Source: Candidatus Micrarchaeota archaeon
GTDB taxonomy: Archaea; Micrarchaeota; Micrarchaeia; Anstonellales; Bilamarchaeaceae
Assembly: GCA_038046765.1 (NCBI GenBank)
Contig: JBBSVN010000001.1
Coordinates: 18,108-82,107, forward strand
Length of the DNA: 64,000 nt
Reading direction: 5' to 3'
Shown here: piece by piece, positions 1-64,000 of the stretch
How positions within the stretch are numbered: the stretch's first letter is position 1
How the letters are laid out: each line of letters opens with the position of its first letter
Program-made: the position numbers and the translations under genes
Notes under the pieces: model-generated
The model's input: only the letters and a program-made list of their open reading frames with translations
Told to the model about the DNA's origin: nothing
The model's database searches: none

Positions 1-914
1 TCCATTAATTTTGGATCAAATAATTTTTCGAATGGTTTGCCTTCGTGTTCTAATATTACTGATCTTTGAAACATTATTCTAGTAATATTTTCTATTGCGT
101 CACTACCTAAATAAGATAAAAGAGCATTATCTGAAATTAAATTAAAACCATCTATTTGGGTTGTTATTGGTACTAAGCTACCTGGGATCATGTCTACTTC
201 TCCTGAACCACTCGCTCTAAAAGCAAGTTCAAGTTTTAAGTTCATAGGACTTACTATAAAAAAGTTGTCCCTATCTCCATTCAAAATTACTGTTGCTGGC
301 ATATTCGCTGTCTGGTTACCAATTTCATATATGTTCGCTGCATAAGCCTCTCTCCTAAGTGCTCGTAATATCGCAGTTTGTAATACTGTAAGTTCTGTTA
401 CTGGAAAATGTATGGGGGTATATTGTCCGATTTCTCCAAAATTTCTATCTGAAACAGGTAAATTTCTTTTAGGATCCACTAAATCTCTTGCAGTCATTGG
501 TCCTAAGTATTCCTCTCTTGTCGCATTCTCACTGTTATTCACAAATAGGGTAAAATCCTCTCGTCCATAAAGTTTATCTGTATTCAATATTGCTTGTGCG
601 ATTACCCATTCTTGTGCAGTTACTTGTATTGGGTTAATCAAAATTCTAGGTTTAAGTAGATCTGTTACTAGTTTTAGTTCGGTTTCAAAGTTTCCTTTTG
701 CTATCGCGTTTATATCTCTTGCAATTCTCCCAATCTTATCTAGTTCTGCTGAACTAAATGGCCCGTCTTTTTTCATTTCTCGTTCGCGTAATCTGTTCGC
801 AATTACTTTGAAATCTTCTATGCTAAATTCTCTAGCTGCATTAAATGAGCATCTAACATTAACTTTGTGAATATTTCCGCAAGGTGTTGTTTGGGTTTGG
901 GCGAGTCTGATCAT
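1..914 (-). CDS. Hypothetical protein, runs off the left edge of the window (absent from ORF track)
   Basis: ATG at 914; manual translation is open to the edge (MIRLAQTQTTPCGNIHKVNVRCSFNAAREFS...); TTTATAAA box ~30 nt upstream; no recognisable motif. Confidence 0.75.
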   Translation of the reverse strand, partial: MIRLAQTQTTPCGNIHKVNVRCSFNAAREFSIEDFKVIANRLREREMKKDGPFSSAELDKIGRIARDINAIAKGNFETELKLVTDLLKPRILINPIQVTAQEWVIAQAILNTDKLYGREDFTLFVNNSENATREEYLGPMTARDLVDPKRNLPVSDRNFGEIGQYTPIHFPVTELTVLQTAILRALRREAYAANIYEIGNQTANMPATVILNGDRDNFFIVSPMNLKLELAFRASGSGEVDMIPGSLVPITTQIDGFNLISDNALLSYLGSDAIENITRIMFQRSVILEHEGKPFEKLFDPKLM

Positions 915-1015
915 ACTATAATTGTGTCAAAAAGTCTTTATAAATGTATTCTTTTTAACTTAGTTTTGCTAATTCGATTGTTACTATTAAATATTCTCCT
1001 GTCAAATTACTATTT

Positions 1016-1657
1016 ATGAATCCTAATCAATTAGTTAAACTGTTATTGCCATTGTTTCTTATTCCGCTGACACTGTACTCAGTTTCATTATTCGGTCATG
1101 ATGCGGGAAATGCAGTAATCGGAATCGCGTTCTTTATTGCAGTTGTAAAATTTGCGAACGAAAGCGAACGTAAATACATGATTATTCTAGCTGTTTTTGC
1201 AAGCATATTTGAGAGCGTAAACGTAATTAGCGGAGGATATAAATACATCGGAGCGCCTTTAGTCCCTCTTTGGGTTGGTTTAGGTTGGGGTATTTTAGGA
1301 TTATATTTAGTTAAAAATGTTGAAACTTTCAAAAGTATAAATAATAAAAATGCGTATATTCTATCAGCTATTTTCTTTTCTGCAGTGTGGGTTCTAACTG
1401 GCGCAAGCATTCCTTCGCTTGTTTTCTTAGGAGTCGCTATTTCAACTACTTATGTTCTTAGTTTATCCTCCAAATTCCCCGCATCATTTTTCTTATTTAC
1501 TGGAGTTATGGGGGTCGTAATCGAGTTCTTCGGAACTTCGGTTGGAGTTTGGAAATATTTCTTAAACGGTTTACCAATTGACCCGCCTTTACTCGCTTTA
1601 AGCATGGCATATTGTTCGGTTATCGCGTTTGGGATTTGGTTAAGTCGGATTGACTAA
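1016..1657 (+). CDS. Polytopic membrane protein of unknown function
   Basis: 213 aa, mostly hydrophobic, two related halves (E...G.(Y/W)KY...P.(W/L)). Confidence 0.7.
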   Translation: MNPNQLVKLLLPLFLIPLTLYSVSLFGHDAGNAVIGIAFFIAVVKFANESERKYMIILAVFASIFESVNVISGGYKYIGAPLVPLWVGLGWGILGLYLVKNVETFKSINNKNAYILSAIFFSAVWVLTGASIPSLVFLGVAISTTYVLSLSSKFPASFFLFTGVMGVVIEFFGTSVGVWKYFLNGLPIDPPLLALSMAYCSVIAFGIWLSRID

Positions 1658-1670
1658 ATTTATTTAAACT

Positions 1671-2444
1671 CTAACTGGATACGTTATTTAGTTTTTGCCA
1701 TTCTTCTTTAGTAAACCAAGCTACAACTACAAGTCCCCTGGATGAGTACTCACTTAAATTTAATCCATCTCCTGAGAAACAGATCGCAGATTTTATTTTG
1801 TTCTCTTTATATCCGATTTCAAAAGTTCCATTTAGCTGAGAATTTATAAATTCTGTGTGGTTTGTTGTGTGAAATGGAAATGTTTTATTTGATAAAAAAT
1901 TTGTGTTGTCTGCACTTACATTTACTTCTAAAATACAATCCGAACAAACTTCTCCATTCGTTTCTTTTATTATATATCTACAGTTACTAGAATTGTCGAC
2001 AAGAATTTCTAAAAATACCGTTACATTGGTCGATACACAACTTGGTTTTAATGCACTAGAAAAATAAAAACTTTTATTTCTTATTTCACCAGCGCTTATT
2101 TTATCTGAACTCCAATTTAGTAAAAATGTTGAAGTCTCTCTACCAATTGTTAGTTTAGAATTAATCTGACTATTAGCAACATTGTAATCTCTTTCCAGAC
2201 AGGAAAACTTATACTCTGTATATACCCTATCGAAATTTTTGTTTCCTGTATTCGCTAACGTAACTGGAATTCCATTATCTTTTGGATTATCCGAAATATC
2301 TATCTCAATTTTAGGGTTAGGAATAAGGTTTGGTACATTCAAAGTAATTCCTAAAAAAGCTAAAAATGCCAAAACAGTAATAATTTTATTTAACAGTGAT
2401 TGTTGTCTCCATGACTGTTTTAAACTTGCAATTAATTTTGTCAT
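1671..2444 (-). CDS. Hypothetical protein with N-terminal membrane anchor
   Basis: 257 aa ORF, one TM helix, many N-x-S/T sequons. Confidence 0.6.
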   Translation of the reverse strand: MTKLIASLKQSWRQQSLLNKIITVLAFLAFLGITLNVPNLIPNPKIEIDISDNPKDNGIPVTLANTGNKNFDRVYTEYKFSCLERDYNVANSQINSKLTIGRETSTFLLNWSSDKISAGEIRNKSFYFSSALKPSCVSTNVTVFLEILVDNSSNCRYIIKETNGEVCSDCILEVNVSADNTNFLSNKTFPFHTTNHTEFINSQLNGTFEIGYKENKIKSAICFSGDGLNLSEYSSRGLVVVAWFTKEEWQKLNNVSS

Positions 2445-2482
2445 TACATTACCAAAATTTCTTCGATAAAATACTACTTCAA

Positions 2483-3505
2483 CTAATTCAATATCGCCGC
2501 TATCCCGCCAATTCCCTTAAGTCTTTCTCCTGCATCGTTTTGCGCAGTAAATATAATCAGATAAGCACCCTTATGATCCGCATAATCAACTAATTTTTCA
2601 ACTTCCTTTGAATCTCGAAGCAACTCATCTAAAACAAGAAGCTTATTGACTTTGCCAGATTCCACAGCAGCTTTTACTCTCGGGATTCCATAAACAGCTA
2701 ATCCATTTTCCTTCCCTTCTTCTTCCATGATTTTTTCAATGTACTTTAATTCTTTTTGAACACGCTGTTCACCAATAATTTTTTCTACCGCGCCTCCTTT
2801 AAATAATTCGAGTATTCCAGAGCGCTCAGCATAACTACAAAATTCAAAAATAATTTTCTTAAGTAATTTTGGATTTTTATTTTCTAAAAATGTTTTTAAA
2901 TTGTCCTTTGTAAATCCAGGCCCAGCTACTAAGACAGTTTCCTCACTTCGGTCTATTTCCCGAGTTATTCTTGTATAATAATCCTCTGTCTTAGCTTCAA
3001 ACTTTTTAGGTTCATCACGTTTGCGTGCGTCATTGCTAAATTCTACGCCGTATTCAATTCCGTACCCTCTAACCGTAGCCACAAGCGCGTGTTCTTCATC
3101 AAGTACGATTATTCTTAATTTTGGTTTTTTGGTTTCTTTTTCTGCCTGTTCTATTCTTTTAATTTGGTAAGCTTTCCATTCTTTTATTATCTGGATTCTC
3201 GTTCCTATTTCAACATCTAAAGTGTGATATTTCCCCATTTGGATATACTCTTCAGGGCTTCCACGAATTATTTTTCCTAGTAGCCTAAGCCGGTTAAGCG
3301 TTTTAGAAAATTCGATGTTTTCAATTTTTATCGCAATGTGCATTGGTTTTTTTTCTTCTTTAGTGCCTATTTTGACAGTTCTAAAAGTGCCTGATTCTAC
3401 TTCGTCACCTACGCTTAATGACCTTTCAATGTGCCAGATATCTTCAAGGTTTTCTGTTCCTAGTATAAGTAAATTGGCTTTTCTGTCGAATTTGAATATT
3501 TTCAT
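2483..3505 (-). CDS. pelA: mRNA surveillance protein pelota (Dom34)
   Basis: EDIWHIER, RLRLLGKI, GKYHTLD, VAGPGFTK, LKGIGGIAAIL motifs; likely start ATG 3505 (MKIF). Confidence 0.95.
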   Translation of the reverse strand: MKIFKFDRKANLLILGTENLEDIWHIERSLSVGDEVESGTFRTVKIGTKEEKKPMHIAIKIENIEFSKTLNRLRLLGKIIRGSPEEYIQMGKYHTLDVEIGTRIQIIKEWKAYQIKRIEQAEKETKKPKLRIIVLDEEHALVATVRGYGIEYGVEFSNDARKRDEPKKFEAKTEDYYTRITREIDRSEETVLVAGPGFTKDNLKTFLENKNPKLLKKIIFEFCSYAERSGILELFKGGAVEKIIGEQRVQKELKYIEKIMEEEGKENGLAVYGIPRVKAAVESGKVNKLLVLDELLRDSKEVEKLVDYADHKGAYLIIFTAQNDAGERLKGIGGIAAILN

Positions 3506-3518
3506 GCAAGTCACTTTT

Positions 3519-4790
3519 CTAATATCCTTTTTCAAGTAACCATTTCCATAACGGTAAATATTTTATTTTGCCTTTTATTCCGAACCATTCCTCTTCTTTT
3601 TCATCATCATAGTCTTCTGTTATTATGATAAGATTCTGACACTTTAAGTCTCGACTTCCTTTAAGTAGTGCTCTTATTTCCCTATTTTTAGTATCTGGAT
3701 TTGCTAAATCAACACAAACTTGTACGAGTTTACTTATTTTTTCGTTCTCTGTTATTACAAAATCTATTTCTTCATTTTGCTGATTTTTCCAATAATAAAA
3801 TTTAAGTTTGCCTGATATTTGTGCTTTCTTTAACTCCATAGCAACTGTGTTTTCATAAATTTTTCCTTTATCTTGGCTCATTTTAAATGCCTTGGCAGTT
3901 ATGAAACCGTTATCGAAGCAGTATACTTTCTTATTTGATCTAATCTGTTCCTTTACCTTAAAGGAAAACTTATAAATTCTAAACAGTATAAAAGTTTCTT
4001 CTAGATATTTTATGTACTTGTCAATCGTGTGAATACTTTTACATACAGTTACGTCTTTAAGTGTATTGTAAGAATAAAATGCAGCTAAATTAGATATCAA
4101 ATAGTTTGCTAGATTTTCAATTCTTTGCGGGGCTCTTATTTTATATCTTTTTACGATGTCCTTGTATATGATCGCATCAAAAAGTAGGGAAATATAGTTT
4201 ACTAAGTCCAATTTTTTTACTAAAGGTTCTGGATATCCACCTGTACTTAAAAATTCATCAAGAGCCGCCTTTTTTTCATGATTAGTTAGTTCTGTTGTCT
4301 TTAAATTAAGAAACTCTCTAAAAGAGAAACTGAAGATGTATATCGGTATATATCTTCCAGTTAAGTGGGTTGCCAGTTCTCCGCTAAGTAAATTTGAGTT
4401 ACTTCCAGTAATTACTAATTTATAATTGCTTCTCTGAAGTCTATTTACAAAAAGTTCCCATTTGGGTAAGTTTTGTATTTCATCTAATACTATATAATCC
4501 GGATCATTATACCTTGTTTTTATTTTTGTTAAAAGTTCATCATAATCCTTTAATTCTACTAATTTTTCATTGTCAAAGTTAATGTAAGCAAAAGTTCCAA
4601 ATTCTTTTAATCGGTGTATTGCAAATGTTGATTTGCCCGCTCTTCTTGGCCCTATAATTACCCTAATAAGATTATCTTCGGGTTTTTTGAAGTTTGCGTC
4701 ACGTTGAATATAAAGCTCATTTACCTTTATTTCTAATTCTCTCTTTTGCATCTGTAATATGTTGTTTAGCTCCTCAGTCATATAAATCAT
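3519..4790 (-). CDS. AAA+ ATPase, AAA_14/DUF4143 family
   Basis: Walker A GPRRAGKST, Walker B LDEIQ, TGSNS, GGYPE, ENTVA, EIDFV, PLWKWLL; probable start ATG 4790 or 4781. Confidence 0.9.
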   Translation of the reverse strand: MIYMTEELNNILQMQKRELEIKVNELYIQRDANFKKPEDNLIRVIIGPRRAGKSTFAIHRLKEFGTFAYINFDNEKLVELKDYDELLTKIKTRYNDPDYIVLDEIQNLPKWELFVNRLQRSNYKLVITGSNSNLLSGELATHLTGRYIPIYIFSFSFREFLNLKTTELTNHEKKAALDEFLSTGGYPEPLVKKLDLVNYISLLFDAIIYKDIVKRYKIRAPQRIENLANYLISNLAAFYSYNTLKDVTVCKSIHTIDKYIKYLEETFILFRIYKFSFKVKEQIRSNKKVYCFDNGFITAKAFKMSQDKGKIYENTVAMELKKAQISGKLKFYYWKNQQNEEIDFVITENEKISKLVQVCVDLANPDTKNREIRALLKGSRDLKCQNLIIITEDYDDEKEEEWFGIKGKIKYLPLWKWLLEKGY

Positions 4791-4792
4791 AC

Positions 4793-4844
4793 TGCACAAA
4801 AGTTTATAAATTTGTGCATTACGATATACAAAGTGCACAAAAGT
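4793..4844. promoter_or_regulatory. Repeated operator-like motif upstream of the ATPase
   Basis: TGCACAAAAGT at 4793 and 4834, inverted TTTGTGCA at 4811, flanking a TTTATAAA box. Confidence 0.5.
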
Positions 4845-4902
4845 AGTTAAAATTTGGGTATAAAGCATAACCTTTTAAACACTTTTTGACACATATTTGG
4901 AT

Positions 4903-6831
4903 ATGACAAGAAGGCTCACTCCAAGTAGTGGCAATGTAATACCTATAGAAGCAGCTAGAACTAGAGCTTTTGCCGTCAAAACTGACCAAGATCACAAATC
5001 TTTAGGGATAGTTACTGGAGAAAGGGGAGGTTATGAACTAAAAAAATCTATTTTCAAGAACAATGGCACAACTGAATTATTTTTAGCAACTGATTTAAAA
5101 ACTAATAAAGAGGTAATCGTAAAAAGAGTAACTCTTAAGGCAGAAGATTCAACCTTTAAACTTGCCCCAAGGGAATTTGACATTATAAACTATCTAGATC
5201 ATCCAAACGTGGTTAAAGCGATTGATCAGACTATGACATCGAAGGAAAAAGACGGAAACCAGATAACCGAGTATTTCTTAGTAACAGAAAAAGTCGAAGG
5301 CAAAAATCTAAGGGAACATAGCGCTTTTGGCACTAATTTTTCAGAAGAAGAAAAAATAGAAATTATAACACAGATTTTGCAGGCACTAGAATATCTTCAT
5401 GATAGTGGCGTAATACACAGAGATGTAAAACCAGAAAACATAATGGTTCATAAAACAGAAGATGGAAAAATAAATGTAACTTTGGTTGATTTTGGCGTTA
5501 CGCTTACTGCAGTTAGTACTGGTTCAACCGCGCTTCTTCCAATATTTAGTAAGGGTTTTACTGCTCCAGAAGTTTTAGCATGTGCATCTGATGTTGATGG
5601 CAGAGCGGATATCTATTCTACTTCAGCAGTTTTGTCCTGGATTTTTACCGGTTTAGATGGAACAGATATGCAAACTAAATTAAGGACCAAAGAAGAAATT
5701 GACTGCATTGATGGTCAACTTTTAAGTATAATCAAAAAGGGATTAAAGGCAGACCCTGAAGAAAGATATCAAACTGCAAAGGAAATGAAGGAAGCTTTGG
5801 TTAGTGAGATAGAAGAAGGGGCAGATATTGCCGTAGTTGAACCCATTGACAAAGTGAATAAAATTTATCGAGAACTTAAAGCAAGAAAAATGGAATTAAG
5901 AACTAAGTATGCACAATTGGATCGTTCATTTAAGGAAAGCATGAGAAAAACTTTGAAATATGTTATCCCGTCATTTGTAGTTTCTGTAGCTAGTCTTGGT
6001 TATATTTTGACTGAACAACCAAAAGGACTGGCAGCTTTGCTATCTAGTATTGGAGTCTTCTTAGGTTTAACTGTTGCTGGTTTAGTGTTGCATTTTAAGT
6101 CCAAGGCTAACGCGGATAAACTTAAAAATCTGGATGACCTAGAATTACAAATCGGTGATCTTGCATCAGATTTAGAAGAAATTGAAACAATTCGGGATTT
6201 GGATTCTAAGCGTGATCTGTTTTTAGAAGCTAGATCAGAATCTTTGCTTAGGCTTAAGTCTTCAAAAAAAGCATTAAAAGAAGCAAAAGTCAAAACACAA
6301 GACACGGATGTTGTCGACTGGTTCCTTCTTGACCTTACAAGTAAAGAAATCCAAGTCCATAAAAACTTAAACTTAGAACAAACTCTTGCATTAGAAAGAC
6401 TAGATTTTGTAATTTTACCAAATAGTGTTATTGATGAGATTTTACAAGATGGTGCGTTAAGAGAAAAATACACAAAGCTAGGTTTATTCCCCTGCAGGAC
6501 TGGAACATGGGTAGAACTTGATGGAGAAAATTGTATAATAAAACAGGATGGAAAAAGTAAGAAAACAAAACTGCATATACAAGATGGCTGGTATAAAAAA
6601 GATAACCTCGGCATTCCTTCTGGCGAACCTACAAATGAAAATGATCAAGATGCAAGATTTTTGTGGAGAACTAAAAAATATGTTGGCCCTTTGGTCCGTG
6701 GCTTCGACTGGAACGACTTCAACGGGCAGGATGTCGGTGCCCTCAGAAGGCTCGACGGCGGTTACGGGGTGGCGTGCATTTCTCGAGCCAAATACGAAGA
6801 AATTTTGGCTCGATCTATTCAAAATGAATAA
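4903..6831 (+). CDS. Hanks-type Ser/Thr kinase with two TM helices, coiled coil and C-terminal putative DGR-variable domain
   Basis: VIVK, HPNVV, HRDVKPEN, DFG, TAPE, DIYS motifs; two hydrophobic segments around aa 355-398; C-terminal domain similar to 35139-36014. Confidence 0.85.
   Translation: MTRRLTPSSGNVIPIEAARTRAFAVKTDQDHKSLGIVTGERGGYELKKSIFKNNGTTELFLATDLKTNKEVIVKRVTLKAEDSTFKLAPREFDIINYLDHPNVVKAIDQTMTSKEKDGNQITEYFLVTEKVEGKNLREHSAFGTNFSEEEKIEIITQILQALEYLHDSGVIHRDVKPENIMVHKTEDGKINVTLVDFGVTLTAVSTGSTALLPIFSKGFTAPEVLACASDVDGRADIYSTSAVLSWIFTGLDGTDMQTKLRTKEEIDCIDGQLLSIIKKGLKADPEERYQTAKEMKEALVSEIEEGADIAVVEPIDKVNKIYRELKARKMELRTKYAQLDRSFKESMRKTLKYVIPSFVVSVASLGYILTEQPKGLAALLSSIGVFLGLTVAGLVLHFKSKANADKLKNLDDLELQIGDLASDLEEIETIRDLDSKRDLFLEARSESLLRLKSSKKALKEAKVKTQDTDVVDWFLLDLTSKEIQVHKNLNLEQTLALERLDFVILPNSVIDEILQDGALREKYTKLGLFPCRTGTWVELDGENCIIKQDGKSKKTKLHIQDGWYKKDNLGIPSGEPTNENDQDARFLWRTKKYVGPLVRGFDWNDFNGQDVGALRRLDGGYGVACISRAKYEEILARSIQNE
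6682..6813 (+). other. Putative DGR variable region plus downstream hairpin
   Basis: 61/93 G+C over 6685-6777 inside an AT-rich gene; NNC codons; perfect 10-bp stem TCGAGCCAAA (6783-6792)/TTTGGCTCGA (6804-6813). Confidence 0.6.
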
Positions 6832-6893
6832 TTAATTTTGAATATCGCGCGAAACTTATGAGAAATTATTCGTAGATAAAATCTAAAGTTTGT

Positions 6894-7487
6894 TTATCTG
6901 CTCTTACTAATCGTATTATTTATTATCAATTCTTCAAGAGTTGAATTTATTTCAAACATTCCTGATAAATACGTTCCGTTAACAAACACAAGCGGTACTA
7001 CACGCTCAGTTACATTGTATTTGACCATAAACTTATCATAAACGTCAAGTTCATTTTGTATAAGTACATTGTACCAGATAAAGTTTGTAACATTCTCGTA
7101 TTTTTGTTCTAGTTCGTTAATTTTCGGGTTTATAGAATTGGAAAACGGACAAAGAGGTGAATAAAAGTAATTAACTTCAAGATACCCTGTTTTGTTCTTT
7201 ATTGTTGTGTTTTGATTTTGATTCGTTTCGTTATTTGTTAGATTAACAATGTTTAGACCTGAACTATTCGTTTGGTTTATTCCAAGCACGTCTATTTTTA
7301 CAGGAGTACTATCATTTAGTTTGGTTATATTGGATTTCGTTATATTCGTCTTGTTTGTACTCTCTAAACTGGTTTGGCTGTTATTGCTCGTATTATCATA
7401 AAATCCATTTTTGTCGTTTTTTACACTCGTACAACCAGAAATGAGTAGCATTAAAGAAAAAAACGCTAGAATTAAAACTTTTTTCAT
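6894..7487 (-). CDS. Lipoprotein with thioredoxin/glutaredoxin fold (CPFS)
   Basis: ISGC lipobox, N/T-rich linker, YFYSPLCPFS, VPLVFVNG cis-Pro motif. Confidence 0.75.
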   Translation of the reverse strand: MKKVLILAFFSLMLLISGCTSVKNDKNGFYDNTSNNSQTSLESTNKTNITKSNITKLNDSTPVKIDVLGINQTNSSGLNIVNLTNNETNQNQNTTIKNKTGYLEVNYFYSPLCPFSNSINPKINELEQKYENVTNFIWYNVLIQNELDVYDKFMVKYNVTERVVPLVFVNGTYLSGMFEINSTLEELIINNTISKSR

Positions 7488-7541
7488 AGCTATTAGTTAA
7501 ACCGATTGTGTTTTAATTTTTAGGCTTTAATAATATTTACA

Positions 7542-10500
7542 ATGCGTAAGGCATTTTTCTTATTTCTCTTAATATTTGCGATAGCTCAGCTTGGTTTTTC
7601 CACTCCTTATTCTTTAACATCATTGCCTTGGGACGATTACGAATGGAAAAAAGCAAACCCATATATTTTGTATCCTGGCTCCACCGAAATCTTTGATGGC
7701 AATACTATGCACCAAAGTCTACAGTCGCTTAATCTTTCGAACCCAATTTATGATGGTATAACCGATAGTGCCATAAAAACAAATATGTTATCTGCAAGGT
7801 CATCCTACCAAAAAACCCTTGAACAAAAGGATCGATGTAATAGTTACATGACTATAAATCTGGTTTCTTATGGCTATTTTTCTCTTGTTTCAGGTAATCT
7901 TCTTATCGATCTTTTTAGTGCATTTAATTCAAAAAATTCAAAAGACATAATCTTTGTTAGTGGCGTTAAAGGATCAGAATATCTATCTCTTATTTATCAA
8001 AATACTGACTGCATGGCTTATTCAAGCAACTGGAAATCCATAATGACTTCTGCTACAAACAGTGTTTTATTAAGTCAAAGTCTAAACAATCAAATTGACA
8101 AAAACCTAAATTTGTCACTGCAAAAGCTATATTTTTCAGGAGTGTGTGAAGAATACTACTCTGGAATAGAAAGAGTAGCCTGCGATGAGATTGAGCGCAA
8201 TATACAATCCTATAATAAGTTAAATAAAAATCTTGATATTGATTTGTCGGCATTTAACGATGATATCTCCAAAAACAAACCCGTTACTTCCAAATTTGTT
8301 CCAATTATGACCTCCTTATGGGATAAGGACGGTGTAATAATCCTTGGTTCAGATATTCTTAATCAGTCTGATTCAACCCTAAATTCTGCGATATCTGTCC
8401 TTAATTTCAAAAAATTAGAACTAGAAAATGAATCCAAAAAAGTCGATTTAGCTATAACTGATGGAGAAAAGCAAAAATTATACCTTATCACAGAAGGTCT
8501 AGATTTTGACGGGGTTATTGGTTCTAATACAGATACGATCGCACAAAAATTTTCTATTTTAAAAAACAAACAAAAAAGAGCTAAGGATTTACAAAACAAT
8601 GCCTCAATTCCAATATCTAAAAAATCTTATCTTAAGGATTCTCTAAATAACATCAAAATTGCTAAAGATATCGTTAGTTCAAATAGCGAAGAATCTATTT
8701 TGCTATTGCTGGATGCACAAAACGTAGTTGAAAATAATAAAAAAATTACAGAAAAAGAGTTTGCAGATTTAGAAGAATCCTATCAAAGTAAAACTCCAAG
8801 TGTAGACATTGCAAAGAAATTTTCCGCTATAAGTAAACTTTTAAACCAAACAAAACCGGAAGATCCTTACGGAACACAGTTCACAGATTATGCTGAAGCA
8901 CGATCTCAAATAAAGGTATTAAAAGAACAAATCAATGGGTACGATCCTGTTACGCAAAAGCAGGCAGATCTTTTATTTTTAGATGTTGAAAAGTTAATTA
9001 AAAATGCCAAAAGCGATGGGTTAGACACTATTTCCGAGGATTTAAAGTTTAATCTAATTAAGGACTCAAGGTCCAAAACCTTATCTTTGGAAGTTCTAGG
9101 TGATATTCGATCATCTATCCTAAAAAAGGCAGCAAATACATACTCTGATTTACAATCTCAAAGTGATCGGTTACACTTCCTAGTAGACGGCGTAGCTGAT
9201 TTATATTACTATCAATCGAAACTTCTGGATGCTGAAAACGGTCTTTTCAAAAATGGCAATTTAATCGTTGATGGAACATCTATCGGTCGTTTATCTGGTC
9301 TCAAAAATACCTACGATCGTCTGGAACTAGATCTATCAAAGTACAAATCAATTACCTTATCCGCTAAACTTGTACCTACAATTATTTTCTACACTAATGG
9401 CATATTACTTGATGAATCCGTTCCTTACTCTTTGGCAGTGAATATCGATAATCCGTTTGGACTGGATGCAGAAAATGTAAAAGTTTCAGTTACTATTCCC
9501 CAAGGACTTATGTTTACCAAATCGGACATTAAGCAAGGAAGCGAAAATATAATCGATATTACCTTAAACAAAAACCAGCTTGAACTTAATCTAAAGAATA
9601 TATCTAAATATTCCAATTATCAGGTCGTTTTTGATAAATCAGCTATTCTTGCACGTTCACTTTCAACTAAAAAATTCGTTTATGGTACTGGGGCAGGTGG
9701 CGCAATTTTAGATAAAAACACTACAATCATGCTAGATACTGATGGAAGTTTGATCCTAAACTCTTCTTCAACTTATATTGTTGATGGCAATGAGTACCTA
9801 GGAGAAGTTCTTTCTGCCGGAAGCCACGTATTAACTAGCCAGATCAAGCTGTTTAACGCTTATAATCTGAGTTACGAAAATTATCAAACAAGCAGGTTAG
9901 GGTTAAACCAAGTTGTTTCTTATGACGAGGTTATTAAATCCGATGTCGACCTTGATAAAGTTCCTGTTTTCATTAGTGACAAAAATGATCAAAAAATCTC
10001 GCGTGTTAATGTACTTGCAATAACTAGTCACAAAACTTTGAATAAAGGTATTTTAAGTAACGGTATATACAAAACCGAAGTTTATGAAATTAAAAAACTC
10101 ACGAATGCGACACTAAAAATAAGCTATATTCTAGAAAATGTCAGTGATTACATAAATGAAAAAATAATCCTCCTAAAAGGAGTCACTAATAATAGTCAAA
10201 TTCTTTCTTTAGTAAATGCTGCACAAAGTGATTTGCAAAATAATGATACTTCAAATGCCGTTATAAATATTCAAAAAGCACAAAATGAGCTAGATCGGTT
10301 GAACTCTATTTTAGTGCAAAAACAATCAGAATACGATTCTTTAAGAGAAGCTGTTGACGCGCAATATATTCGTGTTAGTGCTGCACTTTCAAACCTCGAT
10401 CAAAAAAGTGAATTCTATTCCTCCTTCCTAAAACGTAAAAATGAACTTTCAAAAACACTTTCAAATTCCGATGAACTTAAACAAAATCAAATTGAAAAAG

Positions 10501-11423
10501 CAATCTCTACTTTAAAAGAAGTTGATAATTCTTGGGAAAAGACCACTACTAATTTAGCTAGCAAGAAAATTTTCCTAGATTACAATTCGATTAAATCCAA
10601 AATACTTGCGCATGGCTTTGAAAGTGATCTAATCGAAGAATTCAATTCATTTGAAATCGCGCTCGGAGATTTTGGCAGTTCGAATAATTTAGATTCTTTT
10701 GTTACTCTAGCAAATTCATTTGCACAGGTTTCTAAAGTTGGATCAAACTACGAATCTAATTACACTAATGGTCTTATAGAAGGCTCAACTACTATAAACA
10801 TCCTAAAAAATCAGTTGAAAAATGATTTGAACTTATACATTTTGGAATATAAAAATGCTAAAGGAAGTAGCTATGAAAAATTATTCCCAGTTGACCCCTC
10901 TTCTTTTGACAAAATTATTAAAGATGCGGAGTTAATTATCTCTAAAAAAGGCTCGCTTAAAGAACTTTCTTCGAAGAATAGTGAATTACAACTTAGTGCA
11001 TTAAAAATAAAATCCAGTTTGACTGATCTTAAAAAAATCTCCGAGGATCAGGTCTCTAGTCTTAAAACTCTATTTGCTGCTAAAAAAGATTCTGTTGATT
11101 CTAGCCAAGCCGTAAAAATACAAAAGAATATTGATCGGGCTAGTGCGTTTATTGATACTAAACAGTACGTTGATGCGCTTAAACTTTCACAAAATACCTT
11201 ACTTGATCTAACCAAAACTAATCCTAAAGACCAGACCCAGTTGATTATTCTTTCTGCCTTAACAGTAATTGTTCTTGGTGCGATTGCCTTTTACATCATA
11301 AAACAGAAAAAAGGGGAAGATAAAGGCAATAGCAAGGTATTTAGAAAGCTGGAAAAAGTTGAAGAAGTTGCAGATAATAATTCTCCATCAACTTCTCAAA
11401 GCTCTGATGAAAAATATTTATGA
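7542..11423 (+). CDS. Large exported, C-terminally anchored helical/coiled-coil surface protein
   Basis: 1293 aa, signal peptide, C-terminal TM followed by basic tail. Confidence 0.75.
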   Translation: MRKAFFLFLLIFAIAQLGFSTPYSLTSLPWDDYEWKKANPYILYPGSTEIFDGNTMHQSLQSLNLSNPIYDGITDSAIKTNMLSARSSYQKTLEQKDRCNSYMTINLVSYGYFSLVSGNLLIDLFSAFNSKNSKDIIFVSGVKGSEYLSLIYQNTDCMAYSSNWKSIMTSATNSVLLSQSLNNQIDKNLNLSLQKLYFSGVCEEYYSGIERVACDEIERNIQSYNKLNKNLDIDLSAFNDDISKNKPVTSKFVPIMTSLWDKDGVIILGSDILNQSDSTLNSAISVLNFKKLELENESKKVDLAITDGEKQKLYLITEGLDFDGVIGSNTDTIAQKFSILKNKQKRAKDLQNNASIPISKKSYLKDSLNNIKIAKDIVSSNSEESILLLLDAQNVVENNKKITEKEFADLEESYQSKTPSVDIAKKFSAISKLLNQTKPEDPYGTQFTDYAEARSQIKVLKEQINGYDPVTQKQADLLFLDVEKLIKNAKSDGLDTISEDLKFNLIKDSRSKTLSLEVLGDIRSSILKKAANTYSDLQSQSDRLHFLVDGVADLYYYQSKLLDAENGLFKNGNLIVDGTSIGRLSGLKNTYDRLELDLSKYKSITLSAKLVPTIIFYTNGILLDESVPYSLAVNIDNPFGLDAENVKVSVTIPQGLMFTKSDIKQGSENIIDITLNKNQLELNLKNISKYSNYQVVFDKSAILARSLSTKKFVYGTGAGGAILDKNTTIMLDTDGSLILNSSSTYIVDGNEYLGEVLSAGSHVLTSQIKLFNAYNLSYENYQTSRLGLNQVVSYDEVIKSDVDLDKVPVFISDKNDQKISRVNVLAITSHKTLNKGILSNGIYKTEVYEIKKLTNATLKISYILENVSDYINEKIILLKGVTNNSQILSLVNAAQSDLQNNDTSNAVINIQKAQNELDRLNSILVQKQSEYDSLREAVDAQYIRVSAALSNLDQKSEFYSSFLKRKNELSKTLSNSDELKQNQIEKAISTLKEVDNSWEKTTTNLASKKIFLDYNSIKSKILAHGFESDLIEEFNSFEIALGDFGSSNNLDSFVTLANSFAQVSKVGSNYESNYTNGLIEGSTTINILKNQLKNDLNLYILEYKNAKGSSYEKLFPVDPSSFDKIIKDAELIISKKGSLKELSSKNSELQLSALKIKSSLTDLKKISEDQVSSLKTLFAAKKDSVDSSQAVKIQKNIDRASAFIDTKQYVDALKLSQNTLLDLTKTNPKDQTQLIILSALTVIVLGAIAFYIIKQKKGEDKGNSKVFRKLEKVEEVADNNSPSTSQSSDEKYL

Positions 11424-11433
11424 TTTATGCTCT

Positions 11434-12954
11434 TCAAAAAAAATCGGCCATGCTGCTCTGCCCTTTTTTTAATTGGGCAGTTTCGTTAGCGTTTTTATTT
11501 TCCTCTGTTTGTTCTGATTTAATTTCTTTTTTTTTCCTATCAATTTCAAAACTAGTGCGCATTGTACCAACAATACTCTTCATTTTCTTTTCCTTGTTTA
11601 TAGCTGACCAATAATAATACTCGTCTCTAGTTCCCTTTGTCATTAAGATATAAATTTCCCCTTTCTTTAATCTTGCTGCCCGACCTCTTCTTTGAATACT
11701 TCTTATTTCGCTAGGTACTGGTTCATAAAATATTACTGCATCGACACTTGGGATATCTAGTCCTTCTTCTCCAATTGATGATGCAACTAAAATATTGAAA
11801 ACTCCCGATCTAAAATCATCTATTGTTTGTTCCTGTATCTTTCTTGTAACTCCATCTTTTTTTCCGACAAACTGTTTAGATACAAAATTGTTCTTATTAA
11901 GTTGGTCTTCTAGTAACTTGATTTGATCTCTATACTGGGCAAAAATTATTATTTTTTTATCTTTAAGTCTTTGCATTAAATTAAGAAGAAGTCTTAATTT
12001 TGGGTGATCCTCTACACTTTGCGTGTTTGCAAGATTAATTACTTCGTTAAATTCTGTTTCGCTTAGTAGTACTTTCGCTGATTTACCCTCCTTTTCATTA
12101 AGTTTTTTTATGTATTCTCTTAGTGCAAAAAGTCCCTGTGTTTCAACTAATTCAGTCATATGCAAAAGATTTAGTAATATTGTATAATGCACTATCGCGC
12201 GGTACTTTATGTCATTTGGTATATCCATTATTTTCTGGCGCATCTTTAGGAATTCTCCTTTATTTTTTAGTGGGGGTGGAAAACCCATTCCGCCTAGCAT
12301 TCTTGCATGCTTTGACGTAAGATTATCGAGTTGTCTTTTTATCAAAAGTAACGTAGGGGAAAGCTCTGTTGTAAGCCAGGTCATTTCGCTTTTTTGAACA
12401 TACTGTTTTACGTCGGGGTCATCAATAGTTCTAATTTCAATGTTTGTTATATTTAGTGCCTTTACGACCTCCTGTATTTTATCTCTTTTTCCTCCGGGCG
12501 AAGCAGTTAAACCTACAATCAAAGATTTTTTCTTTAAGGCGTTAGCAACAAAAGTGTATGCGTAATTCTTAACTGCGCGGTGCGATTCATCAAAAACACA
12601 AAGTGCAAAATCTGGTTCAAGAACATTATTTTTTATATCATTTGCAATTGTTTGGGGAGTTGCGATTATTATGCTATTTTTATACTCTTTTATTCTAGTC
12701 TGTACATTTTTTTCCCCTGTAATTAGTGCAATATTGTCTGTTTCCAGTTCTCGTTTTGTTGTTTCAAAATGTTGCTTTGCCAGTGGTTTAGTTGGAGTTA
12801 ATAATAAGCATTTCCCGTTTTTCATTTTTTCTTTTATTAGCATTAGGGAGATTAATGTTTTTCCTAATCCAGTTGGCAGTATAACTAGTGTATTGCCGTT
12901 TTGCATTATCGAATTGTAAATTGCAAGCTGATATGCTCTTGGGATTAGCAGCAT
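11434..12954 (-). CDS. hef: Hef/FANCM-like SF2 helicase (helicase only, C-terminal PIP box)
   Basis: PRAYQ, PTGLGKT, DESHRA, GLTASPG, GEEGLDIP, QRRGRAAR; ends QSSMADFF. Confidence 0.9.
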   Translation of the reverse strand: MLLIPRAYQLAIYNSIMQNGNTLVILPTGLGKTLISLMLIKEKMKNGKCLLLTPTKPLAKQHFETTKRELETDNIALITGEKNVQTRIKEYKNSIIIATPQTIANDIKNNVLEPDFALCVFDESHRAVKNYAYTFVANALKKKSLIVGLTASPGGKRDKIQEVVKALNITNIEIRTIDDPDVKQYVQKSEMTWLTTELSPTLLLIKRQLDNLTSKHARMLGGMGFPPPLKNKGEFLKMRQKIMDIPNDIKYRAIVHYTILLNLLHMTELVETQGLFALREYIKKLNEKEGKSAKVLLSETEFNEVINLANTQSVEDHPKLRLLLNLMQRLKDKKIIIFAQYRDQIKLLEDQLNKNNFVSKQFVGKKDGVTRKIQEQTIDDFRSGVFNILVASSIGEEGLDIPSVDAVIFYEPVPSEIRSIQRRGRAARLKKGEIYILMTKGTRDEYYYWSAINKEKKMKSIVGTMRTSFEIDRKKKEIKSEQTEENKNANETAQLKKGQSSMADFF

Positions 12955-13247
12955 GGATAATCTGTTGCATTAACAGAATAAAAAATAATGCCTTATTCTA
13001 AAACAGCTTAATTTTCTTAAATAATTTTATCGTTGCTCGGTTTAATTCAATTTTTAACAAGTCTATTTTACTGCTTTTATTGTCGATTCGCCTTGTTTTA
13101 TTAAAATCACGCTATATGGATGTTTTATAATTTTCTGGCATTTTCGTTTAGATGTCGCCTTTTTAGTAATAAGGCGTACGCAATTCGAACTACACAAAGC
13201 TTTTTAATAAAAATCTGGTATAACATTGCAGAATCAAATCATTTACG

Positions 13248-13517
13248 ATGGTGAACAATATGACGACCAAGTTATCTAGAATGTATGGAATGGACTTATT
13301 TACCGATAGTGGTAAATTCTTAGGGAACGCACAGGACTTTATTCTTGACGCAGAAAGCGGTGAAGTTTCAAGAGTATTAATTGAACAATTGCCAAAAGGA
13401 AAGGAAGAAGCAAAAAAAGCACTTCGTGAAAAGAGTATCCTCTACAAAAATGTAAAATCTGTAGAAGATGTTATTGTAGTTACAAAAGGTCTTGGCGGAG
13501 CTCCAGTAATGGAGTAA
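13248..13517 (+). CDS. PRC-barrel domain protein
   Basis: LSRMYGMDLFTDSGKFLG..QDFILD.ESGEV...VKSVEDVIVV is the archaeal PRC-barrel pattern. Confidence 0.85.
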   Translation: MVNNMTTKLSRMYGMDLFTDSGKFLGNAQDFILDAESGEVSRVLIEQLPKGKEEAKKALREKSILYKNVKSVEDVIVVTKGLGGAPVME

Positions 13518-13575
13518 ATTTTTTCTATTTTTAATTATTTTTAATTTTTAATTTGTTGATTGGAGGTTAAATTAT

Positions 13576-13761
13576 ATGGCAAAAAGTTGGGTGCGTGGTC
13601 TTGTTTTTATTGTTGCGGTAGCGATTGGTTACTTTGTAACTACTATCTGGGGGCAATTACGGCCTGAAGATGATTCAACTACTGTTTTAATCGTTGGAGT
13701 TGTAGTTACGCTAGCCTCTTTTGTTGCGATGTATTTTATGACTAAAGGGGGCGGAGATTAG
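13576..13761 (+). CDS. Small two-TM membrane protein
   Basis: 61 aa; GGAGGT SD upstream. Confidence 0.7.
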   Translation: MAKSWVRGLVFIVAVAIGYFVTTIWGQLRPEDDSTTVLIVGVVVTLASFVAMYFMTKGGGD

Positions 13762-13907
13762 TATAAATTAATCCAATACTCCTCAATTTGAAAAAAGCGC
13801 AAGTTCTAAATACAAACCTGTCGGAAGCGACATTAATCATTTACTCATGGTCGCTTCAGCAGAACACGATTATAAACAATTTTTCAATTATCTCTTCTTA
13901 ACTCCTT

Positions 13908-14411
13908 CTATATTTTCAACTTCTTAAAAATCCGTTCAACTCGTTTCCTAGTCTTCTGATCATTTTTAACTAAAACAATTCCCTTGTGGGGTTGCCCGTA
14001 AACAAGTACATAGTTCTTAGGCATTTGGTTCATGAACGCAAGTGCAGTAATGTCTTCCTCGCCTTCTATTAAAACTCCGCAATGGTGCTTAAGTAATTCT
14101 TTCGCATCATTAATCAATTTCTTAGAAAGCGTCCCCGCCGGGTTCTTGTATTTGACCATCTTACCAAAACTTTTTTTCATTACATCTACGTATATTTTGG
14201 GTAAGTCTCTTCGCATATATTTTAAGTCAAACACACCCACATATGGTTTTACTCCTAGAGCTAAAAGCGCAAGTGTTGAAATGTCCCCTACGCTTATTAT
14301 TTTGTATCTTTTACTAATTATTTTTATTTCCTGTAAATCCGCATATACTTTTCCGAATGGTCTTTTTAGTTCCTTTCTAATGCTTGAGTTTATTAGAACG
14401 TAATCATTCAT
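13908..14411 (-). CDS. GTP-dependent dephospho-CoA kinase (DUF359)
   Basis: ELKRPFG, SVGD, NPAGTL, GEEDITAL, VYGQP.KG motifs. Confidence 0.9.
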   Translation of the reverse strand: MNDYVLINSSIRKELKRPFGKVYADLQEIKIISKRYKIISVGDISTLALLALGVKPYVGVFDLKYMRRDLPKIYVDVMKKSFGKMVKYKNPAGTLSKKLINDAKELLKHHCGVLIEGEEDITALAFMNQMPKNYVLVYGQPHKGIVLVKNDQKTRKRVERIFKKLKI

Positions 14412-14463
14412 ACTATTTACTTTACAAACTTATTTTTTAAACTCGAGCGAGTATGTATTATCT

Positions 14464-15642
14464 ATGCGTTCTAAATCAAAACTTAGTAAAAACACCAAAT
14501 TACTTGCCTTAACTAGTTTTCTAGTAGATATTAGTTCAGAAATGGTTGTTCCCTTATTACCCTTTTTTGTTACAACTATTTTGGGAGCGCCATTATTTGT
14601 TCTAGGTTTAATCGAAGCCGTGCGTGAATTAACTGCGAATGTCGTTGGCATATTTTCTGGAATAATCAGTGACAAGCTTGGAAAGAAAAAGAATATTATA
14701 ATTCTTGGGTATTCGCTTTCTGGTTTAATGAAAGTTTTTCTTGTTACTGCTACAACTTGGTTTAGTGTACTTCCAATTGTATTTTTTGAACGGGTTGGAA
14801 AAGGAATAAGGGAAGCTCCGCGTGATGCGTTAATTACGCATTCTGAACCAAAAGAAAATTTAGGTTACGCGTTTGGATTTAGAAAAATGTGTGACAACGC
14901 GGGCGCATTTATTGGGCCCATACTTGCGACATTTTTACTTACTATTCTTATTTCGCAAGGAGTTGATTATGCTTATCGGACAATCTTTCTTATCGCATTA
15001 ATTCCAGCTGCGCTTTCAATTGTTGTTCTATTATTTTTACAAGAAAAAGATGGACATAAGGCAACTGATGGCGTAAAAACAATTATCGGTGATGTCCTAA
15101 AAATTCCTAATTTTAAAAAGTTTGTCTTTTGTATGTTTTTGTTTTCGCTTGGGCAGTTTGCAATCTCGTTTTTTCTGATTCGTGCTGCAGATTACCTGAC
15201 TTTGTTTTTGATTCCGGTCGTATACTTAGCGTATAATGCAATGTACACTGTACTTTCTCTTCCTGCGGGTTATTTTACTGATAAAGTGGGTGCTAAAAAT
15301 TCTCTTTTATTTTCTCAAGTGTTATTTCTGACAGTTCTTTTAGGATTCTCATTTTTTGCAAACTCTGTTAGTTTATTCCTATTTTTTGGATTGTTTGGCG
15401 TGTTTATGACTATAAACGAAACCGCTCCGCGTGTTTTTTTAGCTAAGAGCGTTGATCATAAACACTATGCAAGTTCGATCGGTTTATATCAAGGATTAAT
15501 TGGTGTTGCTGCACTTCCAGCTAATATTCTAGCTGGTTTTCTATACACGACAAAAATACTAGATGTTCCAGCGTCTTTTGTATTTTCGATAGTTACAACT
15601 GTTTTATCCATGCTGCTGCTTTTGATTTTGGTTAAAGAATAA
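14464..15642 (+). CDS. MFS transporter
   Basis: ~12 TM; DISSEM, SDKLGKKK, ERVGKGIREAPRDAL. Confidence 0.92.
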   Translation: MRSKSKLSKNTKLLALTSFLVDISSEMVVPLLPFFVTTILGAPLFVLGLIEAVRELTANVVGIFSGIISDKLGKKKNIIILGYSLSGLMKVFLVTATTWFSVLPIVFFERVGKGIREAPRDALITHSEPKENLGYAFGFRKMCDNAGAFIGPILATFLLTILISQGVDYAYRTIFLIALIPAALSIVVLLFLQEKDGHKATDGVKTIIGDVLKIPNFKKFVFCMFLFSLGQFAISFFLIRAADYLTLFLIPVVYLAYNAMYTVLSLPAGYFTDKVGAKNSLLFSQVLFLTVLLGFSFFANSVSLFLFFGLFGVFMTINETAPRVFLAKSVDHKHYASSIGLYQGLIGVAALPANILAGFLYTTKILDVPASFVFSIVTTVLSMLLLLILVKE

Positions 15643-15654
15643 TAAAATGATAAA

Positions 15655-16806
15655 TTATTTGTTAAAAATAACTACTTCAATGTAACTATCATTTTTAGTC
15701 TGGTTTTTTGTTATGTCTATTGTGTATAAGTTTTCTACGTAAACTGTTTGATTGTTTACAGTTGTGTTAAGTTTTATTGGTAAGTACACTCCCTTAGCTT
15801 TGTTGCTGTTTTCACATAGTGCAACTTGCGTTCTAAGGTTTGGCTCAGTTGTTACACTATAACCGCAGAACTCATATGTTTTATTTCCTACACTTAGGTT
15901 TTGGTTTAGGTAAATTCTTTGTTTTAAGCTAGAGATTTTTACCAATTCTTCAAAGGTTGTATTAGATGCATTTGTTTGCCATGTTTGATTTATTTGAGTA
16001 CTATTGGAATAATTTTGATCATAAATAAAGCCCTGTTTAATTACTTCCTGTTTTGGTTTTGTTGCAATTATCTTTAATTTAGGCCCGGTTTCCAAGTCCT
16101 TAAACTCTACTACAATTATATTATTGTTCCCAAATAAACTAATCTGGTCTCCTTCTTTTATATCATCAAAATAACCATTCATAGATATAATTATTCTATT
16201 AACGCAAACATACTTTTCATTGTATATTTTGGGGTATTCCTTAGTTACCTTCCATTTATCATCTCCTAAAAATGCTGAATTATTCTGTAGTTCTGATAAA
16301 TTATACCTCTGACCTAATAGGTATATCGTTTCCGAATCCTGAATGCACCAATCTTGCGAGTTGGTATAAATATAAACTGCATTAAATAAGCTAACCTTTT
16401 TCTGATCACCATTATCGCTAATAATTGGTGTAAGATAAATTTCTTCTCTTGGGTACCCGCCACCATCAAATGGTTCTATGAATTGGATTTGTTGATTTGT
16501 TAATCGTATAAATTCTTTGCTGTAAATCCCTGCTCCTTCAAGATTAATTCCGTATTTTTTAAGTGGAAATAAAAAAGTCCCTTTCCCAGTGGAAATCCCA
16601 TCTCCCTTAATCGCATTTATAAGAATGGTAGAACTATTTTCATCAGAAGTTATGTTCATGTACCTTTTTTCGTTAACTTCATCTCTAACATATTCATAAG
16701 TACCTTTACTATATTCATATACTTTTTCAACCCGATCATTAATACAACCAAAGAATAATAATGAAACTAGCAGAATTCCTAAAATAATCGACTTGTTCAT
16801 GTTCAT
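15655..16806 (-). CDS. Lipoprotein, possibly S-layer related
   Basis: FFGC lipobox; many sequons; GGTGAT SD before ATG 16806. Confidence 0.65.
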   Translation of the reverse strand: MNMNKSIILGILLVSLLFFGCINDRVEKVYEYSKGTYEYVRDEVNEKRYMNITSDENSSTILINAIKGDGISTGKGTFLFPLKKYGINLEGAGIYSKEFIRLTNQQIQFIEPFDGGGYPREEIYLTPIISDNGDQKKVSLFNAVYIYTNSQDWCIQDSETIYLLGQRYNLSELQNNSAFLGDDKWKVTKEYPKIYNEKYVCVNRIIISMNGYFDDIKEGDQISLFGNNNIIVVEFKDLETGPKLKIIATKPKQEVIKQGFIYDQNYSNSTQINQTWQTNASNTTFEELVKISSLKQRIYLNQNLSVGNKTYEFCGYSVTTEPNLRTQVALCENSNKAKGVYLPIKLNTTVNNQTVYVENLYTIDITKNQTKNDSYIEVVIFNK

Positions 16807-16811
16807 TAAAA

Positions 16812-18443
16812 TCACCCTGAATTATTAAATACTATTTCAAATGCTGTACTATCGCGAGGGATGAAAATTGATTTGATTCCTGGATTTAATGTATCCTCGT
16901 TTCCCCAGATTACTTTGACGTCTTTGTTGGTTTGATTTATTTCTAGAATATCTGAGAAAACTGAAATAAATGCAACTGAATAACAACAAGGTTCCATACG
17001 TGATACTTGCCAAATTCGAACATATTTTCCCCTTACATCCTCTGTCTTTCCTACTTCGAGTTTCCACGTATAATTATTTTTGTCTTTTAGCACTAAAAAT
17101 TCCTTGTAGGGAGGGTAATATCCATTTCCTTCAGAACTAGAATACCTAAATTCTTCATTGCTTATATTTAATTTATCATCTTGAAAAAATATATTTGGTT
17201 TACCTTTTGCTAATAATAAAGAATAGTTCTCCTTGTCTTTCCTTAATCTTAGAATAGACCAAGTTTGATTTAAAATATCTAAAGTAATGCCACTTTGATC
17301 AATCATTGAAGAACTTGAAAAACCCAAAGACATTAGTTCTACGGTATCATTTGCTCTGGTTTCTTTTCTAAAGTAAGAATAATAACAATTATTATTAGTA
17401 ATATTTAGTTCAGTTATATTTTGATTGTAAACCTCACATTGATAAATTAGAGGATCGAATTCCAGATAAATTCCACTTTCATTAAGTTGTTCTGTTTCGT
17501 TAATTAGTCCATAATTTGTTACTATTTTTGTTCGTTTTCTATTTTTTGGAAAAATCCTTATCGATTTTAACAGAGGTATGTCTCTAGTGTGATTGCCTTG
17601 ACTTATGTTTCCGTCTTCCCAAAGTATATCTGAATTTGAGTAGTTTAGAACTTCTATATCAGATAAAACTGAAATAGAAATCCAGCTCGGAATAATTGGT
17701 TCTAAAGTAGTTGAATTAAGTGCACTACCTGATGGACCAAATTGCCAAATGTGAACATACCTGCCATTAACAAAAACCGTACCCCCTACTGCAATTAAGA
17801 TTGATGAATCATTTGCATTTTCTAAAATTACATAAGTTCGATTGATAGATGCAATAAAAGTATAATTTGAGTATGTCCAGTTTACACCATCTATTTCAAA
17901 ACTATCCGAACGGTTAATCCATTTTATAGAATAATTTTTTCCTAATATGACCTCACTTTTACTCTCCTTCTTCTCAAACTTTAAAATAGCGATTTTCTCT
18001 CCATTCTTTGTTCTAAATGACAGCGCATTCGATTCAGTAAGATCAAAGTATGTTGCATAATTATAAGAATAACTTTTTGCTACAGGTATCGAAGGATAGA
18101 AATCTAGTTTTAATTCACTTCCATTAAAAGTTTGATTTACAGCGTAGATCGTTCTATAGTCTCTACCAAAAATTCCTTGCTCAATAACACTTGAAAAATT
18201 GTAACTGGTTGATTCGATTACGTTTATTGGATTGTTATTTATTATTATGTTATTCGAATTATTCGACAAATTAGTTTGATTCAAAACATTCGGATTATCA
18301 AGTTCATTTACTTCAACAACCATAGAAACATTTCCAGAATCATTAGTTATGTTCGCTTTGATATCATAGTAACTACTATCAGTGCAGCCAAATAGTATAA
18401 ACAAACTTAAGGCCAAGATAAATAATTTTGTGTTCCCGTTCAT
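16812..18443 (-). CDS. Lipoprotein with internally duplicated S-layer-like domain
   Basis: LFGC lipobox; repeat pair GRYVHIWQ...SVLSDI...KSIRIFP / GKYVRIWQ...SVFSDI...KSIFIP. Confidence 0.65.
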   Translation of the reverse strand: MNGNTKLFILALSLFILFGCTDSSYYDIKANITNDSGNVSMVVEVNELDNPNVLNQTNLSNNSNNIIINNNPINVIESTSYNFSSVIEQGIFGRDYRTIYAVNQTFNGSELKLDFYPSIPVAKSYSYNYATYFDLTESNALSFRTKNGEKIAILKFEKKESKSEVILGKNYSIKWINRSDSFEIDGVNWTYSNYTFIASINRTYVILENANDSSILIAVGGTVFVNGRYVHIWQFGPSGSALNSTTLEPIIPSWISISVLSDIEVLNYSNSDILWEDGNISQGNHTRDIPLLKSIRIFPKNRKRTKIVTNYGLINETEQLNESGIYLEFDPLIYQCEVYNQNITELNITNNNCYYSYFRKETRANDTVELMSLGFSSSSMIDQSGITLDILNQTWSILRLRKDKENYSLLLAKGKPNIFFQDDKLNISNEEFRYSSSEGNGYYPPYKEFLVLKDKNNYTWKLEVGKTEDVRGKYVRIWQVSRMEPCCYSVAFISVFSDILEINQTNKDVKVIWGNEDTLNPGIKSIFIPRDSTAFEIVFNNSG

Positions 18444-18536
18444 ATGCTTTTTCTTAAATTCGCTTATTTAAATAAACTTTTTAGCAATAGTTGTTTCTAA
18501 AATATGTTTATAAATAAAGAAATGCTTCATTTAGCT

Positions 18537-19247
18537 ATGCGAACAGCAAATTACCTTAGATTTTTTATTCTCTTATTAGTCTTAATTAGCTCTAGCTTCG
18601 CTTCATTTATTTATGGTGATATCTACTCGAACAACCTGGAAAAACTAAACAAAACGCTCATCAAAATTGACGGTCGTTTTAGTTACCAATTCGTTACTGA
18701 AAAATCAAACTATTCGATATTTCTTCCTGATGGCGAGTTTAACATAACTGCAAGTAATTTTGATAATAATGGTGAACTTGTCCTCTATAGTAAAGAGCAG
18801 TTTAAGGCGGGGGATAAAGACCAGAAAATTGATTTGGTACTTAACTCAGTTGGTAAGTTTAATTTCGATTGGATTGTTACGCTTGGAGTTCTTCTAATTA
18901 GTATTACTTTAATGTTTTTAGTAGTACTTTGGTTTGATTCTAAAAAACAAGGAATAATAATTAAAATTCCGGAAATCAAAATTCCGGATCTAGAAAACAG
19001 TGTCATTTCAAAGCAATTGTCTATCTCAAAGTCCGAAATTCAAACCGAATCGGCAGAGCTAGACCAGGATGCTAAGTTAATTCTGTCAATTCTAGAATCA
19101 TTAGAAAACCGTGCAACGCAGAGCGAACTAAAGGATAAAACTAACTTTTCAGATGCTAAACTTAGTCTTATTCTAAGCGAGCTTGAGCAATTAGGCAAAA
19201 TAAAGAAATTCAAACGCGGAAGGGGAAATATTATACGGAAACTTTAA
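18537..19247 (+). CDS. Membrane-anchored protein with C-terminal wHTH (COG2512-like)
   Basis: Signal peptide, TM, then RATQSELK...FSDAKLSLILSELE..GKIKKFKRGRGNII. Confidence 0.85.
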   Translation: MRTANYLRFFILLLVLISSSFASFIYGDIYSNNLEKLNKTLIKIDGRFSYQFVTEKSNYSIFLPDGEFNITASNFDNNGELVLYSKEQFKAGDKDQKIDLVLNSVGKFNFDWIVTLGVLLISITLMFLVVLWFDSKKQGIIIKIPEIKIPDLENSVISKQLSISKSEIQTESAELDQDAKLILSILESLENRATQSELKDKTNFSDAKLSLILSELEQLGKIKKFKRGRGNIIRKL

Positions 19248-19618
19248 GATTCGAGCTTAAATCTTTCCAGACCCAAAACCTCATCGTAAACATGGTCTGA
19301 ACTTATGATTACGTAAGGTTGTGAACATGCAGCATGAAACGCATCAAAAACCCCTATCTTATTGTCATCAATATAACTTGCAGCTAAGTACGCAATTTCT
19401 TTTTCTAGTCCTCTTACTTCAAATAATTGATAAATATCGCTGACAATCTGCTCACATTCCATATTAAACTTTTTAGATATTAACATTGTTTCCAGAACTA
19501 CAAAACTGCTAGTCCAAATTTTTCCTTTATGTTGCTCATAAACTTTCAAGGCTTTTTCTCTAAGCCAATCGTCATTTTTTATCAATGCACATATAAAATC
19601 CGTATCAGCAAAAAATAT
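19244..19618 (-). CDS. vapC: VapC/PIN toxin with apparent ATA start
   Basis: Frame extends upstream of the track ORF to IFFADTDFICAL; LET, FDAFHAA, ISSD motifs; no in-frame ATG/GTG/TTG before the first catalytic Asp. Confidence 0.8.
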   Translation of the reverse strand: MFFADTDFICALIKNDDWLREKALKVYEQHKGKIWTSSFVVLETMLISKKFNMECEQIVSDIYQLFEVRGLEKEIAYLAASYIDDNKIGVFDAFHAACSQPYVIISSDHVYDEVLGLERFKLES

Positions 19619-19622
19619 ACAA

Positions 19623-19883
19623 TCACCTTCTTTTTAAGTTCGAAAGTGCTTCTTTTTCAGCATCTTCTCTTGCAATTCTTTTCAAATCGTTAATTGTCAA
19701 ATGTGCTGGTATTTTTTTTCCTTGTTCTTGAAGAGATTTTAACGGATCTTTTGATATTGGAATTAGAAGCAGTTTGGTTCTAGTACGAACTAACTCGTAA
19801 TCTCGACCAAATTCTTGAATCACTTCCTGTGTAAGATTTACCCTACATTTTGAATCGGCATGTAATGAAACCATTTTTCCCAC
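19623..19883 (-). CDS. AbrB/MazE-type antitoxin
   Basis: DSKCRVNL (AbrB-like), LLLIPISKDPLKSL; upstream of PIN; CCCACC-N12-GGTGGG palindrome over its start. Confidence 0.75.
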   Translation of the reverse strand: MGKMVSLHADSKCRVNLTQEVIQEFGRDYELVRTRTKLLLIPISKDPLKSLQEQGKKIPAHLTINDLKRIAREDAEKEALSNLKRR

Positions 19884-19961
19884 CTAGATATACTTTGGTG
19901 GGCAATATTTATAAATTTTCCCACTTGGCTATAACCCTGCAAAATTCAACCTTTTCAGAAT

Positions 19962-21263
19962 TTATCCTTTTGTCGGATCATTAACTTTGCCTATAAATAT
20001 AATCGACCCTGTGCCTTTATCTTGAATTATAAAAATAAATGGATGATCTGCTTTGAACACTGGTGGCGAAGGTAACGTCATAGGTTTCATTTCAACTGCT
20101 GTTGCAGCTGCTGCTTCTGTTCCTTCTTCGTTTACTTCAACAAATGCTTGGTGAATTACTTCTGATATGCTTAAATCCTTGTTACCCGTAATTCCTGAAA
20201 AATCTGCTTTGCTTGAATCAAATGAGGTTGACATACCTAAATCAATGAGATTTTTACCAAGATAATATTTACTCTGGAATTTGAACTTTGGAATTGAAAC
20301 ATCAACTTCCTGCGTTTGCATTTTCTGCTTCCATCTATTTAGATTTTCTAAAGACAGATTACTTTCTAAACTAGTCATTTCTTCTTTAGGTAAAATAATC
20401 AACATTGAAAGTTCGTTGTCTTTATAGGGTAGTTCTAATATTTGTAATCGTTCATCTTCAAAATAATTAAAGCTTTTAGTTTTTTTCATCATCTGCGCTT
20501 TTACTATTTTAGTGGAAGTTACTTCAAAATCTTCTTCTTTTGTTAAACTTTTATCAAATTTTGTTTCCCAACTGCCTTTGAAATAAATTGCATTTGTGAT
20601 AATTAGCCTTATATTTTGATCAAGATCGTTTGGGCCAATCATGTCTTTTATTTTTTGATTCGTTTCGTTTTCAATCCAGTTATTTATCATTAATCTGGAT
20701 TGCTCAAGTTGGTTGACAAAATCAACATTGGTAGCTTCCGCGCCATAATAGTTTTTGACAATGTCCTTGTAACTCTGTAATATTGAATAATCTTTTTGTA
20801 TCCAAAGCGCGTTTGCTGTACTTAGATTATAACTTTTATTCGCTTTATTTAAGTTATTATAAATACTTGCGAACCCGGATCGTCTTACGGATTCGTTTTC
20901 AGAAAAATAAAACACTTTCTGTATTTCTTGTGCGGTTTGTCCTTTAGCTCCTTCATAAGTTATTGCTAAAGCACTTGAAATGCTATAAGGTGAGAAGAAA
21001 ACGTTTTCATCGTTTGTTTTTTGTTTTGAATAAAGGTCAAATGCAAACTGATTGCTAGCTTCAACCATACTCTTTTTTTCTTCTGTACTTAGGTTAAGCG
21101 CAGTTGAATTTAATTGAAGTTGCAGTGCTGGAATTTCAGGCGTTTTATTGTTTGTTTCATTTTTAAGAAAGTTGTTTGAATCCTTTGTACTCGCACATCC
21201 TGAAATAAAAAGAGCTAATGCAATTATTAGTAATAGAAACATTCGTCCGCTCGTTGTTTTCAT
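19962..21263 (-). CDS. Serpin with lipoprotein signal
   Basis: NVFFSPYSI, NAIYFKGSW, VNEEGTEAAAATA hinge, FKADHPFIFII; ISGC lipobox. Confidence 0.96.
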   Translation of the reverse strand: MKTTSGRMFLLLIIALALFISGCASTKDSNNFLKNETNNKTPEIPALQLQLNSTALNLSTEEKKSMVEASNQFAFDLYSKQKTNDENVFFSPYSISSALAITYEGAKGQTAQEIQKVFYFSENESVRRSGFASIYNNLNKANKSYNLSTANALWIQKDYSILQSYKDIVKNYYGAEATNVDFVNQLEQSRLMINNWIENETNQKIKDMIGPNDLDQNIRLIITNAIYFKGSWETKFDKSLTKEEDFEVTSTKIVKAQMMKKTKSFNYFEDERLQILELPYKDNELSMLIILPKEEMTSLESNLSLENLNRWKQKMQTQEVDVSIPKFKFQSKYYLGKNLIDLGMSTSFDSSKADFSGITGNKDLSISEVIHQAFVEVNEEGTEAAAATAVEMKPMTLPSPPVFKADHPFIFIIQDKGTGSIIFIGKVNDPTKG

Positions 21264-21328
21264 AAAAATAATGTGATTCGAAGGCTTTAAGGTATAATGT
21301 GATTTCCTTAGGTTTTTGCCTAATTTAC

Positions 21329-22003
21329 CTATAATTCCCTCGCCCCGTCTTTCCCGCCAATAATTATCTTATCAAACTTCGTAAATATCCCGTTCTCAAC
21401 AACGCCCGGATAATTCTTCAACTCTGCTTCAGTTTTTTTAGGGTCTTTAACTAACATTTCACAATCAAGTAAAAAGTTTCCATTATCAGTAATTATTGGG
21501 CCAAGTTTTCCATCAGAAGCGCGATAGGTTACCTTGTTTGTAAATGTCTTTAGAAAACGCATTACCGTACTATGCGCAAAAGGAACTACTTCAACGACTA
21601 CTTTACCTTCTAGTTTTGGTTTTATCTTAGATTCATCTGCAATTACTATGAATTTTTTAGCAGCATATGCAACTACCTTTTCCCTAGTTAAAGCTCCGCC
21701 TCCGCCTTTTAGTACGCCAACTTTAGTTGCAACATCTGCACCGTCCACTGTCAAATCGATTCGTTCTACTTCGTCAGGTTCAGCAATCTTTAAACCTAAT
21801 CCGAGTGCATAAATTCGAGTATCAAAAGAAGTAGGTATACATTTTATATTTAATTTTTCTTTCTTTACGCGCTCTGCAAGCAGTTTGATAAATTCTTTAG
21901 CAGTGCTACCGCTTCCAATTCCTAAAATCGAATTATTTTCGACAAACTCGAGCGCGGCTTTTGAAGCATTAATTTTTCCTAATAAATTCGATGAAGAAGA
22001 CAT
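21329..22003 (-). CDS. rpiA: Ribose-5-phosphate isomerase A
   Basis: GIGSGST, DGAD, KGGGGALTREK, TDNGN, GVVENGIF. Confidence 0.97.
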   Translation of the reverse strand: MSSSSNLLGKINASKAALEFVENNSILGIGSGSTAKEFIKLLAERVKKEKLNIKCIPTSFDTRIYALGLGLKIAEPDEVERIDLTVDGADVATKVGVLKGGGGALTREKVVAYAAKKFIVIADESKIKPKLEGKVVVEVVPFAHSTVMRFLKTFTNKVTYRASDGKLGPIITDNGNFLLDCEMLVKDPKKTEAELKNYPGVVENGIFTKFDKIIIGGKDGAREL

Positions 22004-22038
22004 AAATAGAATAAAAGAAACTAATATTTATAATTGCG

Positions 22039-22284
22039 CTAGGATTTTTTAAATTTCTCAGCTAGTTTTTTATCCTGCGTAAATGTTGCCTTTCCCTTGC
22101 TTTGCCCCAAGTATTCTATGATGTTACCTTCCTTATCGGTAAGCGTCATATCAGTTATTTCCTTACCAGTTCGCATAGTTAAAATAGCAGGTTTTCCTTT
22201 GAACATTACGCTTATGCTGTATACTTTTGTATCCTGGTTATACGCATAATGTATATCGCAGTTTTTAAAATCCTTAATAGACAT
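22039..22284 (-). CDS. Hypothetical protein (possibly 3' half of a frameshifted gene)
   Basis: 81 aa ORF starting 7 nt after the stop of 22292-22540. Confidence 0.45.
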   Translation of the reverse strand: MSIKDFKNCDIHYAYNQDTKVYSISVMFKGKPAILTMRTGKEITDMTLTDKEGNIIEYLGQSKGKATFTQDKKLAEKFKKS

Positions 22285-22291
22285 AAAATCA

Positions 22292-22540
22292 CTAAACGCT
22301 TACAAGTCTTAGCATTATCGAATCGTTAGCTTTAAGCATTTCTTTTATTTGTGAATTTTTTAAGAATGGTTCCATAAATTTAGCTGATATATTATACGCC
22401 TGAGCGGTCTCGGTCATTTTGATTTTATTTGTCATATCAGTTGTTTTTGCAATTTCGAGTTTTGGTATTTTTATTATTATATTTTGAAGTCTTTTGTTTT
22501 CTTCATCGTATTCTTTTGGTTTAAACGCTTCTGGTGACAT
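22292..22540 (-). CDS. Hypothetical protein (possibly 5' half of a frameshifted gene)
   Basis: 82 aa ORF. Confidence 0.45.
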   Translation of the reverse strand: MSPEAFKPKEYDEENKRLQNIIIKIPKLEIAKTTDMTNKIKMTETAQAYNISAKFMEPFLKNSQIKEMLKANDSIMLRLVSV

Positions 22541-22572
22541 AATTTAATATTAAACTAGGCATAATTAAATAC

Positions 22573-23241
22573 CTACGTTCTACTTTCATGTTTCTTCTTA
22601 TTGCTACAAAGGTCGAACAAAACCTCGTAAGCTTTTAGAAGTTCTGCATCTTCAACAAAAATCAGGAATTCTGGGACGCATGTCATTAATTCATAGATTA
22701 ATACGTTATTTCGAAAGAGTTCGTTAAGAATTACTAAACCCACTCCCCGAGTTTTAACTATCACCGGAGGCAGGTGTAAATTTATTTCTGCTATGTTTTT
22801 CTTAACATCAATTATGTATTCTTTAGAAACGATATCCAAAAATTCCTCAATTTTAGACTCGTCAATCATAACTCTTATCGATTCTTCTCCCTGAACAAAT
22901 CGAATCATTTCTCCTTTTTCATATTTTACGCTGTTAAAGATTTCAGATAAGAGTTCAGTAACTTTAGGGCTTTTTTTAACTGCAATAATTGCGAGGTGAC
23001 TTTTAGTAGATATTTTTGCGCCTCTAATAAGTTTTGCAGCTTCTTTGTACTGATCTAAATATTTGTTTTCTTTAGGATATCTTCTTATTGCGCTAATTAT
23101 TGCGTCTTCGCTACCCTCAATTCCATTGTCTCTACAATGTCTAGCTAGTGCTCGAACGTTTATCATGTCTCGTTCTAGGTCTAAGCGTATTGACGGGTCC
23201 TTGTCTATAAGTTTCCAAACAGAATCTCGAATATTTGTCAT
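22573..23241 (-). CDS. Archaeal HTH + ACT-like domain regulator
   Basis: INVRALAR...AIISAIRRY N-terminus; ACT-like KTRGV...NNVLIYELMTCVPEFLIFV. Confidence 0.75.
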   Translation of the reverse strand: MTNIRDSVWKLIDKDPSIRLDLERDMINVRALARHCRDNGIEGSEDAIISAIRRYPKENKYLDQYKEAAKLIRGAKISTKSHLAIIAVKKSPKVTELLSEIFNSVKYEKGEMIRFVQGEESIRVMIDESKIEEFLDIVSKEYIIDVKKNIAEINLHLPPVIVKTRGVGLVILNELFRNNVLIYELMTCVPEFLIFVEDAELLKAYEVLFDLCSNKKKHESRT

Positions 23242-23333
23242 AAATACATTAAATGTGTCAAAACTTATTAAAATGTTTATTTTTTGTCATAAAATATAAA
23301 TGCTACTTTTTGCAATAAACATTTGGTGAAAAA

Positions 23334-24278
23334 ATGAAATTACTAATGAGTTTTGGAAAACATCAGAATGCTTTAGACGCTAGTGAATTAAGAGCTGATC
23401 TTGTCAGGTTTAAACCGCACGTGTACGTTAAAGAAACAATTCTCCTTACGCCAGATCGTAGATTACCAATCATTGCTTTTCAAAATAAAAGAATCAAAGA
23501 TGGAAGAAAAAGTCCAGAAGAAAAAAAATCTCAGATGCACGATATAGCAAAGGCGTTTAGAGAAGAAGACTGGGTCGAATTTAAAGTTGAAGAATATTCT
23601 ATAGTTGCGGATTCGCAAGTAAGGTGGATGCATAATGTTGAAGATTATCCACAAGAGCAGATTCAAAGGATGGCTGCTGCTGGGCTGTGCCACACGCGTA
23701 TGGGTGGGATTATCCTTAGCTTTGTCTCAAGAGGAGATTTTGGATACGCTATGGGGTTAGCAGAACAAGAATTGCGTGGTTTTAAACTGTTGGTCAAAGA
23801 TCGAAACAAACGAATAGTTCGCGGTATTATGGAAATGGAAAAGGAACTGCCGAATCTAGCCTTAGATGAAGAACTTAGAGTCTTGTGTCGATTTGGTTTA
23901 ACTCATAAAGAAATATCTGTTCAACTAAAAGAAAAACTTGGTGAAAGCGTAGAGTTAGTTCGGTATCCTAAAGTTAACCGATACGTGGAGCTTTTATCCG
24001 ACCCTAATCCAGGTATTTCAAAAGATGATCTAGTATATTATATGTTCTATTGTCTCTACAACGATTTTGTCGATACTCAATTTGGTGTTGATTTTGAAAA
24101 ATCTGTTAGAATTGAAGAAGAAGTTTTTAGGCAATTAGGAGGCAGTGCGGGTTTCTTAGAGCGCATGGAAAAAGCTCTAAATCTTGGTATGGAGGGGGGA
24201 GGAGTAGATCTAAGAGTCGTTCAAAACAAGTTTATAGAAAACTTAAAAGAAGTCTATGAGAAAACATTAAATGGGTGA
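23334..24278 (+). CDS. Hypothetical protein
   Basis: 314 aa; GGTGA SD; overlaps alaX start. Confidence 0.65.
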   Translation: MKLLMSFGKHQNALDASELRADLVRFKPHVYVKETILLTPDRRLPIIAFQNKRIKDGRKSPEEKKSQMHDIAKAFREEDWVEFKVEEYSIVADSQVRWMHNVEDYPQEQIQRMAAAGLCHTRMGGIILSFVSRGDFGYAMGLAEQELRGFKLLVKDRNKRIVRGIMEMEKELPNLALDEELRVLCRFGLTHKEISVQLKEKLGESVELVRYPKVNRYVELLSDPNPGISKDDLVYYMFYCLYNDFVDTQFGVDFEKSVRIEEEVFRQLGGSAGFLERMEKALNLGMEGGGVDLRVVQNKFIENLKEVYEKTLNG

Positions 24279-25017
24279 AAAATATATGCAACAACCACTT
24301 TATCTTCTTGATAGTTACGCAAAAGATTTGGAAACTTCGGTTAAAGAAATAATTGAAAAAGACGGCAAGCATTTTGTTGTTCTAGATGATACTGTATTTT
24401 ACGCACGCGGAGGAGGACAACCATCGGATACCGGAAAGATTATCAGATTAAGCGATAACAGCGAATTTAATGTTGTTTCCGTTACAAAATTCGAAGGTAA
24501 AATCTTACATGAAGTAAGTGGACAAGACGCAAAACTCGAAACAGGAAACAGGATCAAATGCATTATTGACTGGCCTAGGAGATATCGCTTAATGCGCATC
24601 CATACTGCTACACATATTCTAGCTGCAATCATGCATAAAGAATAAGGAGTTCTAATTTCGGGTAACGAACTAGGCGAAGATAAAGCTCGAGTTGATTTTA
24701 ACCTGCAAGACGCGAACAGCGAAAAAATCCAAAATTATATAAACAAAACAAATGAAGCGATTAAACGAAATCTAGAGGTAACAATGACTTTTATGCCTCG
24801 GGAAGACGCATTGAAGTTACCGGGCGCAGTAAAATTAATGGGTGCGCTTCCACCAGACATCCAGACATTGCGAATCGTACAAATTGGAGACGTCGATTTG
24901 CAGGCAGATGGTGGAACGCATGTTAAAAACACGAGCGAGATTGGAGAAATCGAACTAATTAGAATTGATAATAAGGGTAAGGATAATCGACGGGTTTACT
25001 TTAAGTTGAAAGATTAA
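24271..25017 (+). pseudogene. alaX: AlaX-M tRNA editing protein interrupted by in-frame TAA at 24643-24645
   Basis: LYLLDSY, FYARGGGQPSDTG, RIHTATH, then TAA, then same-frame GVLISGNELG..KARVDF and DLQADGGTHVKNT. Confidence 0.85.
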
Positions 25018-25026
25018 CTGCAAAGG

Positions 25027-25073
25027 GTAGTGCCTAAGTTTTTATAAAGATATGGATTTTTCTTAGGCACTAC
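25027..25073. terminator. Perfect 12-bp inverted repeat between convergent genes
   Basis: GTAGTGCCTAAG (25027-25038)/CTTAGGCACTAC (25062-25073). Confidence 0.45.
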
Positions 25074-25199
25074 AAAATTTAGAAAATAATTAGTTATCCT
25101 TTTGCACAGTAAAACTCATCATCTGTCCAGAATTAGAAACGTTACTTATCGAGTCTGGAGTCTGTAATAAATTTTGCTAAAAACTTCTAAAAAATGAGT

Positions 25200-26201
25200 T
25201 TATTGTACAACACATCTTCCAGCGCTACAATAGCTATTTGGTGAAGTACTTGAACATGGTAGTGTAATACTTTTTACTTCATTACCATCACAGTAGTATT
25301 CAAGTACCTTTGTCGAATCAACACAAGTATCATAATTGTAAACTATTGACGCATTGTAAAGAATAGGGTGAACGTTAACATATCCTGATACTTCTCTTGT
25401 TATCCCATCACTATCTTTACAAGAAACATCGCTTCTACAAGCTCCATTTTGGCAAGGACAATTTATCTGTTCGGTTGCTTGCATATTCCCATTGCAATAA
25501 TATTGGGTTAGTGTTGTTTCGTTTGAGCATGTATCCGTATAAATTCCTGGAAGTCCGTCTCCAAAGTCTACTTTTACAGAACCCTTAAGCGTAGTATTCC
25601 TAGTTGTATCATTATTAGTACAAATTTGTTGGAATTTATTACACGCTCCATTACTACAATAGTAGCCGGATGGACATTCGTAAACTGATGAGTCTATTTT
25701 GTTGCCTACACAAGAATACTCTCGAACATTCTTTGTTGAAGTGCAGATATCAGAATAATTTTGACCTCCATAGATAACCGTTCCAGGGGTATTTACGTTT
25801 CCTCCATTATCACTATCTGTACAATCATTTGTAGTAGTTAGAATGCATTTTCCTAAAAAGCAACTGTATCTATTAGGGCATAAAATCGCTTCTTTTTGTA
25901 ATTGTCCATCTTGACAATAATATTCATCAACAGTATTGGTATCAACACAACTTTCTGATACATATTTATCATTTACAAATGCGTCTGCTGCAACATATAT
26001 GTTTTTACCATCACTATCATTACAAACCGAAGTTGGATTTTTTATCTGATCTGTTATTGACGGTTTTGTTTGTGTTTCTTTAGTAGGAGTTGAATTTTGT
26101 ACCTCTGTTTGATTTGTTGGAGTAACTACTTCTTTATAAGCGCTAGTACAACCAAAAATAACCAAAATCGCCGCGAGTAATAAGATCGTAAAAATTTTCA
26201 T
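25200..26201 (-). CDS. Cys-rich lipoprotein with four ~60-aa C-x-DSD...EYYC...C..G.C repeats
   Basis: IFGC lipobox; repeats begin CNDSDG, CTDSDN, CTNNDT, CKDSDG. Confidence 0.8.
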   Translation of the reverse strand: MKIFTILLLAAILVIFGCTSAYKEVVTPTNQTEVQNSTPTKETQTKPSITDQIKNPTSVCNDSDGKNIYVAADAFVNDKYVSESCVDTNTVDEYYCQDGQLQKEAILCPNRYSCFLGKCILTTTNDCTDSDNGGNVNTPGTVIYGGQNYSDICTSTKNVREYSCVGNKIDSSVYECPSGYYCSNGACNKFQQICTNNDTTRNTTLKGSVKVDFGDGLPGIYTDTCSNETTLTQYYCNGNMQATEQINCPCQNGACRSDVSCKDSDGITREVSGYVNVHPILYNASIVYNYDTCVDSTKVLEYYCDGNEVKSITLPCSSTSPNSYCSAGRCVVQ

Positions 26202-26327
26202 AAGATACCTTTTAACGTAAATTATTAAAAATACCCCTTAATCTGGGAATTTGCTTTAATACCTTTGTAGTAATATATATTAGACTAAGAAAAGAATATT
26301 AACAACCGATTTTAAGAGGTAGATAAA

Positions 26328-26924
26328 ATGCAGTTTAAAGATATTGTAATGAACAGATATGCTACAAAATTGTTTGACGGGAAAGAACTACCAGAAGAAA
26401 AAGTACATGAACTGTTGGAATTAATCAGATTCTCAGCCTCATCTTTCAATATTCAGCCTTGGAAAATAAAAATAATAAAAGATAAAGAAACTAAGGAAGC
26501 TTTATTTGGTGCATCATATAATCAACCTCAGGTAACTAGTTGTTCGCATTTATTAGTTTTTTGTGCTGATACAAATATAATGCCGTTAATTGATAAACTC
26601 GAAAAACACCTCAAGGGTGCTATGTCTCCAGATAAATTAAAGCCATACATGGAAATGATGCGCGGATTTGCTGGAAGTATGAACGAGCAACAAACACTAT
26701 CTTGGTCACAAAGACAAGTTTATTTAGCTCTAGGTAATGCATTAAATGGTGCTAAATCTTTAGGATTTGACTCCTGCCCTATGGAAGGATTTAGTCCTGC
26801 TGAATACTCAAAAGTACTTAAGCTTCCAGGAAATATCGTACCGGCTGCAATTTGTGCAATAGGTCATGCCGCAGATAAAGCGCATCCAAAAATGAGATTT
26901 TCTAAGGAGGAAATTTTAATTTAA
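26328..26924 (+). CDS. Nitroreductase family NAD(P)H oxidoreductase
   Basis: RYATKLFD, SASSFNIQPW, NQPQV, GFDSCPMEGF. Confidence 0.93.
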   Translation: MQFKDIVMNRYATKLFDGKELPEEKVHELLELIRFSASSFNIQPWKIKIIKDKETKEALFGASYNQPQVTSCSHLLVFCADTNIMPLIDKLEKHLKGAMSPDKLKPYMEMMRGFAGSMNEQQTLSWSQRQVYLALGNALNGAKSLGFDSCPMEGFSPAEYSKVLKLPGNIVPAAICAIGHAADKAHPKMRFSKEEILI

Positions 26925-27030
26925 CTTTTTTCTTTTTTATTTGTTTTTAATTTTTCTCCAAGTTTTTGTATCTTTTAGAAACTTACACCTTTCACTACTA
27001 TTTATAAATATTTCCTAGCTAATTATAATT

Positions 27031-27315
27031 ATGCAAGTTCAATTAAATGTACCTGGTGCGAAAAATATTCCTGCTCGTGCCTTTGCTTCTAAAGCTCCAC
27101 TTATGGGTGATAAAATTAAGGCGAATTCTCTAGTTATCCCTCTTAGTCCAGAGGTTATTGAGAGCGAATTAGGTCGACTAAGACGAGAGCAAAAACTTCC
27201 TGTAAGTATCCCAATTTATCAACCAGAAATGCCTGCAAATGTTCCAGATAAACCAAATTCTGCTCCCAAAGAAGAAGAACAAAAACGTGGAGTTGTAATA
27301 ATTTCTATTTTTTAA
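27031..27315 (+). CDS. Hypothetical protein
   Basis: 94 aa; TTTATAAA ~25 nt upstream (leaderless); T-rich tract after stop. Confidence 0.6.
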   Translation: MQVQLNVPGAKNIPARAFASKAPLMGDKIKANSLVIPLSPEVIESELGRLRREQKLPVSIPIYQPEMPANVPDKPNSAPKEEEQKRGVVIISIF

Positions 27316-27363
27316 TTTTCTTTCGGTTTTCTTCTTTTTTCGATTCTATTTTAAACAAACTAA

Positions 27364-28311
27364 CTAGTAAAAACTATGTAATCTTATGTTTAAATCGTGC
27401 GAATCGCTCGCAACAAAATGCCCTGTTCTTACAGTTTCCACACTTCTACTTAGTTCGGGGGTTACTAATGCTAAAGATTCTTTAATTTCCTTTGCTCCAA
27501 CTAATAAATCGTCTTCTCCGCAAACGCAAAGAAACCTTTTAGGTAATTCAAATACTCTTAATTTTAAAAGTTCAAATAGATCTTCTGCTTGCTTGAACAT
27601 TGTTGATAAAACCATTGTAGTTACTTCTGGGCTAGATCTTTTCAAATCTGCTAAAAATGAATCAAATGATTCAACTGCTTTATCTCCTGTCGCGATATTT
27701 CGAGCGATTAATGGACTAAATAATTCAAAAACTGCTCTTGTTAGCATAAATGATTTATATGCTGATCGATTAAGTTCTTGCGAATAGGCTGCGTTCTGGT
27801 CTAAATTGTACATAGTATTAAATCCTGCTAAAAGTGAACGCGTAAGTAACGAAACACAAGGTAAATTTGTATAAGGAAGGGTTCTTCTTACATCTCTTAT
27901 GATTGGTGCAGCTAAAACAATACTCTCTGCTTGAATCATTTTTTGATTTTGTTGCGAAAGCCTAGCATAGTTTATTGCTACTAGTCCGCCCCAGCTATGG
28001 CCTAATAAGTGTAACCTTCTAATCCCTAGTTCTTTGCATAAATTTGCGATTGCTCGAGTCGAATCATCAAGAATTGTTGCTGCAGTTGATTCTCCTAATG
28101 CGGATAATCCATGACCTGGCAAATCTATCACGACTAAAGGTTTTCCCATACTACAAATCGGTTCGACTTGTCCTAAGAAATCTTTGTGTGTTCGACCTAA
28201 ACCGTGTATTGCGACTACTGCCTCTGCATTAGTATTCAATCTACCAAAAGTTTTATAGTGAATCAGGGATTTATTGCCTGCTGGTGTTTTACCTAAAGTT
28301 AACTGGCTCAT
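27364..28311 (-). CDS. Alpha/beta hydrolase
   Basis: IHGLG, DLPGHG, GHSWGG nucleophile elbow, GEDD, TGH. Confidence 0.9.
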   Translation of the reverse strand: MSQLTLGKTPAGNKSLIHYKTFGRLNTNAEAVVAIHGLGRTHKDFLGQVEPICSMGKPLVVIDLPGHGLSALGESTAATILDDSTRAIANLCKELGIRRLHLLGHSWGGLVAINYARLSQQNQKMIQAESIVLAAPIIRDVRRTLPYTNLPCVSLLTRSLLAGFNTMYNLDQNAAYSQELNRSAYKSFMLTRAVFELFSPLIARNIATGDKAVESFDSFLADLKRSSPEVTTMVLSTMFKQAEDLFELLKLRVFELPKRFLCVCGEDDLLVGAKEIKESLALVTPELSRSVETVRTGHFVASDSHDLNIRLHSFY

Positions 28312-28506
28312 CAGTATATAATGCATAACACTCTTTTTAAATGTTGCTAAAAATGGGATATTTTGATATTTAACTTATATCTCATTAACGTTTTCCAATA
28401 ATTTCTTTAAACGTACTAGATACATTAACTACTAGGTGCATGCATAATGGCTACTTGAGCTTTTAGCAATGACAAATTAGCTGAACAGGCATGCACCTTC
28501 TTATTT

Positions 28507-29388
28507 TTAATTTTGTTTGGAGGGTGCAACAAATGAAGTAACATTTACACCTGCATTCATTAATAGTTCAATTAGCCTAGTTGTTTTTTCCGAGTCTTCT
28601 TCTAACGGATGGGTAAATCCAAATTCTCCTTCTTCCCCCTCAATTTTGTAAACAATGTGCAACTGGTGAAGCAAATCCACGTTTTCATTAAATGCTTTCA
28701 TTGTTTTATAATACGTAAATGGTTCGTTAATACCAAGCATTACCTGGATATATTTATTATCAATTATTGATGCATCTTTACGGATTAGTTCTTCAAAATT
28801 AATTTTTGATTCTGCTAAAAATCTAAGGTTCTTAAGAATTATGTTGCATTCTAATTCCAAGTCCAATCCTCTTAGGTGCTCCTCAGTTAATGTTTTTACT
28901 CTACCAAATTCTCCGTCCGTATATTCCCATCCCTTTTTCTCAAACTCCCGTAAAAGTGCCTTAACTGTAGATTTTTTTCTATAAATAGGAGTCTCGCTAA
29001 GTGCTTGATCTAATCGTATTGCCAGAAACTTCAATTCATCTGTTAATGTTATTGATGAAAATTTTTTTGTAGTATAAAGCGCAATTTTTGGTTTTATTTT
29101 TTCTCGAAATCTTAAAAAAGTAGGATTAGTATCATCTTCTATAGCTGCCCACAAAACCATTCTCATTTCGCTAAGTCTAGTTAGAAGTTCGAGCGTTTTC
29201 TTTGCCTGCCTTAGTTTTTTGTTTTCAAGTTCAACAAGTTCTATTTCTCCGCTTTCCAACTTTGTTCTATCTCCAAGCCTAGTTCCTTCTACAAAAATTC
29301 TTACGTGTTTTTTACCCTTACTTAATGCTTCTTTTGCAGGAATAAAGATGTCTACTTCTTTAGGTACAACCATCAATGTCCTTGTCAT
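28507..29388 (-). CDS. Hypothetical protein
   Basis: 293 aa ORF directly downstream of PCNA. Confidence 0.65.
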   Translation of the reverse strand: MTRTLMVVPKEVDIFIPAKEALSKGKKHVRIFVEGTRLGDRTKLESGEIELVELENKKLRQAKKTLELLTRLSEMRMVLWAAIEDDTNPTFLRFREKIKPKIALYTTKKFSSITLTDELKFLAIRLDQALSETPIYRKKSTVKALLREFEKKGWEYTDGEFGRVKTLTEEHLRGLDLELECNIILKNLRFLAESKINFEELIRKDASIIDNKYIQVMLGINEPFTYYKTMKAFNENVDLLHQLHIVYKIEGEEGEFGFTHPLEEDSEKTTRLIELLMNAGVNVTSFVAPSKQN

Positions 29389-29401
29389 TATCTAGAACCC
29401 G

Positions 29402-30142
29402 TTACTCGCTCTCAATTCTTGGAGCTAGATAATAGACAACCTTTGCCTTTTCTATGTCATATTCTACCTTAAGTGGCCTGTCTGTTTCTAGGTTTATTGT
29501 AACTGGAGAAGATCCGCTAGCTGCCTTTACAATATCCTCTAAATACTGCAAAGGGAAAGTTGCTTTTGTCTGAACGGCTGTTTGTATTTCGCTTACTTCG
29601 TCCCCTTTTTCAAACTCTGCTCTTACATCCCCGCCTTCGCCTTTCACATCTACAATAAATGCATTAGGTTCTAAAATAAGTCTTACGTGTGAGCTTACTA
29701 ATTTTGCATCTTTTAAAGCTTCTTTTAATGCATCTGCGTTTATTCTAGCGTAATTTGCATAATCAATTTTAAGTTCCTTGGATAATCCAGAACCAATGTC
29801 AAGAATCGGTACTTTAAACGTTCTTTTTCTTTTATCTGTGAAAAACTTCACGACTAATCTTCCTTCTTCGAGGGTTAGTTCTGCTTTTTCTCCTTTTTTA
29901 CCTCGAGCTAGGATGTTTACAAATTGTGAAATATCAAGTCCAAGTTTTGTTTCTTCTTCTACTGAGTATTCGACAAATGCACTTTTTGGCATTGTAAATG
30001 AGACCATGCTTATCTGGCTTGGGTCCATTGCCTTTAATTGTAGTCCGTCTTTTTTTACCTCAAAAACTCCTTCTTCAACTAAGCTTGCTATTGAATCTAT
30101 TGCTGATTTAAGAGATGGTGCTTCTTGTATAACTAGCTTCAT
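29402..30142 (-). CDS. pcn: DNA polymerase sliding clamp PCNA
   Basis: AMDPSQISMV, FPLQYLEDIVKA, YYLAPRIE. Confidence 0.97.
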   Translation of the reverse strand: MKLVIQEAPSLKSAIDSIASLVEEGVFEVKKDGLQLKAMDPSQISMVSFTMPKSAFVEYSVEEETKLGLDISQFVNILARGKKGEKAELTLEEGRLVVKFFTDKRKRTFKVPILDIGSGLSKELKIDYANYARINADALKEALKDAKLVSSHVRLILEPNAFIVDVKGEGGDVRAEFEKGDEVSEIQTAVQTKATFPLQYLEDIVKAASGSSPVTINLETDRPLKVEYDIEKAKVVYYLAPRIESE

Positions 30143-30336
30143 AAAATTCGCCTCCGTGTCGTGTAATTTTTATATGCTTCTTATGTTCTTTTTTCTAAAT
30201 CTCCCATTATATATAAGTAGTATAAATAAAAAAAGCTTTGTATTTACTGCTTCTCGAGTTTAATTTCCTTGCATTTCCAGTACTGTTCGTTCTTTTGAAC
30301 AAAGAAAATAAAAACATCAAATACATTTAAATTTTC

Positions 30337-30957
30337 ATGCAGAAAGCAATGGCTGAGTTTATTGGTATTTTACTTGGTGATGGGTCTATAGGTATTTACA
30401 AATCCAAAATTAAGAATAAAATAAAAACGTTGTACCGAATAAAAATTACTCTCAATTCAAAAGATGACCTGGATTATTCTGAATATGTTCGTAACCTTAT
30501 AAAAAAATTATTTAAATTAGAAACCATAGTCAAAAAAAGAAAAGATGAAAATGCCTTAGATATATTTATTTTCAAGAAAGAAATTATTATTCTTTTGTTA
30601 AACTTAGGGATGGAATTAGCTCCTAAATGGAATCGGGCAAAGGTGCCAAGATACTTCCTAGCAAAAAATTTAATTTCAGATGTTCTTAGAGGATATGTAG
30701 ATACAGATGGTTGTATTAAACTTGCTCAAAATAATGGGACCTTGTACCCTCGAATAGAAATGAAAATTTCTCCAGCACCAATGCAAAAGCAATTAATTGA
30801 TGGTTTATTTGAATTAGGGTTTGAACCAAAAATTTATCAAATAGGTAAGGGAAAGGTAAGCGTATCCTTGCATGGAAAACGTAATCTTAAAATGTGGGGC
30901 GAGAAAATTGGTTTTTCCAACCGAAAAAATATTCTTAGATATAATAAGTTTAATTAA
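30337..30957 (+). CDS. Free-standing LAGLIDADG homing-endonuclease-like protein
   Basis: Two motifs AEFIGILLGDGSI and VLRGYVDTDGCI; IGFSN.K end; no intein splicing residues. Confidence 0.85.
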   Translation: MQKAMAEFIGILLGDGSIGIYKSKIKNKIKTLYRIKITLNSKDDLDYSEYVRNLIKKLFKLETIVKKRKDENALDIFIFKKEIIILLLNLGMELAPKWNRAKVPRYFLAKNLISDVLRGYVDTDGCIKLAQNNGTLYPRIEMKISPAPMQKQLIDGLFELGFEPKIYQIGKGKVSVSLHGKRNLKMWGEKIGFSNRKNILRYNKFN

Positions 30958-31017
30958 AATAAAAAATCCAACAAAAAGCACAAGAGCGTTTGTTATCTTT
31001 TTTGTTGAAACAAAAAA

Positions 31018-31172
31018 TAGCGGGAAGTGGAATACCAACCATAAACCAAAGCTGTGGTTTAAAATTTTTGAACCAATGATCTCCGGGTTATGAGCTTCGC
31101 CTCGAAATTTTTATACTATAAGAAATATAAAAATTAAGATCCGGCGGGTACTCCAGGCTACCCTATCCCGCT
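31018..31172 (-). tRNA. tRNA-Met(CAT), initiator type, with two introns (31096-31140 and 31032-31066)
   Basis: Spliced 75 nt: AGCGGGA TA GGGT AGCCTGGAGT ACCC G CCGGG CTCATAA CCCGG AGATC ATTGG TTCAAAT CCACT TCCCGCT A; A1-U72 and three G-C anticodon-stem pairs; no encoded CCA; TTTATAAA ~30 nt upstream. Confidence 0.92.
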
Positions 31173-31223
31173 ATTCGTAGAATAAAGATGTGTCTAACTA
31201 TTTATAAATATAGATGACTCGTT

Positions 31224-31982
31224 TTAGCCGCTACTTTGATTTATCGTTATGTTTCCGCCAACGTTGACCACTGCGCTTGTATTTGCGCTACTATTAACTG
31301 ATACGTTTGCTTGCGGGAGGGTATAACTTTTTGGATAAAATTTAACTGTACTTACAAATTGCTTAGCAGTTGCATCAGCCATATCTGGGTTAGTAGAATA
31401 AATCCGAACTCCATACAATGCCTGATTTTCCGCTGGGACTATACTCATTGCTATTCCGAAATACTTTACATTTTTTCTTAATGCAATAAATTTCATGAAC
31501 GCGCCCTTTGCTGTGCCTACATTTATTGCAGAAATATCGCTCATATTAGTTGCAAAATGCAATATTCCTAAAGGATCAGTTTCTGCTTCCGCCTCGCTTT
31601 GAAGGTTTGTCCCTGCAAAATCATAAGGATCTATCTGGCTTACGTTCTCTAAATTTCCTGTGTAAAAGTAAGTTACTAAAAGATAGGTATCATCTGGGCC
31701 GCTAAATAATACCGAAGCGTAACCATTACTACTATTATATCCATTTAATCTTTCTTCCCAGTCAAAATTTGCTGGATACTGGAATGTAAATAATAATTTG
31801 CTATAATTTTTAGTTTCGTTAAACGTTATCTCGTTTTGCGTTATCGGAGGAGTAACTGTACTGTTAAATGGAGGTATCTTGGTGGTATTTTGGTCGCTTG
31901 ATTTTCCTAATAATTGTAAGCACCCGCTTAATAATAATGAAATAATTAAAATTCCTATAAAAATTCTACTTACCTGTTTCAT
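31224..31982 (-). CDS. Lipoprotein (possibly PsbP-like fold)
   Basis: LSGC lipobox; FTFQYPANFDW; FVSTVKF. Confidence 0.65.
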   Translation of the reverse strand: MKQVSRIFIGILIISLLLSGCLQLLGKSSDQNTTKIPPFNSTVTPPITQNEITFNETKNYSKLLFTFQYPANFDWEERLNGYNSSNGYASVLFSGPDDTYLLVTYFYTGNLENVSQIDPYDFAGTNLQSEAEAETDPLGILHFATNMSDISAINVGTAKGAFMKFIALRKNVKYFGIAMSIVPAENQALYGVRIYSTNPDMADATAKQFVSTVKFYPKSYTLPQANVSVNSSANTSAVVNVGGNITINQSSG

Positions 31983-32000
31983 AGTTTTGCCTCATCTATC

Positions 32001-32897
32001 TTATTTTGTTAAAATTCTTACGCCATTTTCTTCTACAAGTATAGTGTGTTCAAACTGTGCCACAAGTCCGCCCCCTGTTTCTTTTAAGACTGGGTATCCT
32101 CGAACTACCTGCATTGAAAGTAATTCTTTTAGTGCTGATGTGACAAGAAGTTTTGAAGAAAATTCTTTTCTTACCCATCGCTCTGCAAATGGTAGTGTTG
32201 TGTAATTATCTTTTACAAAATTAAGTATTTGCCTGGATTGCCTCATTCTGACGGGGTTATCCGACACAATGCTAAATATTTCTACCTGTTCGGCATCTTC
32301 AACATATCCTTTGCCATTTGTAGTAAATGGCTCTATTGCAAATATTTCGCCTTCCTTTAACTTGTACTTTTCACCGGTTTTTACATTTGGTATGTTGACT
32401 CCGGCGTGTAAATCTCCAGTTGATATGCTATGCCCGCTTAGGTTTGAAATTGGTTTAACCCCAAAGCTTCGAATTTTTTCCTCTATTATTTCGCCAATTT
32501 GCCCGTTTGTTACTCCTGCTTTTGCGAATTTTAGCGCAGCATCTAAGGCCTCGCGTGAAGCGTTAATCAAATTTTCGTTTTTGCCGCTTAAATCTATTGT
32601 GTAAGCAGTATCTCCTATTGCGCCATCAACCGATACTCCAATATCAATTTTTACCATGTCGTTTTCATCAAGGGCTAGAGTACAATCAAATTCTGGTGTG
32701 TAATGCGCTGCGATGTTGTTTATACTTATATTAACAGGAAATCCTGGTTTAGCCCCTTCTTCAAGAATCATTGATTCGATGTTCTCAGCTATTTCGAGTA
32801 AAGGTTCGCCCACCATTATTAGTTTTTTACTATCTTCGCGTATTTTGCCTGCTATTTTTCCAGCTTGTATAAAGTTTTCTAGTTCGGTGCTATCCAT
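32001..32897 (-). CDS. map: Methionine aminopeptidase type II
   Basis: FPVNISINNIAAHYTP, KIDIG...GDTA, NLSGH, AIEPF, QFEHT. Confidence 0.97.
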   Translation of the reverse strand: MDSTELENFIQAGKIAGKIREDSKKLIMVGEPLLEIAENIESMILEEGAKPGFPVNISINNIAAHYTPEFDCTLALDENDMVKIDIGVSVDGAIGDTAYTIDLSGKNENLINASREALDAALKFAKAGVTNGQIGEIIEEKIRSFGVKPISNLSGHSISTGDLHAGVNIPNVKTGEKYKLKEGEIFAIEPFTTNGKGYVEDAEQVEIFSIVSDNPVRMRQSRQILNFVKDNYTTLPFAERWVRKEFSSKLLVTSALKELLSMQVVRGYPVLKETGGGLVAQFEHTILVEENGVRILTK

Positions 32898-32985
32898 AAA
32901 AATACCTGTTAGTAATAAGCTAAGGTTTTATTTAAAATACTGCTTTTACTATCTATTTAAATACTTGTTCTACCACAACATAGGT

Positions 32986-33468
32986 ATGAATAAAACTAGA
33001 AAATCAGTAATTGCAGCTTCGATCGTAATTAGTGCAGTCGGTTTAAACGTGGCAGATTGGAAACAAAAGCAACCTCAAAATGAACAAAACAGAAAACCCA
33101 CGACTATAGTTAATCTTAGGTCAGAGCTAATTGATAGCGAGCAAATTTTTAGGGAATTGAATTACTTACAAATGAATCCGGTGCCCATGGGTGAACGTGC
33201 GGAAAGATCCCTTTTGTTAAGAAATAAAGTTCTAGAGAAGGTTAGGGAATTTGAATCAGAAATTAGCAAAGCACGTACACCTAGAGAACTAAAAATAATC
33301 GTAACTGAGATAAACTCATTTTTGGAAGAATTTGGTGCAATAAGTCCATCTGAGTTAAAACGAGGACGCCCTATGTTTAATGAACTTTTAGAAATGGCAA
33401 AGAAAAAGGGGGAAAATTTAGTTGCAACTAAGTTTAATTTGTTAGATAGTCTAGGAATTCATCCATAA
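32986..33468 (+). CDS. Hypothetical protein with N-terminal signal/anchor
   Basis: ATG 32986 ~25 nt after TATTTAAATA; MNKTRKSVIAASIVISAVGL. Confidence 0.6.
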   Translation: MNKTRKSVIAASIVISAVGLNVADWKQKQPQNEQNRKPTTIVNLRSELIDSEQIFRELNYLQMNPVPMGERAERSLLLRNKVLEKVREFESEISKARTPRELKIIVTEINSFLEEFGAISPSELKRGRPMFNELLEMAKKKGENLVATKFNLLDSLGIHP

Positions 33469-33469
33469 T

Positions 33470-34954
33470 CTATTTTTTCTTATCTTCAATACTTGGAATT
33501 TCTTTTGCAAGAGCAACGGTCTCAAATTCAGGTATAAGTTGTAAAGTTCTTAAAATCTCAAATCTTGGGTCAGACCTCACTCTTTTAACATATTCGTTGT
33601 TAGGGTCTGCTTTTTTCAATTCTCTAAACTTAGTCCATAAAAGAGCAGTCGCTCGCATACCTCTTCTTTGTGATTCTGTTGAGTTTGCATTACCTGTTAC
33701 AAATGCATTTTGTGAATTTGTTATGTCTCCTCCCCAAGCGTGTGTTTTATCTCCTGTTAATATCGCCATCAGACCGCGCGACATGCCGCCTGGAGGGTAA
33801 TAACTTGAGTCTTTTTTGAAAATTTGGTCTAACTGTTTGGTAAATTCATCAAAACCAGTACCATTAATTTTAAGGTAATTTTCTTCGCCATTTGGAAGAT
33901 GTGCAAAAAATAGATACAGAAGTTGGTTATATACATAAACTTTTTCAGATGCAGCAGTATTGTATCCCTTACTCTTGGCAATTTCGATTGAAGTAACCTG
34001 CGCGTATCCTTCTTTTAATGGATAAAGTATATTACTTTGGTCAAAATGATGTAATTGTTCATGAACAGATGCAACATATATCGTGCCATCATCAGGTTTA
34101 GCTTTAACCATTGATTCTAAATTAAAGAGCACATTGCCGCTATGTCTATGATATATTCCAAATGCCAGACCAGGAATATAATCGACATTATCAAATGGTT
34201 GTGGTTCTCGTGCACCGCCATCGGTCCCAGTTTGTTTTACTTCTGATTTTTCAGGGATATCAACTGGTACCTGGACATTTACGCTAGCTCCGTTTCCGAA
34301 TCTTCTTAAGAGATTAGCTGGGATGTTTGTGCGATTACCATAATATTCTCTAACTGCTGCAACTGCACTATCTTTATAATCTATAAGTTCTTTTTTTACT
34401 TTTGTGTGCTGGGTACCTAATATTTTTGCATTTTCAATAAAATGAATTACTTCGGGGCGTTTAAGAAGAAGATCTACAACAGAAGAAAATTCAGGTAGTT
34501 TATCTGTCTGTTTTTCTTTAACAATTTCTTTTTTCCCTTCTTCGGATTTTTGTTCCTCTTTCACTAGCTTTATTGGTTTAGTCATCTTTGCCAAATATCT
34601 GCTTGCTTCATAGTAATGCTCTTTTTGATCTCCCGTTCTACCAGCTAGTTCGTAAGCTATTTCTTCTGTTGCTTTAGTGATAATTTTTCCTTTTTTCCTC
34701 TCCGCTGCAATTTCTATTTCGATAGCTTTTACTGGACTTTGCTCGGCAAGTTTGGAAAATAATGTTGCCTTTAATCTTCCGGTACCTCCGCTAGAATTAG
34801 TAAGAATCGCGTCAACTTCCTTTGAATTGTTTAATACTAAATTTCTATTAAGATAAAACTCAAAAACAGATTCAGTTTTTTTACCTAGTTTCCTGTTTTT
34901 TATATCTTCACGCGCGTCAAATTCTTTTGGTGCTCCAGTTGTCATTTCTGCCAT
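33470..34954 (-). CDS. Putative zinc metalloprotease (HExxH...EG)
   Basis: VHEQLHH...LKEGYAQ; N-terminal domain similar to 39940-41220. Confidence 0.65.
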   Translation of the reverse strand: MAEMTTGAPKEFDAREDIKNRKLGKKTESVFEFYLNRNLVLNNSKEVDAILTNSSGGTGRLKATLFSKLAEQSPVKAIEIEIAAERKKGKIITKATEEIAYELAGRTGDQKEHYYEASRYLAKMTKPIKLVKEEQKSEEGKKEIVKEKQTDKLPEFSSVVDLLLKRPEVIHFIENAKILGTQHTKVKKELIDYKDSAVAAVREYYGNRTNIPANLLRRFGNGASVNVQVPVDIPEKSEVKQTGTDGGAREPQPFDNVDYIPGLAFGIYHRHSGNVLFNLESMVKAKPDDGTIYVASVHEQLHHFDQSNILYPLKEGYAQVTSIEIAKSKGYNTAASEKVYVYNQLLYLFFAHLPNGEENYLKINGTGFDEFTKQLDQIFKKDSSYYPPGGMSRGLMAILTGDKTHAWGGDITNSQNAFVTGNANSTESQRRGMRATALLWTKFRELKKADPNNEYVKRVRSDPRFEILRTLQLIPEFETVALAKEIPSIEDKKK

Positions 34955-35138
34955 ACAATAATATGAGATTAACTTAATTAAAAAAGCTACGTGCCAATGG
35001 CTAAGAACTAAAGGCAACTAAATAGGTACCTTGGCTTAACCGTATATTAAGTTTATTTTAATGTAAAACAATGGTTTATAAATACTTCGATGCACATTGT
35101 ATTTACTAATAATTACAACATTTAGAGGCGTTAATTTT

Positions 35139-36014
35139 ATGAGCACAACAATTCAACAACCAACTCAAAGAATAAGAGGCCCAAAGTTAGAAGTGTTCAT
35201 ATCAAGATTATATGGTCTTCCTTTTGATGAAGAATTAGCTAGAGCAGATAAAGATAATAGAGTTATTGTTTCTAGTAAAAGACTAAGTTCAGCCCTAATT
35301 GGAAGCGATGAATGGAAAGCAATCAAAAAAGCTTTTGCTTGCTGGTCTGGAACTATGACTGCTTATGTTGAACCAAATGTAGAACTTGGGCAAGCTGCTA
35401 GAAGACTTAGCGATCTTGGAGATTTTCCTAAGTTAAGTAAAAATCAGTACGAACATGCTATTGTTTATACTGACCCCCAAACAGGAAATGATTGGATCTT
35501 TCCAATTCCAGAAAAATATTTAAGAGTAAAAAATGGAATTTTAGTTATTGAGCACCCTGATTATGGTTTAGATAGAGAAGGAACAAATAGATTAGTTTTA
35601 CCAGTATCAGTTGAAAGAGTTGATTTAGTTGAAGGTTTTCCAGTTCGAAATGGTTGGTATTTACCAGATGCGATTCATGGAATACCTCAAACAAGTCAAG
35701 TAGATTATTCAACTAAAGCTAGACACTTGTGGAGAGTTGATAAAAGAGTTGGTCCGGTTAGGCTCGGCTACGACGACATGGGCGGCATCGACGACATTAA
35801 CGGGCGGTATGTCGACTTTGACGATAGGCCGTCCAATGGTTACGGGCTGGTAACAGAGGCCAGCGAAGCTGGCACGCCGGCTACAAAAGACGAAATTAAA
35901 ACTAGTAGACAATCTAGCGTCATTCAGTTAAATGAAGGAGACTCCGAATTAATAATTCGAGGAAGCGATGCAAAAATTGAAGCAGCTTTAAGACTTTTAG
36001 AAAGTTTGAGATAA
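35139..36014 (+). CDS. Orphan protein with putative DGR-variable domain
   Basis: Shares NGWY..D..HGIP...ARHLWR....VGP...G with the kinase C-terminus. Confidence 0.7.
   Translation: MSTTIQQPTQRIRGPKLEVFISRLYGLPFDEELARADKDNRVIVSSKRLSSALIGSDEWKAIKKAFACWSGTMTAYVEPNVELGQAARRLSDLGDFPKLSKNQYEHAIVYTDPQTGNDWIFPIPEKYLRVKNGILVIEHPDYGLDREGTNRLVLPVSVERVDLVEGFPVRNGWYLPDAIHGIPQTSQVDYSTKARHLWRVDKRVGPVRLGYDDMGGIDDINGRYVDFDDRPSNGYGLVTEASEAGTPATKDEIKTSRQSSVIQLNEGDSELIIRGSDAKIEAALRLLESLR
35748..35873 (+). other. Putative DGR variable region plus GAA-triloop hairpin
   Basis: 60/100 G+C over 35751-35850; NNC/NNT codon run; GCCAGC-GAA-GCTGGC at 35859-35873. Confidence 0.65.
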
Positions 36015-36022
36015 AATTAATT

Positions 36023-36421
36023 TTAAATTTTTCTTAATGTCTCCTCTGGTTTAAGTATTATTATTTCCCTAAATTTCTCTAAGTCCAAGAGATGATGATC
36101 ATACGAAACAATAAAATCAGCATTAGCTTCTACTGCCCCTTCTAAGACTTTGTCATCATCCGAATCTACTTTAATAAATTCTATTTTCTCTTTTGGAAAA
36201 ACTATTATTAAAATCTTTATAAGTTCCTTTATTCTCTCATCCTTCTCTTCTTCATTATGTTCGAAATCTCTTTTTAAAATTTCCCCATATTCTTCCAAGA
36301 TTTCTGGACTTGTAAATCCTTCGATTTGTTTTTCTTGTATTTTAAGAAGTAATTCATAAGCGACGCCCTTAGAGATCGTACCTGAAATTAGTACGTTTGT
36401 ATCAAGAAAAATCTTAGTAGT
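36023..36421 (-). CDS. PIN-family toxin lacking a canonical start codon
   Basis: Frame extends to TTKIFLDTNVLISG...SPEILEEY...DDDKVLE.A....ADFIVSYDHHLL; begins right after the antitoxin TAG. Confidence 0.8.
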   Translation of the reverse strand, partial: TTKIFLDTNVLISGTISKGVAYELLLKIQEKQIEGFTSPEILEEYGEILKRDFEHNEEEKDERIKELIKILIIVFPKEKIEFIKVDSDDDKVLEGAVEANADFIVSYDHHLLDLEKFREIIILKPEETLRKI

Positions 36422-36697
36422 CTAAGGAACGCCGCGCCTCTTGTGAACTATCTTTACTACGTCTTCTTGTTTTATTCCCAAAGATTTGGCTTTTTTACTG
36501 CTCTCTTCTACAAGTTTGTCCCATGAAGATTTAAAATCTTCTTTACTCGGTTTGTAAACTTTTTTTAGCATAATTGTATCTCCTGTACCAAATACTGCGA
36601 ATACTGTACCTTTTCCCGCTTTAATCTCGTTACGAATGTCCAATGGTATTACTATTTGCCCTTTTGATGTCATATGTGTTATTTCGACTTCCGACAT
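36422..36697 (-). CDS. AbrB/MazE/SpoVT antitoxin
   Basis: MTSKGQIVIPLDIR...DTIMLKK; GGTGAT SD. Confidence 0.9.
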   Translation of the reverse strand: MSEVEITHMTSKGQIVIPLDIRNEIKAGKGTVFAVFGTGDTIMLKKVYKPSKEDFKSSWDKLVEESSKKAKSLGIKQEDVVKIVHKRRGVP

Positions 36698-36795
36698 ATT
36701 ATCACCTAGTAGTATATTCTTACTTTCTTACTTTATAAATGTTGTGGCATAATACAATAAGTTCTTTTCTGTTTGAACAAGCTACCTATAATCAT

Positions 36796-39381
36796 TTAAA
36801 TTTTCCAATACTTTTTATTTTTAATAAACATTTTCTGCGAGTTTAGTAAATCAAGATAAAACTGTTCTTCATTTGGGTGTAATTTCTTTAATACGCGCTC
36901 AGCTCCGCCAACTCCAATTCCATAAACTGAAAATGCAATTATCGCCAAAATTCCGTAGTTTCGTATCAATCTGGATTTAGCTAATAAAACTTCTCTTTTT
37001 TCTCCCTCGCGCTCGATCATTGTAAAAGATATTGTATTACATTTTTGACAAATAATTTTTTCTTTGCCTTCCTCTAGATGTCCTCCAATGTGCAGATATC
37101 TTGTAGCACCACAATTCATACATTTAAGCGAAACTGTTTTTTCAATCGTCCTTTCCTTTAATGCCTTTACCATCGCTGCTCTAGGCTCGAAACCCCCTAT
37201 TGCTTCGCCCGAAGATACGCGGTCGATACCAATCTTTCCAAAATAGCTAAAACTTTCGCGTTTGTCAAATATAAATTTAATTTCTTTTTTATCAATTTTG
37301 CTCGCAATTTTTTCTAAACTATCTACATCGAAATATCTGAAAAATGTGCTTCTTAAGGCCTCTTCATAAACTACGCTGTTTTTTAACGCATCAATAAATC
37401 TGTGCGTTACTATCGCATCTTCTTTTAAAAGTCCAAATAGCCGCCCTACATGCGTGAACCTGGATTTTAGAAGCATTGAATTTTCAAGACTAAGTTCTAA
37501 CTGCTTAGTTGGGGATTTTATACTTCGAATCGCATTTTCTAAGTTTTTATTATCTAGTGGAAAAGGAAGCTTTATCATTATTCTATACGCATCAGCTACT
37601 GCTCTTACGCTTTCGCCAATTAATTTGGAAAGATTATACGATATTATTCTTCCAAATGCTTCGTTTATCTTAGTTCCAAAGCAGCAGTGTAAAATTACTG
37701 TTTGGTCAACCACTTCGATTATAATCGTCTGTTGGTCTGCAATAATTTTATCTTTTTTATATGCTTTTCTTAATTCGCCTACTCCCTTAGCTACTTCGTA
37801 GCTTATTGGTATATCCTCGCCCGTCCACTCTGGAATTGCGATATCTAATGCGATACTTGGATCAACTAAAACTTCACTTTCGGTTATATCAATAACCTGC
37901 CATGGTGAACCTTTACATAAAAAGCTCGATCCGTTTTCTATGTTCATAACAAAGTCTTCATCTAAGCTTGCGATTATTGAATTACTTGAAATATTTTTAA
38001 GCAGGTATTTTTTTCCTTTTGGTATTGTTGAAACATTGGTGTAATAATATTCGCGTGCACGCGGAGCATTTTTTATATGCGCATTTTCGCTTTCGCCTTG
38101 GTCATTAGTTATCTGCTCAAAATAAATTATGCCTTCTGCATAAAGTTGCACGGCTATTTTTTTTAATTTTTCAAATTCGATTCCGTACGCGTAAGACCTA
38201 GATAAGATTTCATGTATGCTTTTTAAGTCTGTTTTTCCCCGGTCAAAACAAATTCCTACGATTTGGTGAGCGATTACATCAAGCGCGCCTTTTTCAACAT
38301 TTTTATCTTCAAGATAGGAATTTTCTGATAAAATTTTTATCATCTGTGCTTCAAGATAATCATCTAAATCTGATGTAAAAACTATTCCTTTTGGTATTTT
38401 GTTTAGGCTATGCCCGCTTCTTCCAACTCGCTGTATTAAACGAAAAACTTGGTGCGGTGAGCCGTACTGAACTACTAGATCAATATCTCCAATATCAATA
38501 CCAAGCTCTAATGAACTGGTTGAAACTAGCGAGTGGATCTTACCTTGTTTAAATTGTTCTTCTGCATTTATTCTTACTTCTTTTGAAAGCGAGCCGTGGT
38601 GTATTTCAATCGGTGCTCCAAGTGTTCTTAAACTTGCACTTATTTCTTCAGCAGTACTTCGCGTGTTTGTAAATATTATCGCACGATGATTTTTGGATAA
38701 TTCACTTATTTGGGAAATTCGCTCTTCCTGTTTTGGTATGTGTTTTATTTCGATATGTCTTTCTCGTATCCTATCTACTTCCGCAACAGAGTAGTTCCTA
38801 AATCCAAAAATTAGCCGTGCCGCTTCTTCCTCCTTTGCAACAGTTGCGCTTATTGCAATTCTTTTGAACTGGGCAATTTCTTCTAAGCGTTCTAAACCAA
38901 GCGATAACTGCGCGCCGCGTTTATTATCTAGTATATCATGAACTTCATCAACAATTACAAACTCGATGTTTTTTAGGTGTTCACGCATAACTCGTCCTAA
39001 GAGTAATGCCTGCAAACTTTCAGGAGTTGTAAGAAGTATTTGGGGCGGATTGTTTCGTTGTTTTGTCCGTTCGTACTGAGTCGTATCTCCTGTTCGTACC
39101 TCATGACTTACCTCAAGGCGCTCGCACCACCAGTCAAATCTTTGGTATAAATCGCGATTTAGGCTTCGAAGTGGGGTTATATAAAGTGCTTTTATCCCCT
39201 GTTTTTTATCGCCTATTTTCTCTAGTACTGGTAGTAATGCGCACTCTGTTTTTCCGCTTCCGGTTGGAGCAATTATTATTGTATTTTCTCCAGATAGTAT
39301 TTTGGGGATAGCAATTTTTTGTATGTGCGTCAAATCCCCGAACCGTTCGCGAATCAGTTCTGCAACTGTTGTCATATACAA
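36796..39381 (-). CDS. lhr: Lhr-like DEAD/H helicase with C-terminal Zn-finger/HhH
   Basis: APTGSGKTE, TTPESL, DEVH, HHGSLS, SSLELGIDIG, QRVGRSGH, IPEWTGE, CMNC/CQKC, GIGV. Confidence 0.93.
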   Translation of the reverse strand: MYMTTVAELIRERFGDLTHIQKIAIPKILSGENTIIIAPTGSGKTECALLPVLEKIGDKKQGIKALYITPLRSLNRDLYQRFDWWCERLEVSHEVRTGDTTQYERTKQRNNPPQILLTTPESLQALLLGRVMREHLKNIEFVIVDEVHDILDNKRGAQLSLGLERLEEIAQFKRIAISATVAKEEEAARLIFGFRNYSVAEVDRIRERHIEIKHIPKQEERISQISELSKNHRAIIFTNTRSTAEEISASLRTLGAPIEIHHGSLSKEVRINAEEQFKQGKIHSLVSTSSLELGIDIGDIDLVVQYGSPHQVFRLIQRVGRSGHSLNKIPKGIVFTSDLDDYLEAQMIKILSENSYLEDKNVEKGALDVIAHQIVGICFDRGKTDLKSIHEILSRSYAYGIEFEKLKKIAVQLYAEGIIYFEQITNDQGESENAHIKNAPRAREYYYTNVSTIPKGKKYLLKNISSNSIIASLDEDFVMNIENGSSFLCKGSPWQVIDITESEVLVDPSIALDIAIPEWTGEDIPISYEVAKGVGELRKAYKKDKIIADQQTIIIEVVDQTVILHCCFGTKINEAFGRIISYNLSKLIGESVRAVADAYRIMIKLPFPLDNKNLENAIRSIKSPTKQLELSLENSMLLKSRFTHVGRLFGLLKEDAIVTHRFIDALKNSVVYEEALRSTFFRYFDVDSLEKIASKIDKKEIKFIFDKRESFSYFGKIGIDRVSSGEAIGGFEPRAAMVKALKERTIEKTVSLKCMNCGATRYLHIGGHLEEGKEKIICQKCNTISFTMIEREGEKREVLLAKSRLIRNYGILAIIAFSVYGIGVGGAERVLKKLHPNEEQFYLDLLNSQKMFIKNKKYWKI

Positions 39382-39412
39382 ATAATATATATGTTTTGAG
39401 CTATTAATATTT

Positions 39413-39940
39413 ATGGATGAAATTGAAGTTAAGGTAATTGAAGAAGATTTTACGCTAATTAGAAAGCAACTAATAAAATTAGGTGCTAAGAAAACATTTT
39501 CCGGTAAATTTTCAACTATTTATTTGGACACTTCCGACCTAAAATTTAAAAATGAGAAGAAAGTTTTGCGAGTCCGAGAAGGCAAGAAAAATGTAATTAC
39601 TTTTAAAGAAACAGTTAGCGAGAGTGGCATAAGTATCTATGACGAACTGGAAACCGAGGTTAAAGATACAGAAATTCTTGTTCAAATCCTAAAGCGACTT
39701 GGTTATATTATCTCTGATAAAATAGAAAAAATAAGAGAAATTTACGAGCTAGATGACGCGGAAATTGTTTTTGATAAGCTTCTTGGTAAATACTATTTTG
39801 TTCCAGAGTACATGGAAATCGAAGCATCTAATAAACAGATAATAGAATCATATATATCTAAATTAGGCGTAAAAAGCGAGAACATAAAGTCTATAAATAG
39901 CCACGAACTTATTAATTATTATAAGAAAAAGAATGACTAG
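39413..39940 (+). CDS. CYTH-domain protein (class IV adenylate cyclase/triphosphatase family)
   Basis: EIEVK, LRVR, ELETEV, EKIRE, EIEA. Confidence 0.9.
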   Translation: MDEIEVKVIEEDFTLIRKQLIKLGAKKTFSGKFSTIYLDTSDLKFKNEKKVLRVREGKKNVITFKETVSESGISIYDELETEVKDTEILVQILKRLGYIISDKIEKIREIYELDDAEIVFDKLLGKYYFVPEYMEIEASNKQIIESYISKLGVKSENIKSINSHELINYYKKKND

Positions 39941-41220
39941 TGAAATTGATGGAAGCAACAAAAGTTTCTGCTTTAGAAAAAAAAGCACAAAGTGTTCTTG
40001 AATACTATCAACTTACTTACCTGCCAATTACTCTAAACAAAAGATCATTTACTGCAAAAGAATCAGAAGAGATTATTAAAAAGGCAGTTCTAACAAGTAC
40101 AAATAATCCTTCTAAAATACGATCGGGAGTATTTAGGGAACTTACCTATCGAAATCCAGAACTTGCCTTAAGAATTGAAATTTCAGCAATGGAAAAAAAA
40201 CATGGGATTAAATTAACAGAAGTCGAACAAAGTAATCTCGTAATGTTAACTGCAAAAACGTTTGTGCAAGATAAGTCTTTTAATAAAATAGAAGCGCATG
40301 AGGCATATCTGGGAGCAAGTAAAAAACTAAGTATTCTAGTAGAAAAAAAATTACAAAAACAAATTCCATCAACACCTAAAGAAGTTCCAATTGCAGCAGA
40401 AGATTTTGAAAAAGTCGTTGATACAACATACAAAAAAGCATTTGTTGATTTTAAATCTTTTTTAGATCGAACTGGATTTGGTGATATCTCAAAGAAAATG
40501 CCAACAGCGCCTCCAATAAATATTCTTGAATCAAATCCATCTAATCTTGCTGAGTATGATTCTGATAAAAAATCTATAAATATCTTTAAGGAAAACTTAA
40601 GAAAAAATCCTTCTTTACTTTATGGCACGCTTGTACATGAATTATTTCACGCAAGTTTTGATGCTTACGCAAGCAAAGATGCAATGACAATCTTTGCGGG
40701 TAGTTCTGTTTTTTCACGAGTCATGAATGAAGGGCTAGCTGAGATAATGTCTGGTATTTTTAATGACTTAGAAAAAAGAAATGTTTACTATGGATCTAGA
40801 ATAACTGCTGGCTTATTTAAGTGGATTCTTAGCTTGGACTCAACTGGTTTTAATTCAAAAGGTGGGATAACTGTTCCAGAAATCGGAAAAAATAAGGTTA
40901 TGCGAGCAGTGCTAAACCATGATTGGCAATCATTAAGGGAAAGTTTTGATGCTAAATTCGGAAAGGATTCCTGGGGAGAATTTTTTAAGACTCTTACTCG
41001 GGATAAAGATAGGAAAATTATTGAAGATGAGGACAAATACGAAAAAGCCGCCATTAACGGAATGGTCTACATGTTAGATAATGTTTCTAAACTAGGTCAA
41101 TCGGATGTTCAAAGAATGCTTTCATCAAGGATGATTCTTAATGATCCTGCTTTTAAAGATGTAAAAGACGCTTTATTTGAAGCTAGAAAAACGGCTATTT
41201 ATGCTAAAGTTAGTAAGTAA
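39940..41220 (+). CDS. Putative zinc metalloprotease (HExxH...NEG)
   Basis: LVHELFHA...MNEGLAE; paralogous to 33470-34954. Confidence 0.7.
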   Translation: MKLMEATKVSALEKKAQSVLEYYQLTYLPITLNKRSFTAKESEEIIKKAVLTSTNNPSKIRSGVFRELTYRNPELALRIEISAMEKKHGIKLTEVEQSNLVMLTAKTFVQDKSFNKIEAHEAYLGASKKLSILVEKKLQKQIPSTPKEVPIAAEDFEKVVDTTYKKAFVDFKSFLDRTGFGDISKKMPTAPPINILESNPSNLAEYDSDKKSINIFKENLRKNPSLLYGTLVHELFHASFDAYASKDAMTIFAGSSVFSRVMNEGLAEIMSGIFNDLEKRNVYYGSRITAGLFKWILSLDSTGFNSKGGITVPEIGKNKVMRAVLNHDWQSLRESFDAKFGKDSWGEFFKTLTRDKDRKIIEDEDKYEKAAINGMVYMLDNVSKLGQSDVQRMLSSRMILNDPAFKDVKDALFEARKTAIYAKVSK

Positions 41221-41719
41221 CTTTTGGACTAGCAGCTACTTTTCTTGTTCCCGTTTCTGCAATTTTTCCCAGTACTTCGTTTTCTATTCTTTTTTTGGCA
41301 AATACGTCGTAAGTTTTTTCTAATCCTTGTTCAATCATTTCTTTTCTAAATTGTTCGATTTCAGCTTTAATTTTTTTAATTCCTTCCTCTTTTTTCTTTG
41401 AGTTAGAATCAGTTTGTAATTCTTTGGCTCTTTTACTCCATCCCTCTATTTTTTTATCCATCTGTTTATAGCTTGGGCTGCTGAAAAAAGAAAGCAAGTC
41501 TGATCCAAAATTTCTTAATGCCTTATCTGATTCTTCATCATAAACTAGTCTAGGCACTGCTGTTTTCAAATCTTTTCTTGGTTCCGACATTGGTTTTTGC
41601 ACCTTAAATATTTTTGCATCAGGCGCGGAGTTTAGCATTCTTCTGCTTTGTTCGCTCCTGCAGCTTGGTGCATATAAGCAAAGTGCAAATATTAATGCTT
41701 TAGTGCGAGCGTACTTCAT
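41210..41719 (-). CDS. Hypothetical protein with N-terminal signal-like segment
   Basis: MKYARTKALIFALCLYAPSC; stop overlaps the convergent metalloprotease stop. Confidence 0.6.
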   Translation of the reverse strand: MKYARTKALIFALCLYAPSCRSEQSRRMLNSAPDAKIFKVQKPMSEPRKDLKTAVPRLVYDEESDKALRNFGSDLLSFFSSPSYKQMDKKIEGWSKRAKELQTDSNSKKKEEGIKKIKAEIEQFRKEMIEQGLEKTYDVFAKKRIENEVLGKIAETGTRKVAASPKVTY

Positions 41720-41855
41720 AGTTATAGTGTGTTAAAATAAGTATTTAAATCTATAAGAATGGGTGTTAGATAATAAATTATAAAAAAAGAAATTAAAAAA
41801 TCCAGAGAATTGCATTCTCTAGCTTTTCAAGCTCTGGCTTGAAAATCAAATTTAT

Positions 41856-42101
41856 TTATTTCTTTGCTGCTTTTGCTGTGCCTTTGTCATCCATTTCACA
41901 GCATCCTTCTTTGCATGCACCGCACATTCCCATGCTGTGTGCTAAAGAACCAACACCAAAGAGCAATAATAATAATCCTGCTGCCATGTTTGCTGTTGTT
42001 GAACTTAAGGATCCTAATCCTGCAAGTAAAAACATTAAACCAGCAAGTAATACCATTAATCCTGAAACTTTTTCGCACATTCCTCCTTTACACATATACA
42101 A
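41856..42101 (-). CDS. Small two-TM protein with Cys/Met-rich ends
   Basis: CKGGMC...HSMGMCGACKEGCC; GGTGA SD. Confidence 0.7.
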   Translation of the reverse strand: MYMCKGGMCEKVSGLMVLLAGLMFLLAGLGSLSSTTANMAAGLLLLLFGVGSLAHSMGMCGACKEGCCEMDDKGTAKAAKK

Positions 42102-42205
42102 TTCACCTGAAAAGTTTTTTATTATTAAGATAAACTACAAACAAAAGCTTATAAATACATGTTAGTACATATTTATTGCTAATTATTATAACAGGTGGGT
42201 ATTTA

Positions 42206-42388
42206 ATGGAAATAACTAAATATGAACTTTCAAGATTAATGGGTGCACGGGCACTACAATTATCATGCATGGCACCTCCGCTTGTAAAAGCTACTGCTAA
42301 AATGAGTTTTCTTGATGTAGCTGAACTCGAGTACAAACAAAAAGTTATTCCTTTAGTCGTATTTAGAAAGAAAACAAAAGAAAGTTAA
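42206..42388 (+). CDS. rpoK: RNA polymerase subunit K (Rpo6)
   Basis: TKYELSRLMGARALQLS..APPLV...A.LE....IPLVV. Confidence 0.93.
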   Translation: MEITKYELSRLMGARALQLSCMAPPLVKATAKMSFLDVAELEYKQKVIPLVVFRKKTKES

Positions 42389-42426
42389 CTTTTTTTCTTA
42401 CTTTAATTTTACTTTAATTATTCATC

Positions 42427-43065
42427 TTATTCTTTACTTACATTAAAAGGAGCTTGGACTAAATCTATTTTATAACCTGGTCCGGTTTCCCTTAATAGCA
42501 CTCTTTTTTCTTGGTCTATCCATCTATAAAATGTCTGTCTGGTTTTACCCTGCCCTAATTCCAGCCTTATCCTATAAGCACTTCTGCCAAGCGTGGTATC
42601 ATTACCCTCACTTATTAGATCGATTCTGTTTGTTATTACTGATCCCATCGCAAGACTATATTCTGATTCAACACTCCAGTTCCAAGTATTATCAATTGCA
42701 AGCATCCAAGGTGCAAAAACATAGAAAAATTGATCCTTTAAGGTGTAATTATTATATGTTCTATCATTTCCAAATTGATCGACGCATGCAAATGTTCTGT
42801 TTAGCGTTCCCTGTATTTCTATTGCAGTGCAATTTATTCCCTTCTTTATATTATACAAAATTATAAATGAGTTGTTGGATGCTGACACATTATATAAATA
42901 AACATATCTTTCTCCATCAAGTAGCGCAAATTTTGTGTTCTTTACTAAAGGCGCTTCCCTTACCGAATTACTCTGGACGATTTTTTGTGCTGGAAATAAG
43001 TAAACTGATGCGCTAATCATAAGTACAAAAACAATTACTGTGTATAAGAAAATCTTATTATCCAT
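42427..43065 (-). CDS. Membrane-anchored hypothetical protein
   Basis: N-terminal TM; WIDQEKRVLLR. Confidence 0.65.
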   Translation of the reverse strand: MDNKIFLYTVIVFVLMISASVYLFPAQKIVQSNSVREAPLVKNTKFALLDGERYVYLYNVSASNNSFIILYNIKKGINCTAIEIQGTLNRTFACVDQFGNDRTYNNYTLKDQFFYVFAPWMLAIDNTWNWSVESEYSLAMGSVITNRIDLISEGNDTTLGRSAYRIRLELGQGKTRQTFYRWIDQEKRVLLRETGPGYKIDLVQAPFNVSKE

Positions 43066-43073
43066 AGTCTCAC

Positions 43074-43589
43074 TTATTGTACTTTTGCCGCTTTTCCAAA
43101 CTTTGCGTAGGGTTTAGTTGTTGGGCTATCCATTTTCTCAAAAAGAATCTGGGTAATGCGCATTCCCGCATGAAGTTTTATACTAAAAGGCGCGAAGTTA
43201 ACTATTTCTAAAACTTGTCTGTTGTCGCTTCCAGGTTGGACTAATGCGGCAGTTACATGTATACATAGTCCCATTCTTGCGTATCTTGTACGTCCTTCTA
43301 ATTTTCCCATTATTGATGGGCTAAGTGTAATCTTTTCAATCGTTTTTCCTAAGCACATTTCTCCTGGTTTTAATGTAATTATCTTCGCTTTTTTAAGTTC
43401 GAGCGCTTCGTTAAAATCAGTTTCTTTTAAGTCAACAATCTTATTGTGAAATTTCTTTTTGAAAAAATACCATTCATCGCTTAATGTTAAATCGACTGTT
43501 GCTCCTCCTAGTTGCGAGGGCTCGAACGGAGTTATCTTTATCTCGCCTTTTTTCATTGCTTTTTTAATATTGGAATCACTTAGTGGCAT
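43074..43589 (-). CDS. dcd: dCTP deaminase
   Basis: LSDSNI, TVDLTL, EGRTRYARMGL, PG, LEIVN, RITQ. Confidence 0.92.
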   Translation of the reverse strand: MPLSDSNIKKAMKKGEIKITPFEPSQLGGATVDLTLSDEWYFFKKKFHNKIVDLKETDFNEALELKKAKIITLKPGEMCLGKTIEKITLSPSIMGKLEGRTRYARMGLCIHVTAALVQPGSDNRQVLEIVNFAPFSIKLHAGMRITQILFEKMDSPTTKPYAKFGKAAKVQ

Positions 43590-43640
43590 AAATAAGAAAA
43601 CAAGACAAAGATTAAAAAGATTCCAGAAGCAGATAACGCT

Positions 43641-44342
43641 ATGCAAATTAAATCAATTAAGATAATTGTCAACCCGAAAAAAGAATGGGCGATTAAACTC
43701 GCTAAAGAAGTAGGGTTATTTCTTATTCAAAATAAATTTAAAATCTCAAAGCAAAAAGCAGACTTAACAATTTGTATTGGCGGAGACGGAACAATTCTTT
43801 ACGCAAATCACAAAGACCGGATTGATGGCGCAATACTTGGGATCGGAAGTAGCACGAGCGTTGTATGTATACTACGAAATGATAACTGGAAGGAAAAAAT
43901 TCTGGATCTTATTAAATCTGCGAATGTCGAAAAGCGTCTTAGCCTCTTATGCGAATTTGAAGGTAAAAAGATATCTGCAATAAATGATGTAGTAATTCAC
44001 TCCTGCGATTATCGGGTAATAAAAATAAATCTTAAAATAAATGGCGAAACTTTCGAATTTCAGGGAGATGGGGTAATAATTTCAACTCCAACTGGTTCAA
44101 CTGCTTATGCGTATTCAGCTGGCGGGAAAACGTTATCTACTGTTTCTCGGGAAATCGAAATTGTTCCGATCTGCCCTTATAAACGGACATTTGAAACAGA
44201 AATAACTGATCAAAATAGTGAAATTGAAATAATTTGTGACCGAGGGAGTGCGCTTATAATTGACGGGATTTTTATCGGGAAGGTAAAACCAAATCAGACA
44301 ATAAGAGTTAAAAAAGGTGAAGATGTAAGCTTTATCGTATAG
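43641..44342 (+). CDS. nadK: NAD+ kinase
   Basis: GGDGT, AIND, GDGVIISTPTGSTAYAYSAGG. Confidence 0.94.
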   Translation: MQIKSIKIIVNPKKEWAIKLAKEVGLFLIQNKFKISKQKADLTICIGGDGTILYANHKDRIDGAILGIGSSTSVVCILRNDNWKEKILDLIKSANVEKRLSLLCEFEGKKISAINDVVIHSCDYRVIKINLKINGETFEFQGDGVIISTPTGSTAYAYSAGGKTLSTVSREIEIVPICPYKRTFETEITDQNSEIEIICDRGSALIIDGIFIGKVKPNQTIRVKKGEDVSFIV

Positions 44343-44353
44343 GTGATTACTTT

Positions 44354-45553
44354 ATGAAAAAATTCTTGTTTGCGTTGTTACTATTTTCTATTCTCTTATT
44401 AGGTTGTACTCAAAAACCATCCATTATAAAGGCCAACGATTCTGTAATTGTACCACCAACAGTACAATCAAATGTTTCTAACCTCACAAATACATCTGAA
44501 CCACCTGCTGTTGTTAAATCTGAAACCGTTAAGTTTGGGGCCATCTTGCCTTTAACTGGTACGCTTGCTAATATCGGAGATGGTATGAAAAATGCAATGC
44601 TTCTAGCTGTTCGTGAAATAAACGGACAGGGCGGTATAAATGGCAAAATTGTTGAACTTGTAATTGAAGATAGTGCATGCAATCCGTCAAACGGCGTTTC
44701 TGCGGCAACTAAGCTTGTTTCTATTGATAAAGTTTTGGCAGTAGCCGGTCCAACATGTTCGGGTGAAAGTTTAGCATCTGCAAATGTTTTTACTGATAAT
44801 AAAGTTGTTGCACTTTCCCCTAGCGCAACAAGCTCTAAATTGACTACTTCAAGTGATTATCTATTTAGAATTGTCCCAAGCGACTCTTTTCAGGGAAGCG
44901 TAGCTGCGAAATATTCTAGAAATACGCTTGGTGCAAAAAGATCTGCAATATTCTATATTAATAACGACTGGGGCGTGGGACTTCGGGACTCGTTCAAAAA
45001 AACATTTGTTGATATGGGCGGGGAAATTTCAACTGAACAGAGCATGATGGGGGACGCAACTGATGTAAAGACAGAGTTGACTAGGATAAGAGCACTAAAT
45101 TCTGACCTTATATATCTGGCATGTTATCCAAAAGAGTGTTCAATTGCATTAAAACAAATTTCGGACTTCGGTATCAACATAACTGTGCTTGGTGCAGATG
45201 GAGCTGATGATCCACAAACATTATCTAGTTTAGGAAATGCTGCAGAAGGCCTTACGATAACGATCGCAAGTTCTCAAAACGCAGTTGACTTTTCTAAAAA
45301 TTATAAATCTTTATATGCAAAAGAAGCCGGTGCTTACACTGCACAATCTTATGACTCTATAAATTTGCTTGCCAGTGCAGTAAAAAGCGGTGCGATAGAC
45401 GGACCATCGATAAAAAGCTACCTTTACGGTGTTAATTACAAAGGCGTAAGCGGTAACATTGAATTTGATTCAAACGGCGACCTAAAAGGTTACAAATACG
45501 ACCTTAAAAAATGGACTAATGGAAAGTTTGTTTTGCTAGAGAAAGCAGGTTAA
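44354..45553 (+). CDS. livK: Branched-chain amino acid ABC substrate-binding lipoprotein
   Basis: LLGC lipobox; GAILPLTG, GGINGK, PSDSFQG, YD, FDSNGD. Confidence 0.92.
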   Translation: MKKFLFALLLFSILLLGCTQKPSIIKANDSVIVPPTVQSNVSNLTNTSEPPAVVKSETVKFGAILPLTGTLANIGDGMKNAMLLAVREINGQGGINGKIVELVIEDSACNPSNGVSAATKLVSIDKVLAVAGPTCSGESLASANVFTDNKVVALSPSATSSKLTTSSDYLFRIVPSDSFQGSVAAKYSRNTLGAKRSAIFYINNDWGVGLRDSFKKTFVDMGGEISTEQSMMGDATDVKTELTRIRALNSDLIYLACYPKECSIALKQISDFGINITVLGADGADDPQTLSSLGNAAEGLTITIASSQNAVDFSKNYKSLYAKEAGAYTAQSYDSINLLASAVKSGAIDGPSIKSYLYGVNYKGVSGNIEFDSNGDLKGYKYDLKKWTNGKFVLLEKAG

Positions 45554-45558
45554 TTAAT

Positions 45559-45665
45559 TGCTTGTAGCCTGTGGCTTGGTAGCTATTAGCCACTTGCTAA
45601 TTGCCACGAGTCACTCGCCAATAATTGCTACTTGCAACCCGTTACGGTCTACATGCCATTAGCTG
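45559..45665. repeat. Degenerate 7-bp-periodic repeat tract
   Basis: tgcttg tagcctg tggcttg ... tagccact tgctaat tgccacg ...; resembles 59205-59298. Confidence 0.6.
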
Positions 45666-45671
45666 ATTCAT

Positions 45672-46553
45672 ATGTCTGAACTTGTTTTAATTCTGCAAAT
45701 TCTTGTAAACGGGATAATTGCTGGTGCAATACTTTCGTTAGTTGCAATTGGGTACAATATGATTTATGGGATTCTTAAGTTTATCAATTTTGCACATGGA
45801 GATGTTGTAACATTTTCCTCTTTTATCTTCTTTTTTTTCTTTGTTCAGATTAAGTTGCCAATTTACTTATCTGTTATCCTGGCAGTTATTCTGACTTTGA
45901 CTCTATCTATGGCTATGAATCATTTTATATATAAAAAACTTAGGTCCGCGCCAAAAATATCTTTGCTAGTCGCTGCCATTTCGCTTTCATTAATCATTCA
46001 GGCTGCAATACTTATGAGTTTTGGGGCAGATGTTAAAATTATTCCAAATCCATTTTCCCCTAAACCTTTGGAATTTTTTGGTGTAATTATTACTTCTGTT
46101 CAGATTGCAATAATTTTTGTATCTGTTTTTCTTTGTATTTTACTAGAAATCTTCTTGCAAAAAACAACTTTAGGTAAACAAATACGTGCTACATCAGCAG
46201 ATCCAGAACTAGCTAAAACAATTGGTATTGACACAGAAAAAACAATCGCAGATGCTTTTGCAATTTCATCTCTTTTGGCTACTGTTGCCGCAATTATGAT
46301 AAGTTTTGAGCAACCAATTAATTATTACCTTGGATTTAATTTAGGAGTTAATGCATTTGCCGCGAGCATAATTGGGGGGATAGGTAGCATTTACGGATCT
46401 TTCCTAGGTGCTTATTTTATCAGTATTCTTGAAAACTTAGGATTGCTATTTCTTCCATCTGGTTACAAGGATGCAATTGGCTTTTTGGTGTTGGCAATCT
46501 TTTTATTATTTAGACCAAACGGAATAATTCACAATAAATCTAGAAAGTTGTAA
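45672..46553 (+). CDS. livH: Branched-chain amino acid ABC permease
   Basis: QILVNGI, INFAHG, LGKQIRA, IIGGIGS. Confidence 0.93.
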   Translation: MSELVLILQILVNGIIAGAILSLVAIGYNMIYGILKFINFAHGDVVTFSSFIFFFFFVQIKLPIYLSVILAVILTLTLSMAMNHFIYKKLRSAPKISLLVAAISLSLIIQAAILMSFGADVKIIPNPFSPKPLEFFGVIITSVQIAIIFVSVFLCILLEIFLQKTTLGKQIRATSADPELAKTIGIDTEKTIADAFAISSLLATVAAIMISFEQPINYYLGFNLGVNAFAASIIGGIGSIYGSFLGAYFISILENLGLLFLPSGYKDAIGFLVLAIFLLFRPNGIIHNKSRKL

Positions 46554-46602
46554 AATGTGTAAAAAAGATAGATTAAAAAAAGATTTGTTATAATAAATTG
46601 TT

Positions 46603-47133
46603 ATGGACGATTTAATACAGAAGCTAAATACGGCAGATCAATCTAAACCTGAATTTTCTATTTATATTGAGCAAGCTGGAGAAACACAGTCAGTTAAAGT
46701 CCTAGATACTCTTTTAAAAATACTAAAAACTGGCAATAAAAAACATTTATGTGCAATTGCAAGGGCATTAGCCAAGATTGGCATAAAGGAGGCAGTACCA
46801 GAACTTTTAGAGCATTTATTCTTACCCGATTTTTACAAAAGACGGGAAATTGGTCAAGCGATAAAAGACATCGTTACACGTGCAAAAAAAATTGAAGACC
46901 TTGGGTACATTATCGATGCGGTTGTTACTTCCATAAAAAATAACCGGAATCACCCATTTTGTCAGGAACGTGATCAGGAAGTTCAGTCTGTTCTGCATGC
47001 AATAAACGCAAAAAATGAATTCCTAAGGCAAGAAAAAATTGTTCAAACCTCTAATGGTCATATCTTAAAATTAAAAAACCCTAACGGAATTCAACTGGGA
47101 AAAAAATCTGCCCCTAAGAAATTAATCTGTTAA
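46603..47133 (+). CDS. HEAT-repeat-like protein inserted in the liv operon
   Basis: AIARALAKIGIKEAVPELL...RREIGQAI; AT-rich upstream region. Confidence 0.65.
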   Translation: MDDLIQKLNTADQSKPEFSIYIEQAGETQSVKVLDTLLKILKTGNKKHLCAIARALAKIGIKEAVPELLEHLFLPDFYKRREIGQAIKDIVTRAKKIEDLGYIIDAVVTSIKNNRNHPFCQERDQEVQSVLHAINAKNEFLRQEKIVQTSNGHILKLKNPNGIQLGKKSAPKKLIC

Positions 47134-47138
47134 CTCAT

Positions 47139-47192
47139 CTTTCGCAAAGTACGAAATTAATTTCGACGCCAGCGAAAAACGCTTTGCGAAAG
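47139..47192. repeat. Branched palindrome (REP/MITE-like)
   Basis: CTTTCGCAAAG (47139-47149)/CTTTGCGAAAG (47182-47192) enclosing CGAAATTAATTTCG. Confidence 0.55.
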
Positions 47193-47298
47193 TTTAGGTG
47201 TTAGCTACATCTTCCAAGAAATAGACGCTCCATTACCAGAATTAATGTAGTTAACGATTCCAAAAACCTTTTTATTAAACGCTTCTGATAGTTAGTTT

Positions 47299-48189
47299 AT
47301 GGAATCCGGAATATTCGTTTATTTATCTAGTTTAATTTCGCGTGCTTCGATTTACTTAGCAGGTGTAATTAGCGCCAACATGCAGTACGGTTACACCGGA
47401 ATGCTTAATCTTGGTGTTGCGGCATTTTCCATGCTCGGTGCGTATGTTACCGCCATTTTAGTTACTCGCTTTGACGCTGATTTTCTAACAACAATAATCG
47501 CTTCTATAATTGTATGCGTAATAGTTTCGATTTTTATCGGATTAGTTAGCCTTAGGACAAAGGGTGATTATTTTGCGCTTGTTACTCTTGGTTTTGGTTA
47601 TGTCTTATACTCACTTTTTTTGAACTACCAGGATGAACCAATTAATGGTGCTTTAGGTATTCCCTCAATAAGGCGTCCTTCTTTTGGCGATTTTATTTTA
47701 ACCCGGGAAAGTTTCTTTTTCCTTTGCCTGGGGTTTCTGGTTATTCTCTACTTTATTGCAAATAAAATTCTCAAATCACACTATGGTACTGTTTTGCGCT
47801 CTATTCGGGATAATGAAGATGCCGCGCGCTCACTTGGTAAAGACGCGGACAAGTACAAACTTAGTATATTTGTTATCGGGGCTGTTTTTGCAGGATTAGG
47901 CGGTTCCATGTATTCATATTGGGCAAGTTACATTGACCCTGGCTCTTTTGGAATTATTGACTCTTTATATATAATTTTTGCAGTTTTAATTGGTGGAAAG
48001 GGAAATTTACTCGGAAGTGTTGCAGGCGGGTTTCTTTTTATTTTGCTTCCCGAGCCTTTAAGGTTTCTTAATTTGCCGCCTAATATAATTGGCGGGGCAA
48101 GGCAGCTTATACTGGGAGTTCTTTTGCTTCTTACAATTTTGTACCGTCCAGATGGAATATTCAAGGAAAAAACAAAGAAATTTAACTAA
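47299..48189 (+). CDS. livM: Branched-chain amino acid ABC permease
   Basis: GYTGMLNLG, GDYFALVTLGF, SIRDNEDAARSLG, RPDGI. Confidence 0.93.
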   Translation: MESGIFVYLSSLISRASIYLAGVISANMQYGYTGMLNLGVAAFSMLGAYVTAILVTRFDADFLTTIIASIIVCVIVSIFIGLVSLRTKGDYFALVTLGFGYVLYSLFLNYQDEPINGALGIPSIRRPSFGDFILTRESFFFLCLGFLVILYFIANKILKSHYGTVLRSIRDNEDAARSLGKDADKYKLSIFVIGAVFAGLGGSMYSYWASYIDPGSFGIIDSLYIIFAVLIGGKGNLLGSVAGGFLFILLPEPLRFLNLPPNIIGGARQLILGVLLLLTILYRPDGIFKEKTKKFN

Positions 48190-48216
48190 ATATCTTCTAA
48201 TTATATATGATGATTT

Positions 48217-48966
48217 ATGCCTAATCATATTCTTAAAGTCAAAAACCTTTGCAAACATTACGATGGTGTAGTCGCTCTTGATAACTGTAGTTTTGAAATT
48301 GAAGTTGGTACAATAACTGGTTTAATTGGTCCAAATGGTGCTGGTAAAACTACTTTATTTAATGTAATAAGCGGGTTCGAAAAACCAACTTCAGGAAGTG
48401 TTTATTTGCATAACCAAAATGTCACTAATCTAAAATCTCACGAAGTAGCTTCTTTGGGTCTTTGCCGTACATTTCAGTCAACAAAGCTTTTTAGTCACAT
48501 GACTGCAATGGAAAATCTTATTACTGCGCAAAAAACCAGCAATAATTATATCGATATTGCAAAAGACCTTTTTCGAGATCAGACAATTATCGCAAAGAAA
48601 AGTTTAGACATTCTATCTTGGGCTAACCTGCATGAAAAGAAAAATCATCTGACTAAAGATTTATCTTATGGTCAGCAAAAAATCTTAGCTCCTCTTAGAA
48701 GTCTTGCAGCAGATCCTAAGGTGCTTCTTTTAGATGAACCATTTGCTGGAGTAAATCCTAAAATGGTAAAATCAATAATGGAGAATATCGTGAAAATAAA
48801 AAATACTGGTAAAACTATTCTTCTTATTGAACATAATCTAAGTGCGGTTATGGACTTATGCGAGGGGGTAATTGTTCTTGATCAAGGTAAAAAAATTGCA
48901 CACGGTTCAATTGATGAAATAAAAAATAACAAAAAGGTTATTGAAGCTTATTTGGGTGCGGTTTAG
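48217..48966 (+). CDS. livG: Branched-chain amino acid ABC ATPase
   Basis: GPNGAGKTT, RTFQ, LSYGQQK, LLDEPFAG, IEHN, AYLG. Confidence 0.94.
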   Translation: MPNHILKVKNLCKHYDGVVALDNCSFEIEVGTITGLIGPNGAGKTTLFNVISGFEKPTSGSVYLHNQNVTNLKSHEVASLGLCRTFQSTKLFSHMTAMENLITAQKTSNNYIDIAKDLFRDQTIIAKKSLDILSWANLHEKKNHLTKDLSYGQQKILAPLRSLAADPKVLLLDEPFAGVNPKMVKSIMENIVKIKNTGKTILLIEHNLSAVMDLCEGVIVLDQGKKIAHGSIDEIKNNKKVIEAYLGAV

Positions 48967-48967
48967 T

Positions 48968-49654
48968 ATGTCTGCTGCTACTTTATCAATAAAAAATATC
49001 TATGCTGGCTATGATAAATTAGAAATCCTGCACGATATTTCGTTTAGCTTTAATCAAACAGATTTTGTAACTCTAGTTGGTGCAAACGGAGCTGGTAAAA
49101 GCACGCTGCTTAAGGTAATTTCCGGGGTTATTGTTCCAACAGATGGGGTGGTTGAATTAAACGGAAAAAATCTGCTAAGTTTATCCGTTAAAGAAAGACT
49201 CGAAAACGGTATTGCGTACGTTCCACAAGGTAAAAAGATTTTTCCTGGTTTATCTGTCAAAGAAAATCTGGAGTTAGTTTCATCTGATTTTTCGCATGTT
49301 TTAGATATTTTTCCTTCTATAAAAACAAAACTAAATATTCGTTCTGAATTTCTAAGCGGCGGGGAGCAGCAGATGGTGGGTCTTGCCCGGGCTCTGTTAT
49401 TTAAGCCAAAATTTCTCTTACTTGACGAACCTTCAATAGGACTTTCCCCCAGCTTGGTTGATAAAACTTTTAAAATTTTTAAGAAACTAAACGAAGAAGA
49501 AGGAACCGGAATTTTGGTTGTCGAACAAAACGTGAAAAAAGCATTGGAATACGTACATTACGGGTACATTTTGGAGCTTGGGAAAATAAAACAAAAAGTA
49601 ACTAAAGACGATTTGGAAAACCCCGATTTTAAGAGAGTTTATTTGGGGATTTAA
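48968..49654 (+). CDS. livF: Branched-chain amino acid ABC ATPase
   Basis: GANGAGKST, LSGGEQQM, LDEPSIGL, VEQN. Confidence 0.94.
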   Translation: MSAATLSIKNIYAGYDKLEILHDISFSFNQTDFVTLVGANGAGKSTLLKVISGVIVPTDGVVELNGKNLLSLSVKERLENGIAYVPQGKKIFPGLSVKENLELVSSDFSHVLDIFPSIKTKLNIRSEFLSGGEQQMVGLARALLFKPKFLLLDEPSIGLSPSLVDKTFKIFKKLNEEEGTGILVVEQNVKKALEYVHYGYILELGKIKQKVTKDDLENPDFKRVYLGI

Positions 49655-49659
49655 TGTTA

Positions 49660-50757
49660 TTAAAATTCTCCCAGCGTTTTTTGTCCTTTTTTACTTTCTA
49701 GTTTTTCCACACGAACTCCAGCACGCCGAAAGTTTACGGTAGTGATGCTTAAAAGTTCTGTGTACAATTCTTTTGCTACTTTTTTAATTTCCTCAACATC
49801 GCTTGAAGCCCTCATGATTGTCTTTGACTTAGTGTGCATCGCAATTGTAGAATCTATTGCATTTATCCCAACAGTTTCGAAAGTAAGATTATTTGCCTTT
49901 AGTTCTTCTGCAATGTCTTCTGCTAAAGCATTAACTAGTTCCATTATCTCGTTTATATCTCGTGTATCCTCTTTAAGCGTAGCAATTCGACTAATCTGTT
50001 TTTGTTCAGAAGACATTTGGACAATGCTTTCATCAATTCCTCTACTTGCCTGGTAAAGAAAAACTCCTGTTTTTTTACCAAACTTTTCTACTAAAATAAC
50101 TGGGTCAATTGACCTTAAGTCTGAAATTGTACGTACGCTCATCCCTTCCAAAGCTTCTTTTGTTTTGTCGCCTACCCCTGGAATTGCATCAGCTTCCATG
50201 TAAGATAAAAAAGTCTCCACTTCGTTTGGTTTAACCATTGTAAGCCCATTTGGTTTAGCCTGTGCGCTTGCGATTTTAGCAATTAATTTATTTGGTCCAA
50301 TCCCAACTGAACATGTTAGTTTTATCTTTTCCAAAATTTCTTTTTTGATTCTTTGTGCAAGGTCTTTTGCTTTAAAGTAATCCCCTTTTGATTTTTCGCT
50401 TAAGTCAAGATAAGCTTCATCAATACTGGTTTGTTCGAACTTGGAAATACTTACTTGCTTTAGAAGAATTTGCATAATTTGCTCGGAGAAATTTGCATAA
50501 TATGCGTGATCCGCTCTTAAGAAAGTCGCATCTTTTCCCTCAAGAATTTTCTTTGCCCGAATAATTGGCATTCCTGATTTAACCCCGAATTTCCTGGCTA
50601 CGTAATTGCATGTTGAAACTGCTCCGCTATCCTGCGTTCGTCCTGAATAAATACAAACGACGATTGGTTTTCCTTTTGAATCTGGGTGTCTAAGTTCCTC
50701 AACTTGGGCAAAGAAGTAGTCTAGGTCAAGGTGGAGAATGATGCGATTGGGAGACAT
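49660..50757 (-). CDS. dinB: Y-family DNA polymerase IV (DinB/Dpo4)
   Basis: HLDLDYFFAQVE, CNYVARKFGVKSGM, SIDEAYLD, KPNGL; C-terminal PIP-like QKTLGEF. Confidence 0.96.
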   Translation of the reverse strand: MSPNRIILHLDLDYFFAQVEELRHPDSKGKPIVVCIYSGRTQDSGAVSTCNYVARKFGVKSGMPIIRAKKILEGKDATFLRADHAYYANFSEQIMQILLKQVSISKFEQTSIDEAYLDLSEKSKGDYFKAKDLAQRIKKEILEKIKLTCSVGIGPNKLIAKIASAQAKPNGLTMVKPNEVETFLSYMEADAIPGVGDKTKEALEGMSVRTISDLRSIDPVILVEKFGKKTGVFLYQASRGIDESIVQMSSEQKQISRIATLKEDTRDINEIMELVNALAEDIAEELKANNLTFETVGINAIDSTIAMHTKSKTIMRASSDVEEIKKVAKELYTELLSITTVNFRRAGVRVEKLESKKGQKTLGEF

Positions 50758-50759
50758 GG

Positions 50760-51197
50760 TTATCGTTTAGTTAATTCTTTTGATTTTTGTAAGAATTCTT
50801 TTGCAACTTTGATAATATGTTCTGCGGATCTATCAGAGTAAGCTAAGCCATAATCCGCATCCATCCTAGAGATCATACACTCTCTAAAATTCCTACTTAA
50901 TCTTGGTTCGATTTTATTGGTAAGCACGTACAATTCTTCCAATGCAGTTAATAAGCAATAGTGGCTTTTTTCCCTATAACCTTGTAAGAAAACTAATCCT
51001 TTTGCAGCGTGAAACATTGAATAATAAGCTTGTATGATCGCCCATTTAGGGTCGTTATCAGAAAGAGATTTTTCTGCACTTTTCAGGTCTTTCTCCGCTT
51101 CATTAATTTCTTTTTCAACTAAACCATAATCGAAATTGATCTTAACTAATGCACCTCTTTCTAGACATTTTTTAAAATCTAGATTCATTTTGATCAT
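50760..51197 (-). CDS. HEPN domain protein
   Basis: AYYSMFHAAK, EKSH, RMDADY; coupled to MNT. Confidence 0.88.
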   Translation of the reverse strand: MIKMNLDFKKCLERGALVKINFDYGLVEKEINEAEKDLKSAEKSLSDNDPKWAIIQAYYSMFHAAKGLVFLQGYREKSHYCLLTALEELYVLTNKIEPRLSRNFRECMISRMDADYGLAYSDRSAEHIIKVAKEFLQKSKELTKR

Positions 51198-51714
51198 CCC
51201 AAATAAAAATGCCTTTATTTATCCTTTGATAGAGTGGTTTATCTTTTTCCATTAAATTCGAATATTCCAAGCTATTTAATATTAATGGAGAGACTTTAGA
51301 AAACTTTTGTATTGCTTCAAATACTTTGCTTTTTTCGCTACTTAGTATAAATAAGTCGATATCACTATCTGAAGTGTTGGTACCTTCGGCACAGCTACCA
51401 AATAGAATAACTTGTCTACTAAAAAGCTTAATTTTTTCTACAATTTCTTTTTCTAGAAATTCCACAACCATGGAAATCTTTAGTTGTCTTACTCTTGCGC
51501 TCTTGTCATTTCTTTTGTAAAGGGTCATTCTTCCTAGTTTTCTTTTTTCAACTAAATTTTCTTTAGTAAACTTCTTTAATACTGAATTTGCAGATCCAAC
51601 GCTGACCTTTGCTTTTTTGGCAATTTTTCTTTCATACATTTCTTCATCTTGCTCTAAAATGAAGTTCAGTATTTTTACTTCTGTTTTTGAAAGCAAATTC
51701 AATTTTTTGAACAT
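51172..51714 (-). CDS. wHTH-fused minimal nucleotidyltransferase (MNT antitoxin)
   Basis: N-terminal wHTH; LFGSCAEG...DSDIDL. Confidence 0.9.
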   Translation of the reverse strand: MFKKLNLLSKTEVKILNFILEQDEEMYERKIAKKAKVSVGSANSVLKKFTKENLVEKRKLGRMTLYKRNDKSARVRQLKISMVVEFLEKEIVEKIKLFSRQVILFGSCAEGTNTSDSDIDLFILSSEKSKVFEAIQKFSKVSPLILNSLEYSNLMEKDKPLYQRINKGIFIWDDQNESRF

Positions 51715-51740
51715 AAGTTCAATTTAATGAACAAACGTTT
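51707..51740. promoter_or_regulatory. Operator palindrome over the MNT start codon
   Basis: TTGAAC-ATAA-GTTCAA (51707-51722) plus degenerate copy TGAAC-AAAC-GTTT. Confidence 0.6.
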
Positions 51741-51760
51741 ATTAAATATTTGCATTTTGA

Positions 51761-52522
51761 CTACTTTTTAGTTGATTTGCCAAGTTTCCAAAGGAGGTTA
51801 AAGTAATGGAGGTAACTATCAGCTACTTCTTTATTTTTAATCAAAATCGATAGTTTCTGTTGTTCGGTAACAACCATTATCGCAACATATTCTTTGAAAA
51901 TATGAATGAATGCTGGAGTTTTGATATTTTTTGGCAAATATCTTTGCTCTGCGTAAGGTCTAGGTTCTCTTTTCTTTCCAAACCACGTATCGTAATCATA
52001 GAGAATTTTACTGTGAACTTTTTTCTTAGTCATCTTTATGTGAAAATCCTTAAAATATGCATTAAGTAATTGGCTAGCTAAAAGTGGGTAACCTATAGTA
52101 TAAAACGTTTCATTAGAAGTAGTTAATTCAAGCGAGAGATCATAGACGCTTTTTACTCCCCTTAGCCCTTCTAAAAGTTCTACAGAATATTCTTCTTTTT
52201 CTTTTGAATAAAGTTGCTTCAGTTGAGGTATAATCTGGTCTAGGTCGAATTTAGTTTTAACCAATTCCTGCTCTTTTAAATCTAATAGATGCCTTATTGC
52301 ATTTGGTCTATTAGCCCGGAATTTTTTAACCCCTCCTTGAAGAAAATAACCAACTAAGCCTTTTTGTACGAGCTTATCTAATATGTAATAAATTTTAGAT
52401 GAAGGAATGTTCGTATTTTTAACAAGAGGTCCAGTTGTAATTTCCCCTAGATTAAGAAGAGTAAAATAAACTTTGATTTCTTTGTCATCAAGGCCGAGTT
52501 TTTTTAATGTACTTAAATCCAT
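51761..52522 (-). CDS. TrmB-family transcriptional regulator
   Basis: LGLDDKEIKVYFTLL, SKIYYILDKLVQKGLV, EGLRGV, YFNLLWK. Confidence 0.9.
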   Translation of the reverse strand: MDLSTLKKLGLDDKEIKVYFTLLNLGEITTGPLVKNTNIPSSKIYYILDKLVQKGLVGYFLQGGVKKFRANRPNAIRHLLDLKEQELVKTKFDLDQIIPQLKQLYSKEKEEYSVELLEGLRGVKSVYDLSLELTTSNETFYTIGYPLLASQLLNAYFKDFHIKMTKKKVHSKILYDYDTWFGKKREPRPYAEQRYLPKNIKTPAFIHIFKEYVAIMVVTEQQKLSILIKNKEVADSYLHYFNLLWKLGKSTKK

Positions 52523-52545
52523 ACTACTACCAAATAGTAGTAGTA
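52522..52545. promoter_or_regulatory. Palindromic operator between trmB and the HD gene
   Basis: TACTACTA-CCAAA-TAGTAGTA; contains TACT-N7-AGTA (52525-52539). Confidence 0.6.
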
Positions 52546-52578
52546 AAAGGATATATTTATAATTAACCTAGTATATTT

Positions 52579-53211
52579 ATGGCTTACACATACAATCCAA
52601 TCTATACTCATTTTAAAGGAGACAACATCTCACGTTGTGAATTAATTGAAAGAAAGGTCGTAGAAATAATTTTGAAAAGTGAAATGCCTGACGAAGAAAG
52701 GTCATGGGGTAAAACCTTTGAACTAAAGCATAGCTCAGCAGTAACTCAAATAGGCAGAATTTTAGCGCAGAAAAGAGGATTAGATCCAGAACTAGGTGCG
52801 ATTATATGTGCAATGCACGACATTTATGTTTTTACGACTGGAAGGGTTACTGATCATGCTCACAAAGGAGCACCTATTGCTAAAAAAATATTGGAAGAAA
52901 CCAAGAAGTTTACGAGCCAAGAAATAGAAACGATAACAACTGCAATATATGCTCACAGTGATAAACATCTCGTGTCTGATAATCCTTATGTTGAACTTGT
53001 TAAGGATGCAGATGTACTAGATTGTGGGCTCTATGAAGGAGTTCACGATGCGTATGTTTATGAAAAATCTCCTGAAAACTGCAGACATTACTTTGATCGA
53101 ATTAAAAGAGTTCGAACTGAACTTGGATTGCCTAAAGATGCAAAATGGGATAGCATAAAATATATAGAACAAGGGAAATATTTTAAAGAGGAGAAAAAGA
53201 ATGAAAACTGA
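52579..53211 (+). CDS. HD-domain phosphohydrolase
   Basis: KHS...MHDI...HAHKGA...HSD...DADVLD. Confidence 0.9.
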   Translation: MAYTYNPIYTHFKGDNISRCELIERKVVEIILKSEMPDEERSWGKTFELKHSSAVTQIGRILAQKRGLDPELGAIICAMHDIYVFTTGRVTDHAHKGAPIAKKILEETKKFTSQEIETITTAIYAHSDKHLVSDNPYVELVKDADVLDCGLYEGVHDAYVYEKSPENCRHYFDRIKRVRTELGLPKDAKWDSIKYIEQGKYFKEEKKNEN

Positions 53212-54640
53212 ACATTGGTTTACCTGGGAAAGGGAAGCAACAATTCATCCAATACTTATGTGCATGGAAGCTTGGATCGAACCAATGGCAAAAGCTTATG
53301 CAAGACCTTGGCCAACTACAATAATTATCTATAATGGAGATATTGTTTCTTGGTATAATCCTTGGGTGGAACTTCTGGACTATGGAGATTTTCTTATAAA
53401 AAGATTTTCTAAACCAGATGAACAAAAAGCATTAGTGGAACAGATAGAAAGATATGCAAAAGAAATAGTAAATATGTTTAGAGAATTTGAAGAAATAGAC
53501 CTGAGCGATTTATCTGCTAAAGAAATTTTACCTATTTATAATATCCTTCACAAAAATTATGTAAACTGGTTTATTCCAGGTGGCTTAGTAGAACCAATAG
53601 GGCATCAGGGAGAAAAACTTGTACGAAAATTGCTTGAGAATTTAGATGAAACTGAAAAGAACGATTCATTCACCATACTAACCTCAGCTACTAAAGAATC
53701 TTTTAGCAGACGCGAATTAAAGGAACTTTTAGAAATTGCAATAGTAAAAAAAGAAGGAAAAGATGTCAGCAAACTTTTGCAATTGCATGCTAAAAAATAT
53801 TTTTGGACTCATAATAATTACTTTGTAACTGAGGTTTTGGATAAAAAATTCTTTGAAAAAGAATTTGAACTAGTTATTGCAAAGTATTCTGATCCAAAAC
53901 AAGAAATAATCAGAATGGATGAAGAACTTAAGAAAGTTCAAAAAGACAAAGAAGAGCTACTAGGAAAACTGAAAATCGATCAAGATGGAAGAAATTTAAT
54001 CGAACTACTTAATTTATTTAGTTGGTATCAAGACTATCGAAAAGAAATTACAATGCAAATGCTACACTATTTGGATTGGGTTTTAGAAGAAATCGGAGCA
54101 CGAAACGAAATTAGTTTGAAGGAAATGAAATACACTATGGCTACGGAAATCCCTGCTTTACTTGAAGGTAATTTTGATAAAGATGTTTTGAAAGAACGAA
54201 TGAAAAGGTTCCTATTTTATTATGATTACAAAGAAAATAAAATTGAATCCGGTACAGGCGAATGGAGTGTAAAAAAAGAAAAGGAAATATTCCAATCTTT
54301 AAAACATGAAGATGAAATCCTGGAATTAAGTGGAATGGTTGCAAGCAGGGGTTTTGTTAGGGGAATTGCAAGAGTGGCGATGAGCGCAAGCTATGCAACG
54401 AATATCCTTCCGGGGGAAATCTTAATTAGTTCAATGACTACTCCTGATTTTGTAACTTCTATGAAAAGAGCTGCTGCAATTGTCACCAATGAAGGCGGAA
54501 TTTTATGCCATGCCGCCGTAATTGCAAGAGAGTTTGGACTTCCCTGCATTGTCGGAACAAAGCTCGCTACAAAGGTTTTCAAAACAGGAGATTTAATCGA
54601 AGTTGATGGTGAACTGGGAGTTGTAAGGAAAATAAAATAA
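53201..54640 (+). CDS. Protein with C-terminal PEP-utiliser phospho-His swivel domain, no ATP-grasp domain
   Basis: GEILISSMTTPDF...AIVTNEGGILCHAAVIAREFGLPCIVGTK...VDGELGVV after ~370-aa helical region. Confidence 0.88.
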   Translation: MKTEHWFTWEREATIHPILMCMEAWIEPMAKAYARPWPTTIIIYNGDIVSWYNPWVELLDYGDFLIKRFSKPDEQKALVEQIERYAKEIVNMFREFEEIDLSDLSAKEILPIYNILHKNYVNWFIPGGLVEPIGHQGEKLVRKLLENLDETEKNDSFTILTSATKESFSRRELKELLEIAIVKKEGKDVSKLLQLHAKKYFWTHNNYFVTEVLDKKFFEKEFELVIAKYSDPKQEIIRMDEELKKVQKDKEELLGKLKIDQDGRNLIELLNLFSWYQDYRKEITMQMLHYLDWVLEEIGARNEISLKEMKYTMATEIPALLEGNFDKDVLKERMKRFLFYYDYKENKIESGTGEWSVKKEKEIFQSLKHEDEILELSGMVASRGFVRGIARVAMSASYATNILPGEILISSMTTPDFVTSMKRAAAIVTNEGGILCHAAVIAREFGLPCIVGTKLATKVFKTGDLIEVDGELGVVRKIK

Positions 54641-54653
54641 ATCAGAGATAGCT

Positions 54654-54719
54654 TTAAAAGTATGTAGTTTCTAAATATACATATTATTAAAAGTATGTAG
54701 TTTGGTGATATACATATTA
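54654..54719 (+). repeat. 33-bp tandem direct repeat over the ATPase start region
   Basis: TTAAAAGTATGTAGTTTctaaATATACATATTA followed by TTAAAAGTATGTAGTTTggtgATATACATATTA. Confidence 0.8.
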
Positions 54720-55925
54720 TTAGAAGATGCTTTAATCGAAACAAATCCTTGGTGGAAAGGGGAATTCTTTAAAATAGATATAAAACCCAGAAGGATATAC
54801 TATACTTTGCTCCCTTACTTAGAAAAGAAACAGGTAATCGGAATTTATGGATTACGTAGAACAGGCAAATCTTACTTAACATTTTACTTAATAAAAAAAC
54901 TAATTGAAAAAGAAAATCCAAAATCAATTTTTTATTTCTCTTTTGATGAGTTTAATCAAACTAACATTTCGGATGTTCTTAAGGTTGCGGAACAATTCAC
55001 TAAGACTCCAATAAAATTTGTTTTTTTTGATGAGATTCAAAAACTCGATAACTGGACTGAACAAATAAAAAGATTATACGATTTTAGAAATCTTAAGATA
55101 GTTCTTACAGGTTCAGAAACATTAATGCTTAGAAAAAGCTCTAGGGAATCACTCGCAGGGAGGATATTTGAATTTAAAATGAACCCACTTTCTTTTTCTG
55201 AATATCTTGAATTTAAAGGGATTTTGAATGATAAATTACACGAAAATGAAATAAAAGAAGCAGTAGAACATTACATGCTAATTTCGGGGTTTCCTGAATT
55301 AGTTAATGAAACTGAACATCTCTTTATCAAAAAATATATAAAAGAAGGGATATTAGAAAAGGCAATCTACAAAGACATTCCAAAAAGATATAAAATAGAT
55401 GATCCCTCGCTTTTGGAAAGAATGATGAATATAATTGCCAACAATCCCGGGTTGTTGATTGATAAAAATAGTTTTGCCAGGGATCTTGGTGTTTTTAGGC
55501 AAACTATTTCAAAATATCTTTTTTATCTTGAAAGTTCCTTTTTGATAAAAAGTTTGTATAATTATTCTAAAAATGCTAGTACAAGTGAAAAGAAACTTAA
55601 AAAGTATTATCTGGGGTTTTCGCCTTTAGCTGTTGAATTAAATCATGAAAATGAATTTATTGGTAAAGTAGTTGAAAATATATGTATTCTAAAAAGTAAT
55701 GCAAAATTTTTCTGGAGATCTGCGCAAAAAGATGAAGTAGACATTATTTTGGAAAATCCAGTTTTTCCTGTTGAAGTTAAATATCGTAATCAGGTTAGTT
55801 CTGGTGGAATTGATAGATTTAAGGAATTATTTAAGGTAAAACGTAGTTTAGTTATAACTAAAGATATTGAAAAAATAGACGGAGATAAAAAATACGTTCC
55901 ATTTTGGAAATGGTTACTCGAATAA
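54702..55925 (+). CDS. AAA+ ATPase, AAA_14/DUF4143 family
   Basis: NPWW, GLRRTGKS, FDEIQ, ESLAGR, GFPE, EVD, PVEVKY. Confidence 0.9.
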   Translation: MVIYILLEDALIETNPWWKGEFFKIDIKPRRIYYTLLPYLEKKQVIGIYGLRRTGKSYLTFYLIKKLIEKENPKSIFYFSFDEFNQTNISDVLKVAEQFTKTPIKFVFFDEIQKLDNWTEQIKRLYDFRNLKIVLTGSETLMLRKSSRESLAGRIFEFKMNPLSFSEYLEFKGILNDKLHENEIKEAVEHYMLISGFPELVNETEHLFIKKYIKEGILEKAIYKDIPKRYKIDDPSLLERMMNIIANNPGLLIDKNSFARDLGVFRQTISKYLFYLESSFLIKSLYNYSKNASTSEKKLKKYYLGFSPLAVELNHENEFIGKVVENICILKSNAKFFWRSAQKDEVDIILENPVFPVEVKYRNQVSSGGIDRFKELFKVKRSLVITKDIEKIDGDKKYVPFWKWLLE

Positions 55926-55929
55926 AAGA

Positions 55930-56403
55930 TCAAAACTCCTCCATTTCTCCTTTATTTTCAATCTTCTTTTTGTTTAAAGTTTCTAAGTCCTTTATTAGTT
56001 GCTCTGAGTTTTCAAAATTATCTATTTTTATCATGAATCTTTTTCGATCGGATTTGATCCAAATGCTCTTTGTTTTAACTGGTTCAGATAATCTTTCAAT
56101 ACGACCTACGATTGTTTTATAATCGATTTTATCAAATTTAGTTATCTTAACGCTTCTAAATGAATAATTTAAAATAAGTTCCTTGTTCGTCATTTCGATA
56201 CTAAAAATTTCCAGGTAAAACATCAACAAGGTAAGTAGTGCCCCACAAATTCCAATAATTGAAAAGAAGATACTAAAGGGATTTACAAAACCTTTAGTTA
56301 AACCTAAAAATCCGAAAAACAGAAACAGCGAACAACCAATAATCAGTAAAAGATATGTTAAGAAAATTTGAATAAATGCAGATTGTTTTAACTTGTATTT
56401 CAT
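55930..56403 (-). CDS. Two-TM membrane protein with small soluble domain
   Basis: 157 aa; two N-terminal hydrophobic helices. Confidence 0.6.
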   Translation of the reverse strand: MKYKLKQSAFIQIFLTYLLLIIGCSLFLFFGFLGLTKGFVNPFSIFFSIIGICGALLTLLMFYLEIFSIEMTNKELILNYSFRSVKITKFDKIDYKTIVGRIERLSEPVKTKSIWIKSDRKRFMIKIDNFENSEQLIKDLETLNKKKIENKGEMEEF

Positions 56404-56499
56404 ATCTAGTTAATTAAGATAAAAATTAAAAATTAGTTACTTCGTTGTCAATTACAAATTATTATCCCACTGTAGGATTATCCTGTGGCAGGATAATAA

Positions 56500-57009
56500 C
56501 TAAATAATCTCACAGCCTCTTCTAATTGTAGTCTCCTGTGGTTCATTTATCGCATCGCTCTTTTCAGTTCGATTTATTAACTCCAATTCCTCTGGATTAT
56601 ATCCTTCTCGTTTATTTTCTATATCTATAGGTATTGCAACGTAAAGACAAGCTGCTTGTGTTGGTACTCCTTTTACTTTAAGGTTTATTCTAGGGTCTAA
56701 AGGATTATCTGCAGGAGCTGCATCGTACTTGGCTGATTTTACTACATAAATTCTAGCATTTTCTTTAGTTGCAAGTGCTTTTGCTTCATCTAATTTTGGA
56801 ATGTTAAAACTTCCTATAATCGTTCCGATTACGTTTCCTTCACTAAAATTATCCGCTCGACTAACTTCTCCACTTGATAAATATAATGGGTGGCTATTTG
56901 CCCACAAAGTTGGCGTATTAAAATGAAGTTTTCCTGTTGTAAAATCAGTGGGTGGGGCGATGATCTTTGTTGTAATTTTTACTTCTGGTGCTGGAATTCT
57001 AGTTTTCAT
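56500..57009 (-). CDS. Hypothetical protein
   Basis: 169 aa; AGGT SD and TTTATAAA upstream. Confidence 0.6.
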   Translation of the reverse strand: MKTRIPAPEVKITTKIIAPPTDFTTGKLHFNTPTLWANSHPLYLSSGEVSRADNFSEGNVIGTIIGSFNIPKLDEAKALATKENARIYVVKSAKYDAAPADNPLDPRINLKVKGVPTQAACLYVAIPIDIENKREGYNPEELELINRTEKSDAINEPQETTIRRGCEII

Positions 57010-57177
57010 ATTTATTACCTGTATTAAATTAGTTCAAAATAGTTTATAAAAATTCATTTCTATTATTTTAGCCTAGTTTTGGTAGAAATAGAATAATAAA
57101 ATTAAAAAATCCAAAAATAAAAAGCTTAAAAGAAATAAACTAAAAATAAAAAAAAACAAAAAATTAAAAATAAAAGT

Positions 57178-59190
57178 TTAACCAAGTATCCCAATCGACT
57201 TCGCAACCAATATTGATGCAAAAACCAATGAAACCGTGTTTACTACTTTTATTAAAGCGTTTAAACTTGGTCCAGCAGTATCTTTAAGTGGATCACCAAC
57301 CGTATCTCCAACTACTGCTGCCTTGTGCGTATCGCTTCCTTTTCCTCCAAGCGCTCCTCCTTCGATGTATTTTTTAGCATTATCCCAAGCTGCTCCTGCT
57401 GTTGTCATTACTAAAGCAAGTAAAAACCCGCTTGCAATTGCTCCAGCTAGTAAACCTCCTAAAGCTGCTACTCCAAATACATAACCGACTAATAATGGAG
57501 TAAAGACTGCGATTATTCCTGGAAGAGTTAATTCCCGAAGTGCAGTTTTGGTTGAAATATCAACACATTTTGCATAATCTGGGGTTGCTTTTCCTTCCAT
57601 CAATCCTTTTATTTCTCTAAATTGTCGTCTTACTTCTTCAACAATTTCGAATGCTGCCTTTCCAACAGCCCGAATTAAAAGGCTCGAGAATATAAATGGC
57701 AAGAGCGCGCCAATAAATAATCCGATCGTTACACTTGGTTGCAATAAATTTATTGAAGTTAATTTACTTTCAACTGCAAAAGATGCAAATAATGCTAAAG
57801 CTCCAAGGGCAGCTCCTGCTATTGCGTATCCTTTGGTTGTTGCTTTAGTTGTGTTTCCAACTGCATCAAGTGCGTCCGTTACCTTTCTTATTTTTTCATC
57901 TAATCCTGACATTTCAGCTATTCCGCCAGCGTTATCCGTTATAGGGCCATATGCATCGATCGCAATTATTATCGCGCTCATACTTAACATTGCGGAAGCG
58001 GCTACTGCAACTGCATATACTCCTCCTAAGGAATACGCTGCTGCGATTGCGGCTATTATTATTATTGTAGGTAGAAGTGTTGACTCCATACCTATTGCTA
58101 ATCCTTGTATTATTGTTGTAGCTGCGCCCGTTTTACCGGCGTTTGCTATTTCTTGAACTGGAGAATACTCCTTTGCTGTATAATACTCTGTAACATAAAA
58201 CATCAGAATTGTAACTGCAACTCCGATTACTACTGAGAGGAACAGCGAAAAGTTATTTCCTGGTAATAATACTACTAACATTACGTAAGATAAGGCTAAC
58301 ATAATTATTGCGGTTGCGAAAATTCCATTATAAAACGCTCCCATTATATTGTTGTTTTTTGCTAGTTTAACAAATAATGAACCGATTATACTTGCTAATA
58401 CTCCCGCGGATGCGATTAAAATCGGTATCGCTGGATTTCCTAAAAGCATAGCTGCCATTACCGTAACTACAAAACTTTCAAATACATCTGCTGCCATTCC
58501 TGCGCAGTCACCAACGTTATCCCCTACATTATCTGCGATAACTGCTGGGTTTCTTGGGTCGTCTTCTGGAATTCCTTTTTCTACTTTACCAACTAAGTCA
58601 GCTCCAACGTCTGCTGCTTTTGTATAAATTCCACCTCCAACTCTAGAGAATAACGAAATTAATGACGCTCCAAATGCGTATCCAATTAGTGCGTTCGTAT
58701 TGCCAAATATAACATACGTTCCAACTAACCCTACAAGTCCTAAACCAGCTAAGGCGAATCCGGTTACAGCGCCTCCTTTAAACGCCATATCCAGTGCGCT
58801 TGCCATTCCTTTTTTAGCTGTTTCGGCTACTCGTACATTTGCCCTTACACTAACTTGCATTCCTACATATCCAGCAAGTGCGCTTGAAACTACCCCTAGT
58901 AAAAATGTGATCGCTGTTGTTGATGAATTTAAGCCGAGCCATATAACTACAAACAATACTAACACAACTGGAAGAAGTGTCTTATATTGCCTAGATAAAA
59001 ATGCGTCTGCTCCCGTATGAATTGCCTTTGCAATGCTCTGCATTTTTTCATTTCCCTTTGGTGCTTTTGTTATTACAAAGGTTAAATATGCGGCATACAA
59101 AAGTGAAATTAAACCAATTACAAAACCTATCGTGAGTGCTGATTGCATTGACAGGTCAATCATATTTGCTACTAACGTTGTTGCTACCAT
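57178..59190 (-). CDS. hppA: Membrane-bound pyrophosphatase, predicted K+-independent H+-PPase
   Basis: [34 protein letters not shown] (Lys at the K+-dependence site), [11 protein letters not shown]. Confidence 0.95.
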
Positions 59191-59204
59191 AAATTAAATC
59201 ACCA

Positions 59205-59298
59205 TTAGTTTAGCCTGTAGCTAGTAGCTTTTAGCTTGTAGCCACGACGAATTTGGGTTTCGTTGCCACCAGCCACTTGCCACATGCTAAATAGCTAA
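59205..59298. repeat. 7-bp-periodic imperfect inverted repeat in the hppA 5' region
   Basis: tagcctg tagctag tagcttt tagcttg tagccac ... tgccacc agccact tgccaca tgctaaa tagctaa. Confidence 0.7.
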
Positions 59299-59377
59299 AT
59301 AAATATATATAGAGCTATAAAAACTAAATATTTATAAAGTCTAAGTATGCATTTGAACCTTATCTAGGTGATAAATA

Positions 59378-59632
59378 ATGAGCGCACAAAAATATTTTCT
59401 TTTCGGTTTAATTTCTGCCACTTTGGCTATCGGGATAATCATAAAATATCCAACAGCGCTTGAAATGGTTGCGAGCGTAACTATGGGTTTAATCGTTTTA
59501 GGTTTGGCTTTCTTTGGAGTCGTATTTATGATGATGGCAGTTGAAGAGCTTAAATTTTCCCAGGTTAAAACTGCGGATAAGTCTGTAAAATCAAAAGATA
59601 CAAAGATAAAAAAAGAATCTAAAAAAGCTTAA
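59378..59632 (+). CDS. Small two-TM protein with basic tail
   Basis: GGTGAT SD; 84 aa. Confidence 0.7.
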   Translation: MSAQKYFLFGLISATLAIGIIIKYPTALEMVASVTMGLIVLGLAFFGVVFMMMAVEELKFSQVKTADKSVKSKDTKIKKESKKA

Positions 59633-59643
59633 GATTATGGAAG

Positions 59644-60612
59644 TTACATACTCAGAAATTCTTCTATATTTTTTATTAACTCTTTTTTTAAGTTTTCCTG
59701 AGCCTCAATAGTACTTGCGCCTATATGTGGTAGTAGCAAAACTTTATCATGTTTTGCGAGTTTTTCAATTACCTTTCTTGGTCGTTTATGTATCCATATA
59801 ATTGGCTCATCTTCAATTACATCAAGGGCTGCAAATGAAATGTTTGGTAGTGCTTCATAAAGTGCTCTGCTATCGATTATTTCGCCTCTTGCAATATTTA
59901 CTACCCCCACATTCTTTTTCACAATCGCAAAAACTTTATCGTTAACTAGATGAAATGTTTCCCTGTTTGCCGGAAGCGCTATAAATACAATATCCGTCTT
60001 AGGTAAAATTTGTGCTAAAGTACCATATTTGACTCCTGATTTTACAAGTTCTTCGTTTTCGCTTCTGCTATACGCTAGAACGTTACATCCTAAACAAATC
60101 AGCTTTTTCGCAATCAATGCTCCGATGTTTCCTGTTCCTAAAATAGCACATGTTTTTCCAGAAAGTTCTCCACCTGCAAAAATTTCCCGTTTATTTTGAG
60201 CGTAATTTAGTTCTCTTGCGTATCTGTTTGCAATCTCGATTTTCCTTAAACCGCTAAACGCAAGGGTAATTGCCATTTCTGCTACGGCATTAGATGAATA
60301 TGTCGGACAGTTTTTTACGATTATTGCGCGTTTAGTGCATTCATCAAGGTCAATATTATTCGTACCCGTACTTGCTGCAAAAATTGCTTTTAGTTTAGGC
60401 ATCTTATCAAGTACTTTTTTATTCACAACCGAATTTGGCCATACGATTATTGCATCACTCTTTAAATCCGCATTTTTTTCGTTTATCGTTTCCTGGTAAG
60501 ATTTAAATTTTAATTTCGAGAATTTACTCTTTAGTCCCTTTTCAATATTTTTGTCAATTGCGTATAATGAAATATATGCATTATATAGCTCCATATTCTT
60601 ACAACTACTCAT
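59644..60612 (-). CDS. D-isomer-specific 2-hydroxyacid dehydrogenase
   Basis: STGTNNIDL, AVAE, GTGNIG, VNIARG, ALDVIEDEP, PHIGAST. Confidence 0.92.
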   Translation of the reverse strand: MSSCKNMELYNAYISLYAIDKNIEKGLKSKFSKLKFKSYQETINEKNADLKSDAIIVWPNSVVNKKVLDKMPKLKAIFAASTGTNNIDLDECTKRAIIVKNCPTYSSNAVAEMAITLAFSGLRKIEIANRYARELNYAQNKREIFAGGELSGKTCAILGTGNIGALIAKKLICLGCNVLAYSRSENEELVKSGVKYGTLAQILPKTDIVFIALPANRETFHLVNDKVFAIVKKNVGVVNIARGEIIDSRALYEALPNISFAALDVIEDEPIIWIHKRPRKVIEKLAKHDKVLLLPHIGASTIEAQENLKKELIKNIEEFLSM

Positions 60613-60645
60613 TGATTTATAAATCTTGTTTTCCTTTTTATCATT

Positions 60646-63600
60646 ATGAATTCTTTTAAATTAGTTTTTGGAATTTTATTTTTGTTTGTAGTTTTAAGCT
60701 CTTCAAGTTTTGCAGCAAACTTTTTTGTTAACAAATCTGTTTGTACTTATGGAGGGGCTAATGTTGGACTTAATTCTAACCAAACTATTTCCCAGGTTTT
60801 AATTGATGTCGCAACTAGAGGCACTGCAGGAGACTTCATTTTTGTATGTAATGAATCCGGAATGGTCTATAATGAATCTATTTTAGTAAATATGTCATCA
60901 ATTTATATCTTTGGTACAAGCGCTCTTACTCCTCCAAACATAACTAATCCCGGTGCAGATTTATTCGCTGTCTTTAACATAACTGGCGCAAACGTTACTC
61001 TTCAAAATTTGAGCATAAATTCAAGTTCTTCAGTTGGTATTGCAGTTTTAAGTACCTATAACGTAAGCATTAACAACACAAATATAACCTCTTTCAATGG
61101 CGTCGGAATTAATGTAAGTTTTTCCGAGAATATAACGATAAATAGCGTTCTAATTAATGGTACAACTGTAAAAGGACTACAGGTAAATAACAGTAATTCT
61201 ACTCATATAAGAAATAGTAAATTCAATAATATATCAAATACCAGTATTTACTTTGAAAAATCTAACAACAGCCTTATTGAAAACGTCACTATTGCAAATA
61301 GTACTATTTCAAATCTTGTTGGCGGAGGAGGTATTGTTACGATTGGTCTTACAAAGAATATTTCTATTGTTAATACTACGATTTACAATGTAACTGATAA
61401 TGGGATTCTGTTGGGATCTACTGGTACTATAGATTTTAGTTTCAATAGTACGATTAACAACGTTACCATTTACAATATTGGTCCTTCATCCACGGGGGCA
61501 ACCGTATATGGAGTTTATGTTGCTGGAGGAGTGACCTTTAGACTTGAAAATAGTACGATATACAATATTGGAAACATAACCTCTGGGGCTAATGCTGCAG
61601 TTTTAGTGGGGGATTTTAATCATAGTTTTATAAAAAATAATAATATATACAACATTACAAATGGTTCAGGTGGAACTAGTGTTGATGCAATAATAATTAT
61701 TGATACCGGGACAACATTTAATTACAATGTTATTGATAACAATACGCTTTCTAATATAACGGGTTACGCAGTATCCCTCTCAAACGGAGGATTTAACAAT
61801 GTAACTAATAATACGATTAGAAGAGCGGGCTTAAGCTATACAGAAGCTGGGGGTAGTGTTGATTTTAGTGCTATTTATCTTTCAACTTCTAACAATTCCT
61901 TTATTGCCAATAACTTCATAAATGGTAGCGGCAATGATTCAGCTGGTATTCTTATTATTGGTGGTACAGGGGCACTTATTCACAATAATACTATTACAAA
62001 TACAAGCATTGCAGGGATTCAGTTTACTAGTACGAATCAATTAATAAGAGCAAACCTGATAGAAAACAATACAATAACTGATTCACTCTATGGTATCTTT
62101 TTCAATGCAACGGATTCTACTGGTGCATTAAACGGAGGCGTTCGGGATAACAACCTTACAAACAACTCAATTTCAAACGTAACATATGGTATTGTACTAT
62201 TTAACGGGTCAAACAATAATATTTCCCAAAACACTGTCTTTAATACCAAGCACGGAATTTCGGTTAATGCAACTACTAGCCACACAACCAGTATTACTAT
62301 CTTCAATAATACATTAAACAATAACACCTTTACTGGTATTAACATAACTAATTCTGCAAATATTACTGTTTTCAATAACGTTATTCGCAACAGCACCTTT
62401 GGTATTTCTGTTGGGGCTAATTCACCTAACAACAACATTACAAACAACACAGCAATAAACAATTCACAAGGCTTTTTCTTCTTTAACAACAATAATAATT
62501 CAGTTGCAAATAACAGCGCAGCAAACAATACTTTTGCCGGGTTCAACTTTACATTATTCCTAAACTCTACAATCCAGAATAACACAGTAATAAACAACAC
62601 CAACGGTATGGTCTTTGATACTGCAATAAACCTTACAGTTAGAGACAATCAAATATACAATAATAGCTATGGTATTTATGCAACAAACAGCTACAACAAT
62701 ACTTTCAAATACAACAACCTAATTAACCAAACAACATTTGGTTTCTATCTTCAATCTACATCAAACAATAATACTATCATAAACAACAATGCAACTAGCA
62801 ACTGGAGTTTATCAATAAACAGTGTTGCTGGTTTCTACATTGGTGCTAGTTACAATAATACACTTTACAACAATACAGCATCAATGGCACAAGGATTTAT
62901 TCTTAACAATTCTGCCTTAGTTAATAACCTAACAAATAACACTGCAGTAAATAATACGATTGCAGGTTTCAACGTAACTGGGTCAAACAACAACGTTCTT
63001 ATTAACAACTTTGCTTATGGAAATGGATTTGGTTATTCAATAGGTTCACAAGTAAGCAACAATAATATTACAAATAACACCGCAACAAACAATTCCCAAG
63101 GATTTTTCTTCTTTAATTCCTTAGGAAATAATACAATGTTCAATAACACTGCAAACAACAATACCAACACTGGTTTCAACTTTACCCTAGTCTGGAACGT
63201 AACAATTGCAAATAATACTGCAATTAATAATACTCAATATGGGTTTGCATTAAGCAATGTACAAAATGTAACAATAAAAGACAATAAACTTTTCAATAAC
63301 AGTTATGGTATTTATGCAACAGGAAGTGAAAACAATACCTTTGTCTACAATGCAATATTAAATTCAACAACATTTGGTATCTTCTTGCAGGGAAGTTCAA
63401 ACAATAATACAATAAAAGATAACAACGTAACTGCTAACTGGAGTATAAGCACAGCAAGTGTTGCAGCTATTGCACTTGATCTAAGTCACAATAACACAAT
63501 CTTCAATAACACAGCATCAATGGGAACAGGATTTTTCTTAAATAACTCTGCACAAAGAAATAATGTAACAAACAATACTGCAATCAACAATACTTTTGCT

Positions 63601-64000
63601 GGTTTCAACTTAACTACTGCAACTTCAAACGTAGTTATCAACAACTTTGCTATTGGAAATACATTTGGTATATCTGTTGGTGCCAATGCAAACAACAACA
63701 ACATAACAAATAACAGTGTATACAATAACAGCCAAGGTCTGTTCTTCTTTAATAATAATAATAACAGCATAGCAAACAACACTGCAAGTAATAACACCTT
63801 TTTAGGTATGAATTTCACATCAGTCTTTAATTCAACAATTGCAAACAATACTGCAACAAACAACACAAACTATGGTATTGCATTTAGTTCAAGTAGCAAC
63901 AATACCTTAGCTGGAACAACTTTGATCAATAACAGTTATGGTGTTTACATAACAGGAGGAGAAAACAATACTTTCTCAAACAATAATCTAATTAACAACA
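60646..64000 (+). CDS. Giant secreted right-handed beta-helix (NosD/PbH1-like) protein, truncated at right edge (absent from ORF track)
   Basis: ATG 60646, signal peptide MNSFKLVFGILFLFVVLSSSSFAA; frame open at the points checked through 64000; N-rich GI...NN.I.NNT turns; ~210-aa higher-order repeats. Confidence 0.85.
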   Translation, partial: MNSFKLVFGILFLFVVLSSSSFAANFFVNKSVCTYGGANVGLNSNQTISQVLIDVATRGTAGDFIFVCNESGMVYNESILVNMSSIYIFGTSALTPPNITNPGADLFAVFNITGANVTLQNLSINSSSSVGIAVLSTYNVSINNTNITSFNGVGINVSFSENITINSVLINGTTVKGLQVNNSNSTHIRNSKFNNISNTSIYFEKSNNSLIENVTIANSTISNLVGGGGIVTIGLTKNISIVNTTIYNVTDNGILLGSTGTIDFSFNSTINNVTIYNIGPSSTGATVYGVYVAGGVTFRLENSTIYNIGNITSGANAAVLVGDFNHSFIKNNNIYNITNGSGGTSVDAIIIIDTGTTFNYNVIDNNTLSNITGYAVSLSNGGFNNVTNNTIRRAGLSYTEAGGSVDFSAIYLSTSNNSFIANNFINGSGNDSAGILIIGGTGALIHNNTITNTSIAGIQFTSTNQLIRANLIENNTITDSLYGIFFNATDSTGALNGGVRDNNLTNNSISNVTYGIVLFNGSNNNISQNTVFNTKHGISVNATTSHTTSITIFNNTLNNNTFTGINITNSANITVFNNVIRNSTFGISVGANSPNNNITNNTAINNSQGFFFFNNNNNSVANNSAANNTFAGFNFTLFLNSTIQNNTVINNTNGMVFDTAINLTVRDNQIYNNSYGIYATNSYNNTFKYNNLINQTTFGFYLQSTSNNNTIINNNATSNWSLSINSVAGFYIGASYNNTLYNNTASMAQGFILNNSALVNNLTNNTAVNNTIAGFNVTGSNNNVLINNFAYGNGFGYSIGSQVSNNNITNNTATNNSQGFFFFNSLGNNTMFNNTANNNTNTGFNFTLVWNVTIANNTAINNTQYGFALSNVQNVTIKDNKLFNNSYGIYATGSENNTFVYNAILNSTTFGIFLQGSSNNNTIKDNNVTANWSISTASVAAIALDLSHNNTIFNNTASMGTGFFLNNSAQRNNVTNNTAINNTFAGFNLTTATSNVVINNFAIGNTFGISVGANANNNNITNNSVYNNSQGLFFFNNNNNSIANNTASNNTFLGMNFTSVFNSTIANNTATNNTNYGIAFSSSSNNTLAGTTLINNSYGVYITGGENNTFSNNNLINN

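Follow-up and report, generated by a model that had tools for sequence, protein, structure and literature searches.

A predicted membrane-anchored kinase with a C-type-lectin-fold end, a very probable remote DGR target in a Micrarchaeota genome

The DGR targets closest to the gene described here are the Ser/Thr kinase-CLec variable proteins reported from cyanobacteria, some of them remote from their DGR (Vallota-Eastman 2020, PMC7517822). As in our gene, K1, an N-terminal Hanks kinase is followed there by a C-terminal CLec that bears the VR and is diversified in trans, paralogues with and without a TR match are dispersed, and the same two hypotheses, sensor or substrate choice, have been put forward. 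Kinase-CLec targets are also reported from Thiohalocapsa (PMC10907252) and appear in DGR catalogues (PMC5758913, PMC11661182). Regarding DPANN archaea, remote genes with only a VR and CLec folds have been described (PMC4372165, PMC5006420). Nevertheless, the word 'kinase' is absent from the main text of Paul 2015 (PMC4372165), and in the supplements of Roux 2021, two files outside the search apart, it occurs only for a viral CotH-like target. The other DGR literature considered was the Roux preprint, PMC8867640, PMC8632793 and PMC10053308.

We analysed K1 in a window of 64,000 nucleotides (G000:C1:18108-82107), taken from a Candidatus Micrarchaeota genome (G000) of 1.5 Mb in 20 contigs. The features of the gene and of the loci related to it are collected in Table 1.

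Table 1. Coordinates of K1, its parts and the related loci. Plain numbers are positions in the window; positions preceded by C1 or C4 are those of the contigs of G000.
Feature	Position	Strand	Remarks
Upstream element, likely promoter and start region	4862..4905	+	Shared with the paralogues K2, S1 and S2
K1 gene	4903..6831	+	642 aa: kinase, helix, membrane hairpin, long helix, CLec domain
Hanks-type Ser/Thr kinase domain	5077..5772	+	Pfam Pkinase, aa 59-290, E 6.9e-35
Predicted membrane helix 1	5953..6009	+	aa 351-369; hydropathy 1.63, marginal
Predicted membrane helix 2	6034..6090	+	aa 378-396; hydropathy 2.25, basic flank after it
Long helix, coiled-coil-like stalk	6091..6279	+	aa 397-459; model pLDDT about 45-72
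C-type-lectin-fold (CLec) domain, predicted	6301..6828	+	Large family of archaeal DGR target proteins without a name
K1 variable region (VR)	6686..6773	+	aa 596-623; template TR_B, G000:C4:71944-71857, minus strand
IMH-like G-rich 3' end of the VR	6766..6773	+	Contains 4 of the 19 differences; the same in each of the three TR_B targets
Perfect 10-bp hairpin	6783..6813 (6783-6792/6804-6813)	+	11-nt loop; inside the coding sequence
Second, AT-rich inverted repeat	6816..6844	+	Across the stop codon; 14-nt arms, 93% complementary
Non-coding relic of the ancestral 3' end	6848..6889	+	Shares 40/42 nt with the 3' end of paralogue S2
DGR_A	C4		Target TPA 13620-14492, TR_A about 13424-13332, then RT
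DGR_B	C4		Target TPB 72205-73197, TR_B 71944-71857, then RT; TR_B lies between TPB and RT
S1, S2, stand-alone CLec paralogues	C4:193285-193926 and C1:2147-2791		GC-rich VR-like ends without template

A preliminary description of K1, made from the sequence of the window, had proposed that the stretch 6685-6777 is a DGR variable region supplied in trans by a DGR elsewhere. Both proposals were borne out by a search of the genome for the template, in which a short-word BLAST and an adenine-tolerant scan located TR_B adjoining an RT on contig C4. Over the 88 nt compared, all 56 non-A positions are identical (56/56) and 19 of the 32 A positions are changed, so that 19/19 mismatches fall on TR adenines (P 3.9e-11), which is the A bias to be looked for. 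K1 is almost certainly a DGR target.

By codon position the changes are distributed 12/6/1, that is, 18 of the 19 affect position 1 or 2, and 14 of the 19 are A to G. Fifteen lie inside an 81-nt core, ahead of the fixed IMH end. The four differences of the G-rich end are likely, from their sequence, the IMH/IMH* difference, with a predicted function in that role, and this end resembles the IMH/IMH* pair of DUSEL4 (PMC4372165). Counting all the adenines of TR_B, 8.5e16 protein variants are possible, or about 6e15 with both IMH codons kept constant. The VR follows TR_B colinearly, and no introns need to be assumed in the template; as for TR_A, it was ruled out as the template of K1, with a score of 59.5 vs 147.5 for TR_B.

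TR_B is the template common to three genes, namely the cis target TPB and the kinases K1 and K2 (C4:137322-139124). The VR of TPB has 17 A changes and no non-A change in 88 nt, and that of K2 has 20 A changes and no non-A change in 84 nt. The VRs of K1 and TPB differ at 15 sites, all of them TR adenines, and those of K1 and K2 also at 15, of which 13 are TR adenines; directly upstream of the VR, K1 and K2 are identical in 225 of 286 nt (79%). Because the differences fall at TR adenines and the flank is only 79% identical, each VR was rewritten on its own once the genes had diverged. Beside these targets, a further stand-alone paralogue in the window, TPA2 (35139-36014, VR 35749-35851), is a remote target of DGR_A; its VR matches TR_A with a 9-nt insertion and two non-A changes, and its GAA-loop hairpin is kept. 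We also observed that the contig of run X3 differs from the reference both inside and just before TR_B (L027:1434, 1456), which is either a template variant or an error.

The composition of the VR had first drawn attention to it, as an island of about 66% G+C rich in NNC codons, and this holds: the segment 6685-6777 has 65.6% G+C vs 35.1% in the preceding part of the ORF, a value reached by 34 of the 1,513,639 stretches of 93 nt in the genome, and 15 of the 28 VR codons end in C vs 67 of 594 upstream. The stand-alone paralogues S1 and S2 carry patches of 61% G+C that match neither present template; used as a control, these GC-rich ends score at or near the shuffled level against both. Therefore, a GC-rich patch alone is no proof of a live target. 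S1 and S2 are orphans of a TR that was lost or is unassembled.

The 3'-end of K1 differs from what had been described in two respects. The ORF does not end in the GC-rich island, since 19 codons come after it, and the hairpin, a perfect 10-bp stem as claimed, is not located beyond the ORF but within it. The stem starts 10 nt after the VR, and a comparable one was found in 4 of 5000 random 60-nt windows. Further downstream, the relic of the ancestral 3'-end lies about 70 nt beyond its position in the paralogues (in a paralogue contig, 6776 is joined to 6847), and the roughly 70 nt of K1 sequence that displace it carry both the hairpin and the second inverted repeat. At the other end of the gene, the identity of the upstream element to K1 is 41/44 nt in K2, 36/37 in S1 and 23/25 in S2. 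Palindromic and direct-repeat motifs occupy window positions 4783-4854, in the short gap between K1 and a divergent AAA_14-DUF4143 ATPase gene, and are likely control sites of the latter gene. A scan for sigma-70 promoters and terminators gave chance-level results and is not apt for archaea.

Regarding the kinase domain, K1 keeps K74, E91, H172, D174, N179, D196, E223, D236 and R288, so the Lys-Glu pair, HRD, Asn, DFG, APE, the Asp of subdomain IX and the Arg of subdomain XI are all present, and these catalytic residues are invariant across 16 aligned kinases. The glycine-rich loop is degenerate, with a single glycine in aa 48-60 and no GxGxxG, as it also is in K2, K3 and the kinase of another genome of the order, G014. 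By its retained catalytic residues K1 is a Ser/Thr kinase, as had been claimed, and of the Hanks type, and phosphotransfer is predicted.

The C-terminal domain of K1 is homologous to the cis targets TPA and TPB. We modelled aa 467-642 from an alignment of 24 sequences (pLDDT 90, pTM 0.87), and the structural alignment against 48,161 chains placed AvpA (5ioo) first, with 135 aligned residues, rmsd 3.5, 8% identity and a Z of 7.6, which is in the middling range of the tool's own scale; TaqVP had a Z of 5.5. C-type lectin folds fill the best 50 rows of the list. Foldseek gave no match for the model at E 0.001, and the family-profile search of PDB sequences gave nothing meaningful, with no 5ioo chain at E 10. 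The VR corresponds to model residues 130-157 and ends in the last strand; in AvpA, as reported, the VR lies before and in the last strand, which is coded by the IMH (PMC5006420). Because the match list is uniform and the VR is placed as in AvpA, the model supports a CLec fold despite the middling Z, in agreement with the DGR-diversified ligand-binding module proposed at the outset.

The family to which this domain belongs numbers 1291 representatives (E 0.001), and it is matched in 83 of the 176 genomes of the order. Pfam had no informative family for the domain and its 24 relatives, and no FGE-sulfatase match was found in the 24 family members. In the ESM Atlas only nameless clusters were returned, the best one (0.93) mostly archaeal, apart from an Lcl_C cluster at 0.80, which is only a lead. 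Members of the same family are also found fused to C-terminal ankyrin repeats (L156:246-1661 of genome G082, and P0011) and in tandem two-domain forms (P0003, P0021).

Between both domains, a pair of hydrophobic segments is present in all four kinase-CLec proteins (K1, K2, K3 and that of G014). Both helices are clear in K2, and helix 1 reaches only a marginal value in K1 (1.63) and G014 (1.27). A basic flank follows helix 2 in three of the four, with 6 K/R in K2 and 4 in K1 and G014; in K1 these 4 K/R stand with 2 D/E in the 15 residues after the helix. No signal peptide or hydrophobic N-terminus was found in any of the four. In the full-length model of K1, which has a pLDDT of 67 and is of low confidence in its middle and C-terminal portions, a 5-residue turn connects helices at 313-368 and 374-459, the second one continuing as a coiled-coil-like stalk, which agrees with the coiled coil and the two transmembrane helices of the preliminary description. 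Kinase and variable domain are thus likely both cytoplasmic, attached by a two-helix membrane hairpin, as judged from the hydrophobic pair and the modelled helical hairpin; we regard this same-side arrangement as quite probable. The complex prediction for kinase and CLec scored 0.00 and has no weight either way.

Kinase-CLec fusions are rare, as only G000 and G014 have them in the 176 genomes of the order, among the matches listed. Thirty kinase loci were fetched from the search of these genomes, and a single one outside G000 carries the CLec domain, namely the 643-aa protein of G014 (profile E 4e-4), whose one-contig genome has no RVT_1 match. From the domain side, 150 of 296 matches were listed and 8 with long frames were fetched, none of them a kinase fusion. 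A homologue search with aa 440-642 returned only K1 and K2 among proteins of 353-1124 aa, a further one covered only proteins of 838-2390 aa and not the range of interest (500-700 aa), and a scan of the genome collection with the K1/K2 domain gave no match. In K3 (C8:49751-51379, region to 51937) the CLec is shortened and interrupted by a single stop, after which the frame runs on into a 178-aa ORF.

In a tree of 24 kinase domains, a single clade for the four fusions was rejected (p-AU 1e-70), and hence a single origin of the fusions was ruled out. K1 groups with a CLec-free kinase of G000, and the G014 kinase with a CLec-free one of genome G128; K2 and K3 are on long branches. Because the four kinase domains form no single clade, the fusion was made more than once, and repeated domain grafting is the simplest reading of these sequences. 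Hanks kinases are common in family f1 (55 of 98 genomes vs 3 of 77 in the other families of the order), many of them with membrane segments and varied C-terminal domains.

RVT_1 matches above the cut-off were found at two loci of the genome, both on contig C4 and each with the order target, TR, RT. The closest relatives of these RTs are DPANN RTs, several with adenine-only TR/VR pairs of their own; the nearest are titled Micrarchaeota (77, 76, 68 and 66% identity), and 79 of the best 80 are archaeal by title. The Pelota of G000 is archaeal, and the genome is that of a DPANN archaeon, probably of the Micrarchaeota; because DGRs are known to move sideways, the RT relationships are no proof of the phylum.

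Both RT genes are in fact out of frame, each of them split where an (AG)7 run occupies the same loop (C4:12866-12879 in L028 and 71405-71418 in L027), the halves being otherwise open with the catalytic motif present. The frameshift of the DGR_B RT is also present in the contigs of runs X1 and X3; these two separately assembled contigs bridge the run without a gap, and therefore an assembly artefact was ruled out. Only three runs of at least 6 AG units exist in the genome. The third (AG)7 is part of 24 nt that repeat the RT_B loop exactly (C4:124925-124948); it lies close to where a possible small ORF begins, ahead of a 242-aa gene, and is either a relic or a second switch. The RTs of relatives carry G runs or AG runs at the same loop. 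RTs with a G7+ or (AG)5+ run were out of frame in 9 of 12 cases (7 of 10 excluding G000) vs 0 of 49 without such a run, the runs being clustered in the closest relatives and thus not independent; 86 loci were examined, of which 61 were scored and 25 were dropped for an absent flanking motif. This pattern fits a phase-variable switch that would be currently off, and it is rather probable that the DGR of K1 can still be switched.

Neither cassette has an Avd gene, and the best bAvd matches are below the cut-off and elsewhere in the genome; Avd is reported in 74% of DGRs, 26% being without it (PMC5758913). One small gene with a weak bAvd match, resembling a four-helix bundle, lies between the genes of the B and D subunits in an A/V-type ATPase operon (L143:1465-1866). 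Regarding the present variability, the K1 VR is identical in all three spanning runs (X1, X2 and X3, of one study, X1 being possibly the source), and run X4 has no coverage of it; the TPB VR is identical in run X6, of another study. These comparisons were made on contigs, which hide rare variants, and thus refer to a stable consensus only. The best-matching runs are groundwater metagenomes, and none of RNA is listed. Of the claim that the segment is hypervariable, its nature as a DGR VR stands, and variability in the present tense is weakened by the out-of-frame RTs and by the identical VR in three assemblies.

We propose that K1 is a remote target of the DGR on C4 and probably a membrane-anchored receptor kinase facing the cytoplasm, the predicted CLec at its tip binding a ligand and switching the kinase. 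Reverse transcription of the TR_B RNA would be error-prone at adenines, and its product would home in trans to K1 as cDNA by means of the G-rich end and the hairpin. The rewritten loop would then bind an intracellular protein, either viral, host-derived or self, and the clustering of bound receptors would lead to trans-phosphorylation. Rewriting would take place in bursts, a whole RT being made only in cells in which the AG run has slipped into frame. Taken as a whole, a cytoplasm-facing receptor kinase with a CLec rewritten in trans and activated by clustering seems to us slightly favoured, and the role of K1 as a sensor a little short of an even chance. A wider version is rather doubtful: that this DPANN lineage has repeatedly grafted DGR CLec domains on membrane kinases with both ends cytoplasmic, so that intracellular binding specific to each lineage gates or aims phosphorylation and RT slippage switches its renewal.

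A CLec acting as a docking arm would also be compatible with the same-side topology; the DGR would then rewrite the choice of substrate, possibly against host or viral proteins. The free swapping of C-terminal domains in the kinase group of K1 agrees with this, and the same alternative is raised for the cyanobacterial targets (PMC7517822). Nevertheless, a long stalk (aa 397-459) separates the CLec from membrane and kinase, and an active kinase redirected at random to proteins of the cell itself would probably carry a cost; we consider a docking arm unlikely. The topology itself would be otherwise if only helix 2 spanned the membrane, in which case the CLec would sample the host surface or a virus and signal inward. 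Helix 1 is indeed weak in K1 and G014, a cut-off of 1.7 calls one helix in K1, and the usual interpretation of DPANN DGR targets is attachment to a host (PMC8632793). However, the basic residues after helix 2 (6 K/R in K2, 4 in K1 and G014), the two clear helices of K2, the tight hairpin of the model and the stand-alone family members, listed without a hydrophobic N-terminal leader, all argue against an outward-facing receptor, which is the least probable reading considered here.

It may also be that K1 is a bystander or a fossil, its homing-competent CLec end having come from an S-type paralogue and having been rewritten merely by its match to TR_B, with the DGR now dead and the VR frozen. 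The out-of-frame RTs, the cassettes lacking Avd and the VR invariant in the assemblies would be expected in such a case, and so would the many orphan paralogues without a matching template, the decayed K3 and the G014 fusion without an RT. However, two different kinases track TR_B without any non-A change in 88 and 84 nt, K1 has acquired a 70-nt end with a perfect hairpin, and the RT halves have no other lesion, the link between repeat and frameshift recurring in relatives. We find such a bystander improbable, about as much as the docking arm, and return to the cytoplasm-facing receptor kinase.

If the wider version above is right, each cell lineage would have a new intracellular binding specificity, aimed at viral or host proteins. 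DPANN DGR targets are mostly orphans, and K1 joins its VR to an enzyme whose activity is easily measured, so that phosphorylation offers a test of VR specificity. Kinase signalling coupled to DGRs, as found in bacteria, would have arisen independently in archaea on the basis of another CLec subclass, and the diversity of signalling would be linked to what is likely an on/off switch of the mutator. G000 also displays the birth and loss of targets, by a shared upstream element, a grafted kinase cassette, a new 3'-end with a hairpin, and orphan and decayed copies.

In simple-sequence contingency loci, phase variation results from a repeat whose length sets the reading frame. The RT genes resemble them in that the frame depends on the length of an AG or G run within the gene, and differ from them in that the mutator is itself what is switched; a reversible switch would be expected, with no in-frame allele of the strain among the contigs. 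Neither an archaeal kinase target nor a repeat switch in an RT was found in the literature covered, which did not extend to the DPANN survey of Paul 2017; that survey reportedly may include DPANN targets of a regulatory kind and RT genes with repeat tracts.

Compared with the cyanobacterial kinase-CLec proteins as reported (PMC7517822), K1 differs in its archaeal host, in a CLec closest to AvpA and not of the FGE-sulfatase type, in an RT out of frame at a repeat, and in the membrane hairpin and stalk between its domains, since most of the cyanobacterial ones are predicted to be cytosolic. With the Nanoarchaeota DUSEL4 DGRs and AvpA (Paul 2015, PMC4372165; Handa 2016, PMC5006420) it shares the internal VR, the G-rich IMH, the hairpin in the coding sequence, the several DGRs per genome, the remote genes with only a VR and a CLec whose last strand is coded by the IMH. 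However, AvpA is a stand-alone domain and the K1 CLec is fused to a kinase, with 8% identity and no sequence match to 5ioo, and the hairpin of K1 has an 11-nt loop vs the GRA triloop of DUSEL4, the cis targets TPA and TPB having GAA loops. In the clade-5 'antigen sensor' targets of multicellular bacteria, as described, the CLec is likewise joined to signalling or effector domains, kinase included, and membrane helices can leave it cytoplasmic (Dore 2024, PMC10907252). Against these systems, what is likely new in K1 is the archaeal host, the AvpA-like CLec, the probable same-side topology, the repeated grafting and an RT that is likely switched off.

Follow-up and report, generated by a model that had tools for sequence, protein, structure and literature searches.

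The window analysed here, a stretch of 64,000 nucleotides from a Candidatus Micrarchaeota archaeon, contains an open reading frame of 291 amino acids that we call target gene B. The first-pass annotation had marked in this frame a GC island (60% over 35751-35850) followed by a GAA-loop hairpin, and frame, island and hairpin are all present where it placed them. The features referred to below are as follows; positions without a contig name are those of the window.

6686-6766, plus strand: VR of the window kinase (gene 4897-6831), matching TR2 with 15 adenine changes, 0 others and no gap
35057-35089, plus strand: promoter-like box of 33 nt with a TATA-like core, common to six stand-alone genes of the C-type-lectin (CLec) family
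35139-36014, plus strand: target gene B, ORF of 291 aa, paralog of the DGR cassette-1 target
35175-35861, plus strand: CLec-fold domain, residues ~13-241, predicted (AlphaFold2, VIA-align)
35585-35908, plus strand: homogenised tract of ~300 nt with a putative gene-conversion signature, taking in VR, IMH and hairpin
35749-35844, plus strand: variable repeat VR-B, from TR1 (C4:13424-13338), of which 87 bases align
35777-35785, plus strand: in-frame 9-nt insertion beside an AAC run, its placement ambiguous by several bases
35844-35849, plus strand: IMH-like hexamer GGGCTG (family GGGGTG; TR counterpart GAAATG)
35859-35873, plus strand: hairpin GCCAGC-GAA-GCTGGC, 6-bp GC stem with GAA triloop, within the coding sequence
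35862-36014, plus strand: C-terminal tail of ~50 aa, modelled as a flexible linker, then a helix, two strands and a helix (pLDDT 48-83)

Neither an RT nor a TR is present at the locus of gene B, whose neighbours are an unannotated 515-aa ORF and a pair of PIN-domain and MazE-like genes. This toxin-antitoxin-type pair (36023-36697, minus strand) ends 9 nt past the gene B stop; the PIN ORF apparently has no ATG start in its listed frame.

The genome carries two DGR cassettes in the order target-TR-RT, both on contig C4, and a search of the genome for the RT family returned only two matches, both on that contig. An adenine-aware scan of all 20 contigs with TR1 and TR2 as templates found five VRs. 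TR1, directly upstream of its RT gene, differs from the adjacent cassette-1 VR by 15 adenine changes and 0 others; TR2 differs from the adjacent cassette-2 VR by 13 adenine changes and 0 others. TR1 also matches the VR of gene B. Two Ser/Thr kinases with a CLec-like C-terminal domain (window 6686-6810; C4:137448-137372) are clean remote targets of TR2 that have no GRA-triloop hairpin; the window kinase has a 10-bp stem with an 11-nt loop in its place. The second kinase (C4:139124-137322) shows 16 adenine changes and 0 others over TR2 positions 5-81, with 2 mismatches at the 5' edge of TR2. Outside its clean VR, the window kinase has no flank identity with cassette 2 (0.46-0.52). In this genome, remote homing thus takes place even where the flanks are not converted.

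In neither cassette does an ORF of at least 70 aa lie wholly between target and RT, and a search for the bAvd family gave 0 matches. Both cassettes fit the avd-less TR-RT architecture A1 as set out in the available text of Wu et al. (PMC5758913). Two four-helix-bundle genes, L096 (C4:26669-26983) and L097 (C16:22506-22820), are weakly Avd-like, with 28.6 and 21.1 bits against an Avd cut-off of 80, and sit ~12 kb from cassette 1 and 5 kb from a gene B paralog on C16, respectively. The non-coding spacers between target stop and TR (C4:13620-13440; C4:72205-71960) have, by eye, several short blocks in common. In these two avd-less cassettes the spacers upstream of the TRs are perhaps a structured 5' part of the template RNA.

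The GC content of 0.60 in the gene B island stands against 0.35 upstream within the same gene, and 60% GC is reached by 0.03% of the 1,513,499 100-nt windows of the genome. On this rarity and on the match to TR1, a chance GC island was rejected. VR-B departs from TR1 at 8 of 25 adenine sites and at 3 of 62 other sites (35787, 35798 and 35817; Fisher p 0.0016 for the adenine bias), and TR homology is intact over its 5' 21 nt and its 3' 27 nt. The cassette-1 target (C4:14492-13620) is a full-length paralog of gene B with 76% amino acid identity over 291 aa, and a further paralog (C16:28740-27982) has 62%. We regard it as near certain that gene B is a dispersed paralog of a DGR target with a VR derived from TR1, and its earlier assignment as a dispersed target of DGR type is upheld by the match of VR-B to a template beside an RT gene on C4. 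An element of this type is expected, the remote-target arrangement being already known.

The likeness of gene B to the C-terminus of the window kinase, which the first-pass annotation had pointed out, is genuine, though not strong (36% over 72 aa, interrupted by a gap of 4 residues; tblastn E 2e-5). Its proposal that the two islands use different templates also holds, TR1 serving gene B and TR2 the kinase; a shared template was rejected, as alignment of VR-B with TR2 gives 14 non-adenine mismatches and 15 gap columns. The 4-codon gap between the two proteins is made up of three codons inserted in gene B relative to TR1 and one codon by which TR1 and TR2 differ. The picture of one variable module grafted onto different proteins suits the two kinases but not gene B, which is a paralog of the cassette target along its whole length.

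Pfam and NCBIfam scans of gene B, as well as a phmmer search of PDB sequences, yielded no match; a formyltransferase profile match (E 0.003) was rejected as chance, given the CLec fold result. The AlphaFold2 model, built from 35 homologs (pLDDT 86.5), had CLec-fold chains by title in all top 50 rows of a VIA-align search (Z 6.1-8.1, model range 13-248). The DGR target AvpA (5ioo) aligned over 154 residues with an rmsd of 4.0 and a middling Z of 7.4 that ties with animal CLec domains, so that the CLec subclass is not separable on Z. Foldseek returned no match to the model at E 0.001 or better, and in the ESM Atlas the matches were unnamed archaeal clusters at 0.96 and, at 0.76, no more than a weak lead to Lcl_C. 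In the model, the VR corresponds to a loop of low confidence, after which comes the last strand, encoded by the IMH. Gene B is thus predicted to be a stand-alone CLec-fold binding protein, with a putative binding loop encoded by the VR. Homologs were found in 29 of 61 genomes searched, with up to 39 matches in one genome; two of them carry Micrarchaeota-type source names, and the runs with the best match are groundwater metagenomes. No near strains were found by protein or 21-nt pattern in metagenome contigs, nor by the 21-nt pattern in genome contigs, search sets from which near-identical records may be missing.

To calibrate the differences between VR-B and TR1, we aligned each TR with its adjacent VR in 31 RT loci of the same order. 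Sixteen full pairs resulted (14 from relatives, 2 own); the other 15 loci gave no TR/VR pair above the score limit and were left out of the counts. Twelve pairs have 0 non-adenine changes and four have 1, a total of 4 in 899 sites. Against this background the occurrence of at least 3 such changes, as in VR-B, has a binomial p of ~0.002, which is overstated inasmuch as kin are not independent; the rate is about ten times that of the background. Any placement of the 9-nt insertion leaves at least 3 non-adenine mismatches in VR-B. These lie at TR positions 30, 41 and 60, with 30 nt between one of them and the insertion, and the change at 35798 arose on the gene B side, because TR1 and TR2 both have C where gene B reads T. 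Indels, in contrast, occur in 7 of the 16 cassette pairs, including insertions of 15 and 6 nt, and we rejected the 9-nt insertion as a sign of age or inactivity. Such an insertion is a regular product, consistent with slippage in AAC runs; in the consulted text of Wu et al., indels beside AAC are attributed to template slippage (PMC5758913). The earlier suggestion that the islands might be older stands in part, as regards the drift of VR-B from TR1.

Published rates frame these counts. According to the available part of Wu et al. (PMC5758913), non-adenine changes occur in 23% of DGRs; a target in CPR-type elements can have several, and such changes can differ among the targets of a single DGR. 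The authors suggest that the DGR itself makes them. In vitro, misincorporation at non-adenine template bases amounts to 0.3-1.6% in the accessible text of Handa et al. 2021 (PMC7826257). Nearly all DGR clusters reach 75% of mismatches at adenine in the section seen of Roux et al. 2021 (PMC8144416). In VR-B, 8 of 11 mismatches with TR1 face adenine (73%), or 11 of 14 when the IMH positions are included.

A tract of gene B that extends well beyond VR-B is unusually close to the cassette-1 target. Outside the VR, DNA identity between the two genes is 93-98% within the tract and 65-83% over 35225-35584. Expressed by residues, base differences amount to 26.7% (31-150), 4.4% (151-203), 2.4% (237-250) and 13% (251-291). 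Synonymous differences fall from 27/76 outside to 4/48 inside the tract (Fisher p 6e-4), whereas the control pairs show no such drop (25/80 and 8/29 for gene B and the C16 paralog; 23/79 and 8/29 for the cassette-1 target and the C16 paralog). Protein-level selection does not account for the tract; an exchange of ~300 nt with VR, IMH and hairpin would, and constraint on the DNA itself near the VR may have raised the identity further. From these base counts, we consider a conversion event between the paralogs, in either direction, a candidate for having conveyed a TR1-type VR together with its homing signals. The non-adenine divergence of VR-B from TR1 (3/62, 4.8%) is close to that of the flanks from the cassette gene (7/159, 4.4%), as would be expected if VR-B was last set at about the time of the conversion. 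Of two relative pairs compared in the same way, one shows a milder likeness (0.83 near the VR against 0.59 further up) and the other has 0.53 and 0.42. In the literature searched we found no description of gene conversion among DGR target paralogs, although one may be in print.

The IMH reads GGGGTG in 15 of the 16 cassette pairs and GGGCTG in gene B, where the C at 35847 turns Val into Leu in the last strand. The altered base faces a TR adenine and could thus itself be a product of homing; L072, a remote target of one relative, likewise has a base other than G at this position. The gene B hairpin is identical to that of the cassette-1 target, and among the 55 six-bp GRA hairpins of the 1.5-Mb genome these are the only 2 with a perfect 6-bp stem of at least 5 G/C. 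The folding energy of the hairpin region is ordinary (z -1.38; 23 of 200 shuffled sequences are no less stable). Of 21 cassette pairs, 14 have a GAA-loop stem of at least 4 bp. By eye, six cassette targets (L028, L031, L037, L043, L046 and L053) have downstream GC stems with TTT, CAA or TCT loops, so that the GRA triloop, though frequent, is not universal in this lineage. As reported in the seen part of Guo et al. 2011, IMH, hairpin and short homology suffice to make a target.

Both RT genes of the genome are split and out of frame at an (AG)7 tract (C4:12866-12879 in L001; C4:71405-71418 in L002). In each gene the tract sits inside the overlap of two open frames, and the two tracts are among just 3 in the genome with six or more AG units. 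We extended the count to 31 RT loci (relatives L027-L055 and our own), 28 of which held both halves of the gene. The RT is out of frame in 22 of the 28, and in every one of these a G, C or AG repeat lies in the open-frame overlap, within the same linker; such a tract is also present in 3 of the 6 loci that are in frame. No G, C or AG tracts occur elsewhere in the matched parts of the RT genes of the 28 loci. Homopolymer assembly errors could contribute to these counts, and L029 has an N gap at its tract. The distribution suggests that the RT repeat tract may act as a slippage on/off switch. Our literature searches found no description of an RT repeat switch in DGRs, though one may exist in print, including in Paul et al. 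2017 (Nat Microbiol 2:17045), the main survey of DPANN and CPR DGRs.

Putting these observations together, we favor, with a probability of about 60%, the reading that gene B is a converted and now stale remote target. Gene conversion between paralogs would have given gene B or the cassette-1 target a TR1-type VR with its homing signals. Since then, the cassette copy would have been rewritten from TR1, consistent with its 0 non-adenine changes, and gene B mostly not; gene B would have accrued ordinary mutations at the level of its flanks and preserved a single older variant in the form of a fixed paralog. A possible reason for the stalling of gene B is the G-to-C change in the IMH. Because both RTs are out of frame at (AG)7, rewriting of any target is probably limited to times or cells whose tract length brings the RT back into frame. 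The staleness of gene B is carried by three substitutions only.

Other records of the same allele bear on this reading. The VR-B peptide is found unchanged in two other database proteins, P0003 and P0037. In addition, a contig from a second study spans 35794-35944 with 0 differences and confirms two of the three VR-B substitutions as well as the IMH base. An unchanged allele across samples fits a stale target and a system switched off alike, since both RTs are out of frame. Contig depth over VR-B in runs X1-X3 is lower (~5-8 against 9-12), which we left out of account because contigs cannot show allele shares.

A rival to which we give about half the weight of the stale-target reading is that gene B remains a working remote target of TR1, its insertion and non-adenine changes having arisen in one slippage-prone reverse-transcription event in the AAC run, or persisting where integration renews just the 3' part of the VR. 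The adenine bias of VR-B and the identity of its hairpin with that of the cassette speak for this, as does the retention of the TR base at 8 adenine sites where the cassette-1 VR has lost it. Clean remote targets exist in this genome (both kinases) and in relatives (L063, L068 and L072), and the available text of Wu et al. describes, besides AAC-side slippage, a variable 5' boundary of transfer (PMC5758913). Against this rival stand the three non-adenine changes spread over TR positions 30, 41 and 60 on a background of 4/899, a share of adenine mismatches just below 75%, and an IMH unlike that of 15 of the 16 cassette pairs.

It is improbable that VR-B is instead the clean product of a third, TR1-like template absent from this 89.7%-complete assembly. 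Templates have indeed been lost or left unassembled, as two orphan GC islands with IMH-like ends match neither TR. However, the TR-diagnostic adenines at 35802, 35808 and 35814 each come from one contig with a TR1-type loose end (three runs at 80% likeness, among the best 40 of 137 rows; contigs drop rare variants), no second TR1-like contig appeared among the same best 40 of 137 rows from the three runs, and the genome has 2 RT matches only.

Least probable of all is that an assembly chimera, joined across the near-identical flanks, produced the gene B locus or its resemblance to the cassette gene. In favor of this, contigs of three runs collapse over 35610-35769 and break at 35861, and P0037 joins the cassette-1 N-terminus to the VR and tail of gene B, which means either a crossover in one or more assemblies or a genuine recombinant. 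Against it, the 151-nt contig of the second study runs without a difference from the 3' half of VR-B into tail bases specific to gene B, and in P0003 residues of B type precede a VR-B that is itself followed by the B tail. The flanks of the two genes, too, are not identical, differing at 7 of 159 sites.

A family census by profile search and tblastn yielded 13 genes. In 5 of them the VR matches a resident TR, 2 contain orphan GC islands, and 6 are without an island (best 90-nt GC 0.48-0.54). Only gene B and the two cassette targets, 3 of the 13, have a GC-rich GRA hairpin after the VR; both kinases lack one. The expectation that all family members would carry both island and hairpin is thus not borne out. 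The orphans (C1:2147-2791 and C4:193926-193285) are stand-alone kinase-type domains that have GC islands and IMH-like ends but fit neither TR of this genome; their VRs come from lost or unassembled templates.

We surveyed remote copies in 15 genomes of relatives, recovering the TR in 9. Non-adjacent copies range from clean (L063, L068, L072) to degenerate (L014, L071), with adenine and other changes of 21/0 in L063, 17/1 in L068, and 19/1 plus a 9-nt deletion in L072. The CLec family is greatly expanded in some genomes (39 matches in G035, 12 in G001, 11 each in G003 and G004). No RT match at E 1e-20 was found in G035 or G003, both of them incomplete genomes.

The 33-nt box upstream of gene B recurs before other stand-alone CLec genes, its sites being 35057-35089 in the window, C4:14542, C4:73105, C7:99744, C16:28789 and C2:115830. 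A degenerate pattern built by eye from five paralogs matched 6 genome sites, against 0 for the reversed control; the C2 site was not in the build. Judged from these sites, a common regulation of the stand-alone CLec genes is possible.

More speculatively, Micrarchaeota-like archaea may hold a two-tier repertoire in which the RT repeat switch would set off bursts of mutagenesis at cassette targets, and conversion would move VR and homing signals to co-regulated paralogs that store variants; we regard this as rather unlikely at present. Equally tentative is the corollary that dispersed paralogs might be re-licensable as targets and decay once they are no longer converted. With similar reserve, gene B could be seen under such a scheme as a stored variant, the C16 paralog as a decayed one, and P0037, which might also be a mis-assembly, as a real recombinant.

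For DPANN archaea, RT-less VR loci were left as fossils or remote targets in the available text of Paul et al. 2015 (PMC4372165). The present genome has clean remote targets, the slightly drifted gene B, orphans and decayed paralogs together with both templates, and so renders the question testable. What our analysis adds is the conversion tract and the connection with RT genes whose frame is broken at a repeat tract, as it is in 22 of 28 related loci.

Among the closest known counterparts are the DGRs and 'partial DGRs' of the DUSEL4 Nanoarchaeota, which, as described in the consulted part of that paper (PMC4372165), likewise comprise several cassettes per genome, with an IMH of the type TGGGGT and an IMH* of the type TGGAAT, and have a GRA-triloop hairpin inside the target gene. 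Their RT-less loci with target, VR and cis elements were read as 'fossils or diversified remotely'. In contrast to DUSEL4, so far as that text goes, the cognate TR is here identified, the drift counted, and a conversion tract with the cassette gene apparent; there is no avd-like ORF between target and RT, and the RTs are split at a repeat tract.

At the protein level, gene B resembles AvpA (PDB 5IOO; Handa et al. 2016, PMC5006420, from the part available), a single CLec domain with large inserts and an internal VR. As in gene B, the IMH of AvpA encodes the last strand, and a 46-aa tail holds the hairpin within the coding sequence. The ~50 aa that follow the VR of gene B, earlier thought unusual, thus appear ordinary for DPANN targets, since AvpA has 46 aa in that place with the hairpin inside. 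The two proteins are 9% identical, with no sequence match by phmmer or profile. The AvpA motifs GXXVVVYAH, HPXXXPFXG and RFXGV, given in the same text, are not clearly present in gene B, where only 'HP' and a final 'GV/GL' can be made out by eye.

The cyanobacterial remote variable proteins, as presented in the seen part of Vallota-Eastman et al. 2020 (PMC7517822), likewise comprise dispersed CLec paralogs that either stand alone or are attached to Ser/Thr kinases, and their TR/VR homology is graded. Unlike these, the host here is archaeal (Micrarchaeota), and gene B consists of a CLec domain only, with a VR that is internal rather than terminal. Finally, the available text of Wu et al. 2018 (PMC5758913) lists 73 non-adjacent targets in 45 of 372 DGRs, and describes both the A1 architecture of TR and RT with no accessory gene and one target with several non-adenine changes and an indel beside a clean sibling, all as found here. 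Conversion between paralogs is not discussed in that text. Remote targets are assigned there on adenine-only differences with minor exceptions, within which VR-B falls only marginally.
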